Part shown: positions 1-64,000 of the stretch, piece after piece | How positions within the stretch are numbered: the stretch's first letter is position 1 | How the letters are laid out: every line of letters begins with the position of its first letter | DNA from: Parcubacteria group bacterium Gr01-1014_8 | Lineage (GTDB): Bacteria > Patescibacteriota > Minisyncoccia > Phycocordibacterales > UBA2100 | NCBI GenBank assembly: GCA_007376385.1 | Contig: VMGC01000002.1 | Coordinates: forward strand, 1 to 64,000 | DNA length: 64,000 nt | Direction: 5' to 3' | Program-made: the position numbers and the translations under genes | The notes under the pieces: model-generated | Told to the model about the DNA's origin: nothing | The model's input: only the letters and a program-made list of their open reading frames with translations | The model's database searches: none

Positions 1-209
1 AGAACGTCCGCATGAGTCGCTCTCGCTGCGATCTCCGCTTCAATGTATCATTGCTGCATTACCGGCACGAGAGTGCCAAATGTACTGGACCCGTACAATT
101 GTTTGACATTAGGACGGGGCTTACATATAATCCCGCCACGTTGCGGCTTGCCCGGTAAAGTTTAGGGCTTAACTCCGCATTCATTTTACCAGTCTAGTCT
201 TCAAAAAAA

Positions 210-530
210 ATGAAAAAGGACTCAAAAAAGATCGGTATCATGCCTCTTGGCGACCGCGTGCTTGTGAAGCGTGAGGATACGGCTCAGAAGAAATCGCCCG
301 CTGGGATAATTATTCCAGATACGGCACAGAAGGAGAAATCTAAACGAGGGGTTGTCATAACGGTAGGGCCAGGAAAGATCAACGACGAAGGCACGCTTAT
401 TCCGATGTCGGTCAGACCCGGAGCGGAAGTCATATTCAGCGCAGGCTGGGACAACGAGGTCAAACTTGATGATAGCGAAGACGAATATTTTCTCGTTCAC
501 GAGTCGGATATTCTCGCCATCATCAAATAA
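210..530 (+). CDS. groES: co-chaperonin GroES (Hsp10)
   Basis: 106-aa ORF with typical GroES sequence (LGDRVLVK, IIIPDTA, GAEVIFS). It lies directly upstream of groEL. Confidence 0.92.
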   Translation: MKKDSKKIGIMPLGDRVLVKREDTAQKKSPAGIIIPDTAQKEKSKRGVVITVGPGKINDEGTLIPMSVRPGAEVIFSAGWDNEVKLDDSEDEYFLVHESDILAIIK

Positions 531-582
531 TTCTTCGTATTTATTTAGAACTTCAAACCAACCACGTAAAACCTAATTCAGT

Positions 583-2247
583 ATGGCAAAAAAAGTGATT
601 TTCGATGCAGAGGTTCGCGGAGCCTTGAAACGCGGTGTTGACATCGTTGCTGGCGCCGTACGCGTCACGCTTGGTCCCCGCGGGCGTAACGTCGCTCTCG
701 ACCGCTCGTGGGGTTCTCCTACCATCACGAACGATGGTGTTTCTATCGCGAAAGAAATAACCCTCGCGGACAAATTTGAGAACATGGGCGCGGCCATCGT
801 CAAAGAAGTTGCGACAAAAACAAATGACAAAGCAGGAGATGGGACAACGACAGCCGTTGTTCTCATGCAGGCCATCGTGCATGAAGGCTTGAAGCGCACT
901 GCGCTCGGTGCGAATGCGATGATGGTCCGTCGTGGCATCGAAAGGGCGGCAAAAGATGCCGTCGAAGAACTTAAGAAAATGGCAAAACCAATAAAGGGTA
1001 AGAATGATATCCGCCAAGTCGCATCCATTTCCGCTGAATCAGAAGAACTTGGAATAAAGATAGCGGATGTCGTAGAAAAAGTCGGTAAAGATGGCGTCGT
1101 TACAGTCGAAGAATCGCAGTCTATCGGTATCGAAACTGATTATGTAGAAGGCCTCGAATTTGATAAAGGCTATGTCTCTGCGTACATGATAACCAATGCG
1201 GAACGCATGGAAGCGGAGGCGCGCGATGTGCCAATATTGATAACAGACAAGAAGATATCAACCATCAAAGAGATACTTCCGCTCTTGGAAAAACTTGCTC
1301 AATCAGGAAAGAAAGATCTCGTTGTCATCGCGGATGATGTAGACGGAGAAGCGCTTGCAACATTCGTCGTCAATAAACTTCGCGGCGCATTCAACATTCT
1401 CGCCGTTAAAGCACCGGGATATGGCGACAGAAAGAAAGATATGTTGCAGGACATCGCGATCACCGTCGGCGCGCAAGTCATCTCGGAAGATCTCGGAATT
1501 AAGTTGGAGACCGCGGACCTCTCGATGTTGGGGAGAGCGAATCGCGTTGTTGCGACGAAAGACTCCACAGTCATCGTTGGCGGGAAGGGAAAGAAGTCAG
1601 AGATCGAGGCGCGAGTCGCCTCACTGAGGAAGCAGTCGGAGAACATTGATTCGAAATTCGACAAAGAAAAGATCGAGGAGCGGATCGCAAAACTCACTGG
1701 CGGCGTAGCGGTTATTCGCGTGGGCGCTGCAACAGAAACTGAAATGAAATATTTGAAGGACAAGATAGAGGACGCGGTGAACGCTACGAAGGCAGCCATC
1801 GCCGAGGGTATTGTCCCTGGAGGAGGTTCTGCACTCGCAAAGGTCTCTGAAAAACTTGCACGAAAGATAAATCCGAAATCGCACGATGAGGAAACGATAG
1901 GGTATCGAATTCTTCTCACCGCGCTTTCTGCTCCGCTTCTTCAGATAGCGAAGAATTCCGGACGTGAAGATGGTCCGGTCATCCTGCAGGAAATAATCAA
2001 GAAAGGAGGAAACATCGGATTCAACGCCGCGAGCGAGTCTGTAGACGCTGAAATGGTGGACATGATAGAAGCTGGCATCATTGACCCGGTGAAAGTGACG
2101 CGAAGCTGCGTCGAGAACGCAGCGTCAGCTGCCGCAGTTCTTCTCACAACGGAGGCAGCGGTCGCTGATGAACCAGAAGAAAAGAAATCTTCTGCTGGCG
2201 GCGGTATGCCGGGCGGCATGGGAGGAATGGGTGGGGAGGACTACTAG
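583..2247 (+). CDS. groEL: chaperonin GroEL (Hsp60)
   Basis: 554-aa ORF with a canonical GroEL N-terminus ([17 protein letters not shown]) and a C-terminal GGM repeat tail ([15 protein letters not shown]). Confidence 0.95.
2212..2246 (+). repeat. 35-bp direct repeat, copy 1 (groEL 3' end; left flank of the IS200-like element)
   Basis: ggcggcatgggaggaatgggtggggaggactacta is identical to 3087..3121. Confidence 0.85.
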
Positions 2248-3086
2248 TTGAGTTCAGTTTGTCCACAGCATAAAAACCATCAAGGCGACGCCTTGATGGT
2301 TTTTGCTATTATCCGGGAATGGCATTGCGTCGTCAGTCATTTGAAATCGACGAATGGTACCACTGTTACAACCGGGGAATCGATAAGCGTGCGACTTTTA
2401 AGTACGGGCACGATTACGAGCGTTTTCTGCAACTTCTATACCTCTGTAATGCAAAAGAGCCCGTTCATCGCAGCAATTTGACGGCTCGGACTACAAAAGA
2501 GGTTATGAATGTGCCTCGGCAGGCGGAGATTGTATCCATAGGGGCGTATTGTCTTATGCCTAACCATTTTCATTTGCTCGTGAAGGAAAAAACAATTGGT
2601 GGGATCACAGCATTTATGCAGCGTCTTGGCACGGCATATACAATGTATTTCAATATTAAGCATGGTCGTATAGGAAATCTTTTCTATAAACCGTTTCGAT
2701 CTCGGCATGTGATTGACGACAGATATTTCCAGAGGGTTGTTGAGTATTTACACTGTAATCCCGCGGAGCTTTTTGAAGTCAACTGGAAGCAGGGTGTTGT
2801 TAAAGATATGCAGGCGCTTGAAAAAAGAATCTCATCGTATCGATACTCAAGTTTTTCGGATTATCACGAGGAGAAGCCACGTTCGGAGCGGGTAATACTA
2901 TCGCCCGAAGGATTTGAGATCGCAAACGTACGACCTCTTCGACAGATGCTCGGAGAAGCTCGTGCATATTATGCGGATATTGCAATTGATGAAGCAACTT
3001 CGAAAACCATCAAGGCGTCGCCTTGATGGTGGGGTCGCCTTGAGGCTAGAAATGACGGGGTTTTACGTATCACCGTATTTTGGACA
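2247..3086 (+). mobile_element. IS200/IS605-like (RAYT-like) insertion carrying a single HUH Y1 transposase gene
   Basis: An 840-bp segment between 35-bp direct repeats. A subterminal perfect palindrome AAAACCATCAAGGCG-A-CGCCTTGATGGTTTT lies near the left end (about 2268-2298). A near-identical imperfect palindrome lies at the right end (about 3008-3036). The single ORF has the HUH motif. Confidence 0.6.
2319..3026 (+). CDS. IS200/IS605-family (Transposase_17 / RAYT-like) HUH tyrosine transposase
   Basis: 235-aa ORF. It has the HUH motif (YCLMPNHFHLLV) and a downstream YxxxNP tyrosine motif (VEYLHCNPAE) typical of TnpA(IS200) and REP-associated tyrosine transposases. Confidence 0.8.
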   Translation: MALRRQSFEIDEWYHCYNRGIDKRATFKYGHDYERFLQLLYLCNAKEPVHRSNLTARTTKEVMNVPRQAEIVSIGAYCLMPNHFHLLVKEKTIGGITAFMQRLGTAYTMYFNIKHGRIGNLFYKPFRSRHVIDDRYFQRVVEYLHCNPAELFEVNWKQGVVKDMQALEKRISSYRYSSFSDYHEEKPRSERVILSPEGFEIANVRPLRQMLGEARAYYADIAIDEATSKTIKASP

Positions 3087-3121
3087 GGCGGCATGGGAGG
3101 AATGGGTGGGGAGGACTACTA
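3087..3121 (+). repeat. 35-bp direct repeat, copy 2 (duplicate of groEL tail; right flank of the IS200-like element)
   Basis: Identical to 2212..2246. It is followed by the probable original groEL downstream sequence and hairpin. Confidence 0.85.
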
Positions 3122-3147
3122 ACGGCAATATATCTTGAAGAAATATA

Positions 3148-3180
3148 CAGCGGCTCGTTCCCATTAGGAACGAGCCGCTG
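3148..3180 (+). terminator. 14-bp-stem hairpin downstream of the duplicated groEL tail (terminator-like, no U-tract)
   Basis: cagcggctcgttcc-catta-ggaacgagccgctg forms a perfect stem. It is not followed by a T-run, so function as an intrinsic terminator is uncertain. Confidence 0.4.
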
Positions 3181-3207
3181 CTGTATAAGAGGTGTTAGAA
3201 TTTGTGC

Positions 3208-3816
3208 ATGAGTGAATTGAATAGACCGCGAAGTTTTTCGCCACAAGCAGGTTGGAGAACAAAACTTGCGCTCGCGCTCAGTCTTATGCCGGGGCAACTC
3301 GGAGTTGCTTCACATGCTGTGCATGCAGAACCAGGCAGATTCGACGAGATGATGAGAGACGAACAGGTCTTTTTGCGGGATGAGCGGGAAAGTAAAGAAA
3401 AAAGTGACGCGAGAAAACTTGCAGGAGAATTTGCGTTGAAACGTGCGTCTTTAGCAGAGGAAGAAGGCAAGTTGAAGATCCGTTTTAAAACATTCGAAGA
3501 GAGACAGCAGCGTTTGAAAGGGATAATAAACGAACGCGACTCAGCGGGCTTAAGTAAAGGCACCGTTGAAGAGCGCATGTTAGAAGACGAGGCAGGAGAA
3601 GGGACTATCGAGATGCTGGATCTATTGGAGTGGATACGAAAGAAGTATCCTGATCCGTCAAAGATGATAGAGCAATTTACCGAAGAGAGAGATAGAGATG
3701 CTTTAAAAAACGTGCGGCGCATAACTGAGATAATAGAAAAAATGTTGCAACTGCCTGGGACTCTAAAAGACCAGCAAATACTCCTCGAGTTGCTGCTTAC
3801 CCCTGGTTCTGATTAA
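3208..3816 (+). CDS. hypothetical acidic coiled-coil protein
   Basis: The ORF has a plausible start at 3208 (AAGAGG about 14 nt upstream). It is charged and helical, with no recognisable domain. Confidence 0.45.
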   Translation: MSELNRPRSFSPQAGWRTKLALALSLMPGQLGVASHAVHAEPGRFDEMMRDEQVFLRDERESKEKSDARKLAGEFALKRASLAEEEGKLKIRFKTFEERQQRLKGIINERDSAGLSKGTVEERMLEDEAGEGTIEMLDLLEWIRKKYPDPSKMIEQFTEERDRDALKNVRRITEIIEKMLQLPGTLKDQQILLELLLTPGSD

Positions 3817-3842
3817 AGTAAAGCAAGAATTGTAGAGATCGA

Positions 3843-6800
3843 GTGCATCGCACAAGCTCTCATACACAATGTTTGCTCGGTTCAACTGAAAGTGCAGGAT
3901 ACAATAGAGGCACATATCTCATGTCTGAAAAGACACACACGCCCCAGCATTTTTTTGGGCTCCTTTTGGTGCTCGTTTGTCTTGGTTTAATGTTAACGTT
4001 TGCGTTAAAGATCCCGTCGTCAAAAGCGCTCAGCGAGATTCCCGGCGATCCGAGCCCGGATTGCAAGGGGCCCTATTGTGTCAATAAGTCATTCAAAGGC
4101 AGCCCTTATCTCACAGCTGGTTGTGTTGAGCCTAAACAAGGGGAGACACCGACAAAAGACGGACTTATCGGTAAGAAATGTACTGTCACAAAAGATATTT
4201 CATGCACGGGAACTTGTATTGCCCCTCAACCTATTTGTGGTCACGCGAGTACATGTGATGGTAAGCCGGTAAAGAAAGCGGAAATTCCGAATGACCCGTG
4301 CGGATTAAGTCCTTGCCCTCCACCGCCGAACAATAATCAACAAGCCCCAAATAGTCCCGAAGAATCCGGGGGGCCACCTCCTTCGGAAGGAATGCCTCCT
4401 CCGCAATCCGGACTTGAACCTGATTTTTCGAAGTACGGAGAGTGGGGCGCGGAGCCACCGCCATCTGGAACACCTCCTTCTCCGGGGTCGGACTTCAAGT
4501 TCAGCGATTTTGGGGAATTAGGCAGCCTCCCTCCGCCACCAGATGCGCCCCCTTCTTCTGATGCTCCTCCGGGCAGATCTGGCTCAACTGGGTTTAATCC
4601 GCCGCCATCAGCTGGCGATATTAGCAGCGGTTTGGAGAATGTAGCAAAAGGCCTCGGCGACACGCTTTCAAAGATGGGACAAGATTTTATTCAAGCCGCA
4701 GGAGACGCTCTTAACAAAGGAAGAGAAACACTCGAAGACATCCTGCAAAGGCTTGCTGGTGCGGGGGATGGAACACCAGCTCCAACGCCAGATATTAAAA
4801 ACGAGATAGCAAAGAACGAAACAAAGGCAAGCCCAACACCCGCGGCAGAAAAAGGAATTGCTTCAACATACTGGCAACCGCAGAAACTTGCAGGTGGAGG
4901 ACAATTCAATCCAAACGCGATGACTGCGGCACATAAAACGCTTCCATTTGGGACACGTGTACGGGTTACTAATCTTAATAATGGAAGATCGGTCGAAGTG
5001 AAAATAAACGATCGAGGCCCTTATGTTAAGGGTCGCATAATCGACTTGTCGGATGCCGCGGGTAAGGCCATCGGGATCAATCGTTCAACTGCTCCAGTTA
5101 CAGTGGAGGTACTTGGCAAAGGCGCTGTTTCTTCAGGACCCTCGGGCGCGGCCTCGGGTTATCCGGTCGTTTCTCCCTCGGTCGGGCAAGGTTTAGGAGA
5201 AACCGAGCCGCCGTCATTCAACAACTCCACGTACGATGTTGCGCAAGGACTTGGTGAAAGTGAACCCCCATCGTTCAACAATTCCATGTATGATGTTGCG
5301 CAAGGTCTTGGAGAAACTTCGCCACCAGAATTCGGAAACATTGACTGGAGCCAGTACTCTTCGCAAGAGTTCGTAGGAACAGGACTCGGAGAAACCGAGC
5401 CGCCGTCATTCAACAACTCCACGTACGATGTTGCGCAGGGTCTCGGAGAAACGGAACCGCCAGCATTCGACGGTCCCGTAGAATCGCCACCGCTTGCTGA
5501 CGAGCAAGGTTTTATCGATTACGCGAATCAACTTGCAGACGAAACCTTTGCCGATACCATGGAAAAAGTACTCCAAGAGTGGACGGACGCGAAAGCATTT
5601 GCCGATGACATGGCAAAAGTTCTGCAAGAGTGGACTGAGACCAGAATGGCGGAAATGCAGGCAGCCGCTGAGGCTATGGCTGAGCAGTTGCGGGCATGGG
5701 AACAGGAGGCCAAGGACCTGTTGGCCAATATGGTCGCTCCAGAACCAGAAGAACCGCCTGTTGAAGGGATGGGTTTTGAGAAAGAAATTGAACTCGCAAA
5801 TAAAGTTGGTCAAGAAACAGAAGCGGCGCAAGCCGATAAAGCAGCAGCAGAACAGAAAGCTTCCGACGAAGCAGAACAGCAAAGGCGGGATGAACAGCAG
5901 AGGGCCGGAGAAGAATTACAGCGGCAGGCAGATGCGCAGGCCAAAGCGGAGGAACAGCAGCGAAGTGCAGAAGCGGAGCAAGAACGGCTAGATGAACAAC
6001 AGCGCGCAGGTGAAGAAATGCAACGACAGGAAGATGAAAGAGCTGCCGAGATAGAACGCCTCAAGAACGCAGACGCGGAAGATGCTTCCAAAATACCGGG
6101 CAAAGATGAAAAGATCGATTGGGGCAAATACGAGAAAGTTGACCAGTTTGATCAACAAGACAAGGAGTTAGGCGAGGAAATGAAGAGACAAGCTGACGCG
6201 AAAGCGGCAGAAGAAACGGCACGTGAGAAAAGTGCGGAAGCGGAGCGGCAAAGAAGCGCAGATGCAGAGCAAGAGCGATCGGGCGAACAAACAAGAGCAG
6301 GTGAAGAGTTAGAAAGACAAGCGGATGAGAAGGCACGGCAAGAAAAAGCAGCTGAAGAAGAACGTCAGCGACAGGACGAGATGAAGAGAGCAAGCGATGA
6401 AATGAAACGGCAGGCAGATACGTGGGCCGCGAAGGAAAAGAAATTATTCAAAGATACGACCGATGAACTTCGCGCGTGGGCGAAAGAGGACTGGGATAAA
6501 AACTACAAGGATGTGACGCCGGGTAAAACCGCGCCTGCACCGACACAGGGCAAAACTCCACCCGCAGGACCTCCTGCTAAAGCACCGCCAGCTGGTCCGC
6601 CGTCAGGTCCTCCGGGCGGAGGTACACCACCTCCAGGGGATGGAGGCCAGCCAGAAGGCGGCGGGGGCGGCATGGGAGAAATTCTTGGAAAAATCATGGA
6701 AATGTTGAAAGGGCTTCTTGGCATGGGAGGGGGCGGAGGAGGTGGAGGAGAAGAACAGCCAAGGCAACCAACTACGAACCCGTCCTCAACGAACCAACCA

Positions 6801-7103
6801 GGACCTATAGCGCCTCCTGCGAAAAAAGAACCGACAACAGCGAAACCAGTCGTTATCATGGTGGTGAATCCATCGAAGGTCGTCGAGGGCCATGATGCGC
6901 GCGTGTCATGGTCGAGCGTTCGCACACAAGAATGCGATGTTACAGACTCTGAAGGAAATACGATATCTACTGACGCAACCGATGGCACCGTGCTCATCGA
7001 AGACATGACAATAACAACAACGGTAACCATTACATGTTCAGCAGAAGGAAGAGACCCGATCACATCGGAACGGATCATTACCGTTGAGCCGTTCCCGATC
7101 TGA
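3843..7103 (+). CDS. giant secreted/membrane-anchored protein: N-terminal TM anchor, Cys-rich module, Pro-rich linkers, RlpA-like DPBB domain, tandem repeats, long E/Q/R/A coiled coil, C-terminal beta-sandwich-like domain
   Basis: 1086-aa ORF. The start is more likely about 3921 (MSEKTHT...FFGLLLVLVCLGLM). The DPBB region reads ASTYWQ...TAAHKTLPFGTRVRVTNLNNGRSVEVKINDRGPYVKGRIIDLSDAAGKAIG, which matches the RlpA family. The C-terminal approx. 80 aa (VSWSS..ECDV..TDG..EGRDPIT..ITVE) are shared with the next gene. Confidence 0.8.
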   Translation: MHRTSSHTQCLLGSTESAGYNRGTYLMSEKTHTPQHFFGLLLVLVCLGLMLTFALKIPSSKALSEIPGDPSPDCKGPYCVNKSFKGSPYLTAGCVEPKQGETPTKDGLIGKKCTVTKDISCTGTCIAPQPICGHASTCDGKPVKKAEIPNDPCGLSPCPPPPNNNQQAPNSPEESGGPPPSEGMPPPQSGLEPDFSKYGEWGAEPPPSGTPPSPGSDFKFSDFGELGSLPPPPDAPPSSDAPPGRSGSTGFNPPPSAGDISSGLENVAKGLGDTLSKMGQDFIQAAGDALNKGRETLEDILQRLAGAGDGTPAPTPDIKNEIAKNETKASPTPAAEKGIASTYWQPQKLAGGGQFNPNAMTAAHKTLPFGTRVRVTNLNNGRSVEVKINDRGPYVKGRIIDLSDAAGKAIGINRSTAPVTVEVLGKGAVSSGPSGAASGYPVVSPSVGQGLGETEPPSFNNSTYDVAQGLGESEPPSFNNSMYDVAQGLGETSPPEFGNIDWSQYSSQEFVGTGLGETEPPSFNNSTYDVAQGLGETEPPAFDGPVESPPLADEQGFIDYANQLADETFADTMEKVLQEWTDAKAFADDMAKVLQEWTETRMAEMQAAAEAMAEQLRAWEQEAKDLLANMVAPEPEEPPVEGMGFEKEIELANKVGQETEAAQADKAAAEQKASDEAEQQRRDEQQRAGEELQRQADAQAKAEEQQRSAEAEQERLDEQQRAGEEMQRQEDERAAEIERLKNADAEDASKIPGKDEKIDWGKYEKVDQFDQQDKELGEEMKRQADAKAAEETAREKSAEAERQRSADAEQERSGEQTRAGEELERQADEKARQEKAAEEERQRQDEMKRASDEMKRQADTWAAKEKKLFKDTTDELRAWAKEDWDKNYKDVTPGKTAPAPTQGKTPPAGPPAKAPPAGPPSGPPGGGTPPPGDGGQPEGGGGGMGEILGKIMEMLKGLLGMGGGGGGGGEEQPRQPTTNPSSTNQPGPIAPPAKKEPTTAKPVVIMVVNPSKVVEGHDARVSWSSVRTQECDVTDSEGNTISTDATDGTVLIEDMTITTTVTITCSAEGRDPITSERIITVEPFPI
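5185..5460 (+). repeat. intragenic tandem repeats (approx. 75-bp units encoding GLGETEPPSFNNSTYDVAQ)
   Basis: A 50-nt stretch is identical at about 5199-5250 and 5389-5440, with 3-4 repeat units. Confidence 0.8.
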
Positions 7104-7134
7104 GAACGAGAGCAGTCTTTGCACCGTTGCCAAC

Positions 7135-7151
7135 TTTTGAACAGTTGTTCG
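7135..7151 (+). promoter_or_regulatory. conserved near-palindromic motif TTTTGAACAGTTGTTCG upstream of the 826-aa paralog gene
   Basis: The identical 17-mer occurs at 9686..9702 upstream of the 2389-aa paralog. It lies about 33 bp upstream of the shared TATAAT. Confidence 0.45.
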
Positions 7152-7183
7152 CGCGCCGCACTCATTCGAGCGTTTATTAACTC

Positions 7184-7189
7184 TATAAT
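7184..7189 (+). promoter_or_regulatory. -10-like TATAAT box, 8 nt upstream of the ATG (possibly a leaderless or short-leader mRNA)
   Basis: ctcTATAATGATGAGTAATGCGAAACGCGC is shared 30/30 nt with the region upstream of 10031. Confidence 0.4.
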
Positions 7190-7197
7190 GATGAGTA

Positions 7198-9678
7198 ATG
7201 CGAAACGCGCGCGTCGCGGTTCCTTTGTTCGTAGCAACTATTTTGTGCTGCGCTCTCTTTGTTTTTGTACTTCTTTTCGCACAATCGAGTGAAAGTGCAA
7301 CGCCGCCGGCGGGTTCACCGGTGAATTGCGACGAACCGTACCGGACGTGTATAGCAGCGGCCGATCAAAAGTACGACGTACCGATGTCTACAACAGAAGC
7401 GGACAAGGCAGAGTGCCTAAACCGATGGAAGCTATGCATTACGAAAGACGCCGCATGCCAGTCTACGTTCAAAAGAAACACCGGGGGAAACTGCAGCACA
7501 AAACCGCAATGCAGGCATTGCAAGAACGTGATAACCGACAGCGAGGTGCGCTGCTGCTTTGAGCTGACGCATGGACCAGACGAAGAAAATTCGTGTGCAA
7601 CGAGTTTTGGCGGAAAATGCTATCACGCGGATAGAACATTGAGAAAGCCCCCTCCTTTTCTCGTAGGCTCAAACGATGTGGCGCGCATCATTTGTCCGGA
7701 CTGCATACGAATAGTGAATACCGATGGAAATGTTGTTGCCGTTCACCCGAGTACCCCCGCGCCGCCGAATTTCCAAAGTGTGGACAGCCCGCTCACTACA
7801 ATGGGCGATTTGGCTGCGAGAATTTCGGGCGAGAATGGATTGCCGCCCAACGAACTTCCCATGCAAATTGCACGAGAATACTTCGACTTCAAAAGTCTGA
7901 CTAGTGAGGGCGGATATCTTGACGTAAATACGGGCGAAGAGTATACGGATAGGGCAACAGATCTGGGAAAGACCTTACAGTTCCTGCAAGACAATGCGAC
8001 ATCACTTGACCCGCCAAAGCGTGAAGAGCCGCCTGATGATGGTGCAAATAAGGATACGCCTTGGGAAAAAGACGTCGGGTACAAGGCTGATGACACAAAA
8101 GCTAGCGAAGCGTTGGCGAAAGCGGCTGAACGCGAGCGAGCGGCGGAGCTTCAACGATGGAAAGAGCTCGGGGCCAAGGAAATAGAGGCGCAAAAAAGGG
8201 CAGAGGCCGATGAAGCCAAACGCCGGACAGAGCCGCCGTCTCTTTTGGAGCGCTCGAAGTATGACCTCGAGAAATTCCTGCGCACTGCAGGAATCAAGTC
8301 AACCCTCATTCCTCAAGGTGAGCCTGATGTACCGACGGTTCGTCCGATGTTTCCAACGTCAGCCGATGCTCCAGACCCGAACACAACCGCCGAATCGCGT
8401 TTCGCAGCAGTGCGAGATGCGGCGGAACAGTTTGATAAGTCTTCGAAGGAGCTTAGCGTGCTCCGTGCAGAACACGCAGATAATTATTATGATAAGGATT
8501 TTCGCGACCCGAGACTTCTGTATGCCGAAGAAGTAAATCGTGCCGACCGTGAAAGATTGGCTGCAGCGCTGGGAGCTGCGAAACAAGATCTCCCGCAACC
8601 GCTTGCGGAAAAGCTCGCGGCGCTTGAAAAGATGCACGATGATGCTCGAGCGCGGACAGAGGAAGTGAGAACAGGTTTCGAAAGAGCTACCGCAAATTTT
8701 CAAACGTGGGCAGAACAGAATGGCAAAACCACCCTGGGACATAAAGCAGATACTGATGCATTGTGGCATCGGGAAATACCAAAAGGCGCCGGCTCAAACA
8801 TATTTAACGATTGGTTTCCTGTTTGGATGCAAACGACACAAAGTCCGCAGCGAGAATATAGTGACGTGCGAACATATGACCGAGCGCAGGGGGAAATGTC
8901 CTCGGCAATTCAACGTGCGGAGACCGTCGAGCGTAATGCTGCGGCAGAGATACTTACTATCTTTGCTTCGGCTCCGCCGCCTCCCGTTGTAGCAGCAGCC
9001 GAGCCGAAGGCTTTAGAACCCACGGTGGTTATAGGAGCGGGACTGCCGACGGTTCTGCCATCGGGTCCGCCCCCCGCGCCAGATGATACAGCTGCTCCTC
9101 CTGTGCGACCGCCATCAGAGGACGGACCTGCAGGGCCTCCCTCTAAAACAACGCCGGGAGACGATCCTCCTCCGCCTTCTAAAGCGGCTCCTACGCCGCC
9201 CCCCGCACCCCCTCCGAACGGCCCAGGTCCTTTTCCGTTTCCGACCTACACTGACGGAAATGATAACGGTCAGCAAAACGGTGAAGAAAACAGCGGTGGC
9301 TTCGGTTCCGTTTTTGAGTACTTGAAAAAGGTGCTTGGTTTTGGTACTCCTCCTCAGAATAGTTCGCCTCCTCAACCTCCACCGACTGACCAGAAGACTG
9401 GTCCGGGTTCACAGCCTTACCTCGGTGCGCCGAAAGCAGTTGTCACCTTGATAGTAAGTCCAATAGTCGTTTCCGCTGGGCGTTCAGCGTATGTTTCGTG
9501 GTCAAGTATCAATACGAAAGAATGTGATGTGGGATCTGACGGAAAATTGCTTTCGGACAACAGCACGGACGGGATAGTCACCATCAAAAAGATAAAGACC
9601 TCGACAACTGTTCGCATCTCATGCGTGGTAGAAGGAAGGGACCCGATAACTGCAGAAAAAAAGATCACCGTCGAGTAA
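7198..9678 (+). CDS. secreted Cys-rich/Pro-rich surface protein (paralog family A) with C-terminal beta-sandwich-like domain
   Basis: 826-aa ORF. It has a signal peptide (VPLFVATILCCALFVFVLLFA). The N-terminal Cys-rich module is homologous to that of the 10031 gene. The C-terminal domain is homologous to the C-terminus of the 3843 gene. Confidence 0.8.
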   Translation: MRNARVAVPLFVATILCCALFVFVLLFAQSSESATPPAGSPVNCDEPYRTCIAAADQKYDVPMSTTEADKAECLNRWKLCITKDAACQSTFKRNTGGNCSTKPQCRHCKNVITDSEVRCCFELTHGPDEENSCATSFGGKCYHADRTLRKPPPFLVGSNDVARIICPDCIRIVNTDGNVVAVHPSTPAPPNFQSVDSPLTTMGDLAARISGENGLPPNELPMQIAREYFDFKSLTSEGGYLDVNTGEEYTDRATDLGKTLQFLQDNATSLDPPKREEPPDDGANKDTPWEKDVGYKADDTKASEALAKAAERERAAELQRWKELGAKEIEAQKRAEADEAKRRTEPPSLLERSKYDLEKFLRTAGIKSTLIPQGEPDVPTVRPMFPTSADAPDPNTTAESRFAAVRDAAEQFDKSSKELSVLRAEHADNYYDKDFRDPRLLYAEEVNRADRERLAAALGAAKQDLPQPLAEKLAALEKMHDDARARTEEVRTGFERATANFQTWAEQNGKTTLGHKADTDALWHREIPKGAGSNIFNDWFPVWMQTTQSPQREYSDVRTYDRAQGEMSSAIQRAETVERNAAAEILTIFASAPPPPVVAAAEPKALEPTVVIGAGLPTVLPSGPPPAPDDTAAPPVRPPSEDGPAGPPSKTTPGDDPPPPSKAAPTPPPAPPPNGPGPFPFPTYTDGNDNGQQNGEENSGGFGSVFEYLKKVLGFGTPPQNSSPPQPPPTDQKTGPGSQPYLGAPKAVVTLIVSPIVVSAGRSAYVSWSSINTKECDVGSDGKLLSDNSTDGIVTIKKIKTSTTVRISCVVEGRDPITAEKKITVE

Positions 9679-9685
9679 TTGCACG

Positions 9686-9702
9686 TTTTGAACAGTTGTT
9701 CG
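9686..9702 (+). promoter_or_regulatory. second copy of TTTTGAACAGTTGTTCG motif
   Basis: Identical to 7135..7151. Here it is separated from the TATAAT by the inserted 277-bp TIR element. Confidence 0.45.
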
Positions 9703-9734
9703 AATACAGGCCCCGTTTGAGACGGTATTCGCTC

Positions 9735-10021
9735 TATAACCCCGTGAGATAGTTACGCACTATTTTTAATGCGCGTCTTTATATATCGTTTGCCCCAAGC
9801 AGTTTTAAGATATTTTTCTCGAATGTGCGCGTCCTTAATCGAGGTGGATGCCTCGTAGTAAACAAGTTGCCACGGACCCCTATTTTTTGTTGAGAATACT
9901 TTGTTGCTGTTATGAAGATTGAATCTTCGGCGTAAATTATTCGTAGAGCCCACATAAAACTGCTTGGGGCCACGAATTACATACACATAGTACATGTACC
10001 TAATTATCTCACGGGGTATAA
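9735..10021 (-). mobile_element. TIR-bounded mini-element carrying only a GIY-YIG nuclease gene (TIR CCCCGTGAGATA / TATCTCACGGGG; 5-bp TSD TATAA)
   Basis: The left TIR core is at 9740..9751 and the right TIR core at 10005..10016. TATAA flanks both sides (9735..9739 and 10017..10021). The paralogous empty site at 7181..7210 contains a single TATAA. Confidence 0.6.
9753..9995 (-). CDS. GIY-YIG nuclease family protein (stand-alone URI domain, approx. 80 aa)
   Basis: MYYVYVIRGPKQFYVGSTNNLRRRFNLHN... shows the GIY-YIG signature (YVY..FYVG/YIG, R, H/N). It occupies almost the whole interior of the TIR element. The stop codon abuts the left TIR. Confidence 0.85.
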   Translation of the reverse strand: MYYVYVIRGPKQFYVGSTNNLRRRFNLHNSNKVFSTKNRGPWQLVYYEASTSIKDAHIREKYLKTAWGKRYIKTRIKNSA

Positions 10022-10030
10022 TGATGAGTA

Positions 10031-13000
10031 ATGCGAAACGCGCATGTCGCAGGTGTTTTGTTTGTAATTCTTGCAGCTACTATCTGCAGTGCTGCATTCA
10101 TAGCTCTCGGTTCATCATTTGTGCCTACTGCATCTGCACAAAGTGGACAGGGTAATTGCAAGACGCAATACGATGCGTGTATAAAGGCCGCGAATTCCGC
10201 TGCTGCGAAAGCACAGACCTCTGCGCAAGTACAACAGGCTGCGAAGGATAAAGCATCATGCATGCCGAAGTGGCGCACGTGCATGAACAAATGTAAGCAG
10301 CTTACGAAAGGTGCAGACGGTGCTTCGAGCTGTTCGACGGATAGTGAATGCAAAGGAAAACGCTGCAAGGATACCTATAACGATCTAACGAAAGAGAGAA
10401 AGTGTTGCGTAAATCTTTATGACCTCGGAAAAGAATCGCAAAATTCGTGCCCGAATGAAGTTACCTCTAGTGTAGGGCTGCGATGTTATGAAGATGCTGC
10501 GGCGCCTCATGACCCGACAAAAGGGGGAACGCCTGGGGGCACGCCATCTACGCCAGGCGGACAGCCGGAACAACCTTCGGGAGGAATGCCGCAAATTCCG
10601 CAACCGTCGCCGGGAGAAGGCTCACCGCCGAAAGAGCAACCCAAAGAAGAACCGACGCCAGAGCCGAAAAAGGAACCGACATTGTTTGAGAAATTCGCTC
10701 AGTATCTTGGAGGAGATACACCGAAGACAGATGATGCAAAATCACCGCTCGATTATTTCTTCAAGAAAGATGAGGTTGAGCTTGGTTCAACACCCGCTGA
10801 TACTTTAGGAAAGGATTTCCCCGATGCATCGGACAAATGGTGGAATGATGCTGTTGGGCAAAGCACATTCGGTGCGCCCGAAAATTCAGTAGTAACCACA
10901 GACCAGAGTAATTGGGAGCAATTCAAAGAACATATAGCAAATGGAGATATTGTCGCAGCGGGTGGAGATGTCATTGATGGCGCAAAAAATGTGCTTGGTC
11001 TAGGCGATGAAGTGGCTGCAGAGATTCCAGGCGATACAAAAACACTGACTGATGAAACTCCTGACGTGCCAAAAGAGGGACAACAATATGCTGAAGCAAA
11101 ACCCGGTGCCGCCCCGGAAAAACCGACGTCAGATTTAAGTAAAGAGGAGCAAAAGGCAATCACGGAAAAATCCCTGAAAGATACTGAAGCGAAGATCGCC
11201 GCTACCAACAAGGATCTTCAGAATCCCAATCTTGACGAAGCATCAAAAGAAGCACTTCGGGAAAATCTGAAGGACCTTCAATCGCAGCAAGCGGATCTTA
11301 AAAAGGAAATAAACGATCTCGCTAATCCTCCTGAGGCGATACGGAACAAAGCCATCATGGGTGAAGGTGCGCTAAGTGAACACCAACTGCCGTATGACGC
11401 CGAACCAGGGGGGAGAAAAGTATACGTTGAAACAGATGGACCGAACGGAAAGCATATCGTCGAAGTGGACTCGAAAACGGCGGGGACCGATGCCAATGGG
11501 AAGCCTACGACCCTGGGCGATATCGCCCAAGCAAATGGCGCCGGAAATTCGCCGACAAATCCGCTGCCGATGGATGCAGTGCGGTCAGCGGTGGGTGGAG
11601 ATGAAGGACTGAAGGCAATGACAACTCCTACTATAGAGAAGACAGGCGAGGCTCTTACATACAACCGGCCAGTCGGTCCTAATGATCAGGCAACTCTTGA
11701 TGTTAAAGTCGAAAAAAGTCCGGTCAGCAATTTATATGAAGTCAATCAAGATCCGCTGAAAGTCGCTTCGGAAGGGTATCAAGAGGGAGAGGGCAAAGTG
11801 GTGAACGAGGGCAAATTCCTTTTTGGTGAGGGAGCAAAACCACCACCCGCAGGGGAGCCACCTACAGCGGCGTCTCCGCCACCGCCTGCGGAATCTGAAA
11901 AAAGTGACGCATCAGTCGCACGCTCCCCGAATACGCCCGAAGAATATGCAAAAGCCGCCGAAGAAGCGATCAAGCGATCGATGGTAAATCTGGGGAATGG
12001 TTTTGCAAATGTCGTCGATGCCGCAAGAGAAGGAATTAGTAATGCTGCTGTTGAAGTTCAAAAATGGGCGCACGAGGCGAAACAAGCGGCAGCAGATGCA
12101 TACAATTATGTTGCCGGCACAATAGAAGATATACGTCCCGCAGGAAATCCTACAGACGTACAAGCGCCCTCCCCCGGGCCGGTGGCGCAGCAGCCGAGTC
12201 CATCGCCGGGCGATAATCCAGGCGGAGGCACTGTTGTACCTGATACACAAGGAACCATTCCTATAAAAGCGCCCACTGGTCCCGGAGATCAAAATCCTCC
12301 GGTTAAGTCTGGGGACGGATCGACTGATGGAGGAAAAACGGAACCAACGATTACTCCCACGGATAAACCTGGCAAAGACATAGACGCGCCTGTTCCTGAT
12401 CCGCAAGGGAAAACAAAACAACCGACAACGCCGAGTCCGGAAGGAAAGGAGCAGACGGTACCACAGCCTGCGCCGCCAAGCTCTCCTCCAAATCGGGGTT
12501 GGTTTAAAAGAATCGCCGATGCGCTCCGTGGTTTTCCGATTCCCGGTCCCTCACCTTCGCCGACAAATATCTCACCGTCCGTATTTCAACCGCAGCCACA
12601 AGGTCAAGATCAAAAGCAGGCCCCGCAGCCAACGCCTTCAGAAAAGAAAGGTCAACCGGAACCGGATCCGAAAGGGACCGCAAAAAGTAATTTTGCTCCG
12701 AAAACAAAAAATAACCTCCAGGAGTTTTTGGCAGATGCGCTCAAAAAATTCGCAGATGGAATTGCGAAGCGAACAGGTCAAGATCCTGGAGAAACTCCAG
12801 GAGGACAAGGTCCGAGCAAGACCGCGAAAGATAACGATCCGAATAAACCCCTTGGGAACAGCTTGGAGAATCCGAAGCAAGTGAAAGATGGAATTCCTGC
12901 GAAGAGCAATACCGGCGAAGCTGGAACCGGCAAAGGTCAGGAGGGAAAGCAGCAACAGCAGAAGGGAGCAAAAGACCAGGAAGGGCAGAAAAAAGGAGAC

Positions 13001-16000
13001 GATGGGAAGCAGGGAGTGCCATCTGGCACGCCAAGCAATACACCTGCGCCCCCTGACTTACCGCGACCGAATATGGTCGCGAAATTACAGGTACCGACTC
13101 CTGTAGCTTCGAATGACCCAAAGGGAAAAACCATCGAGGCTCAAAGCAAAGAGAATGTCCAAACACAGCCTGGCGATAGCGGGCAAGGGCAGGGACAGCC
13201 CAAAGGTGGAGGCAAATCTCTGCTTGAGAAACCGAGTTCTGAAAAAGTCGAAAACGCAACGCCGAGCCCGAGTCCTACCAGAGGTTTCCTTGCGAAGCTT
13301 CCAAATCCGCTTGTATCAATTCCAGGAAAAATAGTAGGCGTGAGTGCGCCTGACGGCGATGCAGTGCCAAGTCCGGCAGGCGATGTGATGCGAACGTCGG
13401 ATGGGCGGCTCAAAACACCGAGTATTTCTGGACGTTCATTGGAAGGACAGCCTGTCAAAGCCGTTGGAGATGCGAAGAAACTACTGCCGACTCTCATCTC
13501 GACGAGAGCTGAAGATGTGCGAGATTTTGTGAGAGGAAGCGGGGTCAGAACTCGGTTCGGTATCAAAGATTGTGCGGCAGCCCCTACTGGCTGGGTTTGT
13601 CAGAACTTAGGAGACATAGCGCAAAGGCAAGGATGTTCGCCTGGGGACCATTCGTGTTGGCAATCTGACGTTGCTGATGCGGAGGCATATTGGGCAAAGC
13701 TTCTCATGCAGCCAAATTACACGCGATGTCAGCCACTGACCGTGCAATGCATTATTAGCGGTCCTGATGGGAGAGGCAATTGGGTCGCCGATGATTCTGC
13801 ATGGAGACGTGCGCAAGGATTAGGCGGTACAGGCTCTAACGCTGACCATGTTGGCAGAGTCATCAGATTCATGGCCGAGAAAGGAGTAAATGTCCAGGGG
13901 AACACGCCTCTCGATCTGAATGATGCGAATGTGAGAAGGGCGTTGGCTTACGGTCAATCAAGAGCCGAACTTAGGGCAGGCGAGAGCGCATATGACGATA
14001 GCGTGATTGATACGGGTTATGAACGCGCTGTTGCGCGCGCTGGCGGAGCACCCCCGCCGCCAATTGTGCCGTCCACACCACCTGCGGCGATTCCGGTGCA
14101 ATCAACGCACGCGCAAGCTTTGCAAAAATATCAAGATGCATTGGCCTGCAAGGGCAATGAGTGTAGACAGCAGAAGATAGATGTTCGAAATCCCCAAGGT
14201 GTGTCGCCAGAGCTGGCGGAGCAAATAAAGCAGCGACATAGCACCGCTCCACAAAAACCTGGGTATGGTACGGAAGTGAACAAGGCGACTGTCATAGCCG
14301 ACCTTGCTGCGTGCGAGGCGATGGGGGGCGGCTGTGGCAGATTATCTTCGTCGGCCCGTTCGCCAGGACAGACGAGGCATGGTCCGGGAGATGCGATTGA
14401 CGTCACGTTCACCGACCCACAAACGCAAGGCACATATGCAGCGCTTTTCATGAACGGCGCCCATGCACTCGGGGCAACTCCTGGCATGGGTTTCAATACA
14501 GAATGCAGCACGGGTTGCATCGTACATGCAGACACGGTAGGCGCGAGTGCCGGACCTGGGGCAGCGAACGCGTGGGCCTATGGTCCTAACTGCGGAAGCG
14601 GAAGCAGCGACTGCATAAAAAATATAGTCGACCCACGGGTTCGTTCAATTGCGAATCTCGCGTATGCGGGGCAGCCGGTTCCTAATAACCTTGTTCCAGA
14701 ATCTATTACACCAGGGACTACGGTTCCAGGGGGGACACCCGCGAGTCAGGTTGTCCGTGGCCCACATGTTCCCGGTTCCGAGCCGGGCATTGTTCCGGGA
14801 AAGGAAGAAGCCAGCAGGTCGCCGGAGGAACAAAAGAAATTAGACGACGATGCGGCACGTGAAAAGCCAAGCCCCTCGGCCACAAAGTCTCCGCCTGGTC
14901 TCACTGGTGACGTTGCAAAAGACGCTGTAAATAAATTCTCACACGATCTTGGGCAAAGGGGATTTGTCTTTGGAAAGGACAGTAAGCTCCTCACGCCACA
15001 GGAAGCAGCAGAGCTATTCAAGAAAGGAGAAAAGCCGGATATCTATCTACCTCGCGACAAAGGTCCGAATCCATTTGCGAGCCCGGAGCAAAAAGCACAA
15101 TTTACGAAAGCTCCAAACGGGCAACATTATGAAAAATTCGAAGGGACTTTTGATGAGTATCGTCAGCGTCTGACGCAAGAATTAACAGCAGCCATTGAAA
15201 ATGCGATGCGTGACCAGCAGCTCAATTCGAAACCGGAGACGGAGAAACTTCGGGATGGAGGAAAACTTGTAACGAAGGGTGAGGGCCAGATACGCAATGT
15301 GTTTCGAGAAAAAGACGGAAAACTAAGTGACAAGCCTGTCGGTCAGGTGCGCGAGATAAGCAAAGAATTTGCGCAACTTCGAAAGGCAGTAGAACTGCAA
15401 GGCGACAAAGTGAAAGTGAAAGAAAAAAATGGACAGTTCAAAACAGAAGATGGAAGACGCGTCGAATTGCGTCCTGATACCGGCAAGGATGCGCCGCCGC
15501 CGTGCACTGATTTTACAAAATGTCATACGGGCGGAAAGATAGAGAATGGAAGATTTGTCGGAGCAGATGGTTCTAACATCGTGAATATACCGGGTGTTGG
15601 ACGCGTAAGATTTGAGCACAATCCATTCAGCCCGAATGCAGGAACGCAACGCGGAAATATGAGTGCGCTCGTCATCCATGAATTCAGAAACCCAGGCGGC
15701 GCAAGGAATGTTGATAGTACGGTGAGATGCCATCAGAACGGTTGCCGAGGAGGAGGCGTATATACGCAAGCGTATGTAAGCCAGCCCTATATTGCAGAGG
15801 ATGGAATGAAGGAAATACGCGTAGTTCAGCTCGGTTCGGCGTACGAGCGCAGTGGCCACGCGGGCTCGACACCGCTTGGCAGCCAGCCGGGACCCGGAAT
15901 AGAGAATGCGTGTCACGGAAGAGGAGATTGCAGTGATCCTCTGCAGATTGCGGCGAACGCTATTATGTATGACGCCTATCGTCAGCAATATCCGAATATG

Positions 16001-17200
16001 GCCGTGACGCATCACCAAGGGGATGAAGGTTTGCCTATTGCGCGTGCACTGTACGCACGCGTACAGGGCGGTTTGCAGGGTTCACTATCAGATGAGCCAG
16101 TCGCACTTTTCGCAGTATCGGAAAATGGAGATGCCGAGAAACTGGGCACCAGCATGAAGCCATCTGAACTTCCAGCGGCCGGCGGTACCGAATTCGAAAG
16201 TGTAGGGGACAATGGAAACCCAAATGGAGATGTCCGTATCGAACTTGATCCCATCAAGATAGGCACAGCAGACGTTCAGCCGACAATAGAAGGCGACAAA
16301 CTCGGTTTTGTCCCGACCTATACGCCGCCACCTCCTCCGCCCGCTCCACCGCCTCCTCCATCTTTTAGACAGAGAATGGCAGAAGCAGCGCGACGCCAAT
16401 TGGACAATTTGTCGAACGCGATGAAAAAAATGATGCAGCCGCCTAGCGGGGGCGGTGGAGGACAGCCGCAACCTCAACCGCAGCCACCTGTGCCACCTCC
16501 GCCTCCAATTCCACCAACATCGACAACGGGCGAGCCGAAAATAACCTGTACACCGACCGCTGCGATCGCGGATCAAAAAGTGAGAATTAAATGGTCGTGC
16601 CCTCCAACCCAGCTAGCAGTCGGCGTCGGCTTCGAGACCAAAGGTTTGGCGAATAGCGAAGTAGAAGTGCGCGTATCGAATGATAAGACACTATCGGAAG
16701 CGAAATATTCACTTCGCTGCGGAACGCTTCCGGAGCGTTCATGCACGGTGAAGATAGTCCGCCCGGCTATACTTATGATCGCCCAGCCTGGCGAAGTAGG
16801 ATCTGGGAAGACAACGAATCTAGCATGGGCGGCGACTCAAGTCCGAGTCTGCAAGATATACGACCCCGCATGCAAGGTTGTAGGTTCCGGTAATTCGGGT
16901 GGCAGAATAAAAACGAAAGCTCTGACTCGTTCAAGTACTTTCATGCTCGGCTGTGAGACAATTACAGGCGCAATGACCACGTCATCTGTTGTCGTAAAAG
17001 TGAAAGGAGATACGAAGGAACCACTTCCTGCGTGTCCGGCGGAAAGCATCCAACATGATGTTGTATTTACGACGAGCAGCTTGAACACTAAAAGTACTCC
17101 AACAGCCTACCCAGTACCATCTTCCAGCGGGTCCACAGAGCTGTGCAGTCCAAATCTTGATTTCGATTCTTTTATCAGATGTGTGATGGGTAAGAAGTAA
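10031..17200 (+). CDS. giant (2389 aa) secreted Cys-rich/Pro-rich surface protein (paralog family A) with two C-terminal beta-sandwich-like repeats
   Basis: It has a signal peptide. The N-terminal Cys-rich module is homologous to that of the 7198 gene. It contains long low-complexity P/G/Q/K-rich regions. A mid-region motif SPGQTRHGPGDAIDV resembles the HxxGxAxD zinc motif of peptidase M15/LAS enzymes (low confidence). The C-terminal domains show the VxxGxxxxxxW..C pattern. Confidence 0.85.
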   Translation: MRNAHVAGVLFVILAATICSAAFIALGSSFVPTASAQSGQGNCKTQYDACIKAANSAAAKAQTSAQVQQAAKDKASCMPKWRTCMNKCKQLTKGADGASSCSTDSECKGKRCKDTYNDLTKERKCCVNLYDLGKESQNSCPNEVTSSVGLRCYEDAAAPHDPTKGGTPGGTPSTPGGQPEQPSGGMPQIPQPSPGEGSPPKEQPKEEPTPEPKKEPTLFEKFAQYLGGDTPKTDDAKSPLDYFFKKDEVELGSTPADTLGKDFPDASDKWWNDAVGQSTFGAPENSVVTTDQSNWEQFKEHIANGDIVAAGGDVIDGAKNVLGLGDEVAAEIPGDTKTLTDETPDVPKEGQQYAEAKPGAAPEKPTSDLSKEEQKAITEKSLKDTEAKIAATNKDLQNPNLDEASKEALRENLKDLQSQQADLKKEINDLANPPEAIRNKAIMGEGALSEHQLPYDAEPGGRKVYVETDGPNGKHIVEVDSKTAGTDANGKPTTLGDIAQANGAGNSPTNPLPMDAVRSAVGGDEGLKAMTTPTIEKTGEALTYNRPVGPNDQATLDVKVEKSPVSNLYEVNQDPLKVASEGYQEGEGKVVNEGKFLFGEGAKPPPAGEPPTAASPPPPAESEKSDASVARSPNTPEEYAKAAEEAIKRSMVNLGNGFANVVDAAREGISNAAVEVQKWAHEAKQAAADAYNYVAGTIEDIRPAGNPTDVQAPSPGPVAQQPSPSPGDNPGGGTVVPDTQGTIPIKAPTGPGDQNPPVKSGDGSTDGGKTEPTITPTDKPGKDIDAPVPDPQGKTKQPTTPSPEGKEQTVPQPAPPSSPPNRGWFKRIADALRGFPIPGPSPSPTNISPSVFQPQPQGQDQKQAPQPTPSEKKGQPEPDPKGTAKSNFAPKTKNNLQEFLADALKKFADGIAKRTGQDPGETPGGQGPSKTAKDNDPNKPLGNSLENPKQVKDGIPAKSNTGEAGTGKGQEGKQQQQKGAKDQEGQKKGDDGKQGVPSGTPSNTPAPPDLPRPNMVAKLQVPTPVASNDPKGKTIEAQSKENVQTQPGDSGQGQGQPKGGGKSLLEKPSSEKVENATPSPSPTRGFLAKLPNPLVSIPGKIVGVSAPDGDAVPSPAGDVMRTSDGRLKTPSISGRSLEGQPVKAVGDAKKLLPTLISTRAEDVRDFVRGSGVRTRFGIKDCAAAPTGWVCQNLGDIAQRQGCSPGDHSCWQSDVADAEAYWAKLLMQPNYTRCQPLTVQCIISGPDGRGNWVADDSAWRRAQGLGGTGSNADHVGRVIRFMAEKGVNVQGNTPLDLNDANVRRALAYGQSRAELRAGESAYDDSVIDTGYERAVARAGGAPPPPIVPSTPPAAIPVQSTHAQALQKYQDALACKGNECRQQKIDVRNPQGVSPELAEQIKQRHSTAPQKPGYGTEVNKATVIADLAACEAMGGGCGRLSSSARSPGQTRHGPGDAIDVTFTDPQTQGTYAALFMNGAHALGATPGMGFNTECSTGCIVHADTVGASAGPGAANAWAYGPNCGSGSSDCIKNIVDPRVRSIANLAYAGQPVPNNLVPESITPGTTVPGGTPASQVVRGPHVPGSEPGIVPGKEEASRSPEEQKKLDDDAAREKPSPSATKSPPGLTGDVAKDAVNKFSHDLGQRGFVFGKDSKLLTPQEAAELFKKGEKPDIYLPRDKGPNPFASPEQKAQFTKAPNGQHYEKFEGTFDEYRQRLTQELTAAIENAMRDQQLNSKPETEKLRDGGKLVTKGEGQIRNVFREKDGKLSDKPVGQVREISKEFAQLRKAVELQGDKVKVKEKNGQFKTEDGRRVELRPDTGKDAPPPCTDFTKCHTGGKIENGRFVGADGSNIVNIPGVGRVRFEHNPFSPNAGTQRGNMSALVIHEFRNPGGARNVDSTVRCHQNGCRGGGVYTQAYVSQPYIAEDGMKEIRVVQLGSAYERSGHAGSTPLGSQPGPGIENACHGRGDCSDPLQIAANAIMYDAYRQQYPNMAVTHHQGDEGLPIARALYARVQGGLQGSLSDEPVALFAVSENGDAEKLGTSMKPSELPAAGGTEFESVGDNGNPNGDVRIELDPIKIGTADVQPTIEGDKLGFVPTYTPPPPPPAPPPPPSFRQRMAEAARRQLDNLSNAMKKMMQPPSGGGGGQPQPQPQPPVPPPPPIPPTSTTGEPKITCTPTAAIADQKVRIKWSCPPTQLAVGVGFETKGLANSEVEVRVSNDKTLSEAKYSLRCGTLPERSCTVKIVRPAILMIAQPGEVGSGKTTNLAWAATQVRVCKIYDPACKVVGSGNSGGRIKTKALTRSSTFMLGCETITGAMTTSSVVVKVKGDTKEPLPACPAESIQHDVVFTTSSLNTKSTPTAYPVPSSSGSTELCSPNLDFDSFIRCVMGKK

Positions 17201-17210
17201 TATCAGATGT

Positions 17211-17720
17211 ATGTTACGAGATTTCTTCAGAGGATTGGCCAAACGAGGACTTATACCTGTAAGCGTATTTTTGGTGCTAGCAGCATTTTCAGTGTGGGTT
17301 GGGACCGCACCACGATACGACGAGGAAGAATATCCTTCGTATCAGCAAGACCCGGGAGAGCTCAATATTTTCAACATTCTTGAAGGGGGCACCGTGCCGC
17401 AAACATTCGGCATCATTGGCGTTGCAAACGGTCAGTGGTTCTTTGATGGCTCTATGCCGGTAGAAGTTGTGACACCTGATGGAAACGTTATCTGGACAGG
17501 TCTTGCAGAAGCAACTGCAGGTGACTACATGAAAGACATCGAAATCCCATTTATTGCCAATGTTGACGTTGGAAACTACGTAGGACCCGTGGAAATAAGC
17601 ATTCGGCGCGCCTATCAAGGTGATGACCCTGCGTACGATAAAGAGTTTCGTATGCAGATAATTATCGAAGTTGATACCACGTCAGACCAACAAGACGCGC
17701 CGATGGAAGACTTGAATTGA
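17211..17720 (+). CDS. hypothetical secreted protein, possibly Gmad2/GerMN-like Ig domain
   Basis: 169-aa ORF with an N-terminal TM/signal segment. The pattern GQWFFDGSMPVEVVTPDGNVIWTG...GDYM is reminiscent of Gmad2-type domains. Confidence 0.55.
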   Translation: MLRDFFRGLAKRGLIPVSVFLVLAAFSVWVGTAPRYDEEEYPSYQQDPGELNIFNILEGGTVPQTFGIIGVANGQWFFDGSMPVEVVTPDGNVIWTGLAEATAGDYMKDIEIPFIANVDVGNYVGPVEISIRRAYQGDDPAYDKEFRMQIIIEVDTTSDQQDAPMEDLN

Positions 17721-17747
17721 ACCAGTCGAAGCGTATACTCTCCACAT

Positions 17748-18308
17748 ATGACACTTATCATCACACTTGGCGCAGCTGCGGTTTTGGTTCTTTGGGTTAT
17801 TTATGCATATAACCGACTTATTCAACTTACTAATCGCGGCGAGGAAGCGTGGTCGGATATCGACGTTCAATTGAAGCGCCGTTACGACCTCATTCCGAAC
17901 CTTGTGGAAGCAGTGAAAGGTTACATGACGCACGAAGCAGGAACTTTGCAGAAAGTGACCGAAGCCCGCACGAAAGCAATGGGCGCGCAGTCGGTTGGTG
18001 ACCACGCGGAAGCGGAAAATATGTTGACTGGCGCATTGAAGTCTTTGTTCGCAGTTGCGGAGAGTTACCCGGACTTGAAGGCGAATACGAACTTTGTTGA
18101 ATTACAACGAGAGCTGTCGGATACAGAAAATAAAATTCAAGCGGCTCGCAGGTTCTACAATTCTGTCGTGCAAGACCTTCAGAACGCACTTGAGTCATTC
18201 CCATCGAATATCATAGCCTCTTCATTTGGTTTCAAGACACGAGAATTCTTCACATTGTCGGAATCAGAGGCGGCTGCAGCAAAAGAGCCTGTGAAAGTTA
18301 GTTTTTAG
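17748..18308 (+). CDS. lemA: LemA family protein
   Basis: 186-aa ORF with an N-terminal TM segment and a conserved LemA core (YNRLIQLTN...RRYDLIPNLVE...RRFYN). Confidence 0.85.
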   Translation: MTLIITLGAAAVLVLWVIYAYNRLIQLTNRGEEAWSDIDVQLKRRYDLIPNLVEAVKGYMTHEAGTLQKVTEARTKAMGAQSVGDHAEAENMLTGALKSLFAVAESYPDLKANTNFVELQRELSDTENKIQAARRFYNSVVQDLQNALESFPSNIIASSFGFKTREFFTLSESEAAAAKEPVKVSF

Positions 18309-18331
18309 CCACTAGGGTATAGCCACTAGGG
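18309..18331 (+). repeat. left imperfect inverted repeat (tandem GCCACTAGGG units) flanking four-helix-bundle gene
   Basis: ccactagggtatagccactaggg is reverse-complement-related to 18713..18738 (ccctataccctaatggctaatggcta). Confidence 0.45.
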
Positions 18332-18334
18332 CGG

Positions 18335-18694
18335 ATGCAAACGTACAAAGATTTAATTGTTTGGCAACGGGGTGTCCAACTCGTGACTTCGGTGTACCAG
18401 TTGACAGAGAAATTACCCAAATCGGAAATATTTGGATTGACAAGCCAAATGCGACGATCAGCAGTTTCAATTCCCGCAAATATTGCCGAGGGGTATGCGC
18501 GCAAACATCGTGCGGAATATATCCAGTTCTTGAGAATTGCATATGGTTCGGGAGCGGAACTCGAGACACTCATGATAATCATTCAAAATTTAAGATATGC
18601 AAAAGGATCTGATATCAGAGAAGTCTCGGATTTACTAGATGAGACGATGCGCATGTTAAACAAGTTTATTTCATCGCTTACTCAAAAAACTTAA
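18335..18694 (+). CDS. four-helix-bundle protein (TIGR02436 / 23S rRNA intervening-sequence protein family)
   Basis: 119-aa ORF showing the family hallmarks (KDLIVWQ..., SIPANIAEGY.R....FL.IA.GS..E). Confidence 0.8.
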   Translation: MQTYKDLIVWQRGVQLVTSVYQLTEKLPKSEIFGLTSQMRRSAVSIPANIAEGYARKHRAEYIQFLRIAYGSGAELETLMIIIQNLRYAKGSDIREVSDLLDETMRMLNKFISSLTQKT

Positions 18695-18712
18695 TTTGCA
18701 TTTAACGCTAAA

Positions 18713-18738
18713 CCCTATACCCTAATGGCTAATGGCTA
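18713..18738 (+). repeat. right imperfect inverted repeat flanking the four-helix-bundle gene (overlaps the htpX start)
   Basis: See 18309..18331. Confidence 0.45.
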
Positions 18739-19637
18739 GTCTGTACACCCAAAAAGGAGCGAATATACGGCGGACGTGGCTTCTCATGACCGCGTTCTTT
18801 CTCCTCGTAATCGCGATTGGCTACGTCATGGCGTGGTATCTGGATAATCCAGGCATCCTCTACATCGCCGTCGCATTCAGCATCATGATGAACATCACAG
18901 CATATTGGTTCTCGGATAAGATAGCGTTATCTTCTACGGGCGCGAAAGAAGCAGACCCGACTCAATATCTGGAATTGCATCGTGCTGTCGAGAATCTTGC
19001 TATCACCGCAGGGCTTCCAAAGCCGCGTGTGTACGTCATTGACGACCCTGCGCCAAATGCGTTTGCTGCAGGAAGGAATCCTAAGCATGCGGTTGTTGCG
19101 GTTACTACCGGACTCCTCGCGCGCTTGGAAAAAACAGAATTGGAAGGCGTATTGGCGCACGAACTTTCGCACATTGGGAACAGGGACATTCTCGTAATGA
19201 CAGTAGCCGTCGTCCTCGCGGGATTTGTATCTGTCCTTGCGGATCTCTTCTTGAGATTCAGTTTTTTCAGCGGGGGAAACAGCAACAGTAGAGAGGGGAA
19301 AAATCCCGTGATGCTTATCATGGGTATCGTGGCGATAATTTTGGCACCGATTGCGGCACAATTGATACAGCTTGCGATATCGAGGAAGCGGGAATTTTTG
19401 GCGGACGCCTCCGGCGCGCTCCTCACGCGCTATCCAGACGCGCTAGCCTCAGCACTCAAGAAAATATCTTCGTACCAGGCGCCGATGCGAAGAGCAACAC
19501 ATGCAACTGCGCACCTTTTTATCTCGAATCCATTTGGTGCAGATGGAAGAGGAAAATTCATAGCAAAAATGTTCATGACGCATCCTCCTGTAGAGGAACG
19601 TATTGCCGCACTCGTTGAGATGCGGAATGTGCAATAG
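18732..19637 (+). CDS. htpX: HtpX-like M48 zinc metalloprotease
   Basis: 301-aa ORF with TM segments and an HELSH (HExxH) motif. Confidence 0.9.
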   Translation: MASLYTQKGANIRRTWLLMTAFFLLVIAIGYVMAWYLDNPGILYIAVAFSIMMNITAYWFSDKIALSSTGAKEADPTQYLELHRAVENLAITAGLPKPRVYVIDDPAPNAFAAGRNPKHAVVAVTTGLLARLEKTELEGVLAHELSHIGNRDILVMTVAVVLAGFVSVLADLFLRFSFFSGGNSNSREGKNPVMLIMGIVAIILAPIAAQLIQLAISRKREFLADASGALLTRYPDALASALKKISSYQAPMRRATHATAHLFISNPFGADGRGKFIAKMFMTHPPVEERIAALVEMRNVQ

Positions 19638-19640
19638 CAC

Positions 19641-20189
19641 ATGCACCGTTCTCCATACGGTTTCGTTCGAACCGACATCTGGAGAGAGGGGGATTATCTG
19701 GACTTGTGGAGCGTGCCGCATGTCCTCTCCGGCATCGCGGTCGCGCTCGGGTTGTATGTTTTGAACTTCAGAACGATATCGGCGTTCATCATTGCGTTCC
19801 TTGTGTTCGTGATGTATGAGATGTTCGAGGTGATCGCAAAGATAGAGGAGACGAGAATGAACCGCACACTCGACATAGTAGTGGGAATGGCAAGTTTTGC
19901 GCCGGCATTTTTATTCTCGTCTTATTTTACGTACTACGAACTTGTTCTCGCGTTCGCCGGAATAACTATTGCGGACGGCGTTCTAAGTTTCTTCGGATGG
20001 CGTGAGTCACAAAAAGCAGCGGTGTGGGAAGCAAAGATGCACCATGAATTTATTGAGCAAAGGGCCAAGATGAAGGAGCGCCGGGAGAAACTTAAAGGCC
20101 GATTTCGAAAGGATCGCTATCGAATGAAAAAAGTTGTTCAACGGATAGAGCAAGGCATAGAGCAAGCAGAGTCGAACTTTTCGAAGTGA
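19641..20189 (+). CDS. hypothetical membrane protein
   Basis: 182-aa ORF with 4 predicted TM helices and a basic C-terminal tail. Confidence 0.6.
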   Translation: MHRSPYGFVRTDIWREGDYLDLWSVPHVLSGIAVALGLYVLNFRTISAFIIAFLVFVMYEMFEVIAKIEETRMNRTLDIVVGMASFAPAFLFSSYFTYYELVLAFAGITIADGVLSFFGWRESQKAAVWEAKMHHEFIEQRAKMKERREKLKGRFRKDRYRMKKVVQRIEQGIEQAESNFSK

Positions 20190-20217
20190 GTGCTGGTATT
20201 AGTTATATTTAGAGCCA

Positions 20218-20239
20218 ATATACCGATATATCGGTATAT
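20218..20239 (+). promoter_or_regulatory. perfect 22-bp palindrome ATATACCGATATATCGGTATAT, 3' of the TrpR-like gene
   Basis: Self-complementary. A second copy of the 20-bp core is at 20682..20701. Confidence 0.55.
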
Positions 20240-20251
20240 GCTAGATGAGAG

Positions 20252-20671
20252 TCATCTAGAGCGACGCGATCTAAGCTCCCGAATTCTTTTAGCGTGACGC
20301 GGTCCGGCTATTGATGGCATACCCGCAGAAAGAAATATCTCCAGCGTTTCAAGAAACGAAATATCCGATCTCTTGCCTGTTATCGCATTGCGAATGGGAT
20401 CAAACATGCCTGCCAATAATCTACGATGTAAGCGTTTGATGGTTGAAGTACTTACTTTGAGGGTTTTTTCAATCCGATAGTAGGAGAAATCCTTTTCAAG
20501 CATCACGATGATCGCAAAACGCTTTGCCAGCATGACCTTTTCTGTCGAGGTAAGGAGAGACTGGAGCAACGGCTTGCCTCTATCTGCAGACGTAAAAAAA
20601 GCATTCATCAAGTTGTTGTTAATGCGGTTCTCAATCTTTCTATTCATTGTGTATTTTGATACATGAGTCAT
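20252..20671 (-). CDS. TrpR/YerC-YecD-like HTH DNA-binding protein
   Basis: 139-aa ORF. The helix-turn-helix region (TEKVMLAKRFAIIVMLEKDFSYYRIEKTLKVSTSTIKR) resembles the Trp repressor/YerC family. Confidence 0.55.
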   Translation of the reverse strand: MTHVSKYTMNRKIENRINNNLMNAFFTSADRGKPLLQSLLTSTEKVMLAKRFAIIVMLEKDFSYYRIEKTLKVSTSTIKRLHRRLLAGMFDPIRNAITGKRSDISFLETLEIFLSAGMPSIAGPRHAKRIRELRSRRSR

Positions 20672-20681
20672 ATGTTGCTAT

Positions 20682-20701
20682 TATACCGATATATCGGTAT
20701 A
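20682..20701 (+). promoter_or_regulatory. second copy of the perfect palindrome TATACCGATATATCGGTATA, 11 bp upstream of the TrpR-like gene start (candidate auto-operator)
   Basis: Identical 20-mer core to 20219..20238. Confidence 0.55.
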
Positions 20702-20752
20702 TAGTACTAGTGTCTTTTGAAAAACATTGCTCTGTGACTATACTGCCGTTTT

Positions 20753-20838
20753 GGAGGGTTCGCATAGTGGTCTAGTGCACCACGTTGGAAACGTGGCGTG
20801 GGGAAACCCACCGAGAGTTCGAATCTCTCACCCTCCGA
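20753..20838 (+). tRNA. tRNA-Ser (anticodon GGA)
   Basis: Cloverleaf with a long variable arm. The anticodon loop is TTGGAAA and the T-arm is GAGTTCGAATCTC. CCA is not encoded. Confidence 0.8.
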
Positions 20839-20888
20839 AATTGAGCGAACCGACGACCTCTTATCCTCCGCAACAGGTATAATTAGGC

Positions 20889-21722
20889 GTGATGGCCTTT
20901 CGCTATTTTTCTAAGAACGGAAAGCTGCTTGGGGTGGGAGAGGCGAATATACCGCTCTCAAATATCGAGTACTCATATGGCTTTGGAGTGTACGAGACGA
21001 TCCGCGTTGCGAACAAGACACCGTACTTTCTTGTGGACCATATCGAGCGCTTGGGCGAATCGGCGCGAATGATCGGACTTGAGCATCCATTTGGGGGCGA
21101 AGAAGTAGAGAAATATGTAACGGAACTCATCAAAAAAAATGAGGTCGAAACCGCGAACCTGAAAATGTTACTCATCGGTGCATCTAAGGCAGAAGATGCG
21201 CAGCTGTTCATCATCTGTTTAAATCCGTTGTTTCCTGATAAAAAACTATACCGAGATGGTGCGACATTCATCACATATGAATACGAGCGCGCATTTCCGC
21301 ACGCGAAAACACTCAACATGTTGCAAAGCTATCTTGCCTACAAAAAAGCGAAAGAAGCCGGAGCGTATGATGCACTTCTTGTTAACAGAAATGGCAGCCT
21401 CATCGAGGGAACTCGCACGAATTTTTTCTGCATTCAAGACAAAAACATTTTTACGCCGCGCGAAGAAGAAATATTGCTCGGTGTCACAAGAAAAGCGATG
21501 CTGAAAGTGGCGCTGGATAACGGATACACAGTGCAGGAAGGCGATATATCGTGGGGGGAGATACAAAACAGTGACGGCGCGTTCATCACCAGCACGTCAT
21601 CGAAAATAATTCCCGTGAGATCTATCGACGATACAGAGCTCAAAAGTATTCCTGACTCATTGCGAGACCTCATGCGTATCTTCGATGAATTTTTGGGCGG
21701 ATGCGCTGGAAAAATGGAATGA
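20889..21722 (+). CDS. class IV aminotransferase (branched-chain / D-amino-acid aminotransferase or ADC lyase family)
   Basis: 277-aa ORF with the conserved EGTRTNFF motif and a fold-type IV pattern. Confidence 0.8.
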   Translation: MMAFRYFSKNGKLLGVGEANIPLSNIEYSYGFGVYETIRVANKTPYFLVDHIERLGESARMIGLEHPFGGEEVEKYVTELIKKNEVETANLKMLLIGASKAEDAQLFIICLNPLFPDKKLYRDGATFITYEYERAFPHAKTLNMLQSYLAYKKAKEAGAYDALLVNRNGSLIEGTRTNFFCIQDKNIFTPREEEILLGVTRKAMLKVALDNGYTVQEGDISWGEIQNSDGAFITSTSSKIIPVRSIDDTELKSIPDSLRDLMRIFDEFLGGCAGKME

Positions 21723-21753
21723 TACAATTGCGCTTTGCGTATCAGACCGCACT

Positions 21754-22254
21754 ATGAAATATCTCTTAGCAGTCGTTATTTTCGCTACTGCTGGCGGCCT
21801 TTTCTTCTGGCAAATGAACGTCGCTCAGATGCCTGATACGGCTACTGTGCAGGAAAATGCACAGGCGGGGAACCCATTTGGCGATGATTCTACAGAGGTC
21901 GGGTCTCTCGACGATGATACGAACAGAGAAGTTGAGGTCGAAGACGAAGATGGCGGTACAACGAGTGCAGGAACAGGGACAGCAACCGTTCCCGCTGGCG
22001 GCGCATCCACTGGCTCCGTCATTCGTGCGACGTTAAAACTGCATAACAAGCAGGACGATTGTTGGGTGGCATATAAGAGCGTCGTGTATGATATTACACG
22101 TTGGTTGCCGAGACATCCCGGCTCCGCGGGGGCGATAGTTCCGTATTGCGGTACTGCCGAGGAATTTACCGCAGCGTTTACCAAACAGCATGGTACAAGT
22201 AAGGAAGGACGCTTGAAACAAGAAGCCGTCGTCGAGGGTGCCCTCTCAAATTAA
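21754..22254 (+). CDS. cytochrome b5-like heme-binding domain protein with N-terminal TM anchor
   Basis: HNKQDDCWVAYKSVVYDITRWLPRHPG matches the cyt-b5 family. The start was chosen at MKYLLAVVIF. Confidence 0.6.
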   Translation: MKYLLAVVIFATAGGLFFWQMNVAQMPDTATVQENAQAGNPFGDDSTEVGSLDDDTNREVEVEDEDGGTTSAGTGTATVPAGGASTGSVIRATLKLHNKQDDCWVAYKSVVYDITRWLPRHPGSAGAIVPYCGTAEEFTAAFTKQHGTSKEGRLKQEAVVEGALSN

Positions 22255-22255
22255 T

Positions 22256-22639
22256 ATGAGTACTCAAGGACAATGGGGTCTTACCGTCATACGCGTTGGA
22301 CTTGCAGCTGTGCTGTTATGGTTTGGTAGAGAGCAGCTCCTGCACGCAGCTGATTGGATAGGGTATGTGCCGAACTACGCGATGTCGCTTTCTGGTTTAC
22401 CCGCAACAACGATCGTACTTGCAAATGGTAGCGCGGAAATCGCGTTCGGCCTTCTGCTTTTCCTCGGCCTATTTACAAGAATATCTGCGTTTGTGATGGG
22501 TGTTCATCTTGCGCTGATAGCGTTTTCTCTCGGCTTGAATCAAATTGGCGTCCGCGATTGGGGACTTGCCGCAGCGCTCTTTGGCATTGCGCTTGCCGGG
22601 CCTGGCACTCTAAGCATTGATGGGGATGCGAGTCATTAA
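22256..22639 (+). CDS. DoxX family membrane protein
   Basis: It has four TM helices, and RVGLAAVLLWFGREQL resembles DoxX. Confidence 0.65.
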   Translation: MSTQGQWGLTVIRVGLAAVLLWFGREQLLHAADWIGYVPNYAMSLSGLPATTIVLANGSAEIAFGLLLFLGLFTRISAFVMGVHLALIAFSLGLNQIGVRDWGLAAALFGIALAGPGTLSIDGDASH

Positions 22640-22733
22640 TCTTCCCCTCAACATTAGTTGCGCACAGCGGAAGCTGGCGCGTCTGGTATGAGCCGTTATC
22701 ATTAGAATATCTTACCCGCGTAATGTACCTTGT

Positions 22734-23138
22734 ATGTACGAATTATCACTGTGGTCAATTCTTGGTTCTGCGCTTTCATCAGTCGTTCTTGCTTTCATCT
22801 GGTACAACCCGAAAGTTTTTGGTACTGCGTGGATGCGGCTCTCGAATATCTCCCCGGAAGCGGCCGAAAGGGGAAAGAGGAGGATGCCAATAATGGCCTT
22901 CTTTGCATTTCTTGCCAGCATGATAGTTGCGTATGTGATGACACATTTCGGGATAGCGTGGGGTGTTTTTGATTGGATAGGCGGATTTGAACTTGGTTTT
23001 TGGCTATGGCTTGGGTTTGCCGCACCGGTTCTCCTCGGTTCCGTGCTGTGGGAAGGAAAAAGTTTCAAGTTGTACGCAATAAATGCAGGATATTGGCTCA
23101 TATCACTTATTTTGATGGGCGTTATTCTTTCCTTTTAG
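22734..23138 (+). CDS. hypothetical membrane protein (DUF1761-like)
   Basis: 134-aa ORF with 4 TM helices. Confidence 0.55.
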   Translation: MYELSLWSILGSALSSVVLAFIWYNPKVFGTAWMRLSNISPEAAERGKRRMPIMAFFAFLASMIVAYVMTHFGIAWGVFDWIGGFELGFWLWLGFAAPVLLGSVLWEGKSFKLYAINAGYWLISLILMGVILSF

Positions 23139-23141
23139 CCA

Positions 23142-23603
23142 ATGAGGACGGTTTCAATACTGATCGCGATCCCGATCATCGCGTTTGGCGCGCTATACAT
23201 TTTCTTTTCTTCTGAGTGGTCTCAAAAAAATGGATCTATTGCGGGGAATGAGTTGAAGACGGTTCAGATCGGAGGGGTTCCCGTTAGTGTTACCGTCGTT
23301 GACACTCCCGAGGAGCGAACGCAGGGCCTTAGCGGCCGTGCGGGACTTGCTCAAGATGAGGGTATGCTCTTTGTTTTCCCTAAAGACGGCGATCATGGCT
23401 TTTGGATGAAAGACATGCTCTTTTCGATAGACATTGTCTGGCTCTCGGCTGAAAAAAAAGTGGTCTATATCGAGGAGGGGGTATCTCCCCTCAGCTATCC
23501 ACGCTCATTTAAGCCAACTGCGCCAGCTCGCTATGTTCTGGAGTTGCCCGCGGGGTTCGTGAAGGCGTATACTGTGGACGTAGGAAGCCTTGCAACGTGG
23601 TAA
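23142..23603 (+). CDS. DUF192 domain protein
   Basis: Signal/TM segment followed by ...VSVTVVDTPEERTQGL...GMLFVFP...FWMKDMLFSIDIVWL, typical of DUF192. Confidence 0.65.
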   Translation: MRTVSILIAIPIIAFGALYIFFSSEWSQKNGSIAGNELKTVQIGGVPVSVTVVDTPEERTQGLSGRAGLAQDEGMLFVFPKDGDHGFWMKDMLFSIDIVWLSAEKKVVYIEEGVSPLSYPRSFKPTAPARYVLELPAGFVKAYTVDVGSLATW

Positions 23604-23628
23604 GGGGGATTTACCCCTTTTTGTGGCG
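23603..23628 (+). terminator. putative intrinsic terminator
   Basis: GGGGG-attta-CCCC followed by TTTTTG, directly after the DUF192 stop. Confidence 0.45.
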
Positions 23629-23856
23629 TCGTTCGGACAATATGAAAGCAAGGCTTTCATATTGGTTCCACTCAAGCCGCAATGACACGAGATATCCACA
23701 GTATTGATCGGGTTTCGGACTGGAAAGGCGGGTCTACAATGAGCAGACTTTATTGGGGAGTGTGAACAAGGAGGGACGTGCGGATTTCCGATTGACGGAT
23801 CGGGCGCATAAGAGCCCCCAATATAGAGAAATTTTATTCACGTCATTCAAAGCACC

Positions 23857-26223
23857 ATGACTAACCAGATAGCGGCCAAGGATACGCGACACTCTACACC
23901 AAAAGTGAGGGAGAGTGGTGTCACTTCGAGTGCGATAGCGGGAGTTTACAAAAAATATTTACCGCAAATTCAGAAGCGAGACGGAAGGATCGTTCCGTTC
24001 GGGTTTGACAAAGTAGTGAACGCTATCCAAAAATCAATGGCAGCATCGGGCGAAGGCTCTCATGCAGAGGCTGAAGTTGTCGCGCACAAAGTCGCAGGCG
24101 AAATGGTGCGCATCGCACGTACCTACAAGAACTTTTTGCCGACGGTTGAGGGCTGCCAGGACGAAGTAGAGCGCCAATTGATGCTCTCCGACTATGTTGC
24201 AACCTCGAAGGCATACATTTTGTATCGAGCAGACCGTGCAAAGATACGAAGAGAGCAAGGCGCGGTGCCGGACCACGTAAAAAAATTAGTCGAGGAGAGT
24301 TCAAAGTACTTCAAAGGCAATGCACTTGGTGAATTCGTGTATTTGCGGACATATGCAAGGTGGATAGAAAGCGAACAGCGCAGGGAAACATGGATAGAGA
24401 CCGTTGACCGCTACGTGAATTTCATGAAAGAGAATCTCGGTGACAAGCTCACGAAGCGCGAGTACGCGGAGGTGCGCGACGCCATCCTCAAGCAGGAAGT
24501 GATGCCATCGATGCGCGCGATGCAGTTCTCCGGTGATCCAGCGCGAAAATGCAATACGTGTTTTTACAACTGCACGTTCACGGCGCCGGTAAAATTGGAA
24601 GATTTCGCGGAAATAATGTATCTCTCGATGCAAGGATGCGGCGTTGGATATGCAGTCGAGAGCATCAACATTCAGCAACTTCCGCAGATAGAAAAACAAA
24701 CAGGAGAAAAATTGTCTACACACGTGGTAACCGACACGAAAGAGGGATGGTGCGATGCCTTAACACTCGGACTTCGCACGTGGTATGCGGGGAAAGATGT
24801 TGAGTTCGATCATTCGCTCATACGTCCCGCTGGCGCGCGTCTAAAGACGATGGGCGGAAAGGCATCGGGGCCGGAGCCGCTCCGTTCGCTTCTTGGATTC
24901 GCGCGCGAGAGAATTCTGCGGCGCCAGGGCAGGCGCCTCCGCAACATCGACGCGCACGACATCATCTGCAAAATAGGCGAGTGCGTAGTCGCAGGCGGCG
25001 TTCGCAGAACGGCGATGATCAGTCTCTCCGACTTGGACGATGTGGAGCTGAGGGACGCCAAAAAAGGCCAATTCTTCCTTACTGACCCGTACCGTTCAGT
25101 TGCAAACAATTCCGCCGTCTATGAGACTAGACCTACGAATACTGAACTTATGGACGAATGGGTAGCTTTGATGAAAAGTGGCACAGGTGAACGCGGCATC
25201 TTCAACCGAGGTTCTCTCGCTGCAACGCTTCCGGAGCGCCGATTGAGATTCCTGCAGAAGAAACACGGCAAAAAAAACGGATACATCGGACAGTTGGGGA
25301 CGAATCCGTGCGCGGAGATAATTTTGCAATCAAAACAATTCTGCAATCTCTCTGAAGTTATCGCGCGCGTTGATGATACTGAGAAAACTCTCCTTCGAAA
25401 GGCACGACTTGCGACTCTTCTGGGTACATACCAGTCCACGCTTTCCAAATTCAACTATATCTCTAAGGAGTGGACGGAAAACAACGAAGCAGAGCGGTTG
25501 CTCGGCGTGTCCATCACAGGACAGTGGGACTCTCCCGCTGTTCGAGATCCGAAAGTGATGCGCAAAATGAGAATGGCCACTATTCAGACGAACCAGAAAT
25601 ATGCAAAGCGATTCGGCATCAATACGTCGAATTCAATCACCTGCGTAAAGCCGTCCGGAACCGTGTCGCAGACATTCAATTGCGCATCCGGTCTTCACCC
25701 GCGGCACTCGCAGTATTACATCAGACGCATTCGCATCTCTGCAACCGACTCGCTTTTCAAGATGGTTCGCGACCAAGGGATCCCGCTTCATCCGGAAGTA
25801 GGACAAACAGAAGGAGAAGCGAACACATACGTCCTCGAGTTCCCGGTCAAGTCACCGAACGGTTCTATCTTCAAAAATGACCTCTCTGCGCTTGAGCAGC
25901 TTGAGTACTGGAAGATGGTGAAATTAAATTGGACCGAGCACAACCCATCTGCAACGGTATCTGTGAGCGAAGACGAGTGGATAGCGGTCGTCGAATGGAT
26001 AGAGAAGAATTGGGAGATCATCGGCGGTCTTTCGTTCTTGCCGCGAGATGCGCACGTGTACCGCTTAGCTCCATATGAAGCGATCGATAAAAAAACATAC
26101 GAGCAGATGCAGGCACGATTCCCAAAGATAGACTACTCGAAGCTTGTTATCTACGAGAGAACCGATGAGACAGACAACAAAAAAGAATTGGCGTGCGTAG
26201 GCGGTACGTGCGAGATCATATAG
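23857..26223 (+). CDS. nrdJ: class II (adenosylcobalamin-dependent) ribonucleotide reductase
   Basis: 788-aa ORF with an ATP-cone-like N-terminus and the active-site NPCAEI motif of class II RNR. Confidence 0.88.
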   Translation: MTNQIAAKDTRHSTPKVRESGVTSSAIAGVYKKYLPQIQKRDGRIVPFGFDKVVNAIQKSMAASGEGSHAEAEVVAHKVAGEMVRIARTYKNFLPTVEGCQDEVERQLMLSDYVATSKAYILYRADRAKIRREQGAVPDHVKKLVEESSKYFKGNALGEFVYLRTYARWIESEQRRETWIETVDRYVNFMKENLGDKLTKREYAEVRDAILKQEVMPSMRAMQFSGDPARKCNTCFYNCTFTAPVKLEDFAEIMYLSMQGCGVGYAVESINIQQLPQIEKQTGEKLSTHVVTDTKEGWCDALTLGLRTWYAGKDVEFDHSLIRPAGARLKTMGGKASGPEPLRSLLGFARERILRRQGRRLRNIDAHDIICKIGECVVAGGVRRTAMISLSDLDDVELRDAKKGQFFLTDPYRSVANNSAVYETRPTNTELMDEWVALMKSGTGERGIFNRGSLAATLPERRLRFLQKKHGKKNGYIGQLGTNPCAEIILQSKQFCNLSEVIARVDDTEKTLLRKARLATLLGTYQSTLSKFNYISKEWTENNEAERLLGVSITGQWDSPAVRDPKVMRKMRMATIQTNQKYAKRFGINTSNSITCVKPSGTVSQTFNCASGLHPRHSQYYIRRIRISATDSLFKMVRDQGIPLHPEVGQTEGEANTYVLEFPVKSPNGSIFKNDLSALEQLEYWKMVKLNWTEHNPSATVSVSEDEWIAVVEWIEKNWEIIGGLSFLPRDAHVYRLAPYEAIDKKTYEQMQARFPKIDYSKLVIYERTDETDNKKELACVGGTCEII

Positions 26224-26225
26224 GT

Positions 26226-26354
26226 ATGGCTGACGATGGAACACGCGCGCTTGTTTCTGCAATAGAGAAAATCGCGGCAGAATTGAAAGAGATCAAAGTC
26301 CAGCTTAAATATATCTACGAGTTGCAGAAAACTGACACAGGTCGGCGCTTTTAG
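26226..26354 (+). CDS. possible small protein (42 aa)
   Basis: MADDGTRALVSAIEKIAAELKEIKVQLKYIYELQKTDTGRRF begins 3 nt after the nrdJ stop. It is below the ORF-track cutoff and has weak support. Confidence 0.25.
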   Translation: MADDGTRALVSAIEKIAAELKEIKVQLKYIYELQKTDTGRRF

Positions 26355-26383
26355 TCTCTGAATTATTGTGGCATAATGCTGCC

Positions 26384-26838
26384 CTGCGCTGGGTAGTCGC
26401 CCCGTGAGATAATTGCTCAGATATGTACTACGTGTACGTGCTTTGGGGCAAGGGGTATCTGAAGTTGCGTATCAAACATAGGGAGTAACTATCTCACGGG
26501 GAGGAAAGTCCGGGCACAGGCCCTTTTTGGGCAGCAGGGTAGCGGGTAACGCCCGTACGCCGCAAGGCGAGAGGTGCGAACAGAGACGCTTCCGACGAAA
26601 GGTAGGAAGCATCTCCGAAGGTCGAAAGGCTCTTGGAGACGAGCTCTTCAGGCGACTGGAGAGGTGCAACGGCAAAATCCTTACTTCTGTGCAAGACCGT
26701 GTCCAGTTGGGGTTTTATTCAATTGATAAAACTTCATCTGGAAGAGTCGCTAGAGGTGAGCGGTAACGCTCATCCTAAGATAAATGACTGCACATTCCGT
26801 CTTAGACGGAAGGACAGAACCCGGCTTATAGGCGCAGC
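26384..26838 (+). ncRNA. rnpB: RNase P RNA (bacterial type A-like)
   Basis: It contains the conserved CR-I AGGAAAGTCCGGGC (26501-26514) and CR-V ACAGAACCCGGCTTA (26815-26829). The ends are approximate. Candidate P1/P2 pairing is CTGCGC (26384-26389) with GCGCAG (26832-26837). Confidence 0.75.
26400..26501 (+). mobile_element. copy of the CCCCGTGAGATA/TATCTCACGGGG TIR element (102 bp, no ORF, no TSD) at the RNase P RNA P3 position
   Basis: The TIR cores are at 26400..26411 and 26490..26501. The right TIR abuts AGGAAAGTCCGGGC. Confidence 0.55.
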
Positions 26839-27240
26839 GAAATGAGCGAGGCGAAAAAGCCTCGCTTTTTCGTATCCGAATGAGCAAGCCTAGGAGCGTA
26901 GCGATATAGACGCAGACAGACAGGCGAAGCAGAAATGCTTCGCTTTTCTGCTTCGGAGCAAACGTTAGATCCAGCGAAATGAGCGACCAATTTTTGTTGG
27001 CCGCAGACGTTACAAAAATGGGAGTGCCCCTGTGGTGCGAAACGAAAAAGCTTTGCTTTTTCATTTCCGAATGAGCAAGCTTATATGAGCCTTGGCGAAT
27101 TGAGGCGCAGCGCAGCGAGCAACGCAAACGAGTGTTGCTCGTTTGCGTTTGAACCAGCAAGTTTGGGAGCGTAGCGATATAGCACGCAACAAAAAAGTCA
27201 GCTCGGAAGGCCTCACCTCTTCTTTTTTTCGTATGTTAAA
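26836..27240 (+). repeat. hairpin-rich degenerate tandem repeat region
   Basis: These units repeat: GCGAAATGAGCGA (26837, 26953); CGAAAAAGCYTYGCTTTTTC..TCCGAATGAGCAAGC (26852, 27047); GGAGCGTAGCGATATAG (26893, 27164). There are several 9-10 bp stem hairpins. Confidence 0.6.
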
Positions 27241-27279
27241 ATATCCACTACGCGTTACAAGTGGTAAAATCCTAGATTC

Positions 27280-29547
27280 ATGGCTATGCAAACAGATTCA
27301 TTTTTTTCGTCCATCTCACGATATGCGCTTATCGTACTTGTCGGACTTTTCCCATTTTTCTTTGTTCCTGGAGGAACGGTTATTGTGGCTCAAGGAAAGA
27401 TGCTCATCGCCACGCTCCTTGTTGCGATCGCTGGGGTCAGCTGGTGCGTAGCAGTGCTATTCGGCTCGTCTCGTATTCCCAGACATAGCGTTATCGCGCT
27501 TGCCGCGCTGCTTCCGATAGCGTATGCGATATCCGCAATTCTCTCTGGCTGGCCGACTTCCTCTATCGTAAGCGGAGTCGGCGTCCATGACACCGTCGTC
27601 TCGGCTGCGTTATATTTCGCTGCTCTGCTTGTGGGCGCGGCTGTATTTGCACATGCAACTAAAGGAATTGTCTGGTTTCTTCGCTCTTTGCTCGTGGGGA
27701 CGCTGGTATTAATGCTCTTTCAAGCAGTCAGACTTATGTGGCCGGAACCTTCTTCATTCGGGGTATTTCTAAATCAGGCAAGTACGGCGGCAGGCTCCTG
27801 GCATGACTTTGGCATAGTTCTCGGCCTATCGGTAATTCTCTCGCTGCTGCTTCTTCGCACGTCCGTTGCGCGGAGTTTGTTGTGGCGGGCATGCTTGTTC
27901 GTTACCGCGATCGCTGGCCTTATGTCGATGGTCATAGTGAATATGGCCGATATTTGGTATGTCTTTGGGGCGGTTTCTTTTCTTATCGCGATCTACGTAG
28001 CGTTTCGTCCGTTCGAGGGGAATACATTGCTGCAGATAGCGCTTTGGGTTCTGCTCGCCGCCGCTTCGGCTGCGCTGGGATATTTTGGCTCTCAAGTCTA
28101 CGCATATCTGCCTGCGCCGGTTCAGGTGGCGGCGGTAGAGGTTCGACCTTCGTGGGAGGGTACATTTGCGATCGGTCAGGAGGCGCTTGGAGAGTCTCGA
28201 ACGCTCTTTTTCGGTTCTGGTCCGAACTCTTTCAATCGAAGTTGGGCCCTTCACAAACCTACATCGGTGAACGCTACGGATTTTTGGGCGTTCGATTTTA
28301 ATGCAGGGGTTGGCGTGTTGCCGACTGCTTTCGTTACACTTGGCGTTTTTGGTCTTGCTGCCTGGCTACTCACGAGCGTGGGTTTTTTAGCGGCAATGTG
28401 GCGCATGTTTCGCCGCAAGGAGGGCAATGAATCAAGCATTGCATTCTCATTGGCCGCATCCGTACTCTTTTTGTTCATCTTTCATGTTATGTATGCGCCG
28501 GGTTTCGTGGCCTCGATGCTGCTTTTTATTCTGCTTGGACTTTTTGTTGCGACATCGCTGACTGTGCCGCGGGATCCAGTCGAACAAGTCTTCCGGGTGG
28601 AGGAGAACAGCGCATCAAAGATAGACATGATAGGCGCTGCTCTTGCAGCGATACTCATCGTAGTTATTTCCGGTGTATCAATGAGGGCGCTCGCCTCGGA
28701 CATGATGGTTAATAAGGCCGTAGTCGAATTTGCGAAGGATAGAGACTCGGGAGCAGCCAGCATGGCCATCGAACGCGCGCTCGTCATTTGGCCGTCGAAC
28801 GAACGCGCTCACCGCGCCGCAGTTGAACTCGGCGTGCTTAGCTTGTCCGAACAAGGTGCGAAAGCAAATGACCCGGAGGCGCAAGCTCGCCTTCAAGCAA
28901 CACTGACACAAGCTATTCAGCATGGTTTGTCTGCTGTTTCAATAGGTCGCACTGATTATCAAAACTGGCTGACACTTGCCCAGTTGTACCAGGAATTAGC
29001 AGGAGCAGGAGTGGGAGGGGCGTATGAGCAGGCGAGGGAGGCATATGCGACAGCAAGAGCCGAAAATCCAACAAATCCAGTTCCCGTCTTTCGGCTTGCG
29101 CAACTGGAAGCCGTGCAAGGGAATCGTGACGCGGCAATAGGGCTCTTAAAGGAGACAATACAGCTGAAGCAGAATTTTGCGGCTGCATACTATCTTATTT
29201 CGCAGCTGTATGCTGAAAAGCAGCAGTATCAAGAAGCGACAGAGGCATCGGCCATTGCGGTTCAGCTCGTACCGCAAGATCCCTTGGGCTGGTATAACCT
29301 GGGAACGATCCTCTATGCATCGAAACAGAACCGAGATGCTGCCGCGGCGTTTTCTCAGGCCATTACCTTGATGCCAAACTACTCGAACGCGATATTCATG
29401 CTCGCGCTCACCTACGCTCAGCTAGGAGAAACAGATAGCGCAGCCTTAACAATGGCGCGCGTTGCAGAGCTTAATCCGGATGATGCCGGCGTGCAGCGCA
29501 TGGTGGAGAATATAAAAGCGAAGAAAGATCCGTTTACTGGACTTTAA
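27280..29547 (+). CDS. polytopic membrane protein (O-antigen ligase/Wzy-like) with C-terminal TPR repeats
   Basis: 755-aa ORF. The N-terminal half has more than 10 TM helices. The C-terminus has TPR-like repeats (AYYLISQLYAEKQQYQEA..., GWYNLGTILYASKQNRDA...). Confidence 0.75.
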   Translation: MAMQTDSFFSSISRYALIVLVGLFPFFFVPGGTVIVAQGKMLIATLLVAIAGVSWCVAVLFGSSRIPRHSVIALAALLPIAYAISAILSGWPTSSIVSGVGVHDTVVSAALYFAALLVGAAVFAHATKGIVWFLRSLLVGTLVLMLFQAVRLMWPEPSSFGVFLNQASTAAGSWHDFGIVLGLSVILSLLLLRTSVARSLLWRACLFVTAIAGLMSMVIVNMADIWYVFGAVSFLIAIYVAFRPFEGNTLLQIALWVLLAAASAALGYFGSQVYAYLPAPVQVAAVEVRPSWEGTFAIGQEALGESRTLFFGSGPNSFNRSWALHKPTSVNATDFWAFDFNAGVGVLPTAFVTLGVFGLAAWLLTSVGFLAAMWRMFRRKEGNESSIAFSLAASVLFLFIFHVMYAPGFVASMLLFILLGLFVATSLTVPRDPVEQVFRVEENSASKIDMIGAALAAILIVVISGVSMRALASDMMVNKAVVEFAKDRDSGAASMAIERALVIWPSNERAHRAAVELGVLSLSEQGAKANDPEAQARLQATLTQAIQHGLSAVSIGRTDYQNWLTLAQLYQELAGAGVGGAYEQAREAYATARAENPTNPVPVFRLAQLEAVQGNRDAAIGLLKETIQLKQNFAAAYYLISQLYAEKQQYQEATEASAIAVQLVPQDPLGWYNLGTILYASKQNRDAAAAFSQAITLMPNYSNAIFMLALTYAQLGETDSAALTMARVAELNPDDAGVQRMVENIKAKKDPFTGL

Positions 29548-29603
29548 AAGCGGGCGATGGCTGCTGCGTAACTAGCATGATAGGGTGCATGCTCAAGGTT
29601 TAA

Positions 29604-31340
29604 GTGACGTCGGTCCAGAATAATTCCGCTATGATAGGAACGCTTAGAAGAGGACTCTCAATCACAGGCCGCGCGTTTGAGTTCCTTTCGCGTGAGGTTC
29701 GAGGGATGCATGCTGCAGCGTACATTCTCGGTTTTTCATCTCTTCTGTCGTCGCTGCTTGCACTTCTAAGAGACCGACTTCTTGCGCACACGTTCGGCGC
29801 GGGAATAGAACTCGACCTCTATTATGCAGCGTTCCGCATTCCTGACCTTTTGTTTGTCGCCATCGGCGCGCTCGTGTCCGCGTATGTGCTTATTCCGGTC
29901 CTCGCAACGCGAGACGAGACGGGTCAGCACCGATATATTGACGCCGTCGTCGTCGGATTTTCGATACTTGCTATAAGTGCAAGCGCACTGGCTGCGCTTG
30001 CAGCGCCCTGGCTTCTCGGTTGGTTCTTTCCATCGCTCGCGGCCGGCGCGACGTTTCCGACACTCATACTGCTCACCCGGATCTTATTGCTTCAGCCGAT
30101 ATTTCTAGGTTTCTCGAATATTCTTGCTGCAGTAACGCAGTCACGGCATCGATACGCACTCTATGCGGCCGCGCCCATCGTGTATAACGTCGGCATCATC
30201 TTGGGCATAATTCTTCTATATCCATTTTTTGGTCTCGCTGGTGTCGCGTGGGGTGTCGTCTTAGGCGCGCTCTTGCATGCGCTCATCCAAGTTCCATCCG
30301 TGATCCGCGATGGTTTTTTACGAGTTGAACCCCTCCGAGCGGAGCTGTGGGTCATTTTCGATACCGTTCGAATTTCTTTTCCGCGGGCGCTCGCACTTTC
30401 GATGAATCAGCTTGCTTTCCTAGGTTTGCTCATTATAGCGAGTTCTCTTACAACTGGTTCCATTTCTATTTTTATGTTTGCCTTCAACTTGCAGGCCGTC
30501 CCTCTCGCGATAATTGGCGCATCATACTCTGTCGCGGCGTTTCCGACGCTGGCAACGCTCTCTCGCAACGGTTCGGATGAATTCATGTCCTATGTTGCGA
30601 CAGCTGCACGGCACGTGTTGTTCTGGTCAATGCCGGTCCTGATGCTCATCATTGTCCTTAGGGCGCACGTCGTTCGCGTTGTCTTGGGGTCGGGGGAGTT
30701 CAACTGGATCGACACAAGGCTGACCGCTGCGGCACTCGCTCTATTCGCGATATCTCTTGCGGCACAGGGAATTATGCTGCTTCTTGTTCGCGCATATTAT
30801 GCTTCAGGCAAAACACTGGTCCCGCTCGTGGTTTCGGGGGCGAGCGCTCTCGCTGCTATCCTTCTCGGTCTTTTATTCCTTGGGGCATTTGATGACCCGA
30901 GTGCTCTTACATTCATTGAAGCATTGCTTCGGGTTGAATTCATACGAGGGACAGAGATCCTTGCGCTTCCGCTTGCGTATTCAATGGCATCACTGCTTGG
31001 GATAGTCATACTTGCCATTCACTTTGAGTTTTCCAACAGGGGTTTTTTTGTGTCTGTCGGTCGAGCGTTCGGTGAGAGTATTACTGCAGCGTTCGTGGGC
31101 GCAGTTGCGGCATATGGGACACTTGTTGTTCTCGGTACAGTAACATTTTCCTCGACACTCGCATCGGTCTTGATGCGGGGAGGGGTTGCCGGCCTTGTAG
31201 GCTTGCTCGCAACTGCGATCGCGTACGCGCTTCTCGGAAGCCGCGAATTTTCAGAAACAGTGCAATCGCTTTCCCGTCGAGTCTGGCGCAATGTTGAACC
31301 AGTATCATCTGCTGAAGCGACAGATGTATCGAGAGCGTAA
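29604..31340 (+). CDS. murJ: lipid II flippase MurJ (MviN)
   Basis: 578-aa polytopic membrane protein. LLALLRDRLLAHTFGAGIELDLYYAAFRIPDLLF matches the MurJ N-terminal signature. The true start may be a downstream Met. Confidence 0.85.
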   Translation: MTSVQNNSAMIGTLRRGLSITGRAFEFLSREVRGMHAAAYILGFSSLLSSLLALLRDRLLAHTFGAGIELDLYYAAFRIPDLLFVAIGALVSAYVLIPVLATRDETGQHRYIDAVVVGFSILAISASALAALAAPWLLGWFFPSLAAGATFPTLILLTRILLLQPIFLGFSNILAAVTQSRHRYALYAAAPIVYNVGIILGIILLYPFFGLAGVAWGVVLGALLHALIQVPSVIRDGFLRVEPLRAELWVIFDTVRISFPRALALSMNQLAFLGLLIIASSLTTGSISIFMFAFNLQAVPLAIIGASYSVAAFPTLATLSRNGSDEFMSYVATAARHVLFWSMPVLMLIIVLRAHVVRVVLGSGEFNWIDTRLTAAALALFAISLAAQGIMLLLVRAYYASGKTLVPLVVSGASALAAILLGLLFLGAFDDPSALTFIEALLRVEFIRGTEILALPLAYSMASLLGIVILAIHFEFSNRGFFVSVGRAFGESITAAFVGAVAAYGTLVVLGTVTFSSTLASVLMRGGVAGLVGLLATAIAYALLGSREFSETVQSLSRRVWRNVEPVSSAEATDVSRA

Positions 31341-31393
31341 TGCTGTAGCGATGATGCCACTCATGGGGTATAACCTGTGTGGGACTCACACAT

Positions 31394-31427
31394 ATGAACA
31401 TTCGAAACTTTTCCATCATTGCGCACC
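31394..31427 (+). repeat. decayed duplicate #1 of the lepA 5' end (encodes MNIRNFSIIAH)
   Basis: ATGAACATTCGAAACTTTTCCATCATTGCGCAC compared with the real start ATGGCAAACATAAGAAATTTTTCGATAATAGCGCAC. Confidence 0.7.
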
Positions 31428-31454
31428 CCAGTACCACGACGCTTCGCGTCGGCT

Positions 31455-31494
31455 ACCTGCCTGCGCCGAGGCGTCGGCAGGCAGGCGGGGGCAT
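31455..31494 (+). repeat. GC-rich REP-like palindrome
   Basis: cctgcctgcgccgaggcgtcggcaggcagg. The outer 9 bp are perfectly complementary. It is related to the palindromes at about 55925-55951 and 57310-57336. Confidence 0.6.
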
Positions 31495-31506
31495 GCATTG
31501 ACCACT

Positions 31507-31538
31507 ATGAGTATTAGGAATTTTTCCATAATTGCACC
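31507..31538 (+). repeat. decayed duplicate #2 of the lepA 5' end (encodes MSIRNFSIIAP)
   Basis: ATGAGTATTAGGAATTTTTCCATAATTGCACC. Confidence 0.7.
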
Positions 31539-31719
31539 TATCGTCGCCGCAACCGCGGCTCCTTGGAGAACAATGATGTGGGGCATCATTGTTCCGGTTT
31601 CCTGCGGGTTTTTCCAGGGCGGGAAAACTTCTGAAAAGCTCCTTTACCCGCTTTTCAGTCCCTCGCCCTTTCGAACAATGTGTGCACAACATGCGATTGT
31701 ATTTCCACTTAGCTAGTCT

Positions 31720-33501
31720 ATGGCAAACATAAGAAATTTTTCGATAATAGCGCACATTGATCACGGGAAAAGTACTCTTGCCGACAGGATGCTCGAATTG
31801 ACCGGTACCATTGAGGCGCGGCGAATGCAGGACCAGGTTCTGGACAAAATGGACCTAGAGCGCGAACGAGGCATTACCATCAAAATGGCGCCGGTGCGCA
31901 TGCAGTGGAAAAAGGATTCTACGGACTTTGTGCTTAATCTCATAGACACGCCTGGGCACGTGGACTTTTCGTATGAGGTGTCCAGAGCGCTTACGGCAGT
32001 CGAAGGCGTTATTTTGCTCGTTGATGCGACGCAGGGGGTGGAAGCTCAAACACTGTCCGTACTTGCTGTCGCGAAGCAGTTGGGGCGCGTTATCATTCCG
32101 GTCGTATCGAAGATAGATGCTCCACATGCACGCAGAGCCGACATTACGACGGAGCTCGCCATGCTTCTTGGCATCGAAGAATCGCAGGTACTAGGATGTT
32201 CGGGTAAAACGGGGGAGGGCGTTGTAGAGCTTCTCGATGCAGTTGTGGCTCGGATACCTCCACCGCAAACGATAGGTATTGGAGCGCAGGGTTTGATATT
32301 TGATTTCGGATATTCAGACCACCGCGGCATTATCGTGTATCTGCGCATCTTTGGAGGACAATTCAAAAAAGGAGATTATTTGCGCTTTGTCGCTGCGGAC
32401 GCGGATTTCATAGCGCTTGAGGTCGGTGTATTAACACCTGGCGAGACGCCCCGCGAATCGTTAGGCGAAGGGGAGATAGGCTACATCGTGACAGGAATAA
32501 AAAAGCCTGGCATAGCGTCTGTTGGTGACACCATCACGCAAGCAAAACGCCCTGCAGAGGCACTGCATGGCTACCAGGCGCCTACTCCGGTTATATGGGC
32601 GAGCGTGTACCCTGAATCGCAAGATGACCTTACCATGCTGCGTCAGTCGCTCGATAAATTGAAGTTGTCGGATTCGTCGCTTTCGTACGAAGAGGAATCA
32701 TCCGGCGTGATGGGCCGAGGGTTCCGCTGCGGTTTTTTAGGGATGCTCCATTTGGAGATAATCATCGAGCGCCTTAAACGCGAATTTAATATGGCGCTTG
32801 TAGTAACGCAGCCAACGACAGTGTATGAAATAACGAAGATGAACGGGAATGTAGAGGAAATATATGCGCCAGCGAAGTTTCCCGATGATGGGACGACAAA
32901 GTTAGTGCGGGAAAAATGGGCGAGCGTGACCATACTCACGCCGCCTTCGTATATCGGAAGCATTTCGCAGCTCCTGTATGACCATGAAGCTTCCGTGGGA
33001 CATACTGAAACGCTGCCGGATGGCAAAGTCGAACTTCATTCGGAAATGCCATTGCGGGAGCTGATGCGGGGTTTTTTTGATAAGTTGAAAAGCGCGTCGT
33101 CAGGATTTGCGTCGCTATCCTACGAAATACTGGGCCTTCGCGAGGCGAATGTTGTCAGACTCGATGTGTTGGTGGCGGAGGAAATGGTCCCTGCTTTCTC
33201 GCGCATTGTATCAAAGCGGCGTATCAATACCGAAGCAGAAACTCTCGTAGATAAGCTTGAAGAGCTTTTGCCCCGACAATTGTTCGAGTTAAAGATCCAA
33301 GCGAAGGCAAAAGGGAGGATCATTGCTTCGCGTCGTAAATCGGCGATGCGAAAAGATGTGACGGGTTATCTGTATGGCGGGGACATCACACGAAAGATGA
33401 AATTGTTGGAAAAACAGAAAAAAGGGAAGAAGAAAATGCTTGCACGCGGTAAGGTGGACATTCCAAACGAGGTCTTTTTAAAGGTCGTAAGAGAAAGCTA
33501 G
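31720..33501 (+). CDS. lepA: translation elongation factor 4 (LepA)
   Basis: 593-aa ORF with a GTPase domain (NFSIIAHIDHGKSTL, DTPGHVDF) and LepA-specific C-terminal domains. Confidence 0.95.
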   Translation: MANIRNFSIIAHIDHGKSTLADRMLELTGTIEARRMQDQVLDKMDLERERGITIKMAPVRMQWKKDSTDFVLNLIDTPGHVDFSYEVSRALTAVEGVILLVDATQGVEAQTLSVLAVAKQLGRVIIPVVSKIDAPHARRADITTELAMLLGIEESQVLGCSGKTGEGVVELLDAVVARIPPPQTIGIGAQGLIFDFGYSDHRGIIVYLRIFGGQFKKGDYLRFVAADADFIALEVGVLTPGETPRESLGEGEIGYIVTGIKKPGIASVGDTITQAKRPAEALHGYQAPTPVIWASVYPESQDDLTMLRQSLDKLKLSDSSLSYEEESSGVMGRGFRCGFLGMLHLEIIIERLKREFNMALVVTQPTTVYEITKMNGNVEEIYAPAKFPDDGTTKLVREKWASVTILTPPSYIGSISQLLYDHEASVGHTETLPDGKVELHSEMPLRELMRGFFDKLKSASSGFASLSYEILGLREANVVRLDVLVAEEMVPAFSRIVSKRRINTEAETLVDKLEELLPRQLFELKIQAKAKGRIIASRRKSAMRKDVTGYLYGGDITRKMKLLEKQKKGKKKMLARGKVDIPNEVFLKVVRES

Positions 33502-33505
33502 GTCT

Positions 33506-33634
33506 TTATGCAACGAGCAGGTTGATGACGCCTGGTGCGAAGAAAAATACCATGCCGAGGGCAATGATGACCGCCAATATACCCCAGACGAATTTCATTA
33601 CGCGTCGTGTTTTATGATGGAAAAGAAAGCTCAT
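33506..33634 (-). CDS. possible 42-aa single-TM membrane protein
   Basis: MSFLFHHKTRRVMKFVWGILAVIIALGMVFFFAPGVINLLVA has a hydrophobic core. It is below the ORF-track cutoff. Confidence 0.3.
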   Translation of the reverse strand: MSFLFHHKTRRVMKFVWGILAVIIALGMVFFFAPGVINLLVA

Positions 33635-33676
33635 GTGTTTATTGCCTAAATTTTAAGAATGGTAGGATTATAGCCT

Positions 33677-34051
33677 ATGCGGCCGTTCCTTGAAAGGAAA
33701 GATCCGGTTCGACTTTTGCGGCGGCGGCTCCTCATAGTTTGTCTTCTTCTGCTGATCGCGGTCACGGTGCGAGGTGTCTGGGGAGTCTATAAAAAAGAAC
33801 ACGAATCAAGAGTGCTTCGGGATGAAGCGGAGATACAATTGGCAGACCTTCGAGCACGCGAAGCTTCATTGCGGGGAGATATTTCCAAGCTTAAGAGTGA
33901 TAGAGGAATGGAGGAAGTGCTTAGAGAAGAATATGAACTTGCGAAGCATGGCGAGGGGCTTATCGTCATAGTAGAGCCAAATGCCTCCCTTCCGGATGAG
34001 AAATCTCGAACAATGGAATGGTTGCACAGGGCTCTGCCGTGGTGGTATTGA
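33677..34051 (+). CDS. septum formation initiator (FtsB/DivIC-like)
   Basis: It has an N-terminal TM segment followed by a coiled coil (EIQLADLRAREASLRGDISKLKSD) and RG.EE.LREEY motifs. Confidence 0.55.
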   Translation: MRPFLERKDPVRLLRRRLLIVCLLLLIAVTVRGVWGVYKKEHESRVLRDEAEIQLADLRAREASLRGDISKLKSDRGMEEVLREEYELAKHGEGLIVIVEPNASLPDEKSRTMEWLHRALPWWY

Positions 34052-34306
34052 GGACGCTCGATGACCATACTTCTTTCGGGCACGTGATTTTCCTGCTAGA
34101 AAATCACTCAAATCCTCGCCCGTCGGCTGCGGGGTCCCTCCAGAAGTATGGCCACGCTCGCTTAGAGTAGTCAATGCAAAAAAAGTCTTACATTTGGCGG
34201 CAAAACAACTTATAGTTACATCAGTAAGCTCTGGATTAGTATAGAAGTTAAGGAATCCGTTTTGCGGGCGTAGTTTAGTGGCTCTGTTTTGGATTGCGGC
34301 CGGTGT

Positions 34307-34378
34307 GCGGGATTGGTTCAGTGGTAGAACGACTGCTTCCCAAGCAGTAGACACGAGTTCAATTCTCGTATCCCGCAC
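34307..34378 (+). tRNA. tRNA-Gly (anticodon CCC)
   Basis: Acceptor GCGGGAT/ATCCCGC, D-arm GTTCAGTGGTAGAAC, anticodon loop TTCCCAA, T-arm ACGAGTTCAATTCTCGT. Confidence 0.85.
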
Positions 34379-34534
34379 AGCGACCGCAAAAAATGAAAAG
34401 CTCCTTAAACCGCTTTTCATTCCCTCGCATTAGAAAGGGGTTCGATTCCCCTCGCCCGCACAAAAAATGTCCACAGGGCGCTTAACCAAGGCGTGGTATA
34501 CTGTCTTTCCTTATAAATAATTGTCTGTAACGTT

Positions 34535-34777
34535 ATGGCGGCGCAACCACAGGTAACAATTTATTCGACTCCGACGTGTCATTTTTGCCGTGAAGCAAAG
34601 AATTTTTTCGATGACAACAAGGTCGCCTACACAGACTACAATGTCGCATCGGATATGGTGAAGCGAAAGGAAATGATACAAAAAAGCGGTCAAATGGGAG
34701 TGCCCGTGATCTATATCGGCGACAAACTCGTTGTCGGATACGATCAGGATCAACTTAAGCAATTGCTTAACCTCTAA
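34535..34777 (+). CDS. glutaredoxin-like protein (NrdH/Grx family)
   Basis: 80-aa ORF. TIYSTPTCHFCREAK has the CxxC active site, and GVPVIYIGDKLVVGYD is the Grx C-terminal motif. Confidence 0.85.
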   Translation: MAAQPQVTIYSTPTCHFCREAKNFFDDNKVAYTDYNVASDMVKRKEMIQKSGQMGVPVIYIGDKLVVGYDQDQLKQLLNL

Positions 34778-34810
34778 TTCTTTCGTGGAAAGTTTGCTAC
34801 AGTGCGGTCA

Positions 34811-34883
34811 CCCCGCGTAGTTCAATGGATCAGAACGGACCCGTCCTAAGGGCCTGATCTCGGTTCGATTCCGGGCGCGGGGA
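34811..34883 (+). tRNA. tRNA-Arg (probable anticodon CCU)
   Basis: Acceptor CCCCGCG/CGCGGGG, D-arm GTTCAATGGATCAGAAC, T-arm CTCGGTTCGATTCCGGG. The anticodon stem has one A-C mismatch, so the isotype call is tentative. Confidence 0.6.
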
Positions 34884-34968
34884 ATAGTGTGTGGATAATC
34901 GATTCTGTCCGGCCTGAAAGGTACTGTACAATGGCGGGTAGCGATATATTAAATAATTATTCATACCT

Positions 34969-35196
34969 ATGAAAAAGCATCTATTGAAGTGTTGGTTGTG
35001 GAAAGCATTGTGGGCGCTCAGCGTGATTGCGTTCGTGCTTGCGTGGGTGAGCGTGATCCGGCGCGCACCGATAGGTCAGTTTGATCCGCTGTTCTTGTTC
35101 TGGAATGCGCTTATTCTCGGAGTTCTTGCAGTTCCAATAAAGTTAGATTGTCAGACATGTGAGACATGCACGGTGCCCGCTCCTCGGCAGATGTGA
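34969..35196 (+). CDS. small membrane protein (75 aa)
   Basis: It has two TM segments and a CQTCETC tail. Confidence 0.4.
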   Translation: MKKHLLKCWLWKALWALSVIAFVLAWVSVIRRAPIGQFDPLFLFWNALILGVLAVPIKLDCQTCETCTVPAPRQM

Positions 35197-35199
35197 GCC

Positions 35200-35517
35200 A
35201 TGCAGATAGACGACTTGGATAGAACAGAGCTGGAACAGATATTGAAGCTTACGAAGGAGAATAATCGCATGCTGCATGCGATGAGGCGCAACGCGTGGCT
35301 GGGCGGTATCTTTAAGGTCTTGCTTTGGGCGGGACTTATCATTATCCCGTTCTGGCTGTATATGCAATATCTCGCGCCTGTTATGCAGAGCGCGATGGAC
35401 ACCATGGATCAGCTGCAGGGAACCGGTGCCAAAGCTCAAGCGCAATTCAGTGACCTCAATAACGCGATGCAGAAGCTTCAGGATCTGTACCCGCAATATT
35501 TTCAGAGTAAACAGTGA
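35200..35517 (+). CDS. hypothetical membrane protein (105 aa)
   Basis: It starts one codon after the in-frame TGA of the previous ORF and has one TM helix. Confidence 0.5.
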   Translation: MQIDDLDRTELEQILKLTKENNRMLHAMRRNAWLGGIFKVLLWAGLIIIPFWLYMQYLAPVMQSAMDTMDQLQGTGAKAQAQFSDLNNAMQKLQDLYPQYFQSKQ

Positions 35518-35758
35518 AGCGCGAGCTTCACTTTTAAGAACCCACGGTTCTCAACGCTCGCTCTGCTCACTGCTCTCCTCCTCGGGAAAACTACAGTTTT
35601 CCCGACCCCTTTCGAACTCGCTTTACCTTATTCAAGGCTAAGAACATAGATGGCAAGCGAGGTAGATGGTATAGTGCCTCACGCGCCTGGATATATGTGT
35701 ATCCAGTCGTCGCTCGGAGAAAATGCAAAAGCGAGCTTCCGCATTTTGCTCCTTGTTA

Positions 35759-35832
35759 GCCTGGATAGCTCAGGTAGTCAGAGCATTCCCCTGAAGAGGG
35801 AAGGGTGGTCAGTGCAAGTCTGACTCCAGGCA
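35759..35832 (+). tRNA. tRNA-Phe (anticodon GAA)
   Basis: Acceptor GCCTGGA/TCCAGGC, D-arm GCTCAGGTAGTCAGAGC, anticodon loop CTGAAGA. The T-loop is unusual (TGCAAGT). Confidence 0.75.
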
Positions 35833-35836
35833 CAAT

Positions 35837-36247
35837 CTACTTCTCTTCTTTTAGGATCTCACTTTCAACGAGAGCTATGGCTGTCGCCATGGGAATGCCA
35901 ATTGCGGTAAAACGTCCTATGAGCCAACCTCTGTGCTGATCCCGAAAAGCCTCGACGATCTCAGGCGCTTCGTTGGAAGATCCATATTTTTCCATAGTTC
36001 GTCGGTGATGTTCCTTTGTTTCCCGTAACGTCGTTTCAAAATCCTCGTTCGCCTTTTCAAGCGCCCTGTCGTCGTCAACTGGGTAACCCATGTTGATAAT
36101 ATCTTGCACGATTTTTGCACGGATCCCCGTAAGAGGTTGGCCAGTACCGTATATGGCGACGTTTTTTAGCTCCTTTGCCCTACGTTCCTCGGGCGCCTCT
36201 GCTTTTTCTGGGGCTTGCGTTCTTGTGGGGGTAAGCTCATCGTCCAT
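35837..36247 (-). CDS. hypothetical protein
   Basis: 136-aa acidic ORF in the coding-dense minus-strand block. Confidence 0.55.
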   Translation of the reverse strand: MDDELTPTRTQAPEKAEAPEERRAKELKNVAIYGTGQPLTGIRAKIVQDIINMGYPVDDDRALEKANEDFETTLRETKEHHRRTMEKYGSSNEAPEIVEAFRDQHRGWLIGRFTAIGIPMATAIALVESEILKEEK

Positions 36248-36251
36248 GTTC

Positions 36252-36746
36252 TTATCTGCTTCTCACTTTCAACTTCGTCTGCCTCTTCTTGTTTATTTTT
36301 GGCAATCGGATCATCAAGATCCCGTGCTTTTCTGATGCCTCAGCAAGCTCTACATCTACCTCCTCTGGCAAGAGAATGGTTCGTGAAAATGAGCCCCAGT
36401 AAAGCTCTCGTTGGAAATAGTTGTCCTCCTCAACCTCACGCTCGTCTTCTCGGGTGCCGCTGATGGTAAGCATCTCGCGGGTTAGGGAGATATCAATGGA
36501 TGTAGGCTGCACTCCGGCAACAAGAGCCTTTACCACTATGGCATCCGGCGTTTGATACACATCTACTGCCAACTCACCCCCTTCCTCCGCCTCTCCTAAG
36601 TCGCCTTGGTCGCCAGTAGTGACGTGGGCGTGGCGCTGAGAGCCGCTGCCAGTGAACTTTACATGTTCTGCCTGCGGGTCATCAAAATAGTCATCGTATT
36701 GGTCACCTGCGCCCGTTAGTCTCGCGAAAAATGAGGGTTTTTTCAT
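36252..36746 (-). CDS. Hsp20/alpha-crystallin family small heat-shock protein
   Basis: It has an alpha-crystallin domain (AVDVYQTPDAIVVKALVAGV...GILMIRLPK). Confidence 0.85.
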   Translation of the reverse strand: MKKPSFFARLTGAGDQYDDYFDDPQAEHVKFTGSGSQRHAHVTTGDQGDLGEAEEGGELAVDVYQTPDAIVVKALVAGVQPTSIDISLTREMLTISGTREDEREVEEDNYFQRELYWGSFSRTILLPEEVDVELAEASEKHGILMIRLPKINKKRQTKLKVRSR

Positions 36747-36764
36747 GTGTCTCCAAGCTTAATT

Positions 36765-37460
36765 CTAATTTCTTCTCCAGCGAGGTTTGATACGTTTTAC
36801 GAACTCAATGCCTCCCAACACAACAATCACACCTGCCCATACTATAGCAAACGTTTGAAGCAGGGACTCTTCCGGAGCGTTCAGTATAAGAAAATTGAAG
36901 CCGCTGTGCAAAAGAGATGCGAGGATAACTCCGGCGGCTACGTACCATGCATGGATTTTGTGCGGTTTGTAGAACGAGAAGGCAAGGGCGAGCCCGACGA
37001 CGGCAGAAGAGAGCACGTGAAGCAATGTAGCCCCGACAAATCGCAAATTTCCGGTCATGATGGTCTCGATAGGGGTATTCCCCGCGAGCGGACTCATCAG
37101 AAAAAGGGTATTTTCAAGCGCGGCAAAACCGAGCGCGACAGCAACCATATAGATTACAGGGTCAATCGGCTCATCATCTTCGTGCCGCCAGAGGACCGCG
37201 ATACGCGCCGCGACATATTTCATCACTTCTTCGATGACAGACCACGCTGTAAAAATAGCCGTCGTGCTGACGAGAAAGGGTGCAACGAACTTTTGGAGCG
37301 GAATGACGACACCGACTGTTATCATTCCTGCGAAAAAAGCGAGGGCAATGAGCCGGCGAGGTTCTGGATGAGAATCTTCCCGCCGCCAGAACCAGAGCCA
37401 TGCAAGGGCGGGGAAGAGCCCTCCTGCTATCGCCGCGAGAAACGGATAAAACTCTGACAT
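36765..37460 (-). CDS. PrsW-family intramembrane protease
   Basis: Polytopic membrane protein with EEVMKYVAAR (EExxK) and GFAALEN motifs typical of PrsW. Confidence 0.7.
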   Translation of the reverse strand: MSEFYPFLAAIAGGLFPALAWLWFWRREDSHPEPRRLIALAFFAGMITVGVVIPLQKFVAPFLVSTTAIFTAWSVIEEVMKYVAARIAVLWRHEDDEPIDPVIYMVAVALGFAALENTLFLMSPLAGNTPIETIMTGNLRFVGATLLHVLSSAVVGLALAFSFYKPHKIHAWYVAAGVILASLLHSGFNFLILNAPEESLLQTFAIVWAGVIVVLGGIEFVKRIKPRWRRN

Positions 37461-37474
37461 TGCGTTAAATTGTA

Positions 37475-37804
37475 TCAGGCTTCTGGCCCGTCCTTCTTCA
37501 CACCTCTTGCCGCCCGCGAGGCGTTAACTAGGGTTCGCATGTCTAGATTCTCAATCGGAATTATCACACCACCGACTCGTTGTCCTGGATCATGGAACGT
37601 TCCGCGCAGTTTGGCAGATATCGCATCCATATCTTCGCTACCTGCTGTCCACCACAAATATTTACAATTCTGTCTGAGTGCCTGCTCTTTGAGACTTTTT
37701 ACAAGCTTACTATTAATACCAGCCGCCCGCTCCGCCTCCAATACTTCCAGGTCGATAATGAACATCACATTTCCTTTTATTCTTCCAAGGTTGACCTCCA
37801 TCAC
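37475..37804 (-). CDS. hypothetical protein (109 aa)
   Basis: Its start overlaps the upstream ORF stop by 4 nt (ATGA), indicating translational coupling. Confidence 0.5.
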   Translation of the reverse strand: MMEVNLGRIKGNVMFIIDLEVLEAERAAGINSKLVKSLKEQALRQNCKYLWWTAGSEDMDAISAKLRGTFHDPGQRVGGVIIPIENLDMRTLVNASRAARGVKKDGPEA

Positions 37805-38012
37805 ATCCCAAAAATTACGCCAATTGGCTGGGTGTCTCTACGCAATATCATTCCCGATTCAGGTGTAAGAACCGGAAGCTCCTCCTCTTTTGGGTCAAGC
37901 CCTACAACTCCCGCTTCTATTTCGCGAACGTCTTCTTGGTCTTTGCCGCTTCCCGTGATTACTTCCCAGCGTGAAGGTTGCTTCTCAACTTTGATATCTC
38001 CTTGGTCACTCA
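37801..38012 (-). CDS. hypothetical protein (approx. 70 aa, start MSDQGDIKVEK)
   Basis: This is the internal Met of the longer track ORF. The upstream portion overlaps valS and is probably not translated. Confidence 0.4.
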
Positions 38013-40133
38013 TATGGGCCACTTTGCGACCATGAGGAGTGGTTCGTCCTTGTGCGGCATCTTTTGCCAGATAGCTTCCGTCACGAACGGCATGAACGGG
38101 TGGAGCAGTTTGAGAGAAGTTACAAGCAGCTCGTAGAGCAATCGTTGGCGGGACTGCCTCTCTGTGGGGTCTTCGCTTTTGAGAATGGATTTCGATTCTT
38201 CGATGACTTCGCTCGCGAAGCGATTCCAAAGGAAATGATACAGGTTTTCAGCTGCCAAATAGAATCGATATTTATCTATACTCTCTGTCGTGTCTGCTAT
38301 CACGTACGACATTTCATTAATGAGATCTGCGTCGTAGGTCGTGAATTCTGCCTTCAGGAAATCTGCTGATGCATCTGTATTCTCAAGGACAAAGCGCGCA
38401 ACATTCCAGAGTTTATTCGAAAAGAGTTTATACGCCTTTATCTTTTGTTCGGAGAGGGCCATGTCCATGCCCGGTGTGTTGCCGACAAGGAGCGCCATGC
38501 GCAGTGCGTCGGTCCCAAATACTCTTGTAACTTCCAGGGGGTTGATAACGTTGCCTTTGCTCTTGCTCATTTTCTGTTTCTGGGCATCGCGCACAAGTCC
38601 GTGCAAAAAGACATCCCGGAAGGGAACTTCACCGGTTCGATACAGGCCAAGCATTATCATGCGCATCACCCAAAAGAACAGGATGTCATAACCTGTTTCC
38701 ATGACTGACGTCGGATAGTAGGTTTTGAAGTCCGGCGAGTCAGGATAGCCAAGTGTGGCAAACGGCCACTGTCCTGACGAGAACCATGTGTCGAAGGTGT
38801 CGGGATCCTGTACCCATCCTTCGCCTGGGGATTCCGCTTGAATTTTTATCTCGTCGTCTTTGAACCATGCGGGTATTGGTATGCCCCAGACTATCTGCCG
38901 CGAAATATTCCAATCGCGGAGCCCTTCGAGCCAGTGGAAGAATATCTTTCTGTACTGTTCACTGACGAACGTGATGCGGCCGTCTTCAACTGCCTTGCCT
39001 GCCATATCAGCGAGAGGCTTTATCTTTACGAACCACTGCGGCATGACACGAGGCTCGAGGATGTCGTGCTCGCTTTTGTAATTGACAAGGACGTTGTGCG
39101 TGTACTTTTCATCGACTTTCACGAGCATACCTTTCTCTTCAAGGTCGCGAGCAACGGCTGCACGAGCTTCAAGTATTTTCATGCCCGCATATTTTCCGCA
39201 TTTTTCATTGAGACGCCCAAATTTGTCGATGACTTCGACAACAGGCAAACCATGTCGCTGTGCCACCGCGAAGTCATTTGGGTCATGTGCCGGCGTGATC
39301 TTGACAACGCCCGTACCGAATGCTTGGTCGACGTATTCATCCGCGATGACCTTGAGCTTCACGGTGCCCGTGAGACCCTCGAATTCGATCTCCTTGCCGA
39401 CCCATTTTTTATATCGTTCATCATTCGGATTTACTGCGACGGCTGTATCGCCGAATTTTGTCTCTGGTCTCACGGTCGCGAGTACGAAGGGCCCGTATTT
39501 CAGGTAGTACAGCGGGTCATTTCTCTCGACCACCTTAGTTTCGAGATCGGAAAGCGATGTCTGGTATTTGGTGCTCCAATGAACGGGACGCGAGCCCCGC
39601 ACGACGAGTCCGTCGTTGAACATCTTTTTGAATGTGCCGTAGACGGTAGATACAATTTTCGGGTCGAGTGTAAAGGTATTGCGGCTCCAATCGCACGAAG
39701 CGCCAAGCTCACGCAGCTGTCCTTCCATGAATTTTTTGTTCTCAAGCGTGAAGGCAAGCGTTTCTTTGTAGAATTCATCTCGCGGCATTTTGAAACGCGA
39801 ACGGCCCTCTTTTTCAAGTTTTTTCTCGAATACGATCTGGGTCTCGAATCCGGCATGGTCGCCTCCCGGCAGCCAGAGGGTCTTGTATCCCCGCATTCGT
39901 TTGTAGCGTATAAGAAGGTCTTGGAGGGTTACGAAAAGCGCGTGGCCAACATGAAGAGAGCCGTTGGCGTTCGGCGGCGGCATGATAATGCAGAATGGCT
40001 CCTTGTGTTCTTCGGGAAGGTTATCTGGATTAAAGTAGCCGCTTTGTTCCCATAAGGAATAGATGCCCGGCTCAGTGTCCGCCGGATCGTACGGTTTGAG
40101 GAATTCTTCTGGTGCGCTGCCTCGATTCTCCAC
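38010..40133 (-). CDS. valS: valyl-tRNA synthetase (short form, 707 aa)
   Basis: It has the HIGH motif (SLHVGHAL) and the KMSKS motif (KMSKSKGN). PPPNANGSLHVGHALFVTLQDLLIRYKRMRGYKTLWLPGGDHAGFETQ matches ValRS. It lacks the usual C-terminal coiled coil. Confidence 0.88.
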   Translation of the reverse strand: MENRGSAPEEFLKPYDPADTEPGIYSLWEQSGYFNPDNLPEEHKEPFCIIMPPPNANGSLHVGHALFVTLQDLLIRYKRMRGYKTLWLPGGDHAGFETQIVFEKKLEKEGRSRFKMPRDEFYKETLAFTLENKKFMEGQLRELGASCDWSRNTFTLDPKIVSTVYGTFKKMFNDGLVVRGSRPVHWSTKYQTSLSDLETKVVERNDPLYYLKYGPFVLATVRPETKFGDTAVAVNPNDERYKKWVGKEIEFEGLTGTVKLKVIADEYVDQAFGTGVVKITPAHDPNDFAVAQRHGLPVVEVIDKFGRLNEKCGKYAGMKILEARAAVARDLEEKGMLVKVDEKYTHNVLVNYKSEHDILEPRVMPQWFVKIKPLADMAGKAVEDGRITFVSEQYRKIFFHWLEGLRDWNISRQIVWGIPIPAWFKDDEIKIQAESPGEGWVQDPDTFDTWFSSGQWPFATLGYPDSPDFKTYYPTSVMETGYDILFFWVMRMIMLGLYRTGEVPFRDVFLHGLVRDAQKQKMSKSKGNVINPLEVTRVFGTDALRMALLVGNTPGMDMALSEQKIKAYKLFSNKLWNVARFVLENTDASADFLKAEFTTYDADLINEMSYVIADTTESIDKYRFYLAAENLYHFLWNRFASEVIEESKSILKSEDPTERQSRQRLLYELLVTSLKLLHPFMPFVTEAIWQKMPHKDEPLLMVAKWPI

Positions 40134-40249
40134 AGGGCGATGGTAACAGATTCAGAAGAACCCTGCGAGACGCGTCTTCTATTGTGCTATCGCTTTTCGT
40201 CGGCTACTATGCTTCCGTACCGATCATATAAAGTAGTCACATAGATACT

Positions 40250-40684
40250 ATGGATGAAAAAAAGAGAGCATTTGAATTTAAAGTAGTCACGCAGCTTAAA
40301 GTGGTCCTTGACCATGTGCCTGGATCACTCGCGAGAGTTGCCGAAGCCCTGCAAAAAGCGGACATCAACATCGAAGGGACGTGCAACATGGAAGGCTATG
40401 ACGAGACCATGCCGCTGCGGCTGGTCGTTGATAAGCCTGACGCCGCGAAGAAAGCCATCGAGGCTCTTGGCGAACCCGTAACTATCGAGCAGGCGCTGTC
40501 TTTCAGAAGTCTCGATGACAAGCCGGGTTTCATTGCTGCAGTTGCGCGGAAACTAGGGGACGCGAAAATAAACATTCAAAGCATTTATCACACGTCATCG
40601 GGAAGAGGGGGCGAAGCGACGATATTTATTTCTGTCGACAAAGCAAATCTTGAACGAGCGACGCAGCTGATGCAGTCTCTGTAA
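40250..40684 (+). CDS. ACT-domain protein (two ACT repeats)
   Basis: 144-aa ORF. VLDHVPGSLARVAEAL and FIAAVARKLGDAKINI match the ACT fold pattern. Confidence 0.65.
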   Translation: MDEKKRAFEFKVVTQLKVVLDHVPGSLARVAEALQKADINIEGTCNMEGYDETMPLRLVVDKPDAAKKAIEALGEPVTIEQALSFRSLDDKPGFIAAVARKLGDAKINIQSIYHTSSGRGGEATIFISVDKANLERATQLMQSL

Positions 40685-40690
40685 TTTTTC

Positions 40691-41773
40691 TCACGTGAAC
40701 GATGACGTACCCTCTGCAAGTTTGAGGTTGCCTTGGGCGCGCAGTTGTTCAGGGTTTGAGAATTCTCTTTTTAATGCGCGGAAATAGCCGGCAAGGGCGA
40801 TCATGAGCGCATTATCAGTTGCAAGTTCCACAGGAGGAAGGACAAGTGTTACGCCAATGTCCGCACAAGCCTTAGCTAGTCGTGAGCGGATCTCTGTATT
40901 TGCGGAAACTCCGCCTCCAACAACGAGTGTTCGCGCTCCACATTCCTCGATTGCGCGCGAGGTTTTGTCTACGAGAACATCTGTCACCGCATCTTCAAAT
41001 TCTTGCGCGACCAGTTTTTTAAATTCTTCGGTCACCGATCCCTTTCCTTCAACAATCCTTCGGACGGCCGTTTTCAAACCCGCGAATGAAAAATCAAAAT
41101 TCTTTTTATGCAGCATCGGCCTCGGCAAAATGACCGACATACGATGTCGGTCAGTTTGCCGTGCTTCTTCGGCAAGGCGAGAAATGTGCGGACCGCCAGG
41201 ATAGGGAAGTCCAAGCATACGCGCTACTTTATCGAATGCTTCGCCGACAGCGTCATCTCGTGTTCGGCCGATGTATTCATACTCCATCCATTTCCGGGAC
41301 AGAATTAGATCGGTATGCCCTCCAGAAATAAGGAGGGAGAGCATCGGGAATTGGATTTGTCTGCCTCCATTCTCGGCGAGGGCGGAAATGATGATGTGTC
41401 CCTCCATGTGATTCACCGGTACGATGGGAACATTCCATTTTTTTGCCCACTCCTGTGCAAAAGTGATACCGGTCCACAAACATGGCTCAAGTCCTGGTCC
41501 CATGGTGACGGCAATAGCGTCGATATTAGTCCTTCCTTTTTGCTTTTTCTCTGCTTCGTTCAAGACTTCAGTAAGGAGGAGTGGAAGATTCTTTGCATGC
41601 TCGCTTTTGGCAACATTTGGATAGATGCCGCCGTATTTTGCGTGAAGCTCTGATTGTGTTGTAACGAGGTTCGCGAGCACTTCAAATTTAAAATAACCGC
41701 CAAACGAACCATGTGCGTCAATGAGCGCGATTCCCGTGTCGTCTGCTGATGTTTCGATACCTAGTATTCTCAT
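40691..41773 (-). CDS. tsaD: tRNA N6-threonylcarbamoyladenosine synthase TsaD (Kae1/Gcp)
   Basis: MRILGIETSADDTGIAL..., HMEGHI and GGVSAN motifs. The start was set at MRILG. Confidence 0.85.
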   Translation of the reverse strand: MRILGIETSADDTGIALIDAHGSFGGYFKFEVLANLVTTQSELHAKYGGIYPNVAKSEHAKNLPLLLTEVLNEAEKKQKGRTNIDAIAVTMGPGLEPCLWTGITFAQEWAKKWNVPIVPVNHMEGHIIISALAENGGRQIQFPMLSLLISGGHTDLILSRKWMEYEYIGRTRDDAVGEAFDKVARMLGLPYPGGPHISRLAEEARQTDRHRMSVILPRPMLHKKNFDFSFAGLKTAVRRIVEGKGSVTEEFKKLVAQEFEDAVTDVLVDKTSRAIEECGARTLVVGGGVSANTEIRSRLAKACADIGVTLVLPPVELATDNALMIALAGYFRALKREFSNPEQLRAQGNLKLAEGTSSFT

Positions 41774-41983
41774 TACGGCGATAGTACACAAGATAGTGAA
41801 TAATCTCTACTTAAGTTACCTGCCCATGAACCAACTTTGGCTCACCTCAATAAGCTCGCATTGATCACGAATGAAAGATCTGCCTTGTCGGCGATCGCGG
41901 AATTTTTATCCAAATTTCTGGTAGAGTCAGCGCTTGGTGCGGGGGTAGCGCACATGAAGAAAATGAGCCACGATACGGTGCGT

Positions 41984-42086
41984 TATACCCCATGAGATAA
42001 ATACATTGAAATTAACCGGGCAACTCGAATATATCTACACAAAAGATAACTGCAAAAAACACCACATGACTATCTCACGGGGTATA
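41984..42086 (+). mobile_element. ORF-less copy of the CCCC(A/G)TGAGATA/TATCTCACGGGG TIR element (95 bp) with 4-bp TSD TATA
   Basis: TIR cores at 41988..41999 and 42071..42082. TATA is at 41984..41987 and 42083..42086. The right end sits 9 bp upstream of the ABC transporter ATG and creates a TATACT -10-like box. Confidence 0.6.
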
Positions 42087-42094
42087 CTTGTCCA

Positions 42095-43876
42095 ATGAGT
42101 TCCTACTGGCGTGAAGACATACCACTCGACACGAATCCATTTCGATTCTTTTTGTTTGTCTCGAGAGCTCACTGGAAGATGGTCTGGTTATCTATTGCTG
42201 CAGTTGTCGCAGCCGGCATATGTTCTGCCTTTACCGCGTATTCCTTCAAGATAATCGCCAACGCTGCAACAATGCTCCCGCAAAGTACTGCCTACGATAA
42301 TCTCGTGTGGGGAAGCGGCATATATCTGCTTTCCCTTCTCGCTGCAAAGGCATTTTGGCGATGGAGCGGCTTCACCGGCGGTAAATGGGCGACAGGCTCA
42401 AGGGCCACCGCTCGTCATGCGCTCACTGCCTATGTAACGCTTCATAGCAGAACCTATTTCTCGAACCGTTTTGCAGGCTCAATTGCAAATAAAATAGGTC
42501 ATGCGGCGAGTGGAATGGTTGATATGGTCGAGTTGCTATTGTGGGAATTTATCGAGCTTTTTGTTGCGGTCATCACGAGTTTCATGATCGCTTTCATTGC
42601 TTCTCCCTCTATCGCGATCGTCTTTTTTGCGTGGGTTGTTGCAGTCGCGGTTCTTAATGTTTTTTTCGCGTATAAGCGAACGCCTCTTTCGGCGCGGGCT
42701 CAACAGCTCGAGACGGGTCTAACTGGTGCGACTGTGGATCTTCTTTCAAACATCACTGCTATGCAGGAGTATGCGAGGCGCCCCTTCGAGATAGGGCGCC
42801 TTAGGGATGCGATAGACGAACGAAGAAAAGCGGGACTTCGCAATTGGTGGTACGGGGAGCGTGTGCTCGTCATCAACAATATTCTCCAGACTTTTTTCGG
42901 GGCTCTCATGCTTTTTACCGCGGTAAAACTGGCGATGTCGGGAACTATCTCGCCCGGCGATGTTGTATTGGTGATAACGGTAATTTTCCGAATAGAAGGT
43001 TTGCTGCAGACGCTCGGCTCCAACCTCAATAAAATATCAAATGTGTGGGGAGAGGTCGAAGAAAGCCTCAATGAAATAGTTGAGCCCCACGAGATCCCCG
43101 ACAGGGAAGATGCGATGATGCTTGAAGTTGGCGAAGGGGCGATAGATGTAAATAATATTTCATTTGCTTATGAGGAGACACAAGTCTTTCAGCACCTTTC
43201 CGTACATGTGAAGGCAGGACAGCGCGTAGGGCTTGTGGGTAAAAGCGGTTCGGGAAAAAGTACGCTCATGCGGCTTCTTTTGCACCATCACGATATTCAA
43301 GCGGGCTCTATCACGATAGACGGTGTTGACATAGCGGACGTGAAGCAAGAGAGTTTGCGGCGAGCCATATCGATCGTCCCGCAGGAGCCGTTGTTATTCC
43401 ACCGGAATATTCTTGAGAATATCGGATACGGCAAGCCGAGCGCGACCGCTAAACAGATAATGGAAGCGGCAAAGCTTGCACAGGCGCATGAGTTCATACA
43501 GCATCTCCCTGGCGGATACGATTCCGTCGTCGGAGAGCGCGGAATCAAGCTCTCCGGAGGTGAACGCCAACGTGTTGTTATTGCAAGAGCCATATTGAAG
43601 AACGCCCCTATTCTTCTGTTGGATGAAGCAACATCGGCGCTTGATAGCGAAAGCGAAGTTGCTATTCAGGAGGCGCTTCGAAAATTGATGCAAGGAAAGA
43701 CAGTTATCGCAATAGCGCACCGCCTCTCAACCTTGCGCGAAATGGATCGCATCCTTGTCATGGATGCAGGTAAAATAGTCGAGGATGGCACGCACGATGA
43801 ATTATTGCGCCGCGGAGGTAAGTATTCAGAGTTGTGGGCGCATCAGGCTGGCGGATTCTTGCAGGAAGAGGAGTAG
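42095..43876 (+). CDS. ABC transporter, fused permease/ATP-binding exporter (MsbA-like)
   Basis: Six TM helices, Walker A GKSGSGKST, ABC signature LSGGERQRV and Walker B LLLDEATSALD. Confidence 0.9.
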   Translation: MSSYWREDIPLDTNPFRFFLFVSRAHWKMVWLSIAAVVAAGICSAFTAYSFKIIANAATMLPQSTAYDNLVWGSGIYLLSLLAAKAFWRWSGFTGGKWATGSRATARHALTAYVTLHSRTYFSNRFAGSIANKIGHAASGMVDMVELLLWEFIELFVAVITSFMIAFIASPSIAIVFFAWVVAVAVLNVFFAYKRTPLSARAQQLETGLTGATVDLLSNITAMQEYARRPFEIGRLRDAIDERRKAGLRNWWYGERVLVINNILQTFFGALMLFTAVKLAMSGTISPGDVVLVITVIFRIEGLLQTLGSNLNKISNVWGEVEESLNEIVEPHEIPDREDAMMLEVGEGAIDVNNISFAYEETQVFQHLSVHVKAGQRVGLVGKSGSGKSTLMRLLLHHHDIQAGSITIDGVDIADVKQESLRRAISIVPQEPLLFHRNILENIGYGKPSATAKQIMEAAKLAQAHEFIQHLPGGYDSVVGERGIKLSGGERQRVVIARAILKNAPILLLDEATSALDSESEVAIQEALRKLMQGKTVIAIAHRLSTLREMDRILVMDAGKIVEDGTHDELLRRGGKYSELWAHQAGGFLQEEE

Positions 43877-43882
43877 GATTTG

Positions 43883-43954
43883 TGCGCGGTGAGGGATTTG
43901 AACCCCCGGCCCTCCCCACGTCAAGGGGATGCTCTACCACTGAGCTAACCGCGC
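43883..43954 (-). tRNA. tRNA-Val (anticodon GAC)
   Basis: The reverse complement gives GCGCGGTTAGCTCAGTGGTAGAGCATCCCCTTGACGTGGGGAGGGCCGGGGGTTCAAATCCCTCACCGCGCA. A duplicate of the tRNA 5' end (gagctaaccgcgcata) occurs at about 44024-44039. Confidence 0.85.
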
Positions 43955-44102
43955 ATAGTCTGACCTATTTTACGCTGCACTCGTCTCAGATCCAGAATAT
44001 GTGTCAGCATCGTCCTCCGGAGCTAACCGCGCATATTCTGAATATCTTACACTGTGCGTGCCCAATATAGCAGAAACTCAATATGTTCGGTAGCATTCTC
44101 CT

Positions 44103-44723
44103 ATGGAAATAGTTACGTTAGGGAAAGATTTAGGCGGATGTGTTCTAAAAGCATCAGGAATTTTGCGCCACGGCGGCGTAATCATCTTTCCCACAGACAC
44201 ATTGTATGGTCTTGGGGCTGATGCGCTTTCTGATGAAGCTGTGGCAAAGATATACGGTGTAAAAGGCCGGAATGAAGGAAAGCCAATGCATGCCATCTTT
44301 GCAAATCTTGAAATGGCCGCGGAATATGCAGAGATAAACGATGCAGCAATAAAACTTGCCAAGAAATTTTTGCCCGGTGCGCTTACGCTGGTCTTAAAAA
44401 AGAAAAAAGGAGTTGATACGGGAATCGTAAAGGGCATTGATACGATAGGAATGCGCATACCTGATAACGATTTCTGCCTCGACCTTGCGAAGACTTTCGG
44501 CAAGCCATATACGGCGACAAGTGCCAACAAAGCGGGGAGTCCGCCGCAACTGTCATCCAAGAAAGTATTGGAGCAGCTAGGAAGGAACGCGGAACAAGTT
44601 GACCTCGTTGTCGATGACGGATTGTTGCCGATGCGATTGCCGACGACGGTGGTGAATGTTGTCTCCGACTACCCGGTCATTTTGCGAGAAGGTGCAATAC
44701 CTCCAAGGGAGATTTTGGGTTAA
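44103..44723 (+). CDS. tsaC: L-threonylcarbamoyladenylate synthase (TsaC/YrdC/Sua5 family)
   Basis: VIIFPTDTLYGLGADALSDEAVAKIYGVKGR matches the YrdC domain signature. Confidence 0.85.
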   Translation: MEIVTLGKDLGGCVLKASGILRHGGVIIFPTDTLYGLGADALSDEAVAKIYGVKGRNEGKPMHAIFANLEMAAEYAEINDAAIKLAKKFLPGALTLVLKKKKGVDTGIVKGIDTIGMRIPDNDFCLDLAKTFGKPYTATSANKAGSPPQLSSKKVLEQLGRNAEQVDLVVDDGLLPMRLPTTVVNVVSDYPVILREGAIPPREILG

Positions 44724-45032
44724 AAAGTCCGGACCCGGCGCAGATAAGCTATGCGCGCCGGGTCCGCGGCTTCACGAAGGATCGTCGCGACTTTCCTTTC
44801 GCTCGTCCTCCTCCCCCTCCTTTTGGACTTTGCCAAGGGCGAGAAGACCTTTAATAACGGCGACAAGAACGACGAGGCCGACGATCATCGCAAGCCAGTT
44901 GTCCACCAGGAATCTCCACATGGCGATTCCTCATACCTTTCTTCCCCGGTTTACCCTCAATCTGTCTTTGCCGGGGAGCATGACAGCGGGTGATGGGGAG
45001 AGATTATCCCACGAAATAGCGGCACGTCAAGT

Positions 45033-45602
45033 TTACCATGTGATCCTTTTGTTCACTTTTCGTGCAAGTTCTTGAACGAACTCGTGATACTCCTGGGGAG
45101 AAAATGTCTTAAGGTGCAACGCCTGTGCTTGCAGTAAAATTTTTGTTTGTGTTCTTGCAAGAGTTGTTTTATCCGTAATGCGTTTTTCCGCCTCAAAAAA
45201 CAAAATACCCTTTCCGGCGTTAACAATGCTCCACTCAACTCCTTTATAGATATATACTTCTTTTTTGCGATGCATCTCAAGCCCGCGGGAGAACCCGAGT
45301 ATCTTTACGACCTGCTTCACGGCGCTCAGGTTCGTGCCCGCAAGTTTCAGCGAGATCTCTTCACGTGCGGTGTTGTGAGTTGAGACTTTCTTCTTCACCA
45401 TGATCTCGCATTGTCCGTCGGTATCACGCAGGCGAACGTCAACCTTCCGCTTCGTCGGGTTGGCATGATATCCCGGATAATCGAACAGAAGTATCTGAAC
45501 CCTGTTGTGAGTTTCGAGATGTTTCCCATGTTTTCGCAGGAGCGCTCTCAATCTGAGCGCTTGGGTGTTGGTTAATCTCCCCCGTAGTTCAATTTCTATC
45601 AT
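45033..45602 (-). CDS. CYTH-domain protein (CyaB/ThTPase-like)
   Basis: N-terminal MIEIELRG (the EIE[LR]K CYTH hallmark) and a downstream acidic/basic pattern. Confidence 0.65.
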   Translation of the reverse strand: MIEIELRGRLTNTQALRLRALLRKHGKHLETHNRVQILLFDYPGYHANPTKRKVDVRLRDTDGQCEIMVKKKVSTHNTAREEISLKLAGTNLSAVKQVVKILGFSRGLEMHRKKEVYIYKGVEWSIVNAGKGILFFEAEKRITDKTTLARTQTKILLQAQALHLKTFSPQEYHEFVQELARKVNKRITW

Positions 45603-45606
45603 GATG

Positions 45607-46263
45607 TCAGTCTATCTTTTTCTTCTCCTCATCAGCGACACGCCAAAGGTACCAGGATGCAATGGACGCATGTTCGCGCCATGGTTTTGCAAGTTGCTCC
45701 ATTTCCTCCGGAGTTGGAAGCGAGTCGAGTTGGTACAAGATCTGGAATCCCTTACGGACGCCCAAGTCTCCCGTCGGTAAGACGTCGGGGCGGTTCAGTG
45801 AAAAGATGAGAAACATATGTACGGTCCATACGCCAATGCCTTTGACCTGAGTTAAATGAGCCACTATTTCATCGCTTCTCATTTTATTAAGCGAGCGATG
45901 TCGAATAGTGCCGTCGGAAAACTTTTTCGCCAAATCCTTAAGATAGGCGACTTTTTGTTTTGACAATCCGGCAGAGCGCAGGCGAGCGGGGGACATACGT
46001 ATAACATCTTGAGCGATCGGGAATTTTCTTGCTTTAGGTTTTTCCCAGTCCAACGGCTCTTTCAAATGAATTCCAAAAAGCGCAACGAATTTCTTGTAAA
46101 CGGATGCAGCTGCTTTGCCGGAGATCTGTTGGTAAATGATAGCTCTGCTAAGTGCCTGGAACGTATTCTTGCCACGCTTCAATTTCGGAGGTCCGTGTCT
46201 TTCAATGAGGGCGCGGAATTTGGGGTGTTGCTTGAGTGCGACCAGTGACTTATTCATGTGCAT
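45607..46263 (-). CDS. HhH-GPD DNA glycosylase (AlkA/3-methyladenine DNA glycosylase II-like)
   Basis: Helix-hairpin-helix VKGIGVWTVHMFLIFSL...LPTGDLGVRKG with the catalytic Asp region. Confidence 0.78.
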   Translation of the reverse strand: MHMNKSLVALKQHPKFRALIERHGPPKLKRGKNTFQALSRAIIYQQISGKAAASVYKKFVALFGIHLKEPLDWEKPKARKFPIAQDVIRMSPARLRSAGLSKQKVAYLKDLAKKFSDGTIRHRSLNKMRSDEIVAHLTQVKGIGVWTVHMFLIFSLNRPDVLPTGDLGVRKGFQILYQLDSLPTPEEMEQLAKPWREHASIASWYLWRVADEEKKKID

Positions 46264-46361
46264 ACATTACTGACGACGTAGAGCGAGCGCAATGCGTAAA
46301 TATATTTTCGCATTACCGAGCCGAGGAGTTAGAAAACCCGCTTCTTTTTTTTAAAACAGGT

Positions 46362-46868
46362 TTACCACGAACCCGTATTTTGCATCGATGTCCAGGGCTC
46401 TTCCAGCGGGAGCGCATTACCTATCTGCAGGAGTTCAATTGATATCCCGTCGGGGGAGCGTATGAACGCCATGCGGCCATCGCGGGGAGGGCGGTTGATG
46501 GTGACGTCGAGTTTTTGGAGACGTTCACAGTATTCGTAAATGTTATCTACTGCATACGCTACGTGTCCAAAATTCCGACCGCCTGTATATTCTTCAGGCT
46601 TGCCTAACTGAGCAGGCCAGTTGTACGTGAGTTCAAGCAAAGGTGCTTTCTTTTTGTCCATGTCTACGTCACCTGCCTGCGCCGCGGATTGCGTCGCGGC
46701 AGGCAGGTCGCCTGGCGCCTTTAGAAACACATTCGTGTATTTTCCTTTCTCGTCGTCTCGTCTACTGACCTCTTGAAGCCCGAGCTTATTGCAATAGAAA
46801 TCCAGTGCTTCATCGAGATCTGTAACTCGGACCATCGCGTGCAGGTAATGCATGCAGAAATTGTACAT
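46362..46868 (-). CDS. VOC/glyoxalase I family protein
   Basis: [22 protein letters not shown]... and [17 protein letters not shown] show the glyoxalase beta-alpha-beta-beta-beta pattern. The start is possibly at MHYLHAMV. Confidence 0.78.
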
Positions 46869-46894
46869 TAATCAGATTTTTTCTAAAAGAGGGG

Positions 46895-47578
46895 TTATTT
46901 CTTAGGCAGATCTTTTAGCCACATGTCGTTCGGAAGCTCAACGTCGAGACGGTGCCTGGCTCCCTCAAGGCTCACGAATCCCAAACGGACTGCAATATTA
47001 TCGTCCGTTATCGGTATGTTCTCTTCTCGCAAAAAATTCGTCGCAACTGCTATAGCCTCAGCGTGGATCCTATCTTTAATTTCTCGCGGCGAAACAAAGT
47101 CTCCGCTTTCCCATTTGAACTTTTTCTTGGCACTGTGCCATATTGCGCGAGGTCCTTTTGAGTCGTAGGGGTGTTCTGAGAAATACAAGATATGCCGGAG
47201 TTCCGAGGCGGCAATAAGAGCGCGCGCTAACATAGTTTCCACTATTTTGATGTCAGCATGTATGTGCGAGATTTGCTCATCGGAAAATGCAGCGTCACCC
47301 TCGTCGATGTATCCACGGATGGCTCCCAAGTTTTGAGCGACATTTTTTCGTGCATAGGTCAATTCATCTCGCAGATGCTTCGCTCTTTCGTTATACTTAC
47401 TCGCAACTTTTTTCTCCATAACTCCGCGCATTTGCCCGCCAAGGTATTCGTAATTATTCGCGGAGACAGTAAGCGTTCTCAATAATTCATTTTTCTGGAG
47501 TTCGTTTGCGGTGGGCTCACTGGTGAGCGGGATATTTTGGCGAGGTCGATCGGGAGAATTGCCCATAGGTACCCGCAT
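46895..47578 (-). CDS. hypothetical protein (227 aa)
   Basis: No recognisable domain. Confidence 0.55.
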   Translation of the reverse strand: MRVPMGNSPDRPRQNIPLTSEPTANELQKNELLRTLTVSANNYEYLGGQMRGVMEKKVASKYNERAKHLRDELTYARKNVAQNLGAIRGYIDEGDAAFSDEQISHIHADIKIVETMLARALIAASELRHILYFSEHPYDSKGPRAIWHSAKKKFKWESGDFVSPREIKDRIHAEAIAVATNFLREENIPITDDNIAVRLGFVSLEGARHRLDVELPNDMWLKDLPKK

Positions 47579-47617
47579 TGTATCTCATGCGGTTTTCTAG
47601 CCAAAGAATGAAGAAAC

Positions 47618-48277
47618 TTAATGCGCCAACCCTTTCTTAATGGCATCCAGAAACTCGTGTGCGTCAGATTTTTCATCTCGGGCAACTTTATAGGGGAGCG
47701 TGACGTCTGCGAGTGATATGTATTTCTTTAGGCGGTAGCGAAGTAGTTCTGGATAACAACGAGATAGAGCTTCGAGGTCACTTTCGCCTTTATTGCGATT
47801 GAAAGAATCTCCCCATACTACTGGCTTAGGCTCCGTCATGTACTGTTTGAAAAGCTTCTCGCGAGCAGTTTCGCCCGCCTCAAGGTGAATGACCAGGCTC
47901 CGATCCTTCAGTTGTTTTTGAATATCAGGTGAAAGATACACAACGCTTCCGGTTGCATCAATGATCGTATTGCCTTTGATGGAATGTAGCGCATGACTTA
48001 CAGAGTCTTCTTCAAGTTGAAGATATTGCGCTTCTCGCTCCTTATATAGGGGTGTGTATGGCTGTCCCATCCACGTGCCTAAGCCTGCCACGTCTTCCGA
48101 CTGCAGGAGTCCTGGGATTCGGGAAGCAATGACGTTATCGCAATTAATGTGGCGAAAACCGATAAAGCTGAATTGCTGTCCGCGATACGATTTGCCGATC
48201 GCAGACATACCAATAAACGTAATGACCAGTTTGCCGCTCTCTAGTCGAGAGTCGAATTCTGCAGGGGAGAGGAGCAT
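47618..48277 (-). CDS. P-loop NTPase/kinase-like protein
   Basis: Walker A-like ITFIGMSAIGKSY resembles shikimate/AAA-type small kinases. Confidence 0.55.
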   Translation of the reverse strand: MLLSPAEFDSRLESGKLVITFIGMSAIGKSYRGQQFSFIGFRHINCDNVIASRIPGLLQSEDVAGLGTWMGQPYTPLYKEREAQYLQLEEDSVSHALHSIKGNTIIDATGSVVYLSPDIQKQLKDRSLVIHLEAGETAREKLFKQYMTEPKPVVWGDSFNRNKGESDLEALSRCYPELLRYRLKKYISLADVTLPYKVARDEKSDAHEFLDAIKKGLAH

Positions 48278-48507
48278 AGGTTCAGGTCGTGGCAGAAATG
48301 GAAATAATGTTTCCCATACTACCCTTAATCGGGCAATTTACCAGCATTAAGACTATTGGCCTTATGGCTTGGCTTTCCGAACTGGCGAGTCAGCGTGCAT
48401 GGATAGCCCTAAGTATACGGAAATTGTCGGCCAGCTTGCCGGCTTCTTAATTCGGTTTACTGATACACTGGTACAATTGTATCTATTATCGGGTAACCTC
48501 GACGAAT

Positions 48508-49122
48508 ATGGTAGAGAGTGCTACGCCTGAAAAGGGAGTAACGTCATCAGACGATCAGCTATCAGCAGAGGAAGGTGCGCGATTAGAATCCATTAAACAG
48601 GGAGACACATGGCCTACCGTCGAGTATTTGACGAGCCATCCGCGCGTCATAGATGCCGTCTTGGATAGTCCGGAAGGTATAACCGCGATGCGAGTCCTTA
48701 TAGAGCGCGCAGTAAAGCCGGAACAAAGGAAGAAACTTCTCGCAACCGCCAAAACACTTGTAAAAGAAAAGGCAGGTAATATTGAGACAGCTGACACGAT
48801 TTCTACGGCATCTATTTTTACAGGTGGCATGCTCGGCACAGGTGCGGCACTTTTTGCTGCTGCGCACTTCGTTTTTCAAGACGAATTCGGAGCTGATCCA
48901 AATGCGATGCCCATAGACTTAATTCTGGCACTTATCCTTGTTGTTGCAGCGGTGATCACGTTGGGGGCTGGTGGACTCGCATCAAAAGCGATGAAGGTGC
49001 CGCGTCAGCATCTCGATTCTGTATTTGAGGAATTGTTCGGGCATGAATGGAGAAAGACACGGCAGGGCGCGAATCGTGATCCAAGAAATGGTCCTATGGA
49101 CGATCCGTATCAGTACCTGTGA
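48508..49122 (+). CDS. hypothetical membrane protein (204 aa)
   Basis: Two C-terminal TM helices. The stop overlaps the 3' end of the tRNA-Glu on the opposite strand. Confidence 0.55.
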   Translation: MVESATPEKGVTSSDDQLSAEEGARLESIKQGDTWPTVEYLTSHPRVIDAVLDSPEGITAMRVLIERAVKPEQRKKLLATAKTLVKEKAGNIETADTISTASIFTGGMLGTGAALFAAAHFVFQDEFGADPNAMPIDLILALILVVAAVITLGAGGLASKAMKVPRQHLDSVFEELFGHEWRKTRQGANRDPRNGPMDDPYQYL

Positions 49123-49191
49123 CCTCACGGGGAGTCGAACCCCGGTTACTTGCTTGAAAAGCAAGTGTCCTAACCATTAGACGATGAGGCC
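49120..49191 (-). tRNA. tRNA-Glu (anticodon UUC)
   Basis: The reverse complement gives GGCCTCATCGTCTAATGGTTAGGACACTTGCTTTTCAAGCAAGTAACCGGGGTTCGACTCCCCGTGAGGTCA. Confidence 0.85.
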
Positions 49192-49268
49192 GTGGAGACC
49201 ATACTAGCGCAAAAGGGGGCGAAAAAAAAGTATTCAAATTTAGTACATTCTGCTACACTCGCGGGATT

Positions 49269-49355
49269 GGAGGCGTCGCATAGTGGTCTAGTGCAGCGGT
49301 TTCGAAAACCGCCAGGGTGAATAGCCCTCGTGAGTTCAAATCTCACCGCCTCCGC
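49269..49355 (+). tRNA. tRNA-Ser (anticodon CGA)
   Basis: GGAGGCGTCGCATAGTGGTCTAGTGCAGCGGTTTCGAAAACCGCC... with a long variable arm, ending GAGTTCAAATCTCACCGCCTCCG. Confidence 0.8.
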
Positions 49356-49502
49356 AGATCGAAACTTCTCTGTCTGAAAGGGCGAATCCGTGGGGTTCTG
49401 CCTTTTAGGCATGGGTGGCGCGGTACCTAGGAACTGTACAAACGTCTTGTTAGTTTTGGGCTATAATGCGGGCATTAATTAATATATTCCTCGCAATACG
49501 AT

Positions 49503-50690
49503 ATGTCCGAAGCATTAAGAAGAAATGAGAATCTTGTTGACGAAGAGGCTCCGGAAGTGACGGAATATGAAAGACTGGTTGAAATGCTAAGACACGGAGA
49601 CGCGCAACAGCAATCTGAAACCGTCCCAACAGCTGAAGTCAGCCGGAGATCTGTGTTGCGTGGAGGGGCGGCATTGGCGGCAGTAGCCACGGCTCCGATT
49701 CTCGACCTTGTAATATCAGCTACCACTTCTCCTGCCGAAGCCGCAGAAAAGAAAAAAGAAGTTTATGATGCTGCGCGCAAATTGCTTGCAACCACAAGAA
49801 TCCACAATGGTGTACACATGGTTAACGTGTTCCACAATGGTGCGATAGTGCCTTTGGGTGAACTAAACACACAGGCTCCACTACGGGAGCAGCAGGATGA
49901 GATTGAAGATGACAGAATAGATCAAGTATTTGAAGAGTTGGGTTTCAGCGATGCCGTAGCCTTTGCGGAACGCTATAATGCAGATTTTCCACATCGCGCA
50001 GCAAATGACAAGACACGACTTGTCGAAGACGCGAACTTTGTCGCAAGAATGCGCGCTGCGAATGTAGATATTCCAATCCGTAATCCTCAATTCATTAACA
50101 TTCGCTTGGCAGTAATGATCTGGCTCGCGAGTGAACGTTTGACGCAAGATCATTCCAAAACGTTCATGTTGGGAGGAAAAACCTTTAACACGCCTGAAGC
50201 ATTAAAAGTCTTGCCAGGGCTGAAAGGAAATGGCCTTGCGCGTCTTTTGCTTGACCACGAATTGACTCCTCACTTGGAATTGATGATGGAGCTCGCGAAA
50301 AAGAATCTCCGAATCCCAGATTTAACGCGCCCTTCTGTTCCCGCGGTCGCTCAATTTATACGAGCTGTTGCAGGTGTCACCGCAGGAGGACAAATACCGG
50401 AAGGCATTTTTAGTCAGATGACCAGTATTTATCATCGGATGAGTCCCGATTTACACGGAAAAGGAACGGGAAGCGGCCCATCTTTTATTTACGGTCAATT
50501 CATCGCATCCCCCGTTGGAAAGCAATACAATGCTTTTCTCGATTTACTAAATGGTACGAAATTACCTCGTAATCAATGGGGCGATACGGAGGTTACAAAT
50601 TCAGATTTCGCGAGAGCACTTGAGAAGTTGCCGGCGGATGATCCAAATTTCGTCACCATCAACAAATATCTTCCGTGGTGGGGAAATTAA
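49503..50690 (+). CDS. hypothetical exported protein with twin-arginine (Tat) signal
   Basis: SRRSVLRGGAALAAVATAP is a Tat motif. The rest has no recognised domain. Confidence 0.65.
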   Translation: MSEALRRNENLVDEEAPEVTEYERLVEMLRHGDAQQQSETVPTAEVSRRSVLRGGAALAAVATAPILDLVISATTSPAEAAEKKKEVYDAARKLLATTRIHNGVHMVNVFHNGAIVPLGELNTQAPLREQQDEIEDDRIDQVFEELGFSDAVAFAERYNADFPHRAANDKTRLVEDANFVARMRAANVDIPIRNPQFINIRLAVMIWLASERLTQDHSKTFMLGGKTFNTPEALKVLPGLKGNGLARLLLDHELTPHLELMMELAKKNLRIPDLTRPSVPAVAQFIRAVAGVTAGGQIPEGIFSQMTSIYHRMSPDLHGKGTGSGPSFIYGQFIASPVGKQYNAFLDLLNGTKLPRNQWGDTEVTNSDFARALEKLPADDPNFVTINKYLPWWGN

Positions 50691-50809
50691 GGGCAATAGC
50701 AGATTAGATAATTCTGTACGATGCACCTCGCCCTTTTCCATTTTTCTACTCGTGGTTTGTTGAGAGTGGAGGGAAAGGGGCGAGGCGTAATATATGTTCT
50801 AGCCGGCAA

Positions 50810-51991
50810 ATGCATACAGTAGGAGTTTTATTTCGGATTTGCGATACAATCATTTCTATGAGTAAACTCGACCAGCCAGGCATGAGTCCTGATTTTAATT
50901 CCGACAATTATCTTGCCCGACTCGGCTTGGAGGCTGGCGCAAACAAAAATGATATCCAACAGGCGTTTCGCAGACTCATGAAGGCAAACCATCCTGACTT
51001 ACATCCTGAAGAGCGCGATAAGTTTGTGGAGATAAGTAAATCATTGGGCGAAGCGTACGATGGTCTGAAGAATGGAGTTACTCAAAAACCAAGCGGGCCG
51101 AACATTGCTGCAAGTGGTGTAGGAAACCCATTTGACTCGCCAGAATTCAGGGCAGCTGCTGCTGCGGAGATGCAAATGGAGCAGGCTTGGTATGACGCGG
51201 TTCAATCTCAATACGATGCAGCATACAAAGAGCTGAAACCGCAAGTTGATCTCGTACAAGACGAGTTATGGAAGAAATACGGCATAATAATTTCTACCGT
51301 CCCGCGGAAAGGCGAGAAATATGAAAATCCGAACATACAAGACGTTCTTCGATTGCTGAAAGATGTTGTTGAAAAGGTCGAAAATCTCCATCCGGATGAG
51401 CGTGCGCTTTTGCGAGGTTCTATAATCACGATAGAGACAGAAGAGCATACAAGTCCGTTCAAGTTTAGTACGAATGGCCGTTTTTACAGCGTGTCGAACC
51501 AGGTATATATGTGGGCAAATATTCCTGGCTTTCCATTTTCGGATACCCCATCCTTCGAAATTGCGCAAGACGCAAAACGTCTAAAATGGGCGTCCGGATT
51601 TACGGCGGCGAGTGGAACTTCAAAAATTGACGCGCAGATGATCCGATTGAGCATAACAGGCAAGCGGGAACCGGAGAAAGTAAGCCCGGATCCTTGGATC
51701 AGATTGTTGTCTGCGTTTGCGAGAGATTCCGGGGTTGCTGTCGCGTATGCCCGGGGCGAAAGGTCTCGAGATATTGCCCTGCAAGCAGTTGCAGACCTCC
51801 TATATTTGAAAGAACAGTGCATTGACCTGGGAGTTGATCTCAAGAGTCGCAATTTCAAAATCGAAGGCAAATTTGATACTGAGAAAAAATATTACGTGTA
51901 TACGCTGTTTATAGATGGTCGCAAAGGATACCATCCTGAAGATATGGTCGGAACCGTGTTGCGAATAAAAGATTTAATACGAAATCACTGA
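50810..51991 (+). CDS. J-domain (DnaJ-like) protein
   Basis: YLARLGLEAGANKNDIQQAFRRLMKANHPDL is a J-domain with the HPD motif. The remainder is unique. The start is possibly at 50864. Confidence 0.7.
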   Translation: MHTVGVLFRICDTIISMSKLDQPGMSPDFNSDNYLARLGLEAGANKNDIQQAFRRLMKANHPDLHPEERDKFVEISKSLGEAYDGLKNGVTQKPSGPNIAASGVGNPFDSPEFRAAAAAEMQMEQAWYDAVQSQYDAAYKELKPQVDLVQDELWKKYGIIISTVPRKGEKYENPNIQDVLRLLKDVVEKVENLHPDERALLRGSIITIETEEHTSPFKFSTNGRFYSVSNQVYMWANIPGFPFSDTPSFEIAQDAKRLKWASGFTAASGTSKIDAQMIRLSITGKREPEKVSPDPWIRLLSAFARDSGVAVAYARGERSRDIALQAVADLLYLKEQCIDLGVDLKSRNFKIEGKFDTEKKYYVYTLFIDGRKGYHPEDMVGTVLRIKDLIRNH

Positions 51992-52110
51992 AACGAACAG
52001 TATATCTTCAGAACATCGCTCCTGCCGGAAAGGCAGAACCCCGAACGCTAGCTTCGCCGCTCGAAAAGAGTTCGGACAAAGGATATAATTTCACCGCACG
52101 AAAGAAAACT

Positions 52111-52132
52111 GCGTCCCATGGGACGTTTTTTC
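52111..52132 (+). terminator. intrinsic terminator
   Basis: GCGTCCC-atg-GGACG followed by TTTTTT. Confidence 0.55.
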
Positions 52133-52339
52133 TTTCAGAGGAAGGGATCCGAAAGGCGGAGCGAGGAGTGAAGCGACGAGTGAGTCTAGTGCCGAACCGT
52201 GTCTGTAAATGACCTGGTACACTGTTCGCATGTTTGAGGTGGCCGACCTGTTTGGATATGCTGGAACCCTTACCGGGATATCGTTCATGATTCCCCAGGT
52301 ATATCACACGTACAAAACAAAAAGTGTTGAAGACATATC

Positions 52340-52543
52340 ATGGACGCATATGTGACGCCTACGTTCCGAGGCAGGGGGATTTTTACGTCATTACATTCCA
52401 GGGCAGAGGAGTATCTTCTCCGTGCCGAGCCCATAAAGCTCATTAGGATCACTGTTCTGTCAAACAATGCAGAGGCTGTGCATGCTTACAAAAAGGCTGG
52501 ATATGAGCCAGAAGAGCTCATCATGGTAAAAAAAGTGGTGTAG
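52340..52543 (+). pseudogene. GNAT acetyltransferase C-terminal fragment (67 aa)
   Basis: GRGIFTSLHSRAEEY...AYKKAGYE matches only the C-terminal acetyl-CoA-binding half of GNATs. The N-terminal half is missing. Confidence 0.35.
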
Positions 52544-52633
52544 GCGGCTATCCAAGGGGGGTTGCACACAAAAGGCATAAGGGATGGTACTATAAGGGCA
52601 TAGCAAACAATTAATCAGATAACTAATTCACGT

Positions 52634-52885
52634 ATGGCGAAATCGAATTCAGCATTTATGAAGCCGAAACAGTTGAGTCCAGAGTTGGAAGCTGTGGTTG
52701 GAAAAGGACCAATGCCTCAATCCGAGGTTGTTAAGCAGATGTGGGTATACATCAAGAAGCACGATCTCCAGAACCCAAAGAATAAGAGGAACATCTTGGC
52801 AGACGACAAGCTTAAGGCGATCTTCGGAAAGAACGAAGTCACGATGTTCGAGATGAGCGGGCTCGTCTTCAAACACCTCTCTTAG
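52634..52885 (+). CDS. SWIB/MDM2 domain protein
   Basis: PELEAVVGKGPMPQSEVVKQMWVYIKKHDLQNPKNKRNILADDKLKAIFGK matches the SWIB domain. Confidence 0.8.
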   Translation: MAKSNSAFMKPKQLSPELEAVVGKGPMPQSEVVKQMWVYIKKHDLQNPKNKRNILADDKLKAIFGKNEVTMFEMSGLVFKHLS

Positions 52886-52933
52886 AAGTCAGTTTTGAAA
52901 AAATGAAAGACACGCTATCATAGCGCCTCAGCT

Positions 52934-54226
52934 ATGAATGCTCTTCTGCGTTACCACAATGCGCTAGCCTATATTGAGGGGCTTGCAAATCTGCCGCACT
53001 CGGACGACTACATGTCGGGTCGTACAAAGCCGGCACTATTCTTAAAAAGAACGCGCGCCTTTCTGGACGCGCTTGGCCGCCCTGAGAAGGGCTTCAAGTA
53101 TGTCCACATCAGCGGTACCGCAGGAAAGGGAACTGTGACGACCATGATCCATGACGCGCTACATGCATCAGGGAAGCGCGTGGGTTCGTTCACGTCGCCG
53201 TACGTTACCGCGGCAATAGAAAAAATACGAGTAGGCCTGCCGGGAGAGGGGAACACATATATCTCTCCTGATGAATTTGCCGATATCGTCGATGAATTGA
53301 AACCACACATTGATTCTGCGCACTTTCGCGGTGCCTATGGGCGCCCTTCATATTTCGAGATCTACTTGGGGATGGCCCTCGTCAACTTCAGACAGAAAAA
53401 ATGCGAGTGGGTTATTCTGGAAGTTGGTGCGGGAGGTACGTATGACGCAACAAATATAATTGAGAAACCAGAGGTTACCGCCATCACCAGCATTGATTAT
53501 GACCACGTACAGATATTGGGGAAAACACTCCGCAGCATTGCCGATAACAAAGCGGGGATCATAAAAAAGGGTTCCACGTTCTTCACGTCAGAAAAAAGAC
53601 CCGGTATCGTAAACATGTTCAAAAGAACATGCGACCGCGTTAATGCCGATCTTACATACATCGCTCCCGAAACGGATCATCAGGAAACGAATAAAAAATT
53701 GGCCCAAGCAATATGTGATCATATCGGTCTCAAATCTCACATTTCAAAGAAAGCCATCGATAGCTCGATGCTCCCGTGCAGATTTGAGGTTATCGGGAAA
53801 CGTCCTCGGATCGTGCTTGATGGCGCACACAATCGGGCGAAAATGCAAAGTACTGCGGCAAACATACAAAAACTCCCATTTTCGCGATTGCATCTGGTAT
53901 TTGCAGCCGGCGCAATAAAAGATACGACCGCACTGTTTCAAGTGATAGCGCCTTTTGCGGACTCGGTGTATCTGACCAGATTTCAACACGCCATGGTGCC
54001 TTGTGCGGATCCAAAGATCCTGGCAAAAGACATCAAAAAATATCTCAAGCGCAGTGCATCAGTAACAATGCACCTGGATCTTAATGATGCCTTTGATGCC
54101 GCGCTTCGGGCTGCGGGTGCAGATGACATCATTCTTGTAACCGGTTCTTTTTATTTGAGCGGAGAGTTACGCAAGCGCTGGTATCCAGAGACGTGGGTCC
54201 TGTCGCATCGAAAAAGTTTTCGTTAA
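52934..54226 (+). CDS. Mur-ligase family protein, folylpolyglutamate synthase-like
   Basis: P-loop HISGTAGKGTVTTMI plus Mur ligase middle and C-terminal domain patterns. Confidence 0.78.
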   Translation: MNALLRYHNALAYIEGLANLPHSDDYMSGRTKPALFLKRTRAFLDALGRPEKGFKYVHISGTAGKGTVTTMIHDALHASGKRVGSFTSPYVTAAIEKIRVGLPGEGNTYISPDEFADIVDELKPHIDSAHFRGAYGRPSYFEIYLGMALVNFRQKKCEWVILEVGAGGTYDATNIIEKPEVTAITSIDYDHVQILGKTLRSIADNKAGIIKKGSTFFTSEKRPGIVNMFKRTCDRVNADLTYIAPETDHQETNKKLAQAICDHIGLKSHISKKAIDSSMLPCRFEVIGKRPRIVLDGAHNRAKMQSTAANIQKLPFSRLHLVFAAGAIKDTTALFQVIAPFADSVYLTRFQHAMVPCADPKILAKDIKKYLKRSASVTMHLDLNDAFDAALRAAGADDIILVTGSFYLSGELRKRWYPETWVLSHRKSFR

Positions 54227-54288
54227 TTTGGTAGACTTATCGCCATGCACATCAGCGCGAATAGCAGGAGGGCATAGTCACTTCGGAC

Positions 54289-54870
54289 ATGTTCTTTGAT
54301 CACTATGTTGCAGTTGGGATCGTAGCTACGACAATTGGCCTCATAAGCTACATACCGTACTTTCGAGATATTTTTCGTGGTACAACGAAGCCTCATCCCT
54401 TCTCGTGGTTTGCGTGGGGGACAATTACCGCAGTCGCATTTGCAGCGCAGATCGTTAAAGGCGGCGGAGCAGGAACATGGGCGACAGGCATCACTGTCGT
54501 TGCGTGTTATGGAATTGCGGCGCTCGCTCTTGTCAAAGGAGAGAAGACCATCTCAACGTTAGATTGGTTCTGTTTTGCAGGCGCTCTCTTTGGCATAGCG
54601 CTCTGGATAGCAACGTCAAACCCGCTTGCTGCGGTCGTTATTGTTTGCATTGTTGATCTTATAGCGTTCGTTCCGACGTTTGCAAAAGCATACCGCAAGC
54701 CTGATGAAGAAACCGTCAGCACATATTCACTTGGCGTTGCAAAATGGATCCTCAGCATTCTTGCGCTTCGCTCGGTTAATCTCACAACAGCGCTGTTTCC
54801 CGTCGTTGTTACCGTGCTCAATGCGGTCTTTGTAGTGATGGTTCTATTGAAGCGCAGACGCGCAGCCTAA
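54289..54870 (+). CDS. hypothetical membrane protein
   Basis: 193-aa ORF with 6 TM helices. Confidence 0.6.
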   Translation: MFFDHYVAVGIVATTIGLISYIPYFRDIFRGTTKPHPFSWFAWGTITAVAFAAQIVKGGGAGTWATGITVVACYGIAALALVKGEKTISTLDWFCFAGALFGIALWIATSNPLAAVVIVCIVDLIAFVPTFAKAYRKPDEETVSTYSLGVAKWILSILALRSVNLTTALFPVVVTVLNAVFVVMVLLKRRRAA

Positions 54871-54871
54871 A

Positions 54872-55747
54872 ATGGCCGAAGTCGCATGGCAAAATATACG
54901 AAGTCCTGTTACGATACCAACCATGGAGCGCCATTTCGGGAATCTTCTCGAGGCCCAATGGGACAAGGGCCATTTTTTGTGCGTGGGACTGGATCCGGAT
55001 ATTGAAAAAATTCCTACGACAGAAAAAAAGGCGAGTATTCGCGAGACCATCGCAAGCTTTAATCGCGCCATCGTTGATGCTACAAAAGATATTGTATGCG
55101 CATACAAACCCAACCAAGCGTTTTACGAAGCACAAGGTACCGAAGGCTGGGAAGCGCTCAAAGATACGGTCAGTTACATCAGAGAAGTTGCCTCGAATGT
55201 TCCGATTATTTTGGATGCGAAACGCGGAGATATTGGGAACACCAACAACGGGTACGAACGCATGGCGTTTGATTTTTTCGGCGTGGACGCTATCACCGTG
55301 CATGCGTATCAGGGATGTGAGGCGCTTGAACCTTTTTTTGCGAGGAAAGACAAAGGCGTATTCATACTGGCGCGAACGTCTAATCCCGGGGCGGGCGAAT
55401 TTCAAGACCTTGAAGTGGAAGGTGAGCCGCTCTACAAGATAATCGCACGAGCTGCTGTCAGATGGAATACAAATGCAAACGTGGGCGTTGTCGTCGGTAC
55501 GACATATCCAAAGGAACTGGCCCTCGTCCGAGCAGTTGTCGGAGAAATGCCGATATTGATGCCCGGAACGGGAGCACAGGGAGGCGACTTAGAAGCATCT
55601 GTTCGCTTAGGAAAAAATAAAGTTGGAAAGGGGATCATCATCAACGCATCGCGGGCGATACTGTACGTTTCCAAAAATGCGGATTTTGCGCGTCTGGCAA
55701 GAAGCAAAGCAGAAGAACTTCATAGCGCAATTCAAAAGGCACTGTAA
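54872..55747 (+). CDS. pyrF: orotidine-5'-phosphate decarboxylase (type 2)
   Basis: FLCVGLDPD and ILDAKRGDIGNT motifs. Confidence 0.85.
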   Translation: MAEVAWQNIRSPVTIPTMERHFGNLLEAQWDKGHFLCVGLDPDIEKIPTTEKKASIRETIASFNRAIVDATKDIVCAYKPNQAFYEAQGTEGWEALKDTVSYIREVASNVPIILDAKRGDIGNTNNGYERMAFDFFGVDAITVHAYQGCEALEPFFARKDKGVFILARTSNPGAGEFQDLEVEGEPLYKIIARAAVRWNTNANVGVVVGTTYPKELALVRAVVGEMPILMPGTGAQGGDLEASVRLGKNKVGKGIIINASRAILYVSKNADFARLARSKAEELHSAIQKAL

Positions 55748-55876
55748 TATGACCCCGTAACGAAATGTGCCTTAGGCTTGAACATCATATGAAAACAAAT
55801 CACCAAAACGGACAAATCAACAAAGTCGAACTTTATCTGTCGAGGATAGCAAGCGAAATGCGAAAGCGCAGGTTTC

Positions 55877-56025
55877 GCATTTCCGAGCGACACAGACAGC
55901 AAAGGTTTAAAACCCCGCGGCTTGCCTGCCTGTGCGATGCACGCAGACAGGCCGCGGAATTTGGGAAACGAGCAGCGCTCGTTTTCCAGAGTCCAGGGCT
56001 TGCCCTGGGGGTTGAAACCTTTCAT
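55877..56025 (+). repeat. REP-like repeat copy 1 (with nested GC-rich palindrome insertion)
   Basis: It shares gcatttccgagcgacRcagacagcaaaggtttaaaaccccgcggcttgcc ... gggttgaaacctttcat with 63362..63433. Copy 1 carries an extra approx. 77 bp holding three hairpins. Confidence 0.7.
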
Positions 56026-56084
56026 CCGACCACGCCGCGGCAGCCGGCAGGCGTCTGCCGCAAAGGCACATTTTCTAACGGAGT

Positions 56085-56726
56085 ATGACGAGCACGATGA
56101 CAGAAGCTGATGTACTGGATCTCTTAGAGCGTGTTGGTGCCTTCCGAAAAGGGCATTTTGTGCTTACTTCCGGAAGACACGGTGATACGTATATAAACAA
56201 AGACGCCATATATCCTTACACCCGCGAAACATCTGCGCTGTGTAGGGCGATGGCAGAAAAATTCAAAGACCTCAATATAGAGGTTGTCGTAGGTCCGGCG
56301 GTCGGTGCGGCCATTCTTTCTCAATGGGTCGCCTACCATTTGTCCGAGATGAACGGCCACGATGTACTGGGCATCTATGCGGATAAGGATGGCCAGGGCG
56401 GATTTATCTTGAAACGAGGCTTTGACAAACTGGCGGAAGGGAAACGAGTGATCGTTGTTGAAGATCTGATGACGACAGGCGGCTCGGTAAAAAAGGTCAT
56501 TGATGTCGTCCGTCAAAAAGGAGCAGAGGTCGTCGGAGTCGGGGTTGTGTGCAATCGAGGCAATGTGCTCCCCGAAGATATCGGGGATCCGCCGAAGTTG
56601 ATATCGCTTGTTGATGTGCAGCTCGATTCGTGGGAGGCAGCGGATTGCGCCTTGTGCGAGAGAAAAATACCCGTAAATCCAGACATCGGTCATGGAAGAG
56701 AATTTCTAGCTACGCATGGAATATAA
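56085..56726 (+). CDS. pyrE: orotate phosphoribosyltransferase
   Basis: GHFVLTSGRHGDTYINK and the PRPP-binding motif VIVVEDLMTTGGS. Confidence 0.9.
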   Translation: MTSTMTEADVLDLLERVGAFRKGHFVLTSGRHGDTYINKDAIYPYTRETSALCRAMAEKFKDLNIEVVVGPAVGAAILSQWVAYHLSEMNGHDVLGIYADKDGQGGFILKRGFDKLAEGKRVIVVEDLMTTGGSVKKVIDVVRQKGAEVVGVGVVCNRGNVLPEDIGDPPKLISLVDVQLDSWEAADCALCERKIPVNPDIGHGREFLATHGI

Positions 56727-57792
56727 AGTGCTAAGGCGGCGTACATGCGCCACATGTGCAAGTCTCGCTTTTTTATTATTACCTGTTGCCGCCGCAGCGC
56801 ACGAAGTATACGTCCTGACGCCTGAAGAGATCACGGCAGCGATGGCAGGGGAGCGCTCCTCTCACGTAGCGACCATCGCAGAACACCTCGGTCAATTCAT
56901 GTTCTGGGGTCTTGTTACGTCCATCGTTGTGACCACCGTATTTTTCATGTCCATTTCGCATTGGCTTGAGAATCTCAGCGCGCCATTCTTCCGACGGATC
57001 AAAAGCTACGCGCCGTACGTGTTGCAAGTCGGGTTGGGAGTCAGCCTCCTCTGCACAGCATGGTACGGAGCATTCATGGGGCCGGAGCTGCCCTTCAACG
57101 CAATTTTTGGTTCTGTCGCGTGGCTTGCGAGGGTGATACTCGTACTGTGCGGGGCGAGCATCCTCCTTGGTTACAACGCGCGTTCGGCGGCAATAGCCGC
57201 ACTTCTTCTTTTCCTGCCGGTTGCGGCGAAACACGGAACGTACCTGCTTACATACACTGAATACATCGGCGCGCTCCTATTTGTTGCGATAGGGGGCGGT
57301 GGGTATGCAACACGCATGCCTGTGCGACGCACGCAGACAGGCGAGGCGCGCCTTGCAGCGAGGCTTGAGTCGTGGATGCGAGTGCTTCTGCAATACCGAT
57401 ACGCTATCCTTCGTATGTCATTCGGGTTTGCCGTTATGTTCGCCGCGGTCTACGCAAAAATAGTACACAACTCGCTCGCACTGGCGGTTGTTGATACATA
57501 TGATCTCACAAGCTATGCGCTATTCTCCGCCTTCGAGCCGAACTTTCTTGTTCTCGGAGCGGCACTGATAGAATTTTTGGCCGGCCTCCTCTTATTCTTA
57601 GGCATAGAGATACGACACACGGTTGTGTTTCTGGCGTTCTGGCTGACGCTCTCACTTTTATTCTTTGGCGAGGCTGTGTGGCCGCATATCATACTCTTCG
57701 CGATAGCTGGAACGCTCTTTCTCTACGGATACGACGCGTACTCGCTTGAAGGACGATTCTTCAAGAAGGGGGGCAGGGAGCCTGTTTTGTGA
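56716..57792 (+). CDS. hypothetical polytopic membrane protein
   Basis: 358-aa ORF with signal peptide/TM helices. It contains an in-frame copy of the GC-rich palindrome (about 57310-57336). Confidence 0.6.
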   Translation: MEYKVLRRRTCATCASLAFLLLPVAAAAHEVYVLTPEEITAAMAGERSSHVATIAEHLGQFMFWGLVTSIVVTTVFFMSISHWLENLSAPFFRRIKSYAPYVLQVGLGVSLLCTAWYGAFMGPELPFNAIFGSVAWLARVILVLCGASILLGYNARSAAIAALLLFLPVAAKHGTYLLTYTEYIGALLFVAIGGGGYATRMPVRRTQTGEARLAARLESWMRVLLQYRYAILRMSFGFAVMFAAVYAKIVHNSLALAVVDTYDLTSYALFSAFEPNFLVLGAALIEFLAGLLLFLGIEIRHTVVFLAFWLTLSLLFFGEAVWPHIILFAIAGTLFLYGYDAYSLEGRFFKKGGREPVL

Positions 57793-57911
57793 TAAAGGTT
57801 CCTCATTGAACCTATGTTGACTCCTCGCTCCGAAGTGAACATGCGTACATGCCCGCTTCCCTCGCAACGCTCGTCAATGAAAGGGTCTTCTTGTCTAGAG
57901 CGAGGGAGTGA

Positions 57912-58019
57912 TATACCCCGTGAGATATGTATAAAAAAGGCATCTTAACTAGCTGATTATTCATTTGAATTTATAGATTGTGATGAGAAATTTGGAGTGT
58001 ACCTATCTCATGGGGTATA
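57912..58019 (+). mobile_element. ORF-less copy of the TIR element (100 bp) with 4-bp TSD TATA
   Basis: TIR cores at 57916..57927 (CCCCGTGAGATA) and 58004..58015 (TATCTCATGGGG). TATA is at 57912..57915 and 58016..58019. Confidence 0.6.
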
Positions 58020-58044
58020 CTTCTCACGACAGGCGCTTGTAACC

Positions 58045-58503
58045 ATGAAGTCGATAATTTCGATCGTAGCAGTGTTGCTGATGGCAGGAGTCGCGTACAT
58101 TATATGGCCGCAGTTCGCGAATGCACCGCAAATAGATGATCCTAGCGCGACAGAACGGGTCTCGGAACAGAAGAATGTACCGGTGGATGAGCAATTTGCA
58201 ACACTTATTACGTACACAGATGGGGGGTATAGCCCGCAAACGGTTTCAATAAAAAAAGGTCAGACAGTCAGGTTCGTTAATAACGCAGAACGCCAGGATA
58301 CATGGCCTGCGTCCGCCATACATCCCACCCATTCGATCTATCCGCAAAAAACGGACAGCGATTGTCTAGGGAGTTCATTCGATCCATGCCACGGATTAAA
58401 GCCGGGAGAGTTCTGGGAGTTTACGTTCAATGAAGTCGGGGAGTGGGGTTTCCATGACCACTTGCATCCGTCGAAGTTCGGGAAGATCCTCGTTACTGAA
58501 TAG
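58045..58503 (+). CDS. hypothetical exported protein, possibly cupredoxin-like
   Basis: It has an N-terminal TM/signal segment (MKSIISIVAVLLMAGVAYIIW) and a small beta-rich domain with conserved His/Cys (HPTHSIYP, DPCHG, FHDHLHP). The start was chosen at 58045. Confidence 0.55.
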   Translation: MKSIISIVAVLLMAGVAYIIWPQFANAPQIDDPSATERVSEQKNVPVDEQFATLITYTDGGYSPQTVSIKKGQTVRFVNNAERQDTWPASAIHPTHSIYPQKTDSDCLGSSFDPCHGLKPGEFWEFTFNEVGEWGFHDHLHPSKFGKILVTE

Positions 58504-58518
58504 AGAGAGATACTCGGC

Positions 58519-58615
58519 GGGGGTATGTGTTTTTCCGGGCACCGATCTTTCTTGGAAGAAAGATCCTCGAGTCCTCGGTCGTCACCTGCGGGGTCCCTGC
58601 GAAACACATACCCCC
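58519..58615 (+). repeat. compound hairpin between convergent genes (candidate bidirectional terminator)
   Basis: A 14-bp outer stem (GGGGGTATGTGTTT / AAACACATACCCCC) encloses an inner 9-bp hairpin (ATCTTTCTT-gg-AAGAAAGAT). Confidence 0.5.
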
Positions 58616-58651
58616 GTGCTCGCCGGAAGCTAGAATGCAAAGATCGAATAC

Positions 58652-59578
58652 CTATTTTTGGGCGTGCAATGTAAGATAGATATCCTCTAGAGCTTTCACG
58701 GCGTCTCCCGCAGCTATGTTATTTTGATGGAAAAGGCCGTCGGTCGAATCGCCAGCTGCCCAAATACCTGGCGTTGAGGTGCGCTGCGTGCGGGGGTCAA
58801 CCTTAATACGCGCCCACTCGTTCAATTCCACAACTCCTTTAGCAAGATCTGTCGACGGCACCATGCCGATCTCCACGAAAATGCCAGCGGCAGGGATCTC
58901 CGATGTTTTTCCCGTTGCCGTGTTCTTAACGACAATGCTTTGCACGAACTGCCCTCCTTTTATTTCAATGGGCGCGGTATTGGTAAGCGCTTTCATATTC
59001 GGATGTTTGAGGACAGCTTCTACCGTCGAGGCATCTGCTTTCGAGAAATCTGGGCCGCGATGCAGCAGCGTGACTGATTTTGCATACGCAAGAAGCTGCG
59101 CTGCCGTCTCGAACCCAGCGTTGCCCCCGCCGACAACGATAGTATCTTGGTCTGCGAAAAGAGGTCCGTCGCATGATGCGCAATACGTGAGCCCTTTATT
59201 CTCGTACTCCTTTGCACCAGGGATCTCGAGTTGTTTTCGAAAGCCGCCTGTTGCGATGAGAATTGCCCGCGTATCGTATGCGCTTTTATTTGTTTTTACT
59301 GAAAAGCCTTTCTCGGTTTTTTCTATTTTTTCAACTCGTTCGCCGATGTGTATATCCAGGCCCTGGCTCGCATACGCCCTCAAGTGGCCTTCGAACGCCT
59401 TCGCGAGGTCTTGCCCTGTTATTTTCTCAGTGCCTATCCAGTTCTGTATCTCATTTGAATCAAAACTCTGTCCTCCTATCTTCTCTGCAACGAGAACTGT
59501 CTTGAGGCGTTTTCTCGCGGCGTATACGCCGGCAGATACTCCTGCTGGCCCGCCTCCGATTATGACTAGATCGTACAT
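58652..59578 (-). CDS. trxB: thioredoxin-disulfide reductase
   Basis: FAD motif GGGPAGVSAGVYAAR, redox-active CASCDG and the NADPH motif. Confidence 0.9.
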   Translation of the reverse strand: MYDLVIIGGGPAGVSAGVYAARKRLKTVLVAEKIGGQSFDSNEIQNWIGTEKITGQDLAKAFEGHLRAYASQGLDIHIGERVEKIEKTEKGFSVKTNKSAYDTRAILIATGGFRKQLEIPGAKEYENKGLTYCASCDGPLFADQDTIVVGGGNAGFETAAQLLAYAKSVTLLHRGPDFSKADASTVEAVLKHPNMKALTNTAPIEIKGGQFVQSIVVKNTATGKTSEIPAAGIFVEIGMVPSTDLAKGVVELNEWARIKVDPRTQRTSTPGIWAAGDSTDGLFHQNNIAAGDAVKALEDIYLTLHAQK

Positions 59579-59637
59579 AGTAGGTCAAAGAATAACATGG
59601 CCGTTTGTAGTCCGGCCTCGCTTCGTTCCCACGGTGC

Positions 59638-60840
59638 TTATTTTCGACGAAGGAAGGAAGGAAGTCCACCCCATGCGTCATCGTCGTCGTCAGAAGCCGG
59701 ATCGCTTGCTCGCGGAATTTCCCTTGGAGATGGCGTTTCGCTTGGCTTTTGCGTTTCCACGCTCTTTCTCTCCATTCGCAAAGGCGGCAGCTCGTCAGCC
59801 TTGCGGCCGGCGAGTCTTTGAGGACCAAAAAGCTGTCTCCCTGTTCCTTCTGGAAAGCCTGTCGCGATGACCGTGACTCGTACCTGGCCTTTCTTGAGAT
59901 TGTCGTCCGTAACAGCGCCAAAAATAACCTTTGCCTCCGGGTCGATGGCTTCTGTTATGACATTGGCTGCATCCTGGATCTCCAACATGCCGAGATCCTC
60001 GCCGCCTGCGATGGAGAAGAGGACGCCCTTCGCACCTGTTATAGAAACTTCGAGGAGGGGAGAGTTTATTGCGGCACGAGCAGCGGACTCTGCACGCTTC
60101 TCACCCATAGCCGTTCCGATGCCCATAAGCGCCGAGCCCGCATTTTGCATGATGGTGCGCACGTCCGCGAAGTCTACGTTTATGATACCCGTTGTTGTAA
60201 TGAGGTCGGAAATACCCTCGACCGCCTGTTTTAAGATATCGTCACACATCGCGAAGGCGTTCTTGATGCCAGTATCTCTCGAAACAATAGAGAGAAGTTT
60301 TTCGTTCGGTATGATGATGATGGCGTCAACTGCCTTCCGGAGCTCCGAGATGCCTTGCTCTGCAAGCCTCATTCTCTGCGCTCCTTCAAATGCAAAGGGT
60401 TTCGTGACTACTCCAACCGTGAGGGCGCCAAGCTCGCGCGCTACTTTCGCGATGACGGGAGCCGCACCGGTCCCCGTGCCGCCGCCCATTCCACCGGTAA
60501 TAAACACCATGTCGGAACCTTTGAGGGCATCTTGAATATCTTCCTTCGTCTCTTCCGCCGCTTGTTTGCCAATATCAACATTCATGCCTGCGCCAAGTCC
60601 GCGCGTCAAACTTTTGCCGATATGGATCTTTTTCTTGGCTCTCGATTTATGGAGGTCCTGCGCGTCTGTGTTTATTGAAATGAAATCTACGCCGACGACG
60701 TGGGACGCCACCATGTGATTAACGGCGTTTCCGCCGGAGCCGCCGACGCCAACTACGCGTATCCGAGCAAATGACTCAACGTCGGGCTTGATCTGCTTGG
60801 CCATGGTGAGCCCATGATAGCAGGGTTTTACGAAAGGCAA
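59638..60840 (-). CDS. ftsZ: cell division protein FtsZ
   Basis: Tubulin signature GGGTGTGAAPVIA. The N-terminal domain is typical. Confidence 0.95.
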   Translation of the reverse strand: MPFVKPCYHGLTMAKQIKPDVESFARIRVVGVGGSGGNAVNHMVASHVVGVDFISINTDAQDLHKSRAKKKIHIGKSLTRGLGAGMNVDIGKQAAEETKEDIQDALKGSDMVFITGGMGGGTGTGAAPVIAKVARELGALTVGVVTKPFAFEGAQRMRLAEQGISELRKAVDAIIIIPNEKLLSIVSRDTGIKNAFAMCDDILKQAVEGISDLITTTGIINVDFADVRTIMQNAGSALMGIGTAMGEKRAESAARAAINSPLLEVSITGAKGVLFSIAGGEDLGMLEIQDAANVITEAIDPEAKVIFGAVTDDNLKKGQVRVTVIATGFPEGTGRQLFGPQRLAGRKADELPPLRMERKSVETQKPSETPSPREIPRASDPASDDDDDAWGGLPSFLRRK

Positions 60841-60989
60841 ACCCGCACGCTAATGGTGCCTTGGTTGCGAAGTGTTTTCACAATATTACCAACAAAATTG
60901 CAAGTGTGATATCAGAATATGCGCCGCGGTGACTGACGCTGGAGGGGCAACAAAAACACAAAGGCACCATTTAGTGTGCGGGCAAATCG

Positions 60990-61095
60990 TTGACCCCGTG
61001 AGATAAACATGGTGACGTTCGAGTCGAACATGTGGTTTTGTTGTGGCTCTCAAGCACCGCCTAACAATAAGGAATGGGTTATCTCACGGGGTTGA
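60990..61095 (+). mobile_element. ORF-less copy of the TIR element (98 bp) with 4-bp TSD TTGA, in the ftsA-ftsZ intergenic region
   Basis: TIR cores at 60994..61005 and 61080..61091. TTGA is at 60990..60993 and 61092..61095. Confidence 0.6.
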
Positions 61096-61297
61096 CTTTA
61101 TCTATCGTTTATTGCGGCTAGCGAGGAATCGAGGCGAGAGATTGCTCTCATCTCGTCCGAGCGACGACGCAACATACGGGTCGAATACCCCGCGGCTTGC
61201 CGCGGGTGAGGACGTGCGAAGCGCGTTCCTCATGGTGGGGCTTGCCCCGTGGTATGAATACCCTTTTTATTCCCTGGTGTACGAGAGGGAGGTGAGG

Positions 61298-62470
61298 TTA
61301 GGGCAAAAGCGTCCTAAAACCAGTGCGAAGCGAGTCGATCGTGCGGGAAAGAATGTCTCCAAACGTATGCATTGGCGCGGCGGCGTCTTCCGTGTACGCC
61401 CAGCGGCACAGCCCGTAGGCGACAGCCCACGTCGCGTCCAGACTACCAAGGCGCGGGATACCTGCTGGGACGCCGATCTGCGAAGGAATGCGAAGCGTTG
61501 TGCGTGCAATATCTGTCGCTTGTGCTACACCAGAACCGCCGCCGGTAATAACGATGCCAGCGGGAAGCAGCCGGTGCCGCCCGATAGTTTTTAAGTGTGC
61601 ATTCATCAGCAGGTACATTTCTTTGAGTTGGCTGGAAACAATGCTTCCCATTTTGCGCGGAGGAATGTCGCTGCCGGTTACCGCCCCTCGTTTCATCTGC
61701 TCTGCTTCCGAAAGCGGGATTTGGAACGAAAGCGCTATCGCGTTAGTGATATCCGATGAGCCGATAGGAAACACTTTCACGGAAATAGGTACATCGTTGT
61801 CATAGACGATGATGGAAAGCGTTTCAGCTCCGATATTCGCAAGAACTACACCGGCTGTCTTTTGCGCTTTGGTAAGTGTGACAAAACTCGCGGCGAGAGG
61901 GGAAGCCATCACGCCTTCTACTTCAATGCCGGCCGATTCGACTGCGTCAATAAGATCATCATGGTGCTGCGTCAGGATAGAAATAATGAGCGTGTCTACG
62001 GAAAGTTTTGTACCCTGAAGACCGTGCGGGCGGCCGCGAACAGGGATGCCGTCTATGCGGTACTCAAGAGGTATGGTATGCAGTATTGTACGATTTATGA
62101 GCCTGGAAATTGCCTTTTTTTCACTCTCGCGCTGTGAGCGCTCGATCTCTCTCTCGGTCGCAATTCCTCCCGATGTCGTTAGCGTGACATCTCCGGTCGA
62201 GCGCATTTCTTCTAAGCTGACTCCTCCCATTGCGATGCGGGCGCTCCGTACAGGCGTTTTTGACGCTTGAGCCGCCCTACCGACTGCCTCGCGGATGCTC
62301 CGTGTTACTTCCTTAGGGTCTACAAGATATCCGTGGCGCATGCCTTTCGAAGAGGCAGAGCCGGTGCCGATGATGGTCATTGGCAGCTCGGGTGAATCCG
62401 GGGGACTCGCAATGACTGCTTTCACATGGTACGTACCGATATCAATTCCTGTATAGATAGTTCGGCGCAT
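61298..62470 (-). CDS. ftsA: cell division protein FtsA
   Basis: It has an actin-like ATPase fold (IDIGTYHVKAV..., GGGSGVAQ). It lies upstream of ftsZ. Confidence 0.9.
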   Translation of the reverse strand: MRRTIYTGIDIGTYHVKAVIASPPDSPELPMTIIGTGSASSKGMRHGYLVDPKEVTRSIREAVGRAAQASKTPVRSARIAMGGVSLEEMRSTGDVTLTTSGGIATEREIERSQRESEKKAISRLINRTILHTIPLEYRIDGIPVRGRPHGLQGTKLSVDTLIISILTQHHDDLIDAVESAGIEVEGVMASPLAASFVTLTKAQKTAGVVLANIGAETLSIIVYDNDVPISVKVFPIGSSDITNAIALSFQIPLSEAEQMKRGAVTGSDIPPRKMGSIVSSQLKEMYLLMNAHLKTIGRHRLLPAGIVITGGGSGVAQATDIARTTLRIPSQIGVPAGIPRLGSLDATWAVAYGLCRWAYTEDAAAPMHTFGDILSRTIDSLRTGFRTLLP

Positions 62471-62532
62471 ATGCGTAGCGCCTCATTGTAGCGCGCAATA
62501 CCTGGATTCCAAATGCAGATACGTCGTGGATA

Positions 62533-62931
62533 TTAAAATCCCGCTTTTTTCACGTACCGCTGTTCGAGATCGTCCATTTTTTTACCATGCTTAAGACCCT
62601 TGAGATGCAAACAGCCATGAACAAAGAGAAATGCGGTGTGTCTAGCGATCGAAACTCGAAGTGCGCGGGCTTCCCGCTCGGCTTTTCGCATATTCAGGAA
62701 TATCTCGCCCTCGCTCCTACTAATAGGGAATGAAAGTACGTTTGGCGAGTAGTCTTTTTTGCCTGACCGGCCAGGTCGATATTTTTTGTTTATGACGCGT
62801 GAAAGCGCGTCTCCGCAGACCACAAGGGAGAGAGAATAGTTATTTCCGAGAATTGCTCTCGCTATTTTCTCAAACGAAACGCGCGGCAGCGTGCCGCGAA
62901 TGGAGACCGTAGTATCGAACTGAAATGACAT
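62533..62931 (-). CDS. ybeY: rRNA maturation RNase YbeY
   Basis: The HGCLHLKGLKH zinc-binding motif is present. Confidence 0.85.
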   Translation of the reverse strand: MSFQFDTTVSIRGTLPRVSFEKIARAILGNNYSLSLVVCGDALSRVINKKYRPGRSGKKDYSPNVLSFPISRSEGEIFLNMRKAEREARALRVSIARHTAFLFVHGCLHLKGLKHGKKMDDLEQRYVKKAGF

Positions 62932-63267
62932 CTACCGTGCTATCGGAGTATCCTCGCCGAAACGCGCAGGTGTGGGGGAAGCAGGCGAGCTTTCTCGTGG
63001 AGCAGAGTTTTGCGGCCGGCCGCGGAAACCTCGGCGTGTCGGTGCTTCAGCAATTTTGCCTTCTTTTACGAGACGGCGGAATTCATCGCGACGTTTGATG
63101 CGCTTCAGCGCTTTTTTCTTTGCAACTGCCTTTGATGTGGTACGCACGTAGTACCTGCGTTTTCGAGCATTTTGGATGAGACCGGTGCCCTGTACGCGTC
63201 GGCTGAACTTCCGAATGACCGAGAGCGGGCTTTCGTTTCCGGCCTTATTTACTTCTGCGTTTACCAT
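62932..63267 (-). CDS. rpsU: ribosomal protein bS21 with basic C-terminal extension
   Basis: MVNAEVNKAGNESPLSVIRKFSRRVQGTGLIQNARKRRYY matches S21. The start was taken at the internal Met of the track ORF. Confidence 0.65.
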   Translation of the reverse strand: MVNAEVNKAGNESPLSVIRKFSRRVQGTGLIQNARKRRYYVRTTSKAVAKKKALKRIKRRDEFRRLVKEGKIAEAPTRRGFRGRPQNSAPRESSPASPTPARFGEDTPIAR

Positions 63268-63361
63268 TGCGCTGGACAATAGCACGAGATACACACGTAG
63301 GCAAATAGAGGGGCCCTCTTTATTTGCGAGCGTTGCGAGAGAAACGCAGAAGAGCACTTTT

Positions 63362-63433
63362 GCATTTCCGAGCGACGCAGACAGCAAAGGTTTAAAACCC
63401 CGCGGCTTGCCCGTATGGGTTGAAACCTTTCAT
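63362..63433 (+). repeat. REP-like repeat copy 2
   Basis: See 55877..56025. The imperfect 13-bp stem AAAGGTTTAAAACCC / GGGTTGAAACCTTT forms a stem-loop. Confidence 0.7.
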
Positions 63434-64000
63434 ACGAGAGATGTCGCCGCGATTGATTTGTAACGGCGCAGATAACCAGGAAGTTCTGTGAGTGCAACGG
63501 CTTCCTGCGAGTTCGTTGCGACCTCTCGCACGAGCACCGTTCCTTCCATTGCTTCTTTGTGCCCCATCAGTAAGAGGTGAGACACGCTTGTCTTCTTTGC
63601 GTGTTCCATTTGTTCGCCTAGGCGCTCATACATAAGGGATTGATGCACCGGAATTCCTGCGTGGCGGAGCGTTTCGAGCACAGAGAGTGCCTTGCGGCGC
63701 GCTTCCATGCCAAGGTGTGCGAAATAAAGGGATGGTGCCATGCGCACGGCAGGTTTAACGCGCGTCTTTCCTCGCAGCTCGCAAGCGATGGATACGACGA
63801 CAGCAGGAGTCTCTCGTGCGGCAAAGCGCGAGGCTAGAGGGTCATAGCGTCCGCCGCTTGCGAAAGGAATTCGCGAGCCCGTTTCTTCATCGACTGACGC
63901 CATTTCAAATAACGTATGCGCCCAAAAATCGCGGCTTCCGAGTACGCTGGGCGAGAGTTCGTATGGAACGCCGAATACTTCGAGATATTCAAGGAGGTCC
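63430..64000 (-). CDS. hisS: histidyl-tRNA synthetase, 3' portion (gene continues beyond window end)
   Basis: Motif 3 GGRYD and the anticodon-binding domain are present. The reading frame stays open to position 64000 (...DLLEYLEVFGVPYELSPSVLGSRDFWAH...). Confidence 0.8.
   Translation of the reverse strand, partial: DLLEYLEVFGVPYELSPSVLGSRDFWAHTLFEMASVDEETGSRIPFASGGRYDPLASRFAARETPAVVVSIACELRGKTRVKPAVRMAPSLYFAHLGMEARRKALSVLETLRHAGIPVHQSLMYERLGEQMEHAKKTSVSHLLLMGHKEAMEGTVLVREVATNSQEAVALTELPGYLRRYKSIAATSLV

Follow-up and report, generated by a model that had tools for sequence, protein, structure and literature searches.

A minimal GIY-YIG nuclease gene inside a conserved 12-bp inverted repeat: a candidate selfish hairpin cassette shared by Parcubacteria and other bacterial phyla

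The window analysed here, a stretch of 64,000 nucleotides from Parcubacteria group bacterium Gr01-1014_8 (contig VMGC01000002.1), contains five units bounded by the same 12-bp inverted repeat, one of which, copy 1, encloses an intact GIY-YIG nuclease gene. On balance, copy 1 is probably, though by no means certainly, an intact member of a widespread selfish "hairpin cassette" family, in which a minimal Slx1/UPF0213-type GIY-YIG gene sits within a strictly conserved 12-bp inverted repeat and mobilises itself. Judged by their sequences, gene and arms travel together across phyla.

Copy 1 is compact and precisely delimited. The initial annotation had described a 277-bp segment with perfect 12-bp terminal inverted repeats, a TATAA direct repeat around it, and a minus-strand GIY-YIG ORF filling the interior with its stop codon against the left arm. 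The coordinates of the arms and of the TATAA repeat proved exact, and the ORF was confirmed, with one base between stop codon and arm. The features of this locus are as follows:

9735–9739, no strand: left flank TATAA, a direct repeat of 10017–10021
9740–10016, no strand: copy 1 unit, 277 bp, perfect 12-bp arms around the 80-aa GIY-YIG ORF
9740–9751, no strand: left arm CCCCGTGAGATA, 1 nt downstream of the stop codon of the minus-strand ORF
9753–9995, minus strand: GIY-YIG nuclease ORF, 80 aa, Slx1/UPF0213-like minimal lineage, catalytic core intact
9792–9807, no strand: first arm of the inner stem, GCCCCAAGCAGTTTTA, inside the ORF, pairing with 9955–9970
9955–9970, no strand: second arm of the inner stem, TAAAACTGCTTGGGGC, inside the ORF
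10005–10016, no strand: right arm TATCTCACGGGG, which equals CCCCGTGAGATA on the ORF strand, 9 nt upstream of the ATG
10017–10021, no strand: right flank TATAA, within TATAAT, 8 nt before the ATG of a 2389-aa gene

The TATAA flanks could have arisen by duplication of a target site, or could extend the inverted repeat by TATA. The inner stem is 16 nt long and 100% complementary, and the fold of copy 1 has z = -6.9; in all CPR units of the PKQFY type this stem is conserved and its synonymous sites are frozen. Arm geometry matches copy 1 in L119 and L125, and both CPR homologues tested (P0009 and P0084) have a geometry identical to it. Allowing up to one mismatch, the arm 12-mer has 10 matches in the window against 0.21 expected, a number reached by 0 of 100 shuffles, and these matches form exactly five inverted pairs.

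The single ORF of copy 1 is a GIY-YIG domain (Pfam PF01541, E=1.4e-14) and lies outside the recognised transposase classes (DDE, HUH, serine and tyrosine). A profile search with the protein matched only 1ZG2 (2.2e-9), 1YWL (5.5e-6) and an SLX1 homologue (1.7e-3); by these matches it belongs to the "minimal" Slx1/UPF0213 lineage and not to the UvrC/I-TevI lineage. The homologue search returned 633 homologues. Residues Y3, Y5, Y14, G16, R24, H28 and E48 are invariant in homologues across phyla, as is a basic C-terminal segment, and the family proteins measure 80–87 aa with no accessory domains and no DNA-binding domain. The minimal Slx1/UPF0213 family is held to consist of housekeeping repair enzymes of mostly vertical descent, and selfish GIY-YIG proteins are thought to derive from the UvrC/I-TevI lineage (PMC1564403). 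A phage origin or a role as a defence system was rejected: viral contigs had no arm pairs, PHROG gave no match, and PADLOC gave weak partial matches only.

Searches for the arms, restricted to 60–90 nt spacing, located them in 116 genomic and 32 metagenome stretches from unrelated projects, the genomic ones from at least eight phyla: Planctomycetota, Verrucomicrobiota, Omnitrophota, Ignavibacteria, Bacteroidota, KSB1, Saccharibacteria and Parcubacteria. The initial annotation had suggested checking whether GIY-YIG homologues elsewhere are flanked by these repeats; they are, both in other CPR lineages and in other phyla, where homologues bracketed by the same 12-mers have 51–57% identity. The right arm in non-CPR genomes encodes the C-terminus of the protein, YLTG-stop. 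Because the arms of the non-CPR units L067, L069, L061 and L100 agree at 12 of 12 positions while their proteins are only 51–56% identical (53–56% by tblastn), and the right arm is coding, the synonymous sites there must be frozen.

The other four units of the window carry no intact ORF:

26384–26842, plus strand: RNase P RNA gene, bacterial type A, host of copy 2 (RF00010, 97.9 bits, E=1.6e-30)
26400–26501, plus strand: copy 2, 102 bp, P3 helix of RNase P RNA, flanks GTCG and AGGA
41988–42082, no strand: copy 3, 95 bp, no ORF, left arm CCCCATGAGATA, flanks TATA and TATA
57916–58015, no strand: copy 4, 100 bp, no ORF, right arm TATCTCATGGGG, flanks TATA and TATA
60994–61091, no strand: copy 5, 98 bp, no ORF, perfect arms, flanks TTGA and TTGA

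Four such ORF-less pairs had been reported, each with a 4-bp duplication. The pairs exist, two of the four with one mismatch in one arm (the right arm of copy 4, TATCTCATGGGG, pairs as a G.U wobble), but the 4-bp repeat flanks only three of them (TATA, TATA and TTGA); its absence at copy 2 is explained by the place of that unit as the P3 helix of the RNase P RNA gene. Copy 3 sits 12 nt upstream of an ABC-transporter gene. The interiors of copies 3–5 are unrelated to copy 1 and to one another, and at the orthologous intergenic site of copy 5 in L039 a unit is likewise present with an unrelated interior. Since the short copies of the window share no interior, they are not a recently amplified MITE family; among unit interiors overall, 100 of 130 are singletons.

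A profile search of six-frame translations of 133 short units detected ORF remnants in only 4, and in none of the shuffled controls. The proposition that all short units are decayed ORF units was therefore rejected, with 129 of 133 free of any ORF remnant, although such decay is proven for some, including copy 2. The related claim of a lineage-private MITE family spawned by copy 1 also falls, given the unshared interiors, the separate descent of copy 2 described below and the rarity of ORF remnants. What endures of the earlier picture of gene plus arms as a mobile unit with ORF-less derivatives is that the unit is conserved and mobile-looking and that its decay yields ORF-less forms. Rfam scans of the units gave no family, introns included, whether the gathering threshold or E<=1 was applied. 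The right flanks TATAAT and TATACT near start codons had made a mobile promoter or terminator a candidate, which was rejected: a consensus scan found no sigma-70 promoter using the unit flanks and no intrinsic terminator, with the proviso that CPR promoters may differ.

The clearest record of decay is at the RNase P RNA gene. Copy 2 is an in-frame remnant of a GIY-YIG ORF (MYYVYVLWGKGYLKLRIKHRE) on the RNA strand, in which a deletion has removed the inner stem. Intact ORF-bearing units occupy the identical junction in L125–130 and in 13 metagenome contigs. The P3 junction in 32 metagenome contigs holds 13 intact ORF units, 4 pseudogenes, 7 hairpins of 50–64 bp and 8 bare arm hairpins, which by their sequences line up as a decay series from ORF to pseudogene to short hairpin to bare 24-bp palindrome. 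The ancestry of copy 2 lies in the lineage that resides at this P3 junction and not in copy 1. Proteins of two subtypes are found at P3, and on clustering the proteins of intergenic units and of P3-resident units are interleaved. The P3 series could be largely the vertical inheritance of one old insertion. Copy 2 also brings the RNase P RNA of the window below the RF00010 gathering cutoff of 100 bits, so that such genes are likely missed by annotation pipelines; the P1/P2 pairing of this RNA was assigned by hand.

Structured RNAs are hosts beyond this one gene, and in many CPR lineages helix P3 of RNase P RNA has a gene for a protein inside it. Rfam aligns the arms in L143 with stems P3 and P12 of RNase P RNA and those in L106 with a helix of 16S rRNA, and places the second L044 unit in the P15–P17 arm. 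The sites comprise the tips of RNase P RNA helices P3, P12 and the P15–17 arm, a 16S rRNA helix, the 5' edge of tmRNA genes (with three interior families), intergenic DNA and, occasionally, coding sequences, which units enter in frame (L012, L034, L099 and L115). At orthologous sites (copy 5 and L039; the tmRNA site) the arms are perfect, and neither the interiors nor the intergenic DNA around the units can still be aligned. Compensatory arm changes occur in L106 (CCAC/GTGG) and L067 (CCCG/CGGG), along with wobble variants. The arms do pair, and where a unit sits in a structured RNA they are modelled as the helix. Bare arm palindromes, candidate targets of the nuclease, also occur. Reconstructed empty sites with a 3–4 bp repeat often fold strongly (L025/L107, L048, L054, L092 and the tmRNA site); as a sign of insertion into hairpins, these predicted folds are suggestive only. 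A stricter rule, that units always insert in loops of pre-existing hairpins, was rejected, the whole-class difference from mismatched-flank controls being small (-5.17 vs -4.51 kcal/mol).

Comparison of related sequences provides filled and empty sites, a check that the initial annotation had proposed. L106 is filled where the approximately 98%-identical L044 has a plain P3 of RNase P, an exact hairpin-for-hairpin replacement, and in L066 a unit separates two genes whose spacing in the window is 3 nt. The same check came back negative within the window's own population, where three contigs from two samples showed no polymorphism and copies 1 and 3 were identical in both samples. L030 contains two units that differ at one base and have different outer flanks, and it is the only clean case of a duplicated unit among the apparent bursts: the L017/L019 triplet and the pairs in L065, L012/L034 and L075/L081 were rejected as recent bursts because they lie in paralogous or duplicated host segments. 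In both L030 and L072, complete hairpin units lie on both sides of the nuclease gene.

A mechanism for a self-mobilising cassette can be outlined from these observations. The nuclease, probably a dimer or an SLX1-like structure-specific enzyme, would recognise the palindrome or hairpin made by the arms and cut it. With a filled copy as template, repair would then place the gene between two half-sites, which would amount to homing into bare arm palindromes, the arms being a split recognition site. New loci would arise now and then when a unit inserts ectopically, at another hairpin or an AT-rich site, sometimes with 3–4 bp duplications. A structured RNA would tolerate the insertion, with no need for splicing, since the arms restore a helix, much as in rRNA intervening sequences. 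Decay of the ORF, in CPR partly through loss of the conserved inner hairpin, would leave ORF-less hairpins such as copies 2–5. We offer only tentatively the broader proposal that the cassette belongs to a class of prokaryotic mobile elements not seen before. Its sole enzyme would be a minimal Slx1-like GIY-YIG protein recognising its own 24-bp split palindrome, and it would spread by homing and ectopic insertion and survive within essential structured RNAs (RNase P RNA, rRNA) and coding sequences by re-forming a helix in place of splicing.

Several points weigh against a selfish cassette. An 80-aa catalytic domain without a DNA-binding domain is an unusual sequence-specific enzyme, and an arm match of 12–16 bp offers little homology for recombinational homing between sites that are not allelic. 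GIY-YIG nucleases such as I-TevI and Eco29kI leave short 3' overhangs; such overhangs do not obviously predict 3–4 bp duplications, and the junctions are heterogeneous. The 129 of 133 short units that are free of ORF remnants could be an independent non-coding partner, not decay products, and perfect arms at orthologous sites with saturated interiors could reflect a host-level function.

An unlikely, though far from negligible, rival is a classical terminal-inverted-repeat transposon, with the GIY-YIG protein as transposase, a fixed 4-bp duplication and the short units as MITEs moved in trans. Perfect arms bounding a single gene, units in many unrelated contexts and the near-identical units with differing outer flanks in L030 are what such an element would produce. 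A uniform target-site duplication is not established, since the junctions fall into three classes, with no duplication at structured-RNA sites. In CPR the class is TATA|TATA, found on both sides in 16 of 21 CPR-type units, and copy 1 has TATAA; this pattern would suit the transposon, but TATA is its own reverse complement as well as the usual CPR flank, and is therefore indistinguishable from a 4-bp extension of the inverted repeat. The non-CPR class is TTYA|TRAA, in which TRA is the gene's own stop codon; the 48 units with this pattern on both sides have no duplication outside the 4-mers. The remaining class favours the transposon, with non-palindromic 3–4 bp direct repeats in 15 of 44 units against approximately 0.9 expected; the direct repeats abutting arms include TTGA (copy 5 and L048), CTGA, CTGG, CGGG and TGTA. 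Against it, sites in structured RNA, including that of copy 2, have no duplication, and the unit replaces the helix exactly. The unshared, mostly singleton interiors are unlike MITE bursts, and one site has been reoccupied by different interiors and protein subtypes, a homing-like behaviour. A transposase of the GIY-YIG type is not known (PMC1564403).

Quite improbable, in our assessment, is a host-beneficial or domesticated system like REPIN-RAYT, in which the hairpins serve the cell as RNase III sites, RNA-stabilising helices or protein-binding sites and the gene is a vertically inherited caretaker. This reading would account for arms that stay perfect at orthologous sites despite diverged interiors and intergenic DNA, for arms that by structural modelling serve RNase P RNA and 16S rRNA as genuine helices, and for the fixation of the units in the window's population. 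The prokaryotic Slx1-like lineage is, moreover, considered mostly vertical (PMC1564403), and the window also has a RAYT-like gene with hairpins on either side, which shows that systems of this kind exist in this genome. What speaks for horizontal spread instead is a 12-mer that is identical across at least eight phyla and patchily distributed, and the frequent pseudogenisation or deletion of P3 ORFs implies that the gene is dispensable once inserted. Units also interrupt coding sequences and match no Rfam family, and the simple scan detects neither promoters nor terminators in them. An ordinary housekeeping GIY-YIG gene that has inverted repeats around it by chance or through faulty assembly, a reading for which nothing speaks except the small size of the feature, can be dismissed on the excess of arm matches, the identical structure in two independent samples and the presence of the arms in 116 genomic and 32 metagenome stretches from unrelated projects.

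If the selfish-cassette reading is correct, it links the large, unassigned minimal GIY-YIG family (UPF0213/Slx1-like) to a concrete and testable selfish lifestyle, and would give part of the enigmatic UPF0213/YhbQ family its first biological role. The 12-bp sequence, identical from Planctomycetota to Parcubacteria and partly coding, is an unusually clean candidate recognition site. The cassette also suggests how mobile DNA in general might persist in essential structured RNAs without splicing, and it would explain many uncharacterised short insertions in CPR RNA genes, including some of those already reported from CPR rRNA genes. In those genes, non-intron insertions encoding GIY-YIG and 23S_rRNA_IVP proteins have been described, with all of the GIY-YIG proteins in neither group I nor group II introns and most insertions at the top or base of stem-loops; the text of that report contains no mention of inverted repeats, palindromes or hairpins (PMC11270868). 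Its GIY-YIG insertions are probably the same element as the hairpin cassette. In line with the suggestion that no prokaryotic transposon class of this type had been described, a full-text literature search, in which subscription journals were thinly covered, found no description of the arms or of a GIY-YIG-associated repeat family.

Among known systems, MITEs and terminal-inverted-repeat transposons share with the cassette their terminal inverted repeats and presence/absence polymorphism between related genomes, but the short copies of the cassette are not near-identical deletion derivatives of an autonomous element in the same genome. Rickettsia palindromic elements (RPE) and Correia elements are likewise short palindromic units that lie in intergenic DNA, RNA genes and in frame in coding genes, and can abut promoters. 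Neither RPE nor Correia elements are known to have an enzyme gene of their own, and both are confined to particular lineages, whereas the cassette has an autonomous-looking, gene-bearing form and termini common to several phyla. UPF0213/YhbQ/Slx1-like proteins (1ZG2, 1YWL), the best and only profile matches, agree with the cassette protein in size, fold family and conserved motifs; the present clade is embedded in a mobile hairpin cassette, and the others are regarded as vertical repair enzymes (PMC1564403).

REPIN-RAYT resembles the cassette in having a small nuclease gene between its own inverted palindromic repeats, which are also dispersed as gene-less hairpins of approximately 100 bp and persist long-term at orthologous sites. 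It differs in that the cassette enzyme is GIY-YIG and not an HUH/Y1 transposase, that the cassette repeat is identical across phyla and the REPIN repeat lineage-specific, and that cassette units lie inside structured RNA genes and coding sequences, with gene copies that multiply and decay. At 2319–3026 the window has a distinct RAYT-like gene, accompanied by hairpins of its own.

Homing endonuclease genes (I-TevI, I-BmoI) similarly have a GIY-YIG nuclease as the sole gene of a selfish insertion, reoccupy the same site in conserved essential genes across lineages and pass through a series of invasion, degeneration and loss. The cassette protein differs in its Slx1/UPF0213 lineage and lack of a DNA-binding domain; the cassette has no intron or intein, Rfam scans of the units giving no intron match, and tolerance comes from helix re-formation; and the cassette also occupies many non-homologous sites, with no arm pairs in viral contigs. 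The rRNA intervening sequences are, like the cassette, stem-loops bounded by inverted repeats that replace or extend the helix tip of a structured RNA, some with a small ORF and many short and ORF-less, scattered across phylogeny. The cassette is distinguished from them by a bounding repeat that is a specific 12-mer, invariant across phyla and tied to a GIY-YIG gene, by hosts that extend to RNase P RNA, the tmRNA edge, intergenic DNA and coding sequences, and by a documented decay series and filled/empty pairs. The behaviour of the cassette resembles that of rRNA intervening sequences and homing endonuclease genes at least as much as that of a cut-and-paste transposon.

The window contains five units, each running from one 12-bp inverted repeat (arm) to its partner; copy 1 bears an ORF and copies 2-5 do not. 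The arms, TATAA flanks and minus-strand GIY-YIG ORF of copy 1 were confirmed in the sequence at the coordinates of the initial annotation.

9740-10016: copy 1, 277 bp, left arm CCCCGTGAGATA at 9740-9751, its reverse complement as right arm at 10005-10016, flanks TATAA/TATAA
9753..9995, minus strand: copy 1 ORF, GIY-YIG domain (PF01541, E=1.4e-14), occupying the whole interior
9792-9807 / 9955-9970: inner stem
26400-26501: copy 2, 102 bp, no flanking repeat
About 26384-26842: RNase P RNA gene that hosts copy 2
41988-42082: copy 3, 95 bp, flanks TATA/TATA
57916-58015: copy 4, 100 bp, flanks TATA/TATA
60994-61091: copy 5, 98 bp, flanks TTGA/TTGA

The arm 12-mer (at most one mismatch) has 10 matches in the window against 0.21 expected, and these form exactly five inverted pairs. 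All five units fold far more strongly than shuffled sequence (z = -6.9 for copy 1, -4.3 to -5.3 for copies 2-5). Copy 2 matches both ends of the copy 1 ORF, with 79% identity over 63 nt in the opposite orientation, and encodes an in-frame ORF remnant, MYYVYVLWGKGYLKLRIKHRE; the interiors of copies 3, 4 and 5 resemble neither copy 1 nor one another. All four ORF-less arm pairs reported earlier are present, with the 4-bp flanking duplication in only three, and the description of copy 1 as an autonomous MITE parent with 4-bp target-site duplications was only partly right, failing on the missing duplication at copy 2 and on the unrelated interiors of the short copies. These interiors, together with window copies that are fixed and identical in two samples, argue against recent activity in the window. 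The copy 1 feature is real and non-random, and its scope is more interesting than had been proposed. An intergenic 22-nt imperfect inverted repeat at 55752-56084 (ACCCCGTAACGAAATGTGCCTT / AAGGCACATTTTCTAACGGAGT, 289 nt apart) starts arm-like (ACCCCGT) and could be either a unit that has diverged or a separate element.

A 'putative endonuclease' from Parcubacteria group bacterium Gr01-1014_8 matches the copy 1 protein exactly. The protein has 633 homologues; among the 120 listed, most are 80 aa long and 64-79% identical, and the named ones are all Patescibacteria. From Candidate Phyla Radiation (CPR) through Planctomycetota-type homologues, residues Y3, Y5, Y14, G16, R24, H28 and E48 do not vary, nor does the segment REKYLKxxWGxRYxKxR. 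Against solved structures, the family profile matched only UPF0213 proteins (1ZG2, 2.2e-9; 1YWL, 5.5e-6) and one SLX1 homologue, and we therefore assign the protein to the Slx1-like 'minimal' GIY-YIG lineage. In the standard survey, members of this lineage count as putative repair enzymes that are inherited vertically, and selfish GIY-YIGs are traced to the UvrC side (PMC1564403).

A scan with the pattern CCCCGTGAGATA-N60-90-TATCTCACGGGG, covering one genome per species, found 116 stretches in Planctomycetota, Verrucomicrobiota, Omnitrophota, Ignavibacteria, Bacteroidota, KSB1, Calditrichia, Saccharibacteria and many Parcubacteria, a far broader distribution than first supposed. Gene-arm linkage, which the initial annotation had suggested checking in homologues, was found as well: at four retrieved non-CPR loci (L067, L069, L061, L100) the same 12-mers bracket genes for GIY-YIG proteins with 51-57% identity to the window protein. 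Here the right arm belongs to the reading frame (TAT CTC ACG GGG TRA, a conserved Y-L-T-G-stop C-terminus), and 0-22 nt separate the left arm from the ATG downstream of it. All synonymous arm positions are identical while the proteins share only ~55% identity, which shows that selection acts directly on the nucleotide sequence, as DNA or as RNA. Both CPR homologues retrieved (P0009, P0084) reproduce the window geometry exactly, with arm, 10 nt, ATG, the remaining ORF to its stop, 1 nt and arm, 278 bp in all. Elsewhere, complete short units lie on either side of the GIY-YIG gene (L030), a short unit directly follows it (L118, L094), or tandem 41-bp arm hairpins flank it (L072 2934-3403, from a MAG labelled 'Gammaproteobacteria'). 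The 41-bp hairpins consist of the arms plus GAGCTCGCAGAGCTCGC, three in tandem with ACAA between them, and where one hairpin meets the next, the right arm, the 4 nt and the left arm together form another perfect hairpin.

Copy 2 lies exactly between the P2 5' strand and GGAGGAAAGUCC (P4) of RNase P RNA, the position of helix P3, and because of this insertion the gene scores 97.9 bits against an Rfam cutoff of 100. The 5' end of the gene (26384-26842) is likewise mis-modelled because of the 102-bp unit, and RNase P RNA genes with such units are likely under-annotated in CPR genomes. The intact, ORF-bearing P0084 unit has the identical P3 junction in another CPR lineage, and a metagenome scan for this junction (query TATCTCACGGGGAGGAAAGTCC) yielded 32 contigs whose P2 sequences differ. 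These form a decay series: 13 of the 32 carry 276-281 bp units with intact 80-82 aa ORFs, 4 carry full-size pseudogenes, 7 have units of 50-64 bp, and in 8 bare arms close a 2-16 nt loop as P3. The RNA strand carries every intact P3 ORF and the copy 2 remnant, and this remnant (…WGKGYLKLRIKH…) is like the P3-resident lineage (…WGKRYLKLRIKHSV) and unlike copy 1 (…WGKRYIKTRIKNSA). At L143 the Rfam RNase P model (293.8 bits) aligned the arms as the P3 stem, with a second unit as distal P12, and L044 has another unit in its P15-P17 arm. Two units, in P3 and distal P12, were seen in some CPR RNase P RNAs (L143 3732-3791, L145 4786-4844, L161 751-810), and L125 additionally carries, in the P15-17 region (about 2480-2600), an insertion of ~100 nt whose ends resemble degenerate arms. 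More than one helix of a single RNase P RNA can thus be colonised, indeed several.

Helix replacement was also found in 16S rRNA, where a unit in L044 and L106 replaces a helix that in the consensus already has CCCC…GGGG at its base. A unit adjoins the tmRNA 5' end in seven CPR genomes (L085, L108, L113, L058, L086, L073, L020), with three unrelated interior families at one position; in an eighth case (L047) it lies about 105 bp upstream. In the abutting units, part of the arm GGGG provides the first G residues of tmRNA. When the empty site is reconstructed, a small hairpin can form between the left flank CAGCCGGT and the 5' sequence of tmRNA. Verrucomicrobiota carry units inside an RHS/YD-repeat-like coding sequence with in-frame read-through (…VNNLH|PVRY…MLSHG|VNELTN…; L012 2622-2716, L034 2407-2501, L099 7263-7357, L115 7667-7761), reminiscent of Rickettsia palindromic elements. 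Three similar units of one genome (L017 6801, L019 3363 and 6617) each follow closely on a conserved gene start, 'ATGATTGGTAAAACTATTTC' (MIGKTISH…), of the kind usual in Ser/Thr-kinase-like paralogues, reflecting either repeated targeting of one motif or host-segment duplication.

Several observations speak for movement. The proposed search of related genomes for filled and empty sites yielded two pairs. In Bacteroidota, the P3 of L106 is a unit whose arms show compensatory change (CCAC…GTGG), and the same boundaries in L044, ~98% identical, enclose a plain hairpin of 20 nt. L066 carries a unit between two genes whose window orthologues lie 3 nt apart. Two units of L030 differ by one base and have different outer flanks. 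The P3 occupants comprise two structural subtypes, a PKQFY type and a DGxxY-like type (L152/L156), and proteins of intergenic units (window copy 1, L119) nest among P3-resident proteins. Junctions fall into three classes. CPR intergenic units read (G)TATA|…|TATA(C), which could be read as a TATA duplication or as an inverted repeat of 16 bp; TATA is missing from their P3-resident relatives, which favours a target-derived origin. Non-CPR units read TTYA or CTYG|…|TRAA or CRAG, with the gene's stop codon within the right 4-mer and the left 4-mer mirroring it; the two sides showed no co-variation, and no duplication was found outside the 4-mers. Among the other units, 15/44 have non-palindromic 3-4 bp direct repeats (about 0.9 expected), and when their empty sites are reconstructed, many of these are hairpins. 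In RNA genes the unit takes the place of the distal helix without duplication. Given this heterogeneity, integration may involve more than one route. The direct repeats speak for the cut-and-paste transposon with MITEs of the initial annotation; the RNA-gene and TTYA/TRAA junctions and the unrelated interiors speak against it, and we consider it doubtful.

The arms pair: compensatory changes that arose independently in L106 and L067, and several wobble variants, preserve the pairing. At the tmRNA orthologous site the arms are perfect although the interior and surrounding intergenic DNA are unalignable, and the same holds between copy 5 and its orthologous site in L039. CPR PKQFY-type genes contain an inner 12-16 bp stem in which G-PKQFY codons pair with LKTAWG codons; every CPR PKQFY-type member keeps the synonymous sites of this stem frozen, and the non-CPR type lacks the stem. 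Without the inner hairpin copy 1 would measure 98 bp, and the deletion in copy 2 matches, which suggests one route from 277-bp to ~100-bp forms. Across all retrieved DNA, arm-to-arm spacing is discrete (0-20, 35-40, 70-79 and 250-259 nt), the 70-79 nt class being partly an artefact inflated by the search pattern. A host-beneficial system like REPIN-RAYT would explain arms conserved in situ, but ORF decay and a 12-mer identical across phyla make it distinctly improbable.

The best-supported reading, towards which the balance tips slightly, is a selfish hairpin cassette that is copied, tolerated and decaying. Its own Slx1-like nuclease would act on the arm palindrome or hairpin, and the cassette would be copied into bare arm palindromes, each arm being one half of a divided symmetric site. 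The cassette might occasionally enter new sites that are hairpins or AT-rich; in structured RNAs it would be tolerated because the arms restore the helix, and after insertion it would decay. Within this picture, the linkage of gene and arms, the spread across phyla, the replacement of helices, the decay series and the filled/empty pairs are direct observations; recognition of the arms by the nuclease and the way of copying are inferences.

Other small genes bounded by repeats lie in the window. A 235-aa ORF (2319..3026, plus strand) with a weak Y1 transposase match (PF01797, RAYT/IS200-like) has the same 28-nt hairpin palindrome on each side (2276-2303 and 3003-3030). The whole region, 2276-3030, resembles a REPtron, here within a CPR genome. 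At 18305-18732 a 119-aa 23S_rRNA_IVP gene (PF05635, 18335..18694), outside any rRNA gene, is bracketed by an 18-nt inverted repeat (TTAGCCACTAGGGTATAG / CTATACCCTAATGGCTAA); the whole cassette is missing at syntenic L066 (977-1087; gap 110 bp vs 457 bp), and it is a second kind of inverted-repeat-bounded small gene with presence/absence variation. A 139-aa ORF (20252..20671, minus strand) within 20218-20702 has an identical 21-nt palindrome, ATATACCGATATATCGGTATA, on both sides; these could be operators or another cassette.

The closest described systems are rRNA intervening sequences (IVSs), GIY-YIG homing endonuclease genes, REPIN-RAYT systems and Rickettsia palindromic elements. Non-intron GIY-YIG-encoding insertions and short ORF-less insertions have been catalogued in CPR rRNA genes, with no mention of inverted repeats, palindromes or hairpins (PMC11270868). 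Full-text searches over an incomplete set of papers turned up no account of the arms or of a repeat family tied to Slx1-like GIY-YIG genes. The element departs from known systems in defining traits: unlike intron- or intein-borne genes it has no intron or intein, unlike REPIN-RAYT no HUH transposase, unlike transposons no recognised transposase class, and unlike Rickettsia palindromic elements it is not orphan. There is a substantial chance that it represents a genuinely new class of mobile element, and we rate the copy 1 family as akin to IVS-like or homing-like selfish cassettes.

Follow-up and report, generated by a model that had tools for sequence, protein, structure and literature searches.

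Intervening sequences (IVSs) that contain an open reading frame (ORF) occur in the 23S rRNA of Leptospira, Coxiella burnetii, and bacteria of the Xanthomonas/Brucella type. The Coxiella IVS is closed by a 28-bp terminal stem, is excised by RNase III, and carries tandem GACAGAT heptamers, which form its 5' arm and differ in copy number between strains; its protein was suggested not to be translated (PMC4990558). According to what PMC4679880 relays from Mrazek 2007, many bacteria have heptanucleotides as their most frequent long simple-sequence repeats, and some intergenic ones bear stop codons in all frames (PMC4679880). In Geobacter metallireducens, sites with 7- to 9-nt repeats are paired on opposite strands at variable distance, in sets of 24, 21, and 8 pairs (PMC2700814). 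The origin of the 23S rRNA IVSs and their ORF, the heptanucleotide repeats of cyanobacteria, Geobacter, Beggiatoaceae, and others, and the role of the abundant four-helix-bundle (4HB) family have been separate puzzles for about thirty years. In the searched full-text literature, whose reach ends at subscription-only papers, no paper ties PF05635 genes generally to inverted heptamer arrays, and all that it offers on the subject is the mention of heptamers in Coxiella and accounts of heptamer repeats that make no such connection.

Here, we analyzed a stretch of DNA of 64 kb (the window) in which a 4HB gene is located between lemA and htpX (Table 1). In roughly half of the 70 relatives compared, the two flanking genes are adjacent, with a spacer of 3 to 85 nt, and the 4HB gene is therefore an insertion; the sequence-only reading had correctly taken lemA and htpX to be common neighbors. 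It had also assigned the intervening gene to the TIGR02436 type, which agrees with the profile matches of its product to PF05635 (E = 7e-38, 129.5 bits with a cut-off of 33.8, positions 1 to 106 of the 106 in the model), TIGR02436 (5e-37, 126.6 bits with a cut-off of 24), and NF008911 (149.6 bits with a cut-off of 137). The closest solved relative is PDB 2GSC (XCC0516), matched over residues 4 to 115 with E = 5.6e-22. The conserved GxxRxxxSxxxNxxE motif is present and, in the alignment, S45, N49, and E52 are invariant while G34, R40, and R41 are nearly so. Comparison with the PADLOC defense-system models returned no family at E <= 0.01, and no phage copy of the protein was found at E <= 1e-6.

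Table 1. Coordinates of the features identified in and around the lemA-htpX spacer of the window
Feature	Position	Strand	Details
Sigma-70-like promoter match upstream of lemA	17712-17739	+	TTGAAT-16-TATACT, 9/12, consensus match alone
lemA	17748-18308	+	186 aa; PF04011, 3e-60
Best inverted repeat, left arm TTAGCCACTAGGGTATAG	18305-18322	+	18 nt
Left array, 4 x TAGNNNN	18306-18333	+	TAGCCAC TAGGGTA TAGCCAC TAGGGCG, read from the sequence
4HB gene (PF05635 23S_rRNA_IVP, TIGR02436)	18335-18694	+	119 aa
Right array, 5 x NNCTANN	18706-18740	+	CGCTAAA CCCTATA CCCTAAT GGCTAAT GGCTAGT, read from the sequence
Best inverted repeat, right arm CTATACCCTAATGGCTAA	18715-18732	+	18 nt
htpX, M48 zinc metalloprotease	18732-19637	+	301 aa; Peptidase_M48 and HtpX NCBIfam models

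The three genes share one strand, and the cassette takes up all of the spacer between the lemA stop codon and the htpX start codon: the left heptamer array opens with the TAG that terminates lemA (18306-18308) and ends 1 nt before the ATG of the 4HB gene, and the ATG of htpX lies within the right array. The G+C content of the 4HB gene is 40.6%, and that of its neighbors is 47 to 51%. Neither of the spacers flanking the 4HB ORF contains promoter-like or terminator-like sites. The promoter candidate upstream of lemA is a possible source of read-through into the cassette, in a region where promoter-like matches are no more numerous than in shuffled sequence.

The arms of the best inverted repeat around the 4HB gene, found by repeat search, are complementary at 17 of 18 positions and stand 392 nt apart. 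The sequence-only reading had pointed to ccactagggtatagccactaggg (18309-18331) and ccctataccctaatggctaatggcta (18713-18738) as inverted copies built from GCCACTAGGG/TATA units; the position and the inversion hold, whereas the units do not, since the arms are better described as in-register tandem heptamers, the right array being of the reverse-complement type of the left one. With four and five imperfect heptads, respectively, both spacers contain tandem heptanucleotides of the STRR/LSSR type as defined by at least three copies of a 7-nt unit. The recurrence of TAG every 7 nt in the left array places stop codons in all three frames. Tandem Repeats Finder (TRF) reports period 7 at 18704-18738, and period-7 arrays were found nowhere else in the window. 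The 14-mer CCAYTAGGGTATAG has two sites in the 64 kb, both in the arms flanking the 4HB gene, and no other copy of the flanking motif was found in the window. When both flanks were shuffled, a test named beforehand, none of 5000 shuffles matched the score of the inverted repeat, and among 2542 equally spaced pairs of flanks across the window, only the 4HB pair attains it.

The window holds no second 4HB gene, and the proposal that other members of the family have similar flanking units was examined in relatives, in which a strong matched inverted repeat occurs in about half of 73 to 76 loci. An inverted-repeat score of at least 12 was obtained for 40 of 76 4HB genes and for 7 of 533 (1.3%) other genes in the same loci; it was reached by 38 of 73 matched arm pairs and by 2% of the pairs that mix arms of different cassettes. 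Direct-repeat scores of at least 12 are found in only 7 of 73 cassettes, and for about a quarter of the sampled 4HB genes, no matched arms reach significance within 70 nt. Period 7 predominates, the left and right periods are equal in 27 of 27 cases, and 66 of 73 cassettes have a purine/G-rich upstream arm. The unit has the form purine/G-rich tandem heptamer array, 4HB ORF, and complementary tandem heptamer array; this arrangement, in which the sequence of the repeat is specific to each cassette, encloses most of the 4HB genes sampled, one of them within a 23S rRNA. Around 4HB genes, there is one strong array per 2.3 kb; in htpX-centered loci, there is one per 38 kb. Contig L151 has three cassettes that each possess a matched heptamer of their own. 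The neighbor of the 4HB gene is on the same strand in 63 of 69 cases upstream and 50 of 61 downstream, with gaps of about 55 nt, and the left arm begins a median of 3 nt past the upstream stop codon, while the median distance from the end of the right arm to the downstream start codon is 15 nt. ORF-less hairpins made of the same units adjoin 4HB cassettes, and in L098, L133, and L101/L102, a complete hairpin is present in each spacer instead of one arm. CheB, a GspH-like pseudopilin, PrgI, and DUF4422 were considered as alternative cargo and ruled out, the repeats in these cases being accounted for by adjacent 4HB cassettes or by complete hairpins in each spacer.

The sequence of the repeat unit and its period follow the clade of the 4HB protein. 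Units of the TAGCCAC/TAGGGTA ... CCCTAG TGGCTA type also surround 4HB homologues of 65 to 76% identity, and cassettes of this type are found in at least three contexts, namely, lemA-htpX, frr-rseP, and a third. All contigs with the exact LemA or 4HB protein carry the cassette. The identity of the 4HB protein does not track that of HtpX, as can be seen for L167 and L168 (HtpX 58% identical, 4HB 75%) and for L167 and L062 (HtpX 74%, 4HB 60%). According to these sequence comparisons, the 4HB gene and its arrays are co-inherited across genomic sites, and we infer that the cassette, arms included, is the unit that spread between them. This suggests one widespread type of cassette, which is probably mobile. 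The idea that the gene moves as a hairpin-bounded cassette, already put forward from the window, gains support from the recurrence of the same units in different contexts, with movement deduced from comparative data.

The predicted RNA fold of 18290-18750 closes the ORF with a terminal stem in both the minimum free energy (MFE) and the centroid structures (z = -3.2), and none of 100 shuffles folds as well. In this fold, the left arm pairs with the right arm within a stem of about 28 bp around the 4HB ORF, and at the base of the stem, the htpX ATG is directly opposite the lemA stop codon. We consider it fairly probable that the locus is an IVS-type 4HB cassette lodged in an mRNA operon rather than in an rRNA gene. 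The cassette would lack a promoter and depend for its transcription on read-through that starts at the lemA promoter, and pairing of the two arrays in this RNA would form the stem, with the 4HB ORF looped out and the lemA stop codon brought beside the htpX start codon. By analogy with the rRNA IVSs of Coxiella and Leptospira, the stem would be a substrate of RNase III, whose cleavage would excise the ORF RNA without ligation and leave both flanking cistrons intact, so that the cost of the insertion to the host would be low. The stem is also proposed to tolerate slippage because any register of tandem units pairs, and in the clade of the window, the units may additionally provide stop codons in every frame. 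If the stem sequesters the start codon of htpX, however, it could be costly rather than neutral.

The same arrays may act instead as DNA, in a mobile element in which they are subterminal binding repeats or hairpin/cruciform sites that either the 4HB pentamer itself or a recombinase in trans recognizes, and in which the RNA pairing is incidental. Subterminal repeats of binding sites are found at the ends of the En/Spm and Ac/Ds transposons. On the sense strand, the sole mismatch in the stem of the window is C.A; across cassettes, this strand shows no enrichment of G.U-compatible mismatches (66 versus 57, p = 0.47), and preference for the sense over the antisense RNA duplex is weak (50 versus 26 cassettes, Wilcoxon p = 0.07); given this absence of wobble enrichment and the weak sense trend, the pairing could equally act in DNA. 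Arms that are matched within a cassette and different between cassettes, even in one genome, fit such an element, as do the co-inheritance of arms and gene across sites, the dependence of the period on protein relatedness, and the ORF-less hairpins beside 4HB cassettes, which resemble nonautonomous derivatives. However, no transposase or recombinase was found in or near the sampled cassettes, and none, nor a reverse transcriptase, was found among the genes called within 3 kb of the cassette in the window. By inspection, no direct repeat is present directly outside the arrays, and target-site duplications were not seen. Furthermore, no catalytic or DNA-binding motif is known from the profile and structure matches of the 4HB protein beyond its resemblance to Avd, and the co-orientation with the operon and the placement from stop to start codon are easier to explain at the RNA level. 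We regard the DNA-level element as unlikely.

An autoregulatory RNA-binding module is deemed quite improbable. Here, a toroidal 4HB pentamer would bind the heptamers of its own mRNA, one unit per subunit, and would in this way regulate either its own translation or how the flanking cistrons are coupled, with the 3' array serving as an anti-array. The RNA-binding protein TRAP binds GAG/UAG repeats in a comparable manner, and the model rests purely on such analogy. The five chains with which 2GSC was crystallized, cited as a homopentamer in the Coxiella paper (PMC4990558), would suit it, and so would arrays with a median of about 4 units, a left array that stops about 20 nt short of the 4HB ATG across cassettes, the purine/G-rich character of the upstream arm, and the correspondence of unit sequence and period with the protein clade. 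Nevertheless, the last correlation is equally explained by shared inheritance of the cassette, the unit counts are broad (2.4 to 6.6 from the 10th to the 90th percentile) and not sharply centered on five, hence not diagnostic, and the suggestion that the Coxiella protein is untranslated speaks against a regulatory product.

Alternatively, the 4HB protein would be a functional accessory of the LemA/HtpX membrane-stress operon, with the repeats as ordinary regulatory or spacer sequence of that operon and not a cassette. At least three 4HB types, that is, the type in the window, that of L062/L125, and that of L008 (29% identity), do occupy exactly the lemA-htpX spacer in different lineages, and a search of +/-3 kb around htpX in 80 loci gave no 4HB gene outside this spacer. 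Yet most relatives have no 4HB gene there, including the closest one (L183, 85% HtpX identity), and equally close homologues with the same arms are located in frr-rseP and in another context, while members of the family are present in rRNA and in a cmr2-cmr3 operon. The comparison of the spacer among relatives further revealed sites that are empty, that have solo arrays, or that hold the remnant of a deletion, a 4HB gene of another subfamily, or a toxin-antitoxin module flanked by arms that were kept, and those relatives that have a 4HB gene at this position do show similarity in the repeats. The remnant is an in-frame deletion of the 4HB gene with both arrays still present (L007). The right array is conserved in relatives, among them the near relative L182, where an antitoxin/ParE pair takes the place of the 4HB ORF within the arms; this is the only genuine instance of a different cargo in arms that persist. 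The spacer was also considered as a general hot spot for insertion and rejected as such, the larger inserts of distant relatives being ordinary genes (NUDIX, GGDEF, metallo-beta-lactamase, and others) and not cassettes. The accessory role is contradicted by these context data and largely refuted, and we give it very little credence. That the spacers independently gained simple repeats by chance or slippage, with coincidental complementarity, is already refuted and carries next to no probability, for although heptanucleotides abound among the long simple-sequence repeats reported for many bacteria, the shuffling tests, the uniqueness of the repeat in the window, the excess of matched over mismatched arms with equal periods on both sides, and the rarity of arrays away from 4HB genes in these genomes all stand against it.

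In the IVS-type reading that we favor, the lemA-4HB-htpX region of the window is an interrupted lemA-htpX operon and not a three-gene functional unit. The evidence joins the puzzles named above in that the ORF and its inverted pair of arrays form one heritable unit that occurs equally in rRNA and mRNA operons and shows turnover at its sites. Cassettes with a 4HB gene were seen in Patescibacteria, Cyanobacteria, Alphaproteobacteria, and Gemmatimonadota and, from the literature, occur in Gammaproteobacteria. We advance, as a tentative and still rather doubtful generalization, that PF05635 genes with inverted arrays of short repeats constitute a single widespread class of selfish cassettes, in which the pentamer would recognize its own units and aid their maintenance or spread and the ORF-less hairpins would be nonautonomous derivatives. 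The searched literature does not describe them as such a class. If it exists, it would unify the rRNA IVSs, much of the intergenic heptamer load (STRR/LSSR and the "paired regulator sites" of Geobacter), and the supposed CRISPR link of 23S_rRNA_IVP. With confirmation, cassettes and their ORF-less remnants could be annotated by a simple sequence signature, 4HB genes in cas or stress operons should not be taken for functional partners, and a testable model would be at hand in which a stem that is cleavable by RNase III and tolerant of slippage lets a selfish gene ride essential transcripts cheaply.

Several described systems share features with the cassette. The Avd protein of diversity-generating retroelements has a homologous four-helix-bundle fold and belongs to the same family clan, but the Avd models match the 4HB protein weakly and below their cut-offs (PF22296 bAvd, 1.4e-4, 22.7 bits with a cut-off of 40; NF033474, 1.2e-5, 25.5 bits with a cut-off of 80), and no reverse transcriptase domain is present among the genes called within 3 kb of the cassette in the window. 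To our knowledge, inverted heptamer arrays are not a described feature of these retroelements. Like miniature inverted-repeat transposable elements (MITEs) and other elements with terminal inverted repeats (TIRs), the cassette is small, has inverted repeats at its borders, and is found at different sites with ORF-less hairpin relatives nearby; unlike theirs, its ends consist of tandem simple repeats whose copy number varies and not of unique TIRs. No transposase was found near it and no target-site duplication was seen, and a factor could act in trans. Promoterless integron cassettes are likewise inserted co-directionally into operons, but these have a single 3' attC and form arrays beside intI, whereas the 4HB cassette has repeats on both sides, stands singly between housekeeping genes, and has no integrase among its neighbors.

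The cyanobacterial STRR sequences (Mazel et al. 1990) may resemble the 4HB arrays. As in the bacterial heptanucleotide repeats at large (cyanobacterial STRR, LSSR, TAACTGA of Beggiatoaceae, and those of Geobacter), the units are mostly 7 nt long, tandem, intergenic, and often directly upstream of start codons. In those reports, the arrays are treated as regulator binding sites or as unexplained, the texts and the supplementary table examined make no link to PF05635 or IVSs, and many arrays are solitary or without an enclosed gene, unlike the 4HB cassette. A 23S_rRNA_IVP gene between cmr2 and cmr3 was taken as a functional CRISPR association (Zhang, Doak & Ye 2014, PMC3936711). The 4HB copy on a Picosynechococcus plasmid is also located between cmr2 and cmr3 and is flanked by inverted GGAGATA-type arrays, which suggests that the "CRISPR-associated" 23S_rRNA_IVP genes are cassette insertions into cas operons.

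With the 23S rRNA IVSs, the comparison is closest. No rRNA was found in the 64-kb window with Rfam, and the cassette is thus not located in 23S helix 9, 25, or 45; its host transcript is the protein-coding lemA-htpX operon, its arms abut stop and start codons, whereas those of IVSs restore an rRNA helix, and excision by RNase III, demonstrated for rRNA IVSs, is proposed for lemA-4HB-htpX by analogy only. In Azospirillum lipoferum 4B (AZO_p2), by contrast, a 4HB ORF lies inside the 23S rRNA, flanked by CAGAGGA/CGGATGA heptads and their complements, with 4 to 5 inverted heptads per side; together with the Coxiella literature (PMC4990558), this copy confirms the claim, made from the window alone, that the family is known from rRNA IVSs with the ORF in a stem-loop. 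As in these IVSs, the cassette of the window has a PF05635 ORF in the loop, in sense to the host transcript, and terminal inverted repeats that close the element, namely, the 17/18 repeat and the predicted stem of about 28 bp.

According to our analysis, the segment between lemA and htpX is laid out as the sequence-only reading had described: the order lemA, four-helix-bundle (4HB) gene, htpX and the flanking sequences were confirmed by reading the window, and family-model matches upheld the three gene identities. In profile search the 4HB ORF matched over its full length, at 129.5 bits with PF05635 (23S_rRNA_IVP) and 126.6 bits with TIGR02436. Models of Avd, the accessory variability determinant of diversity-generating retroelements, gave sub-threshold resemblance only, and among solved structures the nearest in sequence is that of XCC0516 (2GSC), a four-helix-bundle pentamer. 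The G+C content of the gene is 40.6%, versus 47-51% in neighbouring genes. The noted repeat units are indeed in inverted orientation, but their description can be bettered, since in register the flanks are tandem heptamers, with right-array units being reverse complements of the left-array type. In the left array TAG recurs every 7 nt and thus places stop codons in all three frames; the right array has TAA/TAG on the plus strand and TAG on the minus strand, each strand's stops covering three frames. The lemA stop codon is the left array's first TAG and the htpX ATG falls within the final heptads on the right, so the cassette (the 4HB ORF with its two arrays, or arms) fills the whole lemA-htpX spacer.

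Features of the window around the 4HB cassette
Feature	Position	Strand	Description
2389-aa ORF	10031-17200		Directly upstream; low-complexity Pro/Gly/Lys-rich protein; no Pfam family recorded in the collection
169-aa ORF	17211-17720		Follows the 2389-aa ORF; Pfam search without match
lemA	17748-18308	+	Stop TAG at 18306-18308; LemA matches PF04011
Left array	18306-18333		Tandem heptamers TAGCCAC/TAGGGTA/TAGCCAC/TAGGGCG
4HB ORF	18335-18694	+	119 codons; PF05635 and TIGR02436 matches
Right array	18706-18740		Tandem heptamers CGCTAAA/CCCTATA/CCCTAAT/GGCTAAT/GGCTAGT
htpX	start 18732	+	Peptidase_M48 and HtpX NCBIfam models
Inverted repeat, 18 nt	18305-18322 / 18715-18732		17/18 complementary; arms 392 nt apart

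The inverted flanks proved significant: their score was reached in 0 of 5000 shuffles of both flanks and by 1 of 2542 equally spaced flank pairs window-wide, the lemA-htpX repeat itself, showing that it did not arise by chance. Further copies of the flanking motif, the 4HB gene or period-7 arrays were found nowhere else in the 64-kb window, and the surroundings of the cassette yielded no recombinase, no reverse transcriptase and no target duplication.

The proposed check of the flanks of other 4HB genes was made on relatives. A 4HB alignment retrieved 80 metagenome loci with 73-76 distinct cassettes (43-71% identity to the query), and the 70-nt flanks on either side of each gene were compared. 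Scores for inverted repeats reached 12 or more at 40 of 76 4HB genes versus 7 of 533 other genes of those loci; these seven were rejected as independent cases, being neighbour effects. The same score was attained by 38 of 73 true arm pairs versus 2% of mismatched pairs (left flank of one cassette, right flank of another), and direct-orientation similarity of the flanks was rare (7/73). The median array comprises about 4 units, and the period is mostly 7, in some cassettes 8 or 9; it is equal on both sides in all 27 cassettes with both arrays called and tracks 4HB protein relatedness. Read on the coding strand, 66 of 73 upstream arms are rich in G and 54 of 74 downstream arms rich in C; the downstream arm often starts before the ORF has ended, within its final codons. 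The density of strong arrays is one per 2.3 kb near 4HB genes, compared with one per 38 kb in htpX-centred loci. Three cassettes lie on a single contig (L151), each with a matched heptamer of its own (AGCTGCG, GGGTCTG and TAGGGAT). The arrays evolve in length more quickly than the gene evolves: between loci L101 and L102 the 4HB gene is 95% identical, and the arrays differ by several units.

Among cultured organisms, the same inverted architecture was found in Nostoc punctiforme pNPUN02 (unit AGTCAGG), in Geminocystis (AAAAGGG/TCCCTTT) and on a Picosynechococcus sp. PCC 7003 plasmid (NZ_CP016476.1; L173:1156-1585), where a cassette with GGAGATA-type arrays lies within a type III-B CRISPR operon, flanked by cas10/cmr2 and cmr3. 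On the unannotated Gemmatirosa kalamazoonensis plasmid 1, a high-GC Gemmatimonadota replicon (L174:1050-1700), four CTCCTGCC octamers follow the 4HB gene, and besides this downstream arm a G-rich array adjoining a C-rich array forms a complete hairpin upstream. Beside the cassettes of four loci (L102:3819-4573, L110:1168-2335, L098:2380-4863 and L133:2400-4620), successive spacers carry one unit in arrays that are by turns G-rich and C-rich, and in some loci every spacer holds a complete G-arm/C-arm hairpin; some of the hairpins have short loops and no ORF. Such ORF-less hairpins possibly correspond to ORF-less intervening sequences (IVSs) or to non-autonomous derivatives. The window cassette is an ordinary member of a class that appears to be large and under-described.

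The nearest 4HB homologues (65-76% identity) occur in at least three genomic contexts: between lemA and htpX; between frr and rseP (protein P0004, loci L165/L166); and in convergent orientation to a 156-aa gene, with a large protein encoded upstream (P0003, P0079, L084, L085). Array unit types are identical across all three. The identity of the 4HB protein tracks neither context nor host relatedness, L167 and L168 being 58% identical in HtpX and 75% in 4HB, and L167 and L062 74% and 60%, respectively. Taken with the low G+C content, the common units and this mismatch support the earlier cassette interpretation, in which the 4HB gene together with its arms would be the unit that spread, by whatever route.

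Among 80 genome loci fetched via HtpX, lemA and htpX could both be placed in 70, and in about half of these they lie 3-85 nt apart, in keeping with the common adjacency noted earlier. A 4HB gene separates them in L004, L006, L167 and L168 (64-73% identity to the window protein), in L125 and L062 (52-54%), and in L008, whose protein, only 29% identical, belongs to a different subfamily. Comparison of these spacers showed inverted short-unit arrays in every one, each with its own set: TAGCCAC/TAGGGTA upstream and ...AAACCCTAG TGGCTA downstream in the window clade, TAGTCAC-type heptads in L062, and 9-nt units in L008 (TTCTAAGCG upstream, CGCTTAGAA downstream). L007:2802-3001 holds a 4HB remnant of about 43 codons with an in-frame internal deletion (N-terminal 26 aa plus C-terminal 17 aa) and both arrays intact. 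Downstream of htpX in L004 (1899-2579) there is an IS200-like (Y1_Tnp) transposase gene, whose own flanks form an inverted repeat of score 16.

All three closest HtpX relatives (L182, L183 and L184; 83-85% identity) lack the 4HB gene at this site. In L182 (1333-2001; HtpX 85% identity), lemA and htpX are separated by a 71-aa antitoxin-like gene plus a gene for a ParE toxin. A right heptamer arm of the window type and the post-4HB-stop sequence are retained in front of htpX (tttgcatctaaacgttattaactataccctagtgacta-ATG), indicating that the toxin-antitoxin module took the place of the 4HB ORF between the older arms. The L184 spacer measures 81 nt, and that of L183 (617-667; 49 nt) consists of four NNAAGCT heptads (GCAAGCT AAAAGCT GTAAGCT GACAGCT). 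From these states the cassette is old in the window lineage and the site turned over repeatedly. A further "empty" spacer, L010:2949-3001, contains a hairpin of 7 bp (AGCGAAC/GTTCGCT) and, after it, GTTCACT units; the heptad-built spacers of L183 and L010 look like scars of other cassettes. The spacers L014:468-595 and L016:2875-3001 harbor a different, roughly 125-nt element, whose ends form an inverted repeat of 20 bp (caaaaacaag...cttgtttttg) and which has neither heptads nor an ORF.

In the metagenome sample, cassettes are co-oriented with the upstream gene in 63 of 69 cases and with the downstream gene in 50 of 61, and the gaps between the 4HB gene and its neighbours, about 55 nt, are mostly array. 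Median distances across cassettes are 3 nt from the upstream stop codon to the start of the left arm and 15 nt from the end of the right arm to the downstream start codon. The two spacers of the window contain no promoter-like or terminator-like matches. RNA folding of 18290-18750 predicts, in both MFE and centroid structures, that a terminal stem some 28 bp long encloses the ORF (z = -3.2); its pairing sets the lemA stop codon immediately next to the htpX ATG. We propose that the cassette would be transcribed by read-through, that the arrays would pair as a stem within the transcript, the tandem units making it robust to slippage, and that RNase III would cut this stem as in rRNA IVSs, freeing or at least juxtaposing the flanking cistrons, so that insertion would cost the host little. 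We hold this mechanism, based on analogy and prediction, with moderate confidence. Wobble-compatible mismatches show no strand bias (66 versus 57), and the sense-strand duplex is only weakly favoured across cassettes; the arms may thus pair in RNA or equally in DNA. The strongest possibility still open is a 4HB pentamer that recognises the repeat units of its own cassette, with arrays and ORF-less hairpins as products of the element family.

Unexplained intergenic heptamer repeats are abundant (PMC4679880). In Geobacter metallireducens, paired 7-9-nt arrays on opposite strands were interpreted as regulator sites; Table S4 of that report places 24+21+8 "paired global regulator sites" inside operons (e.g., nifD-nifK and proB-proA), and copies of ISGme8 (IS110) and ISGme9 stand at fixed distances from paired sites (PMC2700814). 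These sites resemble the ORF-less array pairs seen beside 4HB cassettes. Genes of the 23S_rRNA_IVP family within cas loci were interpreted as CRISPR-associated (PMC3936711); judging from L173, those in cas operons may simply be cassette insertions. Our full-text literature search, which reached few subscription papers, returned no report of PF05635 genes in general being bracketed by matched inverted short-repeat arrays, or of one unit in both mRNA operons and rRNA, although a prior description is possible.

IVSs that carry a conserved ORF and are bounded by terminal inverted repeats are known, and their present or past mobility has been proposed (Ralph & McClelland 1993, as cited in PMC4990558 and PMC3936711); rRNA insertions of CPR bacteria likewise carry 23S_rRNA_IVP ORFs (PMC11270868). 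Given these known features and the search result, we regard the window cassette as an element of IVS type located outside rRNA; its general signature seems to be undescribed. The family's presence in 23S rRNA IVSs, noted in the sequence-only reading, is borne out by Coxiella and by an unannotated plasmid match in Azospirillum lipoferum 4B (AZO_p2), where the whole locus is 23S rRNA by Rfam and contains the 4HB ORF. The Coxiella IVS has a 28-bp terminal stem, within which RNase III cleaves, and 3-4 tandem GACAGAT heptamers upstream of the ORF, their number varying among strains (PMC4990558). In Azospirillum, inverted heptads flank the gene on both sides (CAGAGGA/CGGATGA/CAGAGGA/CGGAGGA on the left, TCCGTCC/TCTGTCT/TCTGTCA/TCCGTCT on the right). 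The likeness lies in the stem-closing terminal repeats and heptamers of Coxiella and the paired heptads of Azospirillum; the host transcript is 23S rRNA there and an mRNA operon here. The rRNA IVS and the operon cassette therefore share one architecture, set in transcripts of two kinds.

Follow-up and report, generated by a model that had tools for sequence, protein, structure and literature searches.

Two identical perfect palindromes that bracket the gene of a small TrpR-family helix-turn-helix (HTH) protein are probably the cognate operators of the protein encoded between them, which would thereby regulate its own transcription negatively, and the downstream copy would then be an auxiliary operator, most likely acting through a DNA loop. 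The bracketing, pointed out in an earlier note on the same DNA, was recovered both by reading the sequence and by pattern search: the 20-bp palindrome TATACCGATATATCGGTATA is present at positions 20219-20238 and 20682-20701, and of the two the right copy is a perfect 20-mer and the left one a perfect 22-mer, ATATACCGATATATCGGTATAT, at 20218-20239. The following elements make up the core of the locus.

20252-20671, minus strand: gene of the TrpR-family HTH protein, an open reading frame of 139 amino acids (Pfam PF01371).
20682-20701, no strand: upstream candidate operator TATACCGATATATCGGTATA, a perfect 20-bp palindrome with its centre 20 nt before the ATG.
20218-20239, no strand: downstream candidate operator ATATACCGATATATCGGTATAT, a perfect 22-bp palindrome.
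20241-20259, no strand: second inverted repeat, CTAGATGA-gag-TCATCTAG, which overlaps the stop codon and adjoins the downstream palindrome.

Between the stop codon (TGA, 20254-20252) and the left palindrome lie 12 nt (20240-20251), and between the right palindrome and the ATG (20671-20669) lie 10 nt (20672-20681); the distances of 13 and 11 given earlier are corrected accordingly, and the bracketing itself stands. The two palindromes are 463 bp apart from centre to centre. In the window, by which we mean the whole 64-kb stretch of DNA analysed, they are the only matches to TATACCGATATATCGGTATA with up to 3 mismatches (100 shuffles gave none), as the earlier note had said of the palindrome, and they are also the only perfect palindromes of at least 20 bp, for which the chance expectation is 0.06. 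Two candidates for further sites, the bare core CGATATATCG at 21542 and a copy of this core with 1 mismatch at 29931, were set aside, both being without flanking symmetry and within chance. The second inverted repeat and the downstream palindrome form two adjacent hairpins in either transcript (fold z-scores of -2.95 and -3.68).

The source of the DNA, Parcubacteria group bacterium Gr01-1014_8, is an uncultured groundwater bacterium. To our knowledge almost nothing is known of gene regulation in Patescibacteria (candidate phyla radiation, CPR), which cannot be grown alone. The assignment of the ATG is secure because the N-terminus MTHVSK is conserved across 27 homologues. Residues 31-85 of the protein match Pfam PF01371 (Trp_repressor) with 41.6 bits against a cut-off of 27 (E 1.3e-10), and this domain is present in 43 of 43 homologues. 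The score against the YerC/YecD equivalog model of NCBIfam, TIGR02531, is 24.3 bits and thus below the cut-off of 42.2, and the protein also falls under the NCBIfam cut-off for TrpR. The label "TrpR/YerC-like" that had been given to it is therefore appropriate at the level of the family, but not at that of the YerC/YecD equivalog. The family is large, with 1224 clusters at 50% identity and E<=1e-10. The HTH comprises approximately residues 63-86, with the recognition helix beginning at T75, and about 50 extra residues at the C-terminus, relative to TrpR and HisR, form an extension that is conserved among the homologues. An AF2 model built with 28 homologues, computed as a monomer, is all-helical with 8 helices and a mean pLDDT of 71.7, rising to 84-93 across residues 51-90, which cover the HTH. 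When this model was compared with the PDB using Foldseek, 3FRW, 3KOR and 3G1C came first (probability 0.98-0.99), followed by E. coli TrpR; the probabilities of the top matches overall were 0.87-0.99, with weak E-values and a monomer model as the query. Sequence profiles retrieved 3KOR, 3G1C and 3FRW at E 4e-8 to 6e-7, with TrpR itself marginal (E ~0.2). By structure prediction, then, the protein models as a TrpR-like HTH protein, as had been supposed. Among the homologues R51 is invariant, and T41 and R80 nearly so; they align with Arg54, Thr44 and Arg84 of TrpR, respectively, which are ligand contacts in TrpR; as regards DNA binding that depends on an amino-acid corepressor, this is no more than a lead.

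The upstream flank of the gene is occupied by a divergent tRNA gene, and two candidate -10 hexamers abut or overlap the upstream palindrome.

20752-20838, plus strand: tRNA-Ser(GGA), the divergent upstream neighbour, identified by tRNA match.
20680-20685, minus strand: candidate -10 hexamer TATAAT, made up of the last 4 nt of the palindrome and the 2 nt that follow.
20701-20706, minus strand: TACTAT, a second putative -10-like hexamer, at the palindrome's 5' edge; an alternative to TATAAT, proposed from sequence alone.

A promoter-like site for the tRNA-Ser gene is found at 20717-20744, 16 bp beyond the palindrome, and the same tRNA lies upstream of the gene in 19 related loci. On the downstream side the neighbours are convergent and comprise a small membrane-protein ORF, HtpX (Peptidase_M48), a 23S-rRNA-IVP-type protein and LemA. 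A class IV aminotransferase is also among the neighbours of the gene, no histidine genes were found near the locus, and of the Rfam families the tRNA alone matches at the locus. The TATAAT hexamer ends 8 nt before the ATG (it was read from the sequence, and was not picked up by a two-hexamer scan), and if it is indeed the -10 element the mRNA would be leaderless or nearly so. A hexamer TATA[ACT][TA] is present at the 3' edge of the palindrome in 7 of 7 loci of the window type, and in these 7 loci the palindrome is the sole invariant block between tRNA-Ser and the ATG. The alternative hexamer TACTAT sits about 2 nt nearer to the centre of the palindrome than does the extended -10 motif, TGnTAnnAT, which is found at the 5' edge of the palindrome in relatives of the GGGCG and GTGCG types (from the upstream DNA of 66 loci); in these types the palindrome runs into the ATG, and an extended -10 at this edge would place the transcription start near the palindrome centre. 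In all clades -10-like hexamers overlap the upstream copy, and the ATG itself is often overlapped. In either arrangement of hexamers, a bound dimer would be expected to occlude the core promoter.

The bracketing is not a peculiarity of this genome. It was examined in the seven loci reached through the exact protein (L001-L007) and in 80 metagenome loci whose proteins are 31-63% identical. Nearly all of them have a palindrome close ahead of the ATG and the same one close behind the stop. For the 63 distinct loci with sufficient flanking DNA, the last 100 nt upstream of the ATG were compared with the first 120 nt downstream of the stop: the two regions have an identical stretch of at least 12 nt in common in 55 loci, and one of at least 16 nt in 47; in the controls, the longest shared stretch was 11 nt (shuffled) and 9 nt (displaced). 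The centre of the upstream palindrome lies 9-33 nt before the ATG in most homologous loci, that of the downstream palindrome usually 5-40 nt past the stop, and the spacing between centres is 419-548 bp. Perfect palindromes of at least 16 bp within ±3 kb are almost exclusively these flanking copies, and many loci have 3-4 copies, with 1-2 on each side placed 41-60 bp apart. The downstream neighbour is convergent in 36 cases and co-directional in 19, and the upstream neighbour co-directional in 29 and divergent in 23; the tight placement at both ends of the ORF holds for every neighbour orientation. Many copies are perfect palindromes of 26-48 bp (e.g. in loci L059, L049, L015 and L047), with outer arms that are self-complementary yet unlike between the two copies of one locus. 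This extension is partly a recurrent motif, AAACC...GGTTT; the remainder suggests selection for, or mutational drift towards, DNA capable of forming hairpins or cruciforms.

The core CGATATATCG is widespread, and the sequence of the full palindrome varies by lineage. Besides the half-site type of the window, TATACCGATA, the types TAGGGCGATA, TAGTGCGATA, TATAGCGATA and TAGTTCGATA were found, as well as xTACGATA, TATGATA, CGATG|CATCG, CGATT|AATCG, CTGGAGTT|AACTCCAG and ACAGC|GCTGT; ATAGGGCGATATATCGCCCTAT is a palindrome type that would be non-cognate to the protein of the window. At each locus both copies are of the same type, so that they change together, each remaining symmetric. The symmetric core that they share extends about 9-10 bp to each side of the centre, and mismatches are rare up to 9 bp from the centre, with no excess of G.T and no strand bias. 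The constraint is thus on the symmetry of double-stranded DNA over a width of about 18-20 bp, which is the size of a TrpR-family operator. Indeed, operators of this family are 20-bp palindromes (PMC9413887), which supports the operator reading.

Half-site types also go along with sequences of the HTH. The motif K[VMI]STSTIKR corresponds to half-site TATACCGATA, NVS[GIV]ST..R to the GCGATA types, KVSPSTVAR to TACGATA, KVT.QT..R to TGATA, and ..SSSTVAR to CGATG. Among about 120 variable columns, it is residue 75 with which half-site positions 5-9 have the highest mutual information (shuffle-corrected), followed by residue 65, and position 5 is best predicted by residue 76; the measure is confounded by phylogeny, and other columns also reach 1.3-1.6 bits. 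Because relatedness inflates such statistics, the co-variation with the helix counts as support, not as proof. In an alignment made via HisR (3G1C), residues 75 and 76 correspond to Ile79 and Ala80 of TrpR, and residue 65 adjoins the equivalent of Arg69. These three TrpR residues are listed as contacting DNA (PMC9413887).

Copies of the palindrome away from the gene were sought by scanning the 18-mer ATACCGATATATCGGTAT through one genome per species. An abundant palindrome unlinked to the gene, which the earlier note would have counted against its reading, was not found: there is no extra copy in the 64 kb analysed here, and the three related genomes that have any extra exact 18-mers contain 1 to 4 each. 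The extra copies in related genomes lie within ORFs or between convergent genes, not at promoters. Four are located between convergent genes and have extended arms, and four are inside ORFs (recJ, tsaD, dus-like and beta-lactamase-like), all in the frame that reads YTDISVY; in the recJ copy residues are replaced with no insertion. In TsaD, the residues DIS (GAT ATA TCG) occur at one alignment position in 23 of the 120 best orthologues, and the DNA of three such tsaD genes reads AGGGCGATATATCGCCCT, ATAGCGATATATCGCTAT and a hybrid, ATAGCGATATATCGCACTAT. In Kaiserbacteria MFLP01 the site in tsaD is of the same type as that at the regulator gene; in another genome, where the two loci were connected through neighbouring protein accessions, the two sites share the 12-bp core GCGATATATCGC and differ at positions 7-8. 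The tsaD gene of the window (40715-41773) has neither the insertion nor the site. In REEB49 the palindrome is kept beside tRNA-Ser and HtpX with no TrpR-like gene there, and three more copies are present, one of them 87 bp upstream of tRNA-Ile. No coherent regulon emerged from the genes beside the extra copies. By their N-terminal sequences only, many of the neighbours seemed to be connected with aminoacyl-tRNA synthetases or tRNAs, which we do not put forward as a finding. Copies of the 18-mer in Firmicutes sit in the spacers of TTGACA/TATAAT promoters, one of them (L115) directly upstream of an XRE-like gene; they were taken to be unrelated operators.

The autoregulatory operator pair suggested in the earlier note is well supported by the comparison of relatives: the flanks are conserved, the copies co-vary both with one another and with the recognition helix, and the upstream one overlaps the predicted core promoter. 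A homodimer would use its two recognition helices to read one half-site, TATACCGATA, each. The promoter of the gene is probably leaderless, and both its -10 region and the transcription start would be overlapped by the upstream operator, so that the protein, once bound, would repress the transcription of its own gene. In the non-coding DNA that first follows the stop codon, the downstream copy would be an auxiliary operator for the same protein; it would most likely raise the occupancy of the promoter operator via a DNA loop of about 460 bp, and it may also block RNA polymerase coming from the convergent HtpX operon. Binding, repression, the dimeric or tetrameric state, looping and any small-molecule corepressor are all predicted features of this reading. 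The looping that the earlier note attached to the operator pair is the more conjectural part of it. The one hint is a weak phasing of the spacings at 10.5 bp (R 0.29, mean phase 0.93, i.e. near whole turns), with a nominal p of ~0.02 that takes account neither of relatedness nor of how many periods were tried; it would be compatible with looping and does not establish it. We know of no looping in the TrpR family.

Alternatively, the downstream copy may be bound as a roadblock or insulator, not as a loop partner, stopping polymerases that read in from outside, perhaps with help from an RNA hairpin. This is a possible reading, to which we give distinctly less credence. In the window it would imply, with the same reserve, that the convergent LemA-HtpX operon is halted and that the gene is expressed from its own promoter alone. 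The tight placement of copies at the ends of the ORF under all neighbour orientations would agree with such a role, as would the lack of a T-tract intrinsic terminator at 19400-21200 and the four extra copies with extended arms between convergent genes, and the intragenic copies in tsaD, recJ and the dus-like gene would fit repression by roadblock. However, the short intergenic spacers of small genomes would put any auxiliary site beside the stop, and the resulting circuit would not be homeostatic, since scarcity of the protein would remove the block on antisense transcription and so lower expression. The two roles of the downstream copy are equally compatible with the DNA, and the sequence alone cannot tell the one from the other.

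Several observations sit uneasily with autoregulation as a full account. The strong diversification of specificity is odd for a housekeeping regulator, whose useful output would be hard to see if it mainly regulates itself, and the binding of a sequence-specific dimer leaves the self-complementary, copy-specific outer arms unexplained. The extra copies in related genomes, which lie away from promoters, the conserved tsaD site and the palindrome that REEB49 has kept with no gene beside it also go beyond such a model. It is tempting to speculate that protein and palindromes form a self-bracketing module specific to Patescibacteria, with at least 15 "private" codes, that marks DNA structurally or acts as a programmable roadblock or insulator of transcription, although we consider this rather improbable. 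Such a module, if we may pursue a doubtful idea, would include palindromes that grow into long DNA capable of forming hairpins or cruciforms, and its few other targets would be found within housekeeping genes or at their 3' ends, among them a conserved site in tsaD and sites beside tRNA genes. If this reading were true, it would represent a kind of regulation undescribed for the TrpR family.

That the palindromes work instead at the RNA level, as hairpins in the two untranslated regions (5' and 3') of the mRNA, affecting translation start, stability or termination, with the protein not being their ligand, seems very unlikely. Each copy does fold as a 9-bp hairpin, in some relatives the perfect palindrome is 26-48 bp long, with self-complementary outer arms peculiar to each copy, and the upstream palindrome can include the ATG. 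Nevertheless, hairpins would give no reason for the sequence shared between the 5' and 3' copies or for its tracking of the recognition helix; mismatches show neither tolerance of the G.U type nor strand bias, no Rfam family matches, and copies occur within coding regions. Moreover, the overlap with -10-like hexamers means that the mRNA would carry, at its 5' end, no more than the 3' arm of the palindrome.

The suggestion, also made in the earlier note, that the gene and its palindromes are a tiny mobile cassette found little favour in the data, and we regard a small mobile or selfish element, with solo palindromes as its relics in the manner of REP/RAYT, as highly improbable. It is true that identical repeats bracket the gene tightly in every genomic context, that solo copies occur elsewhere in related genomes, that one genome has the palindrome by tRNA-Ser but no gene there, and that the protein has weak matches to transposase-type HTH models. 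Against this, the order tRNA-Ser / gene / HtpX-LemA-GroEL is kept among relatives of 53-62% identity (another clade has another conserved order, RecJ / gene / RNase HI-like ORF, the last judged by its N-terminal sequence), and the 139 residues match HTH models only, with no catalytic domain of a transposase or recombinase of the HUH/Y1, DDE, serine or tyrosine kind. The protein matches no PHROG or PADLOC family, and no relatives were found in viral contigs. Copies are very few (no extra one in 64 kb, 1 to 4 in each of three related genomes), and the copy in recJ substitutes residues with nothing inserted. Among the loci fetched, none has the cassette in the opposite orientation and none has a second copy of the gene.

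Equally improbable are chromosome-organisation sites of the parS or matS kind bound by a dedicated small protein: related genomes do have a few exact 18-22-bp copies each, several of them inside ORFs where they arose by substitution and not by insertion, and the site is held at one codon position of tsaD across lineages, but there is no ParA- or SMC-type partner beside the gene, no ParB domain in the protein (Pfam), no GC-skew switch at the locus that would point to an origin or terminus, and no other copy in 64 kb, the sequence of the site diversifies here, unlike parS, which is conserved across bacteria, and overlap with its own promoter is what a repressor needs.

Autoregulation from a pair of operators thus being the preferred reading, its interest lies partly in what can be predicted from it. 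For dozens of proteins of the family, the operator sequence, where it lies and which amino acids read it are predicted by comparison alone, and the predicted operator-protein pairs can be checked with purified protein and oligonucleotides, with no need for culture. The natural series of matched helices and operators represents a case study of co-evolution between a transcription factor and its site, and may be a source of mutually orthogonal repressor-operator pairs. An operator at both ends of a repressor gene, as a rule, is unusual and raises the question of looping versus insulation in very compact genomes. In the literature searched, no paper was found that links CPR bacteria with TrpR-like regulators or operators, and no title or abstract on bacterial regulation matched the core sequence; family-wide self-bracketing, a lineage-specific operator code and intragenic targets are undescribed there. 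The kind of regulator is already known, the protein being a TrpR-family repressor.

The closest solved relatives by profile are the HisR/YerC-YecD structures (3KOR, 3G1C and 3FRW), which also share the "ST-x-TI-x-R" recognition helix. YerC of B. subtilis is HisR, a histidine-dependent repressor of the TrpR family (PMC9413887). The operators of TrpR and HisR are 20-bp palindromes, with cacTTTA-N6-TAAAgtg as the HisR consensus, and about half of the hisR genes have an upstream autoregulatory site (PMC9413887). The locus described here is alike in having 20-bp palindromes as candidate operators, one of which precedes the gene of the protein itself. Unlike HisR, which has fewer than 105 residues, the protein of the window has 139 with a C-terminal extension and stays under the YerC/YecD cut-off, its putative operator is built on the CGATATATCG core and not on the HisR consensus, there is no linkage to histidine genes, and a second operator past the stop is undescribed for HisR. 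With E. coli TrpR it has in common the Pfam family and the fold, a palindromic operator (here a predicted one) of about 20 bp over the repressor's own promoter, and the position of the residues that track operator type (75, 76 and 65), which match or adjoin Ile79, Ala80 and Arg69. Yet trpR has a single operator, with a motif common to several operons, whereas the family of the window has two to four putative operators around the gene and a motif that varies by lineage. REP/RAYT systems resemble it in that a small gene is flanked by palindromes also found elsewhere, often between convergent genes; here, in contrast, there is no HUH/Y1 domain, extra copies number one to four and not hundreds, and synteny is conserved. 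Auxiliary operators and DNA looping are well known from LacI (O1-O2, 401 bp), GalR (OE-OI), DeoR and lambda CI (OL-OR). These repressors, like the one predicted here, have a promoter-proximal operator and a similar one hundreds of bp away, and the spacings in the present family tend weakly towards whole turns. They are not members of the TrpR family, and their tetramerisation or octamerisation domains are known; what sets the family of the window apart from them is that the candidate auxiliary site brackets the coding sequence of the repressor itself, and does so family-wide.

In addition to the copies that flank the TrpR-family repressor gene of the window, palindromes are found within coding sequences, among them tsaD, which carries a conserved internal palindrome at the point where an insertion of about 33 aa begins (here and below, L-numbers denote loci fetched from other genomes or metagenomes, with local coordinates):

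L099:6473-6490, L122:2585-2602, L123:10305-10322 and L124:10238-10257: palindrome within tsaD

The tripeptide DIS (GAT ATA TCG) occupies the palindrome position in 23 of the 120 best TsaD orthologues, and the codons beside it match differing palindrome types, i.e. lineage-specific sequence versions. The tsaD gene of the window itself (40715-41773, minus strand) has no palindrome at this site and also lacks the insertion of about 33 aa. A second target of the regulator family, this one intragenic, seems to lie in tsaD. Exact copies of the 18-mer of the window's palindrome type also lie within unrelated ORFs of related genomes, and are read in every case in the frame YTDISVY:

L100:3368-3385: 18-mer within recJ
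L102:3665-3682: 18-mer within a dus-like gene
L096:6835-6852: 18-mer within a beta-lactamase-like gene

In the recJ copy, residues are exchanged with no insertion (GYTDISVYLPHR versus GYEHFQNYIPHR in an orthologue), which means that substitutions or short-patch conversion created the site.

Perfect palindromes of 34-48 bp were found in four loci:

L059:655-692 and 1148-1181, L049:3411-3458, L015:3421-3460 and L044:778-817: long perfect palindromes

Their outer arms are self-complementary, yet within one locus they differ from copy to copy. Such copy-specific arms are not accounted for by dimer binding and suggest hairpin or cruciform potential, or else a mutation process that extends palindromes.

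Palindromes were also noted near tRNA genes:

L094:507-682 and L105:3129-3309 (genome REEB49), L047:587-726: palindrome near tRNA genes

In REEB49, a palindrome precedes tRNA-Ser(GGA) by 71 bp, with HtpX downstream and no TrpR-like gene in between, and a further copy precedes tRNA-Ile(TAT) by 87 bp. In L047, tRNA-Lys follows the downstream palindrome at a distance of 33 bp. This proximity may reflect a link or a coincidence.

Further elements lie in or near the repressor gene and the LemA-HtpX cluster in the window:

20241-20259: second inverted repeat, CTAGATGA-gag-TCATCTAG
20656-20684, plus strand: promoter-like match TTGATA-17-TATTAT with upstream TG
18335-18694, plus strand: 23S-rRNA-intervening-sequence-type four-helix-bundle protein (PF05635)
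10031-17200, plus strand: 2389-aa ORF, upstream of the LemA-HtpX cluster

The inverted repeat directly adjoins the downstream palindrome and extends over the repressor gene's stop codon. The promoter-like sequence, a good match, starts within the first codons of that gene and is directed towards tRNA-Ser, its -10 element overlapping the upstream palindrome at the left edge; it could be a second divergent promoter under operator control, or due to chance. The PF05635 gene is inserted between lemA and htpX, a position from which it is missing in the related loci examined. The 2389-aa ORF, with a hydrophobic N-terminal segment and many low-complexity Pro/Gly/Lys stretches, contains a 16-bp palindrome (TGGGCGATATCGCCCA, 11514-11529) that resembles the family core shortened by one AT step, a likeness within chance expectation.

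Other occurrences are as follows:

L091:5954-5971 and L104:3198-3215: palindrome near a contig end
L108:655-672, L112:150-167, L115:2092-2109 and L093:409-426: 18-mer in Firmicutes

Both L091 and L104, contigs of one Ktedonobacteraceae MAG, stop a few bases past the palindrome and share an identical 20-nt flank to its left; here a repeated element may end, or the assembly may have folded back. In the Firmicutes loci L108, L112 and L115 the 18-mer is placed in TTGACA...TATAAT promoter spacers, in L115 with an XRE-like gene directly downstream, and in L093 (Coprococcus) it is extended by symmetric flanks. The 18-mer at these loci probably serves as an operator for unrelated regulators that share the sequence by chance.
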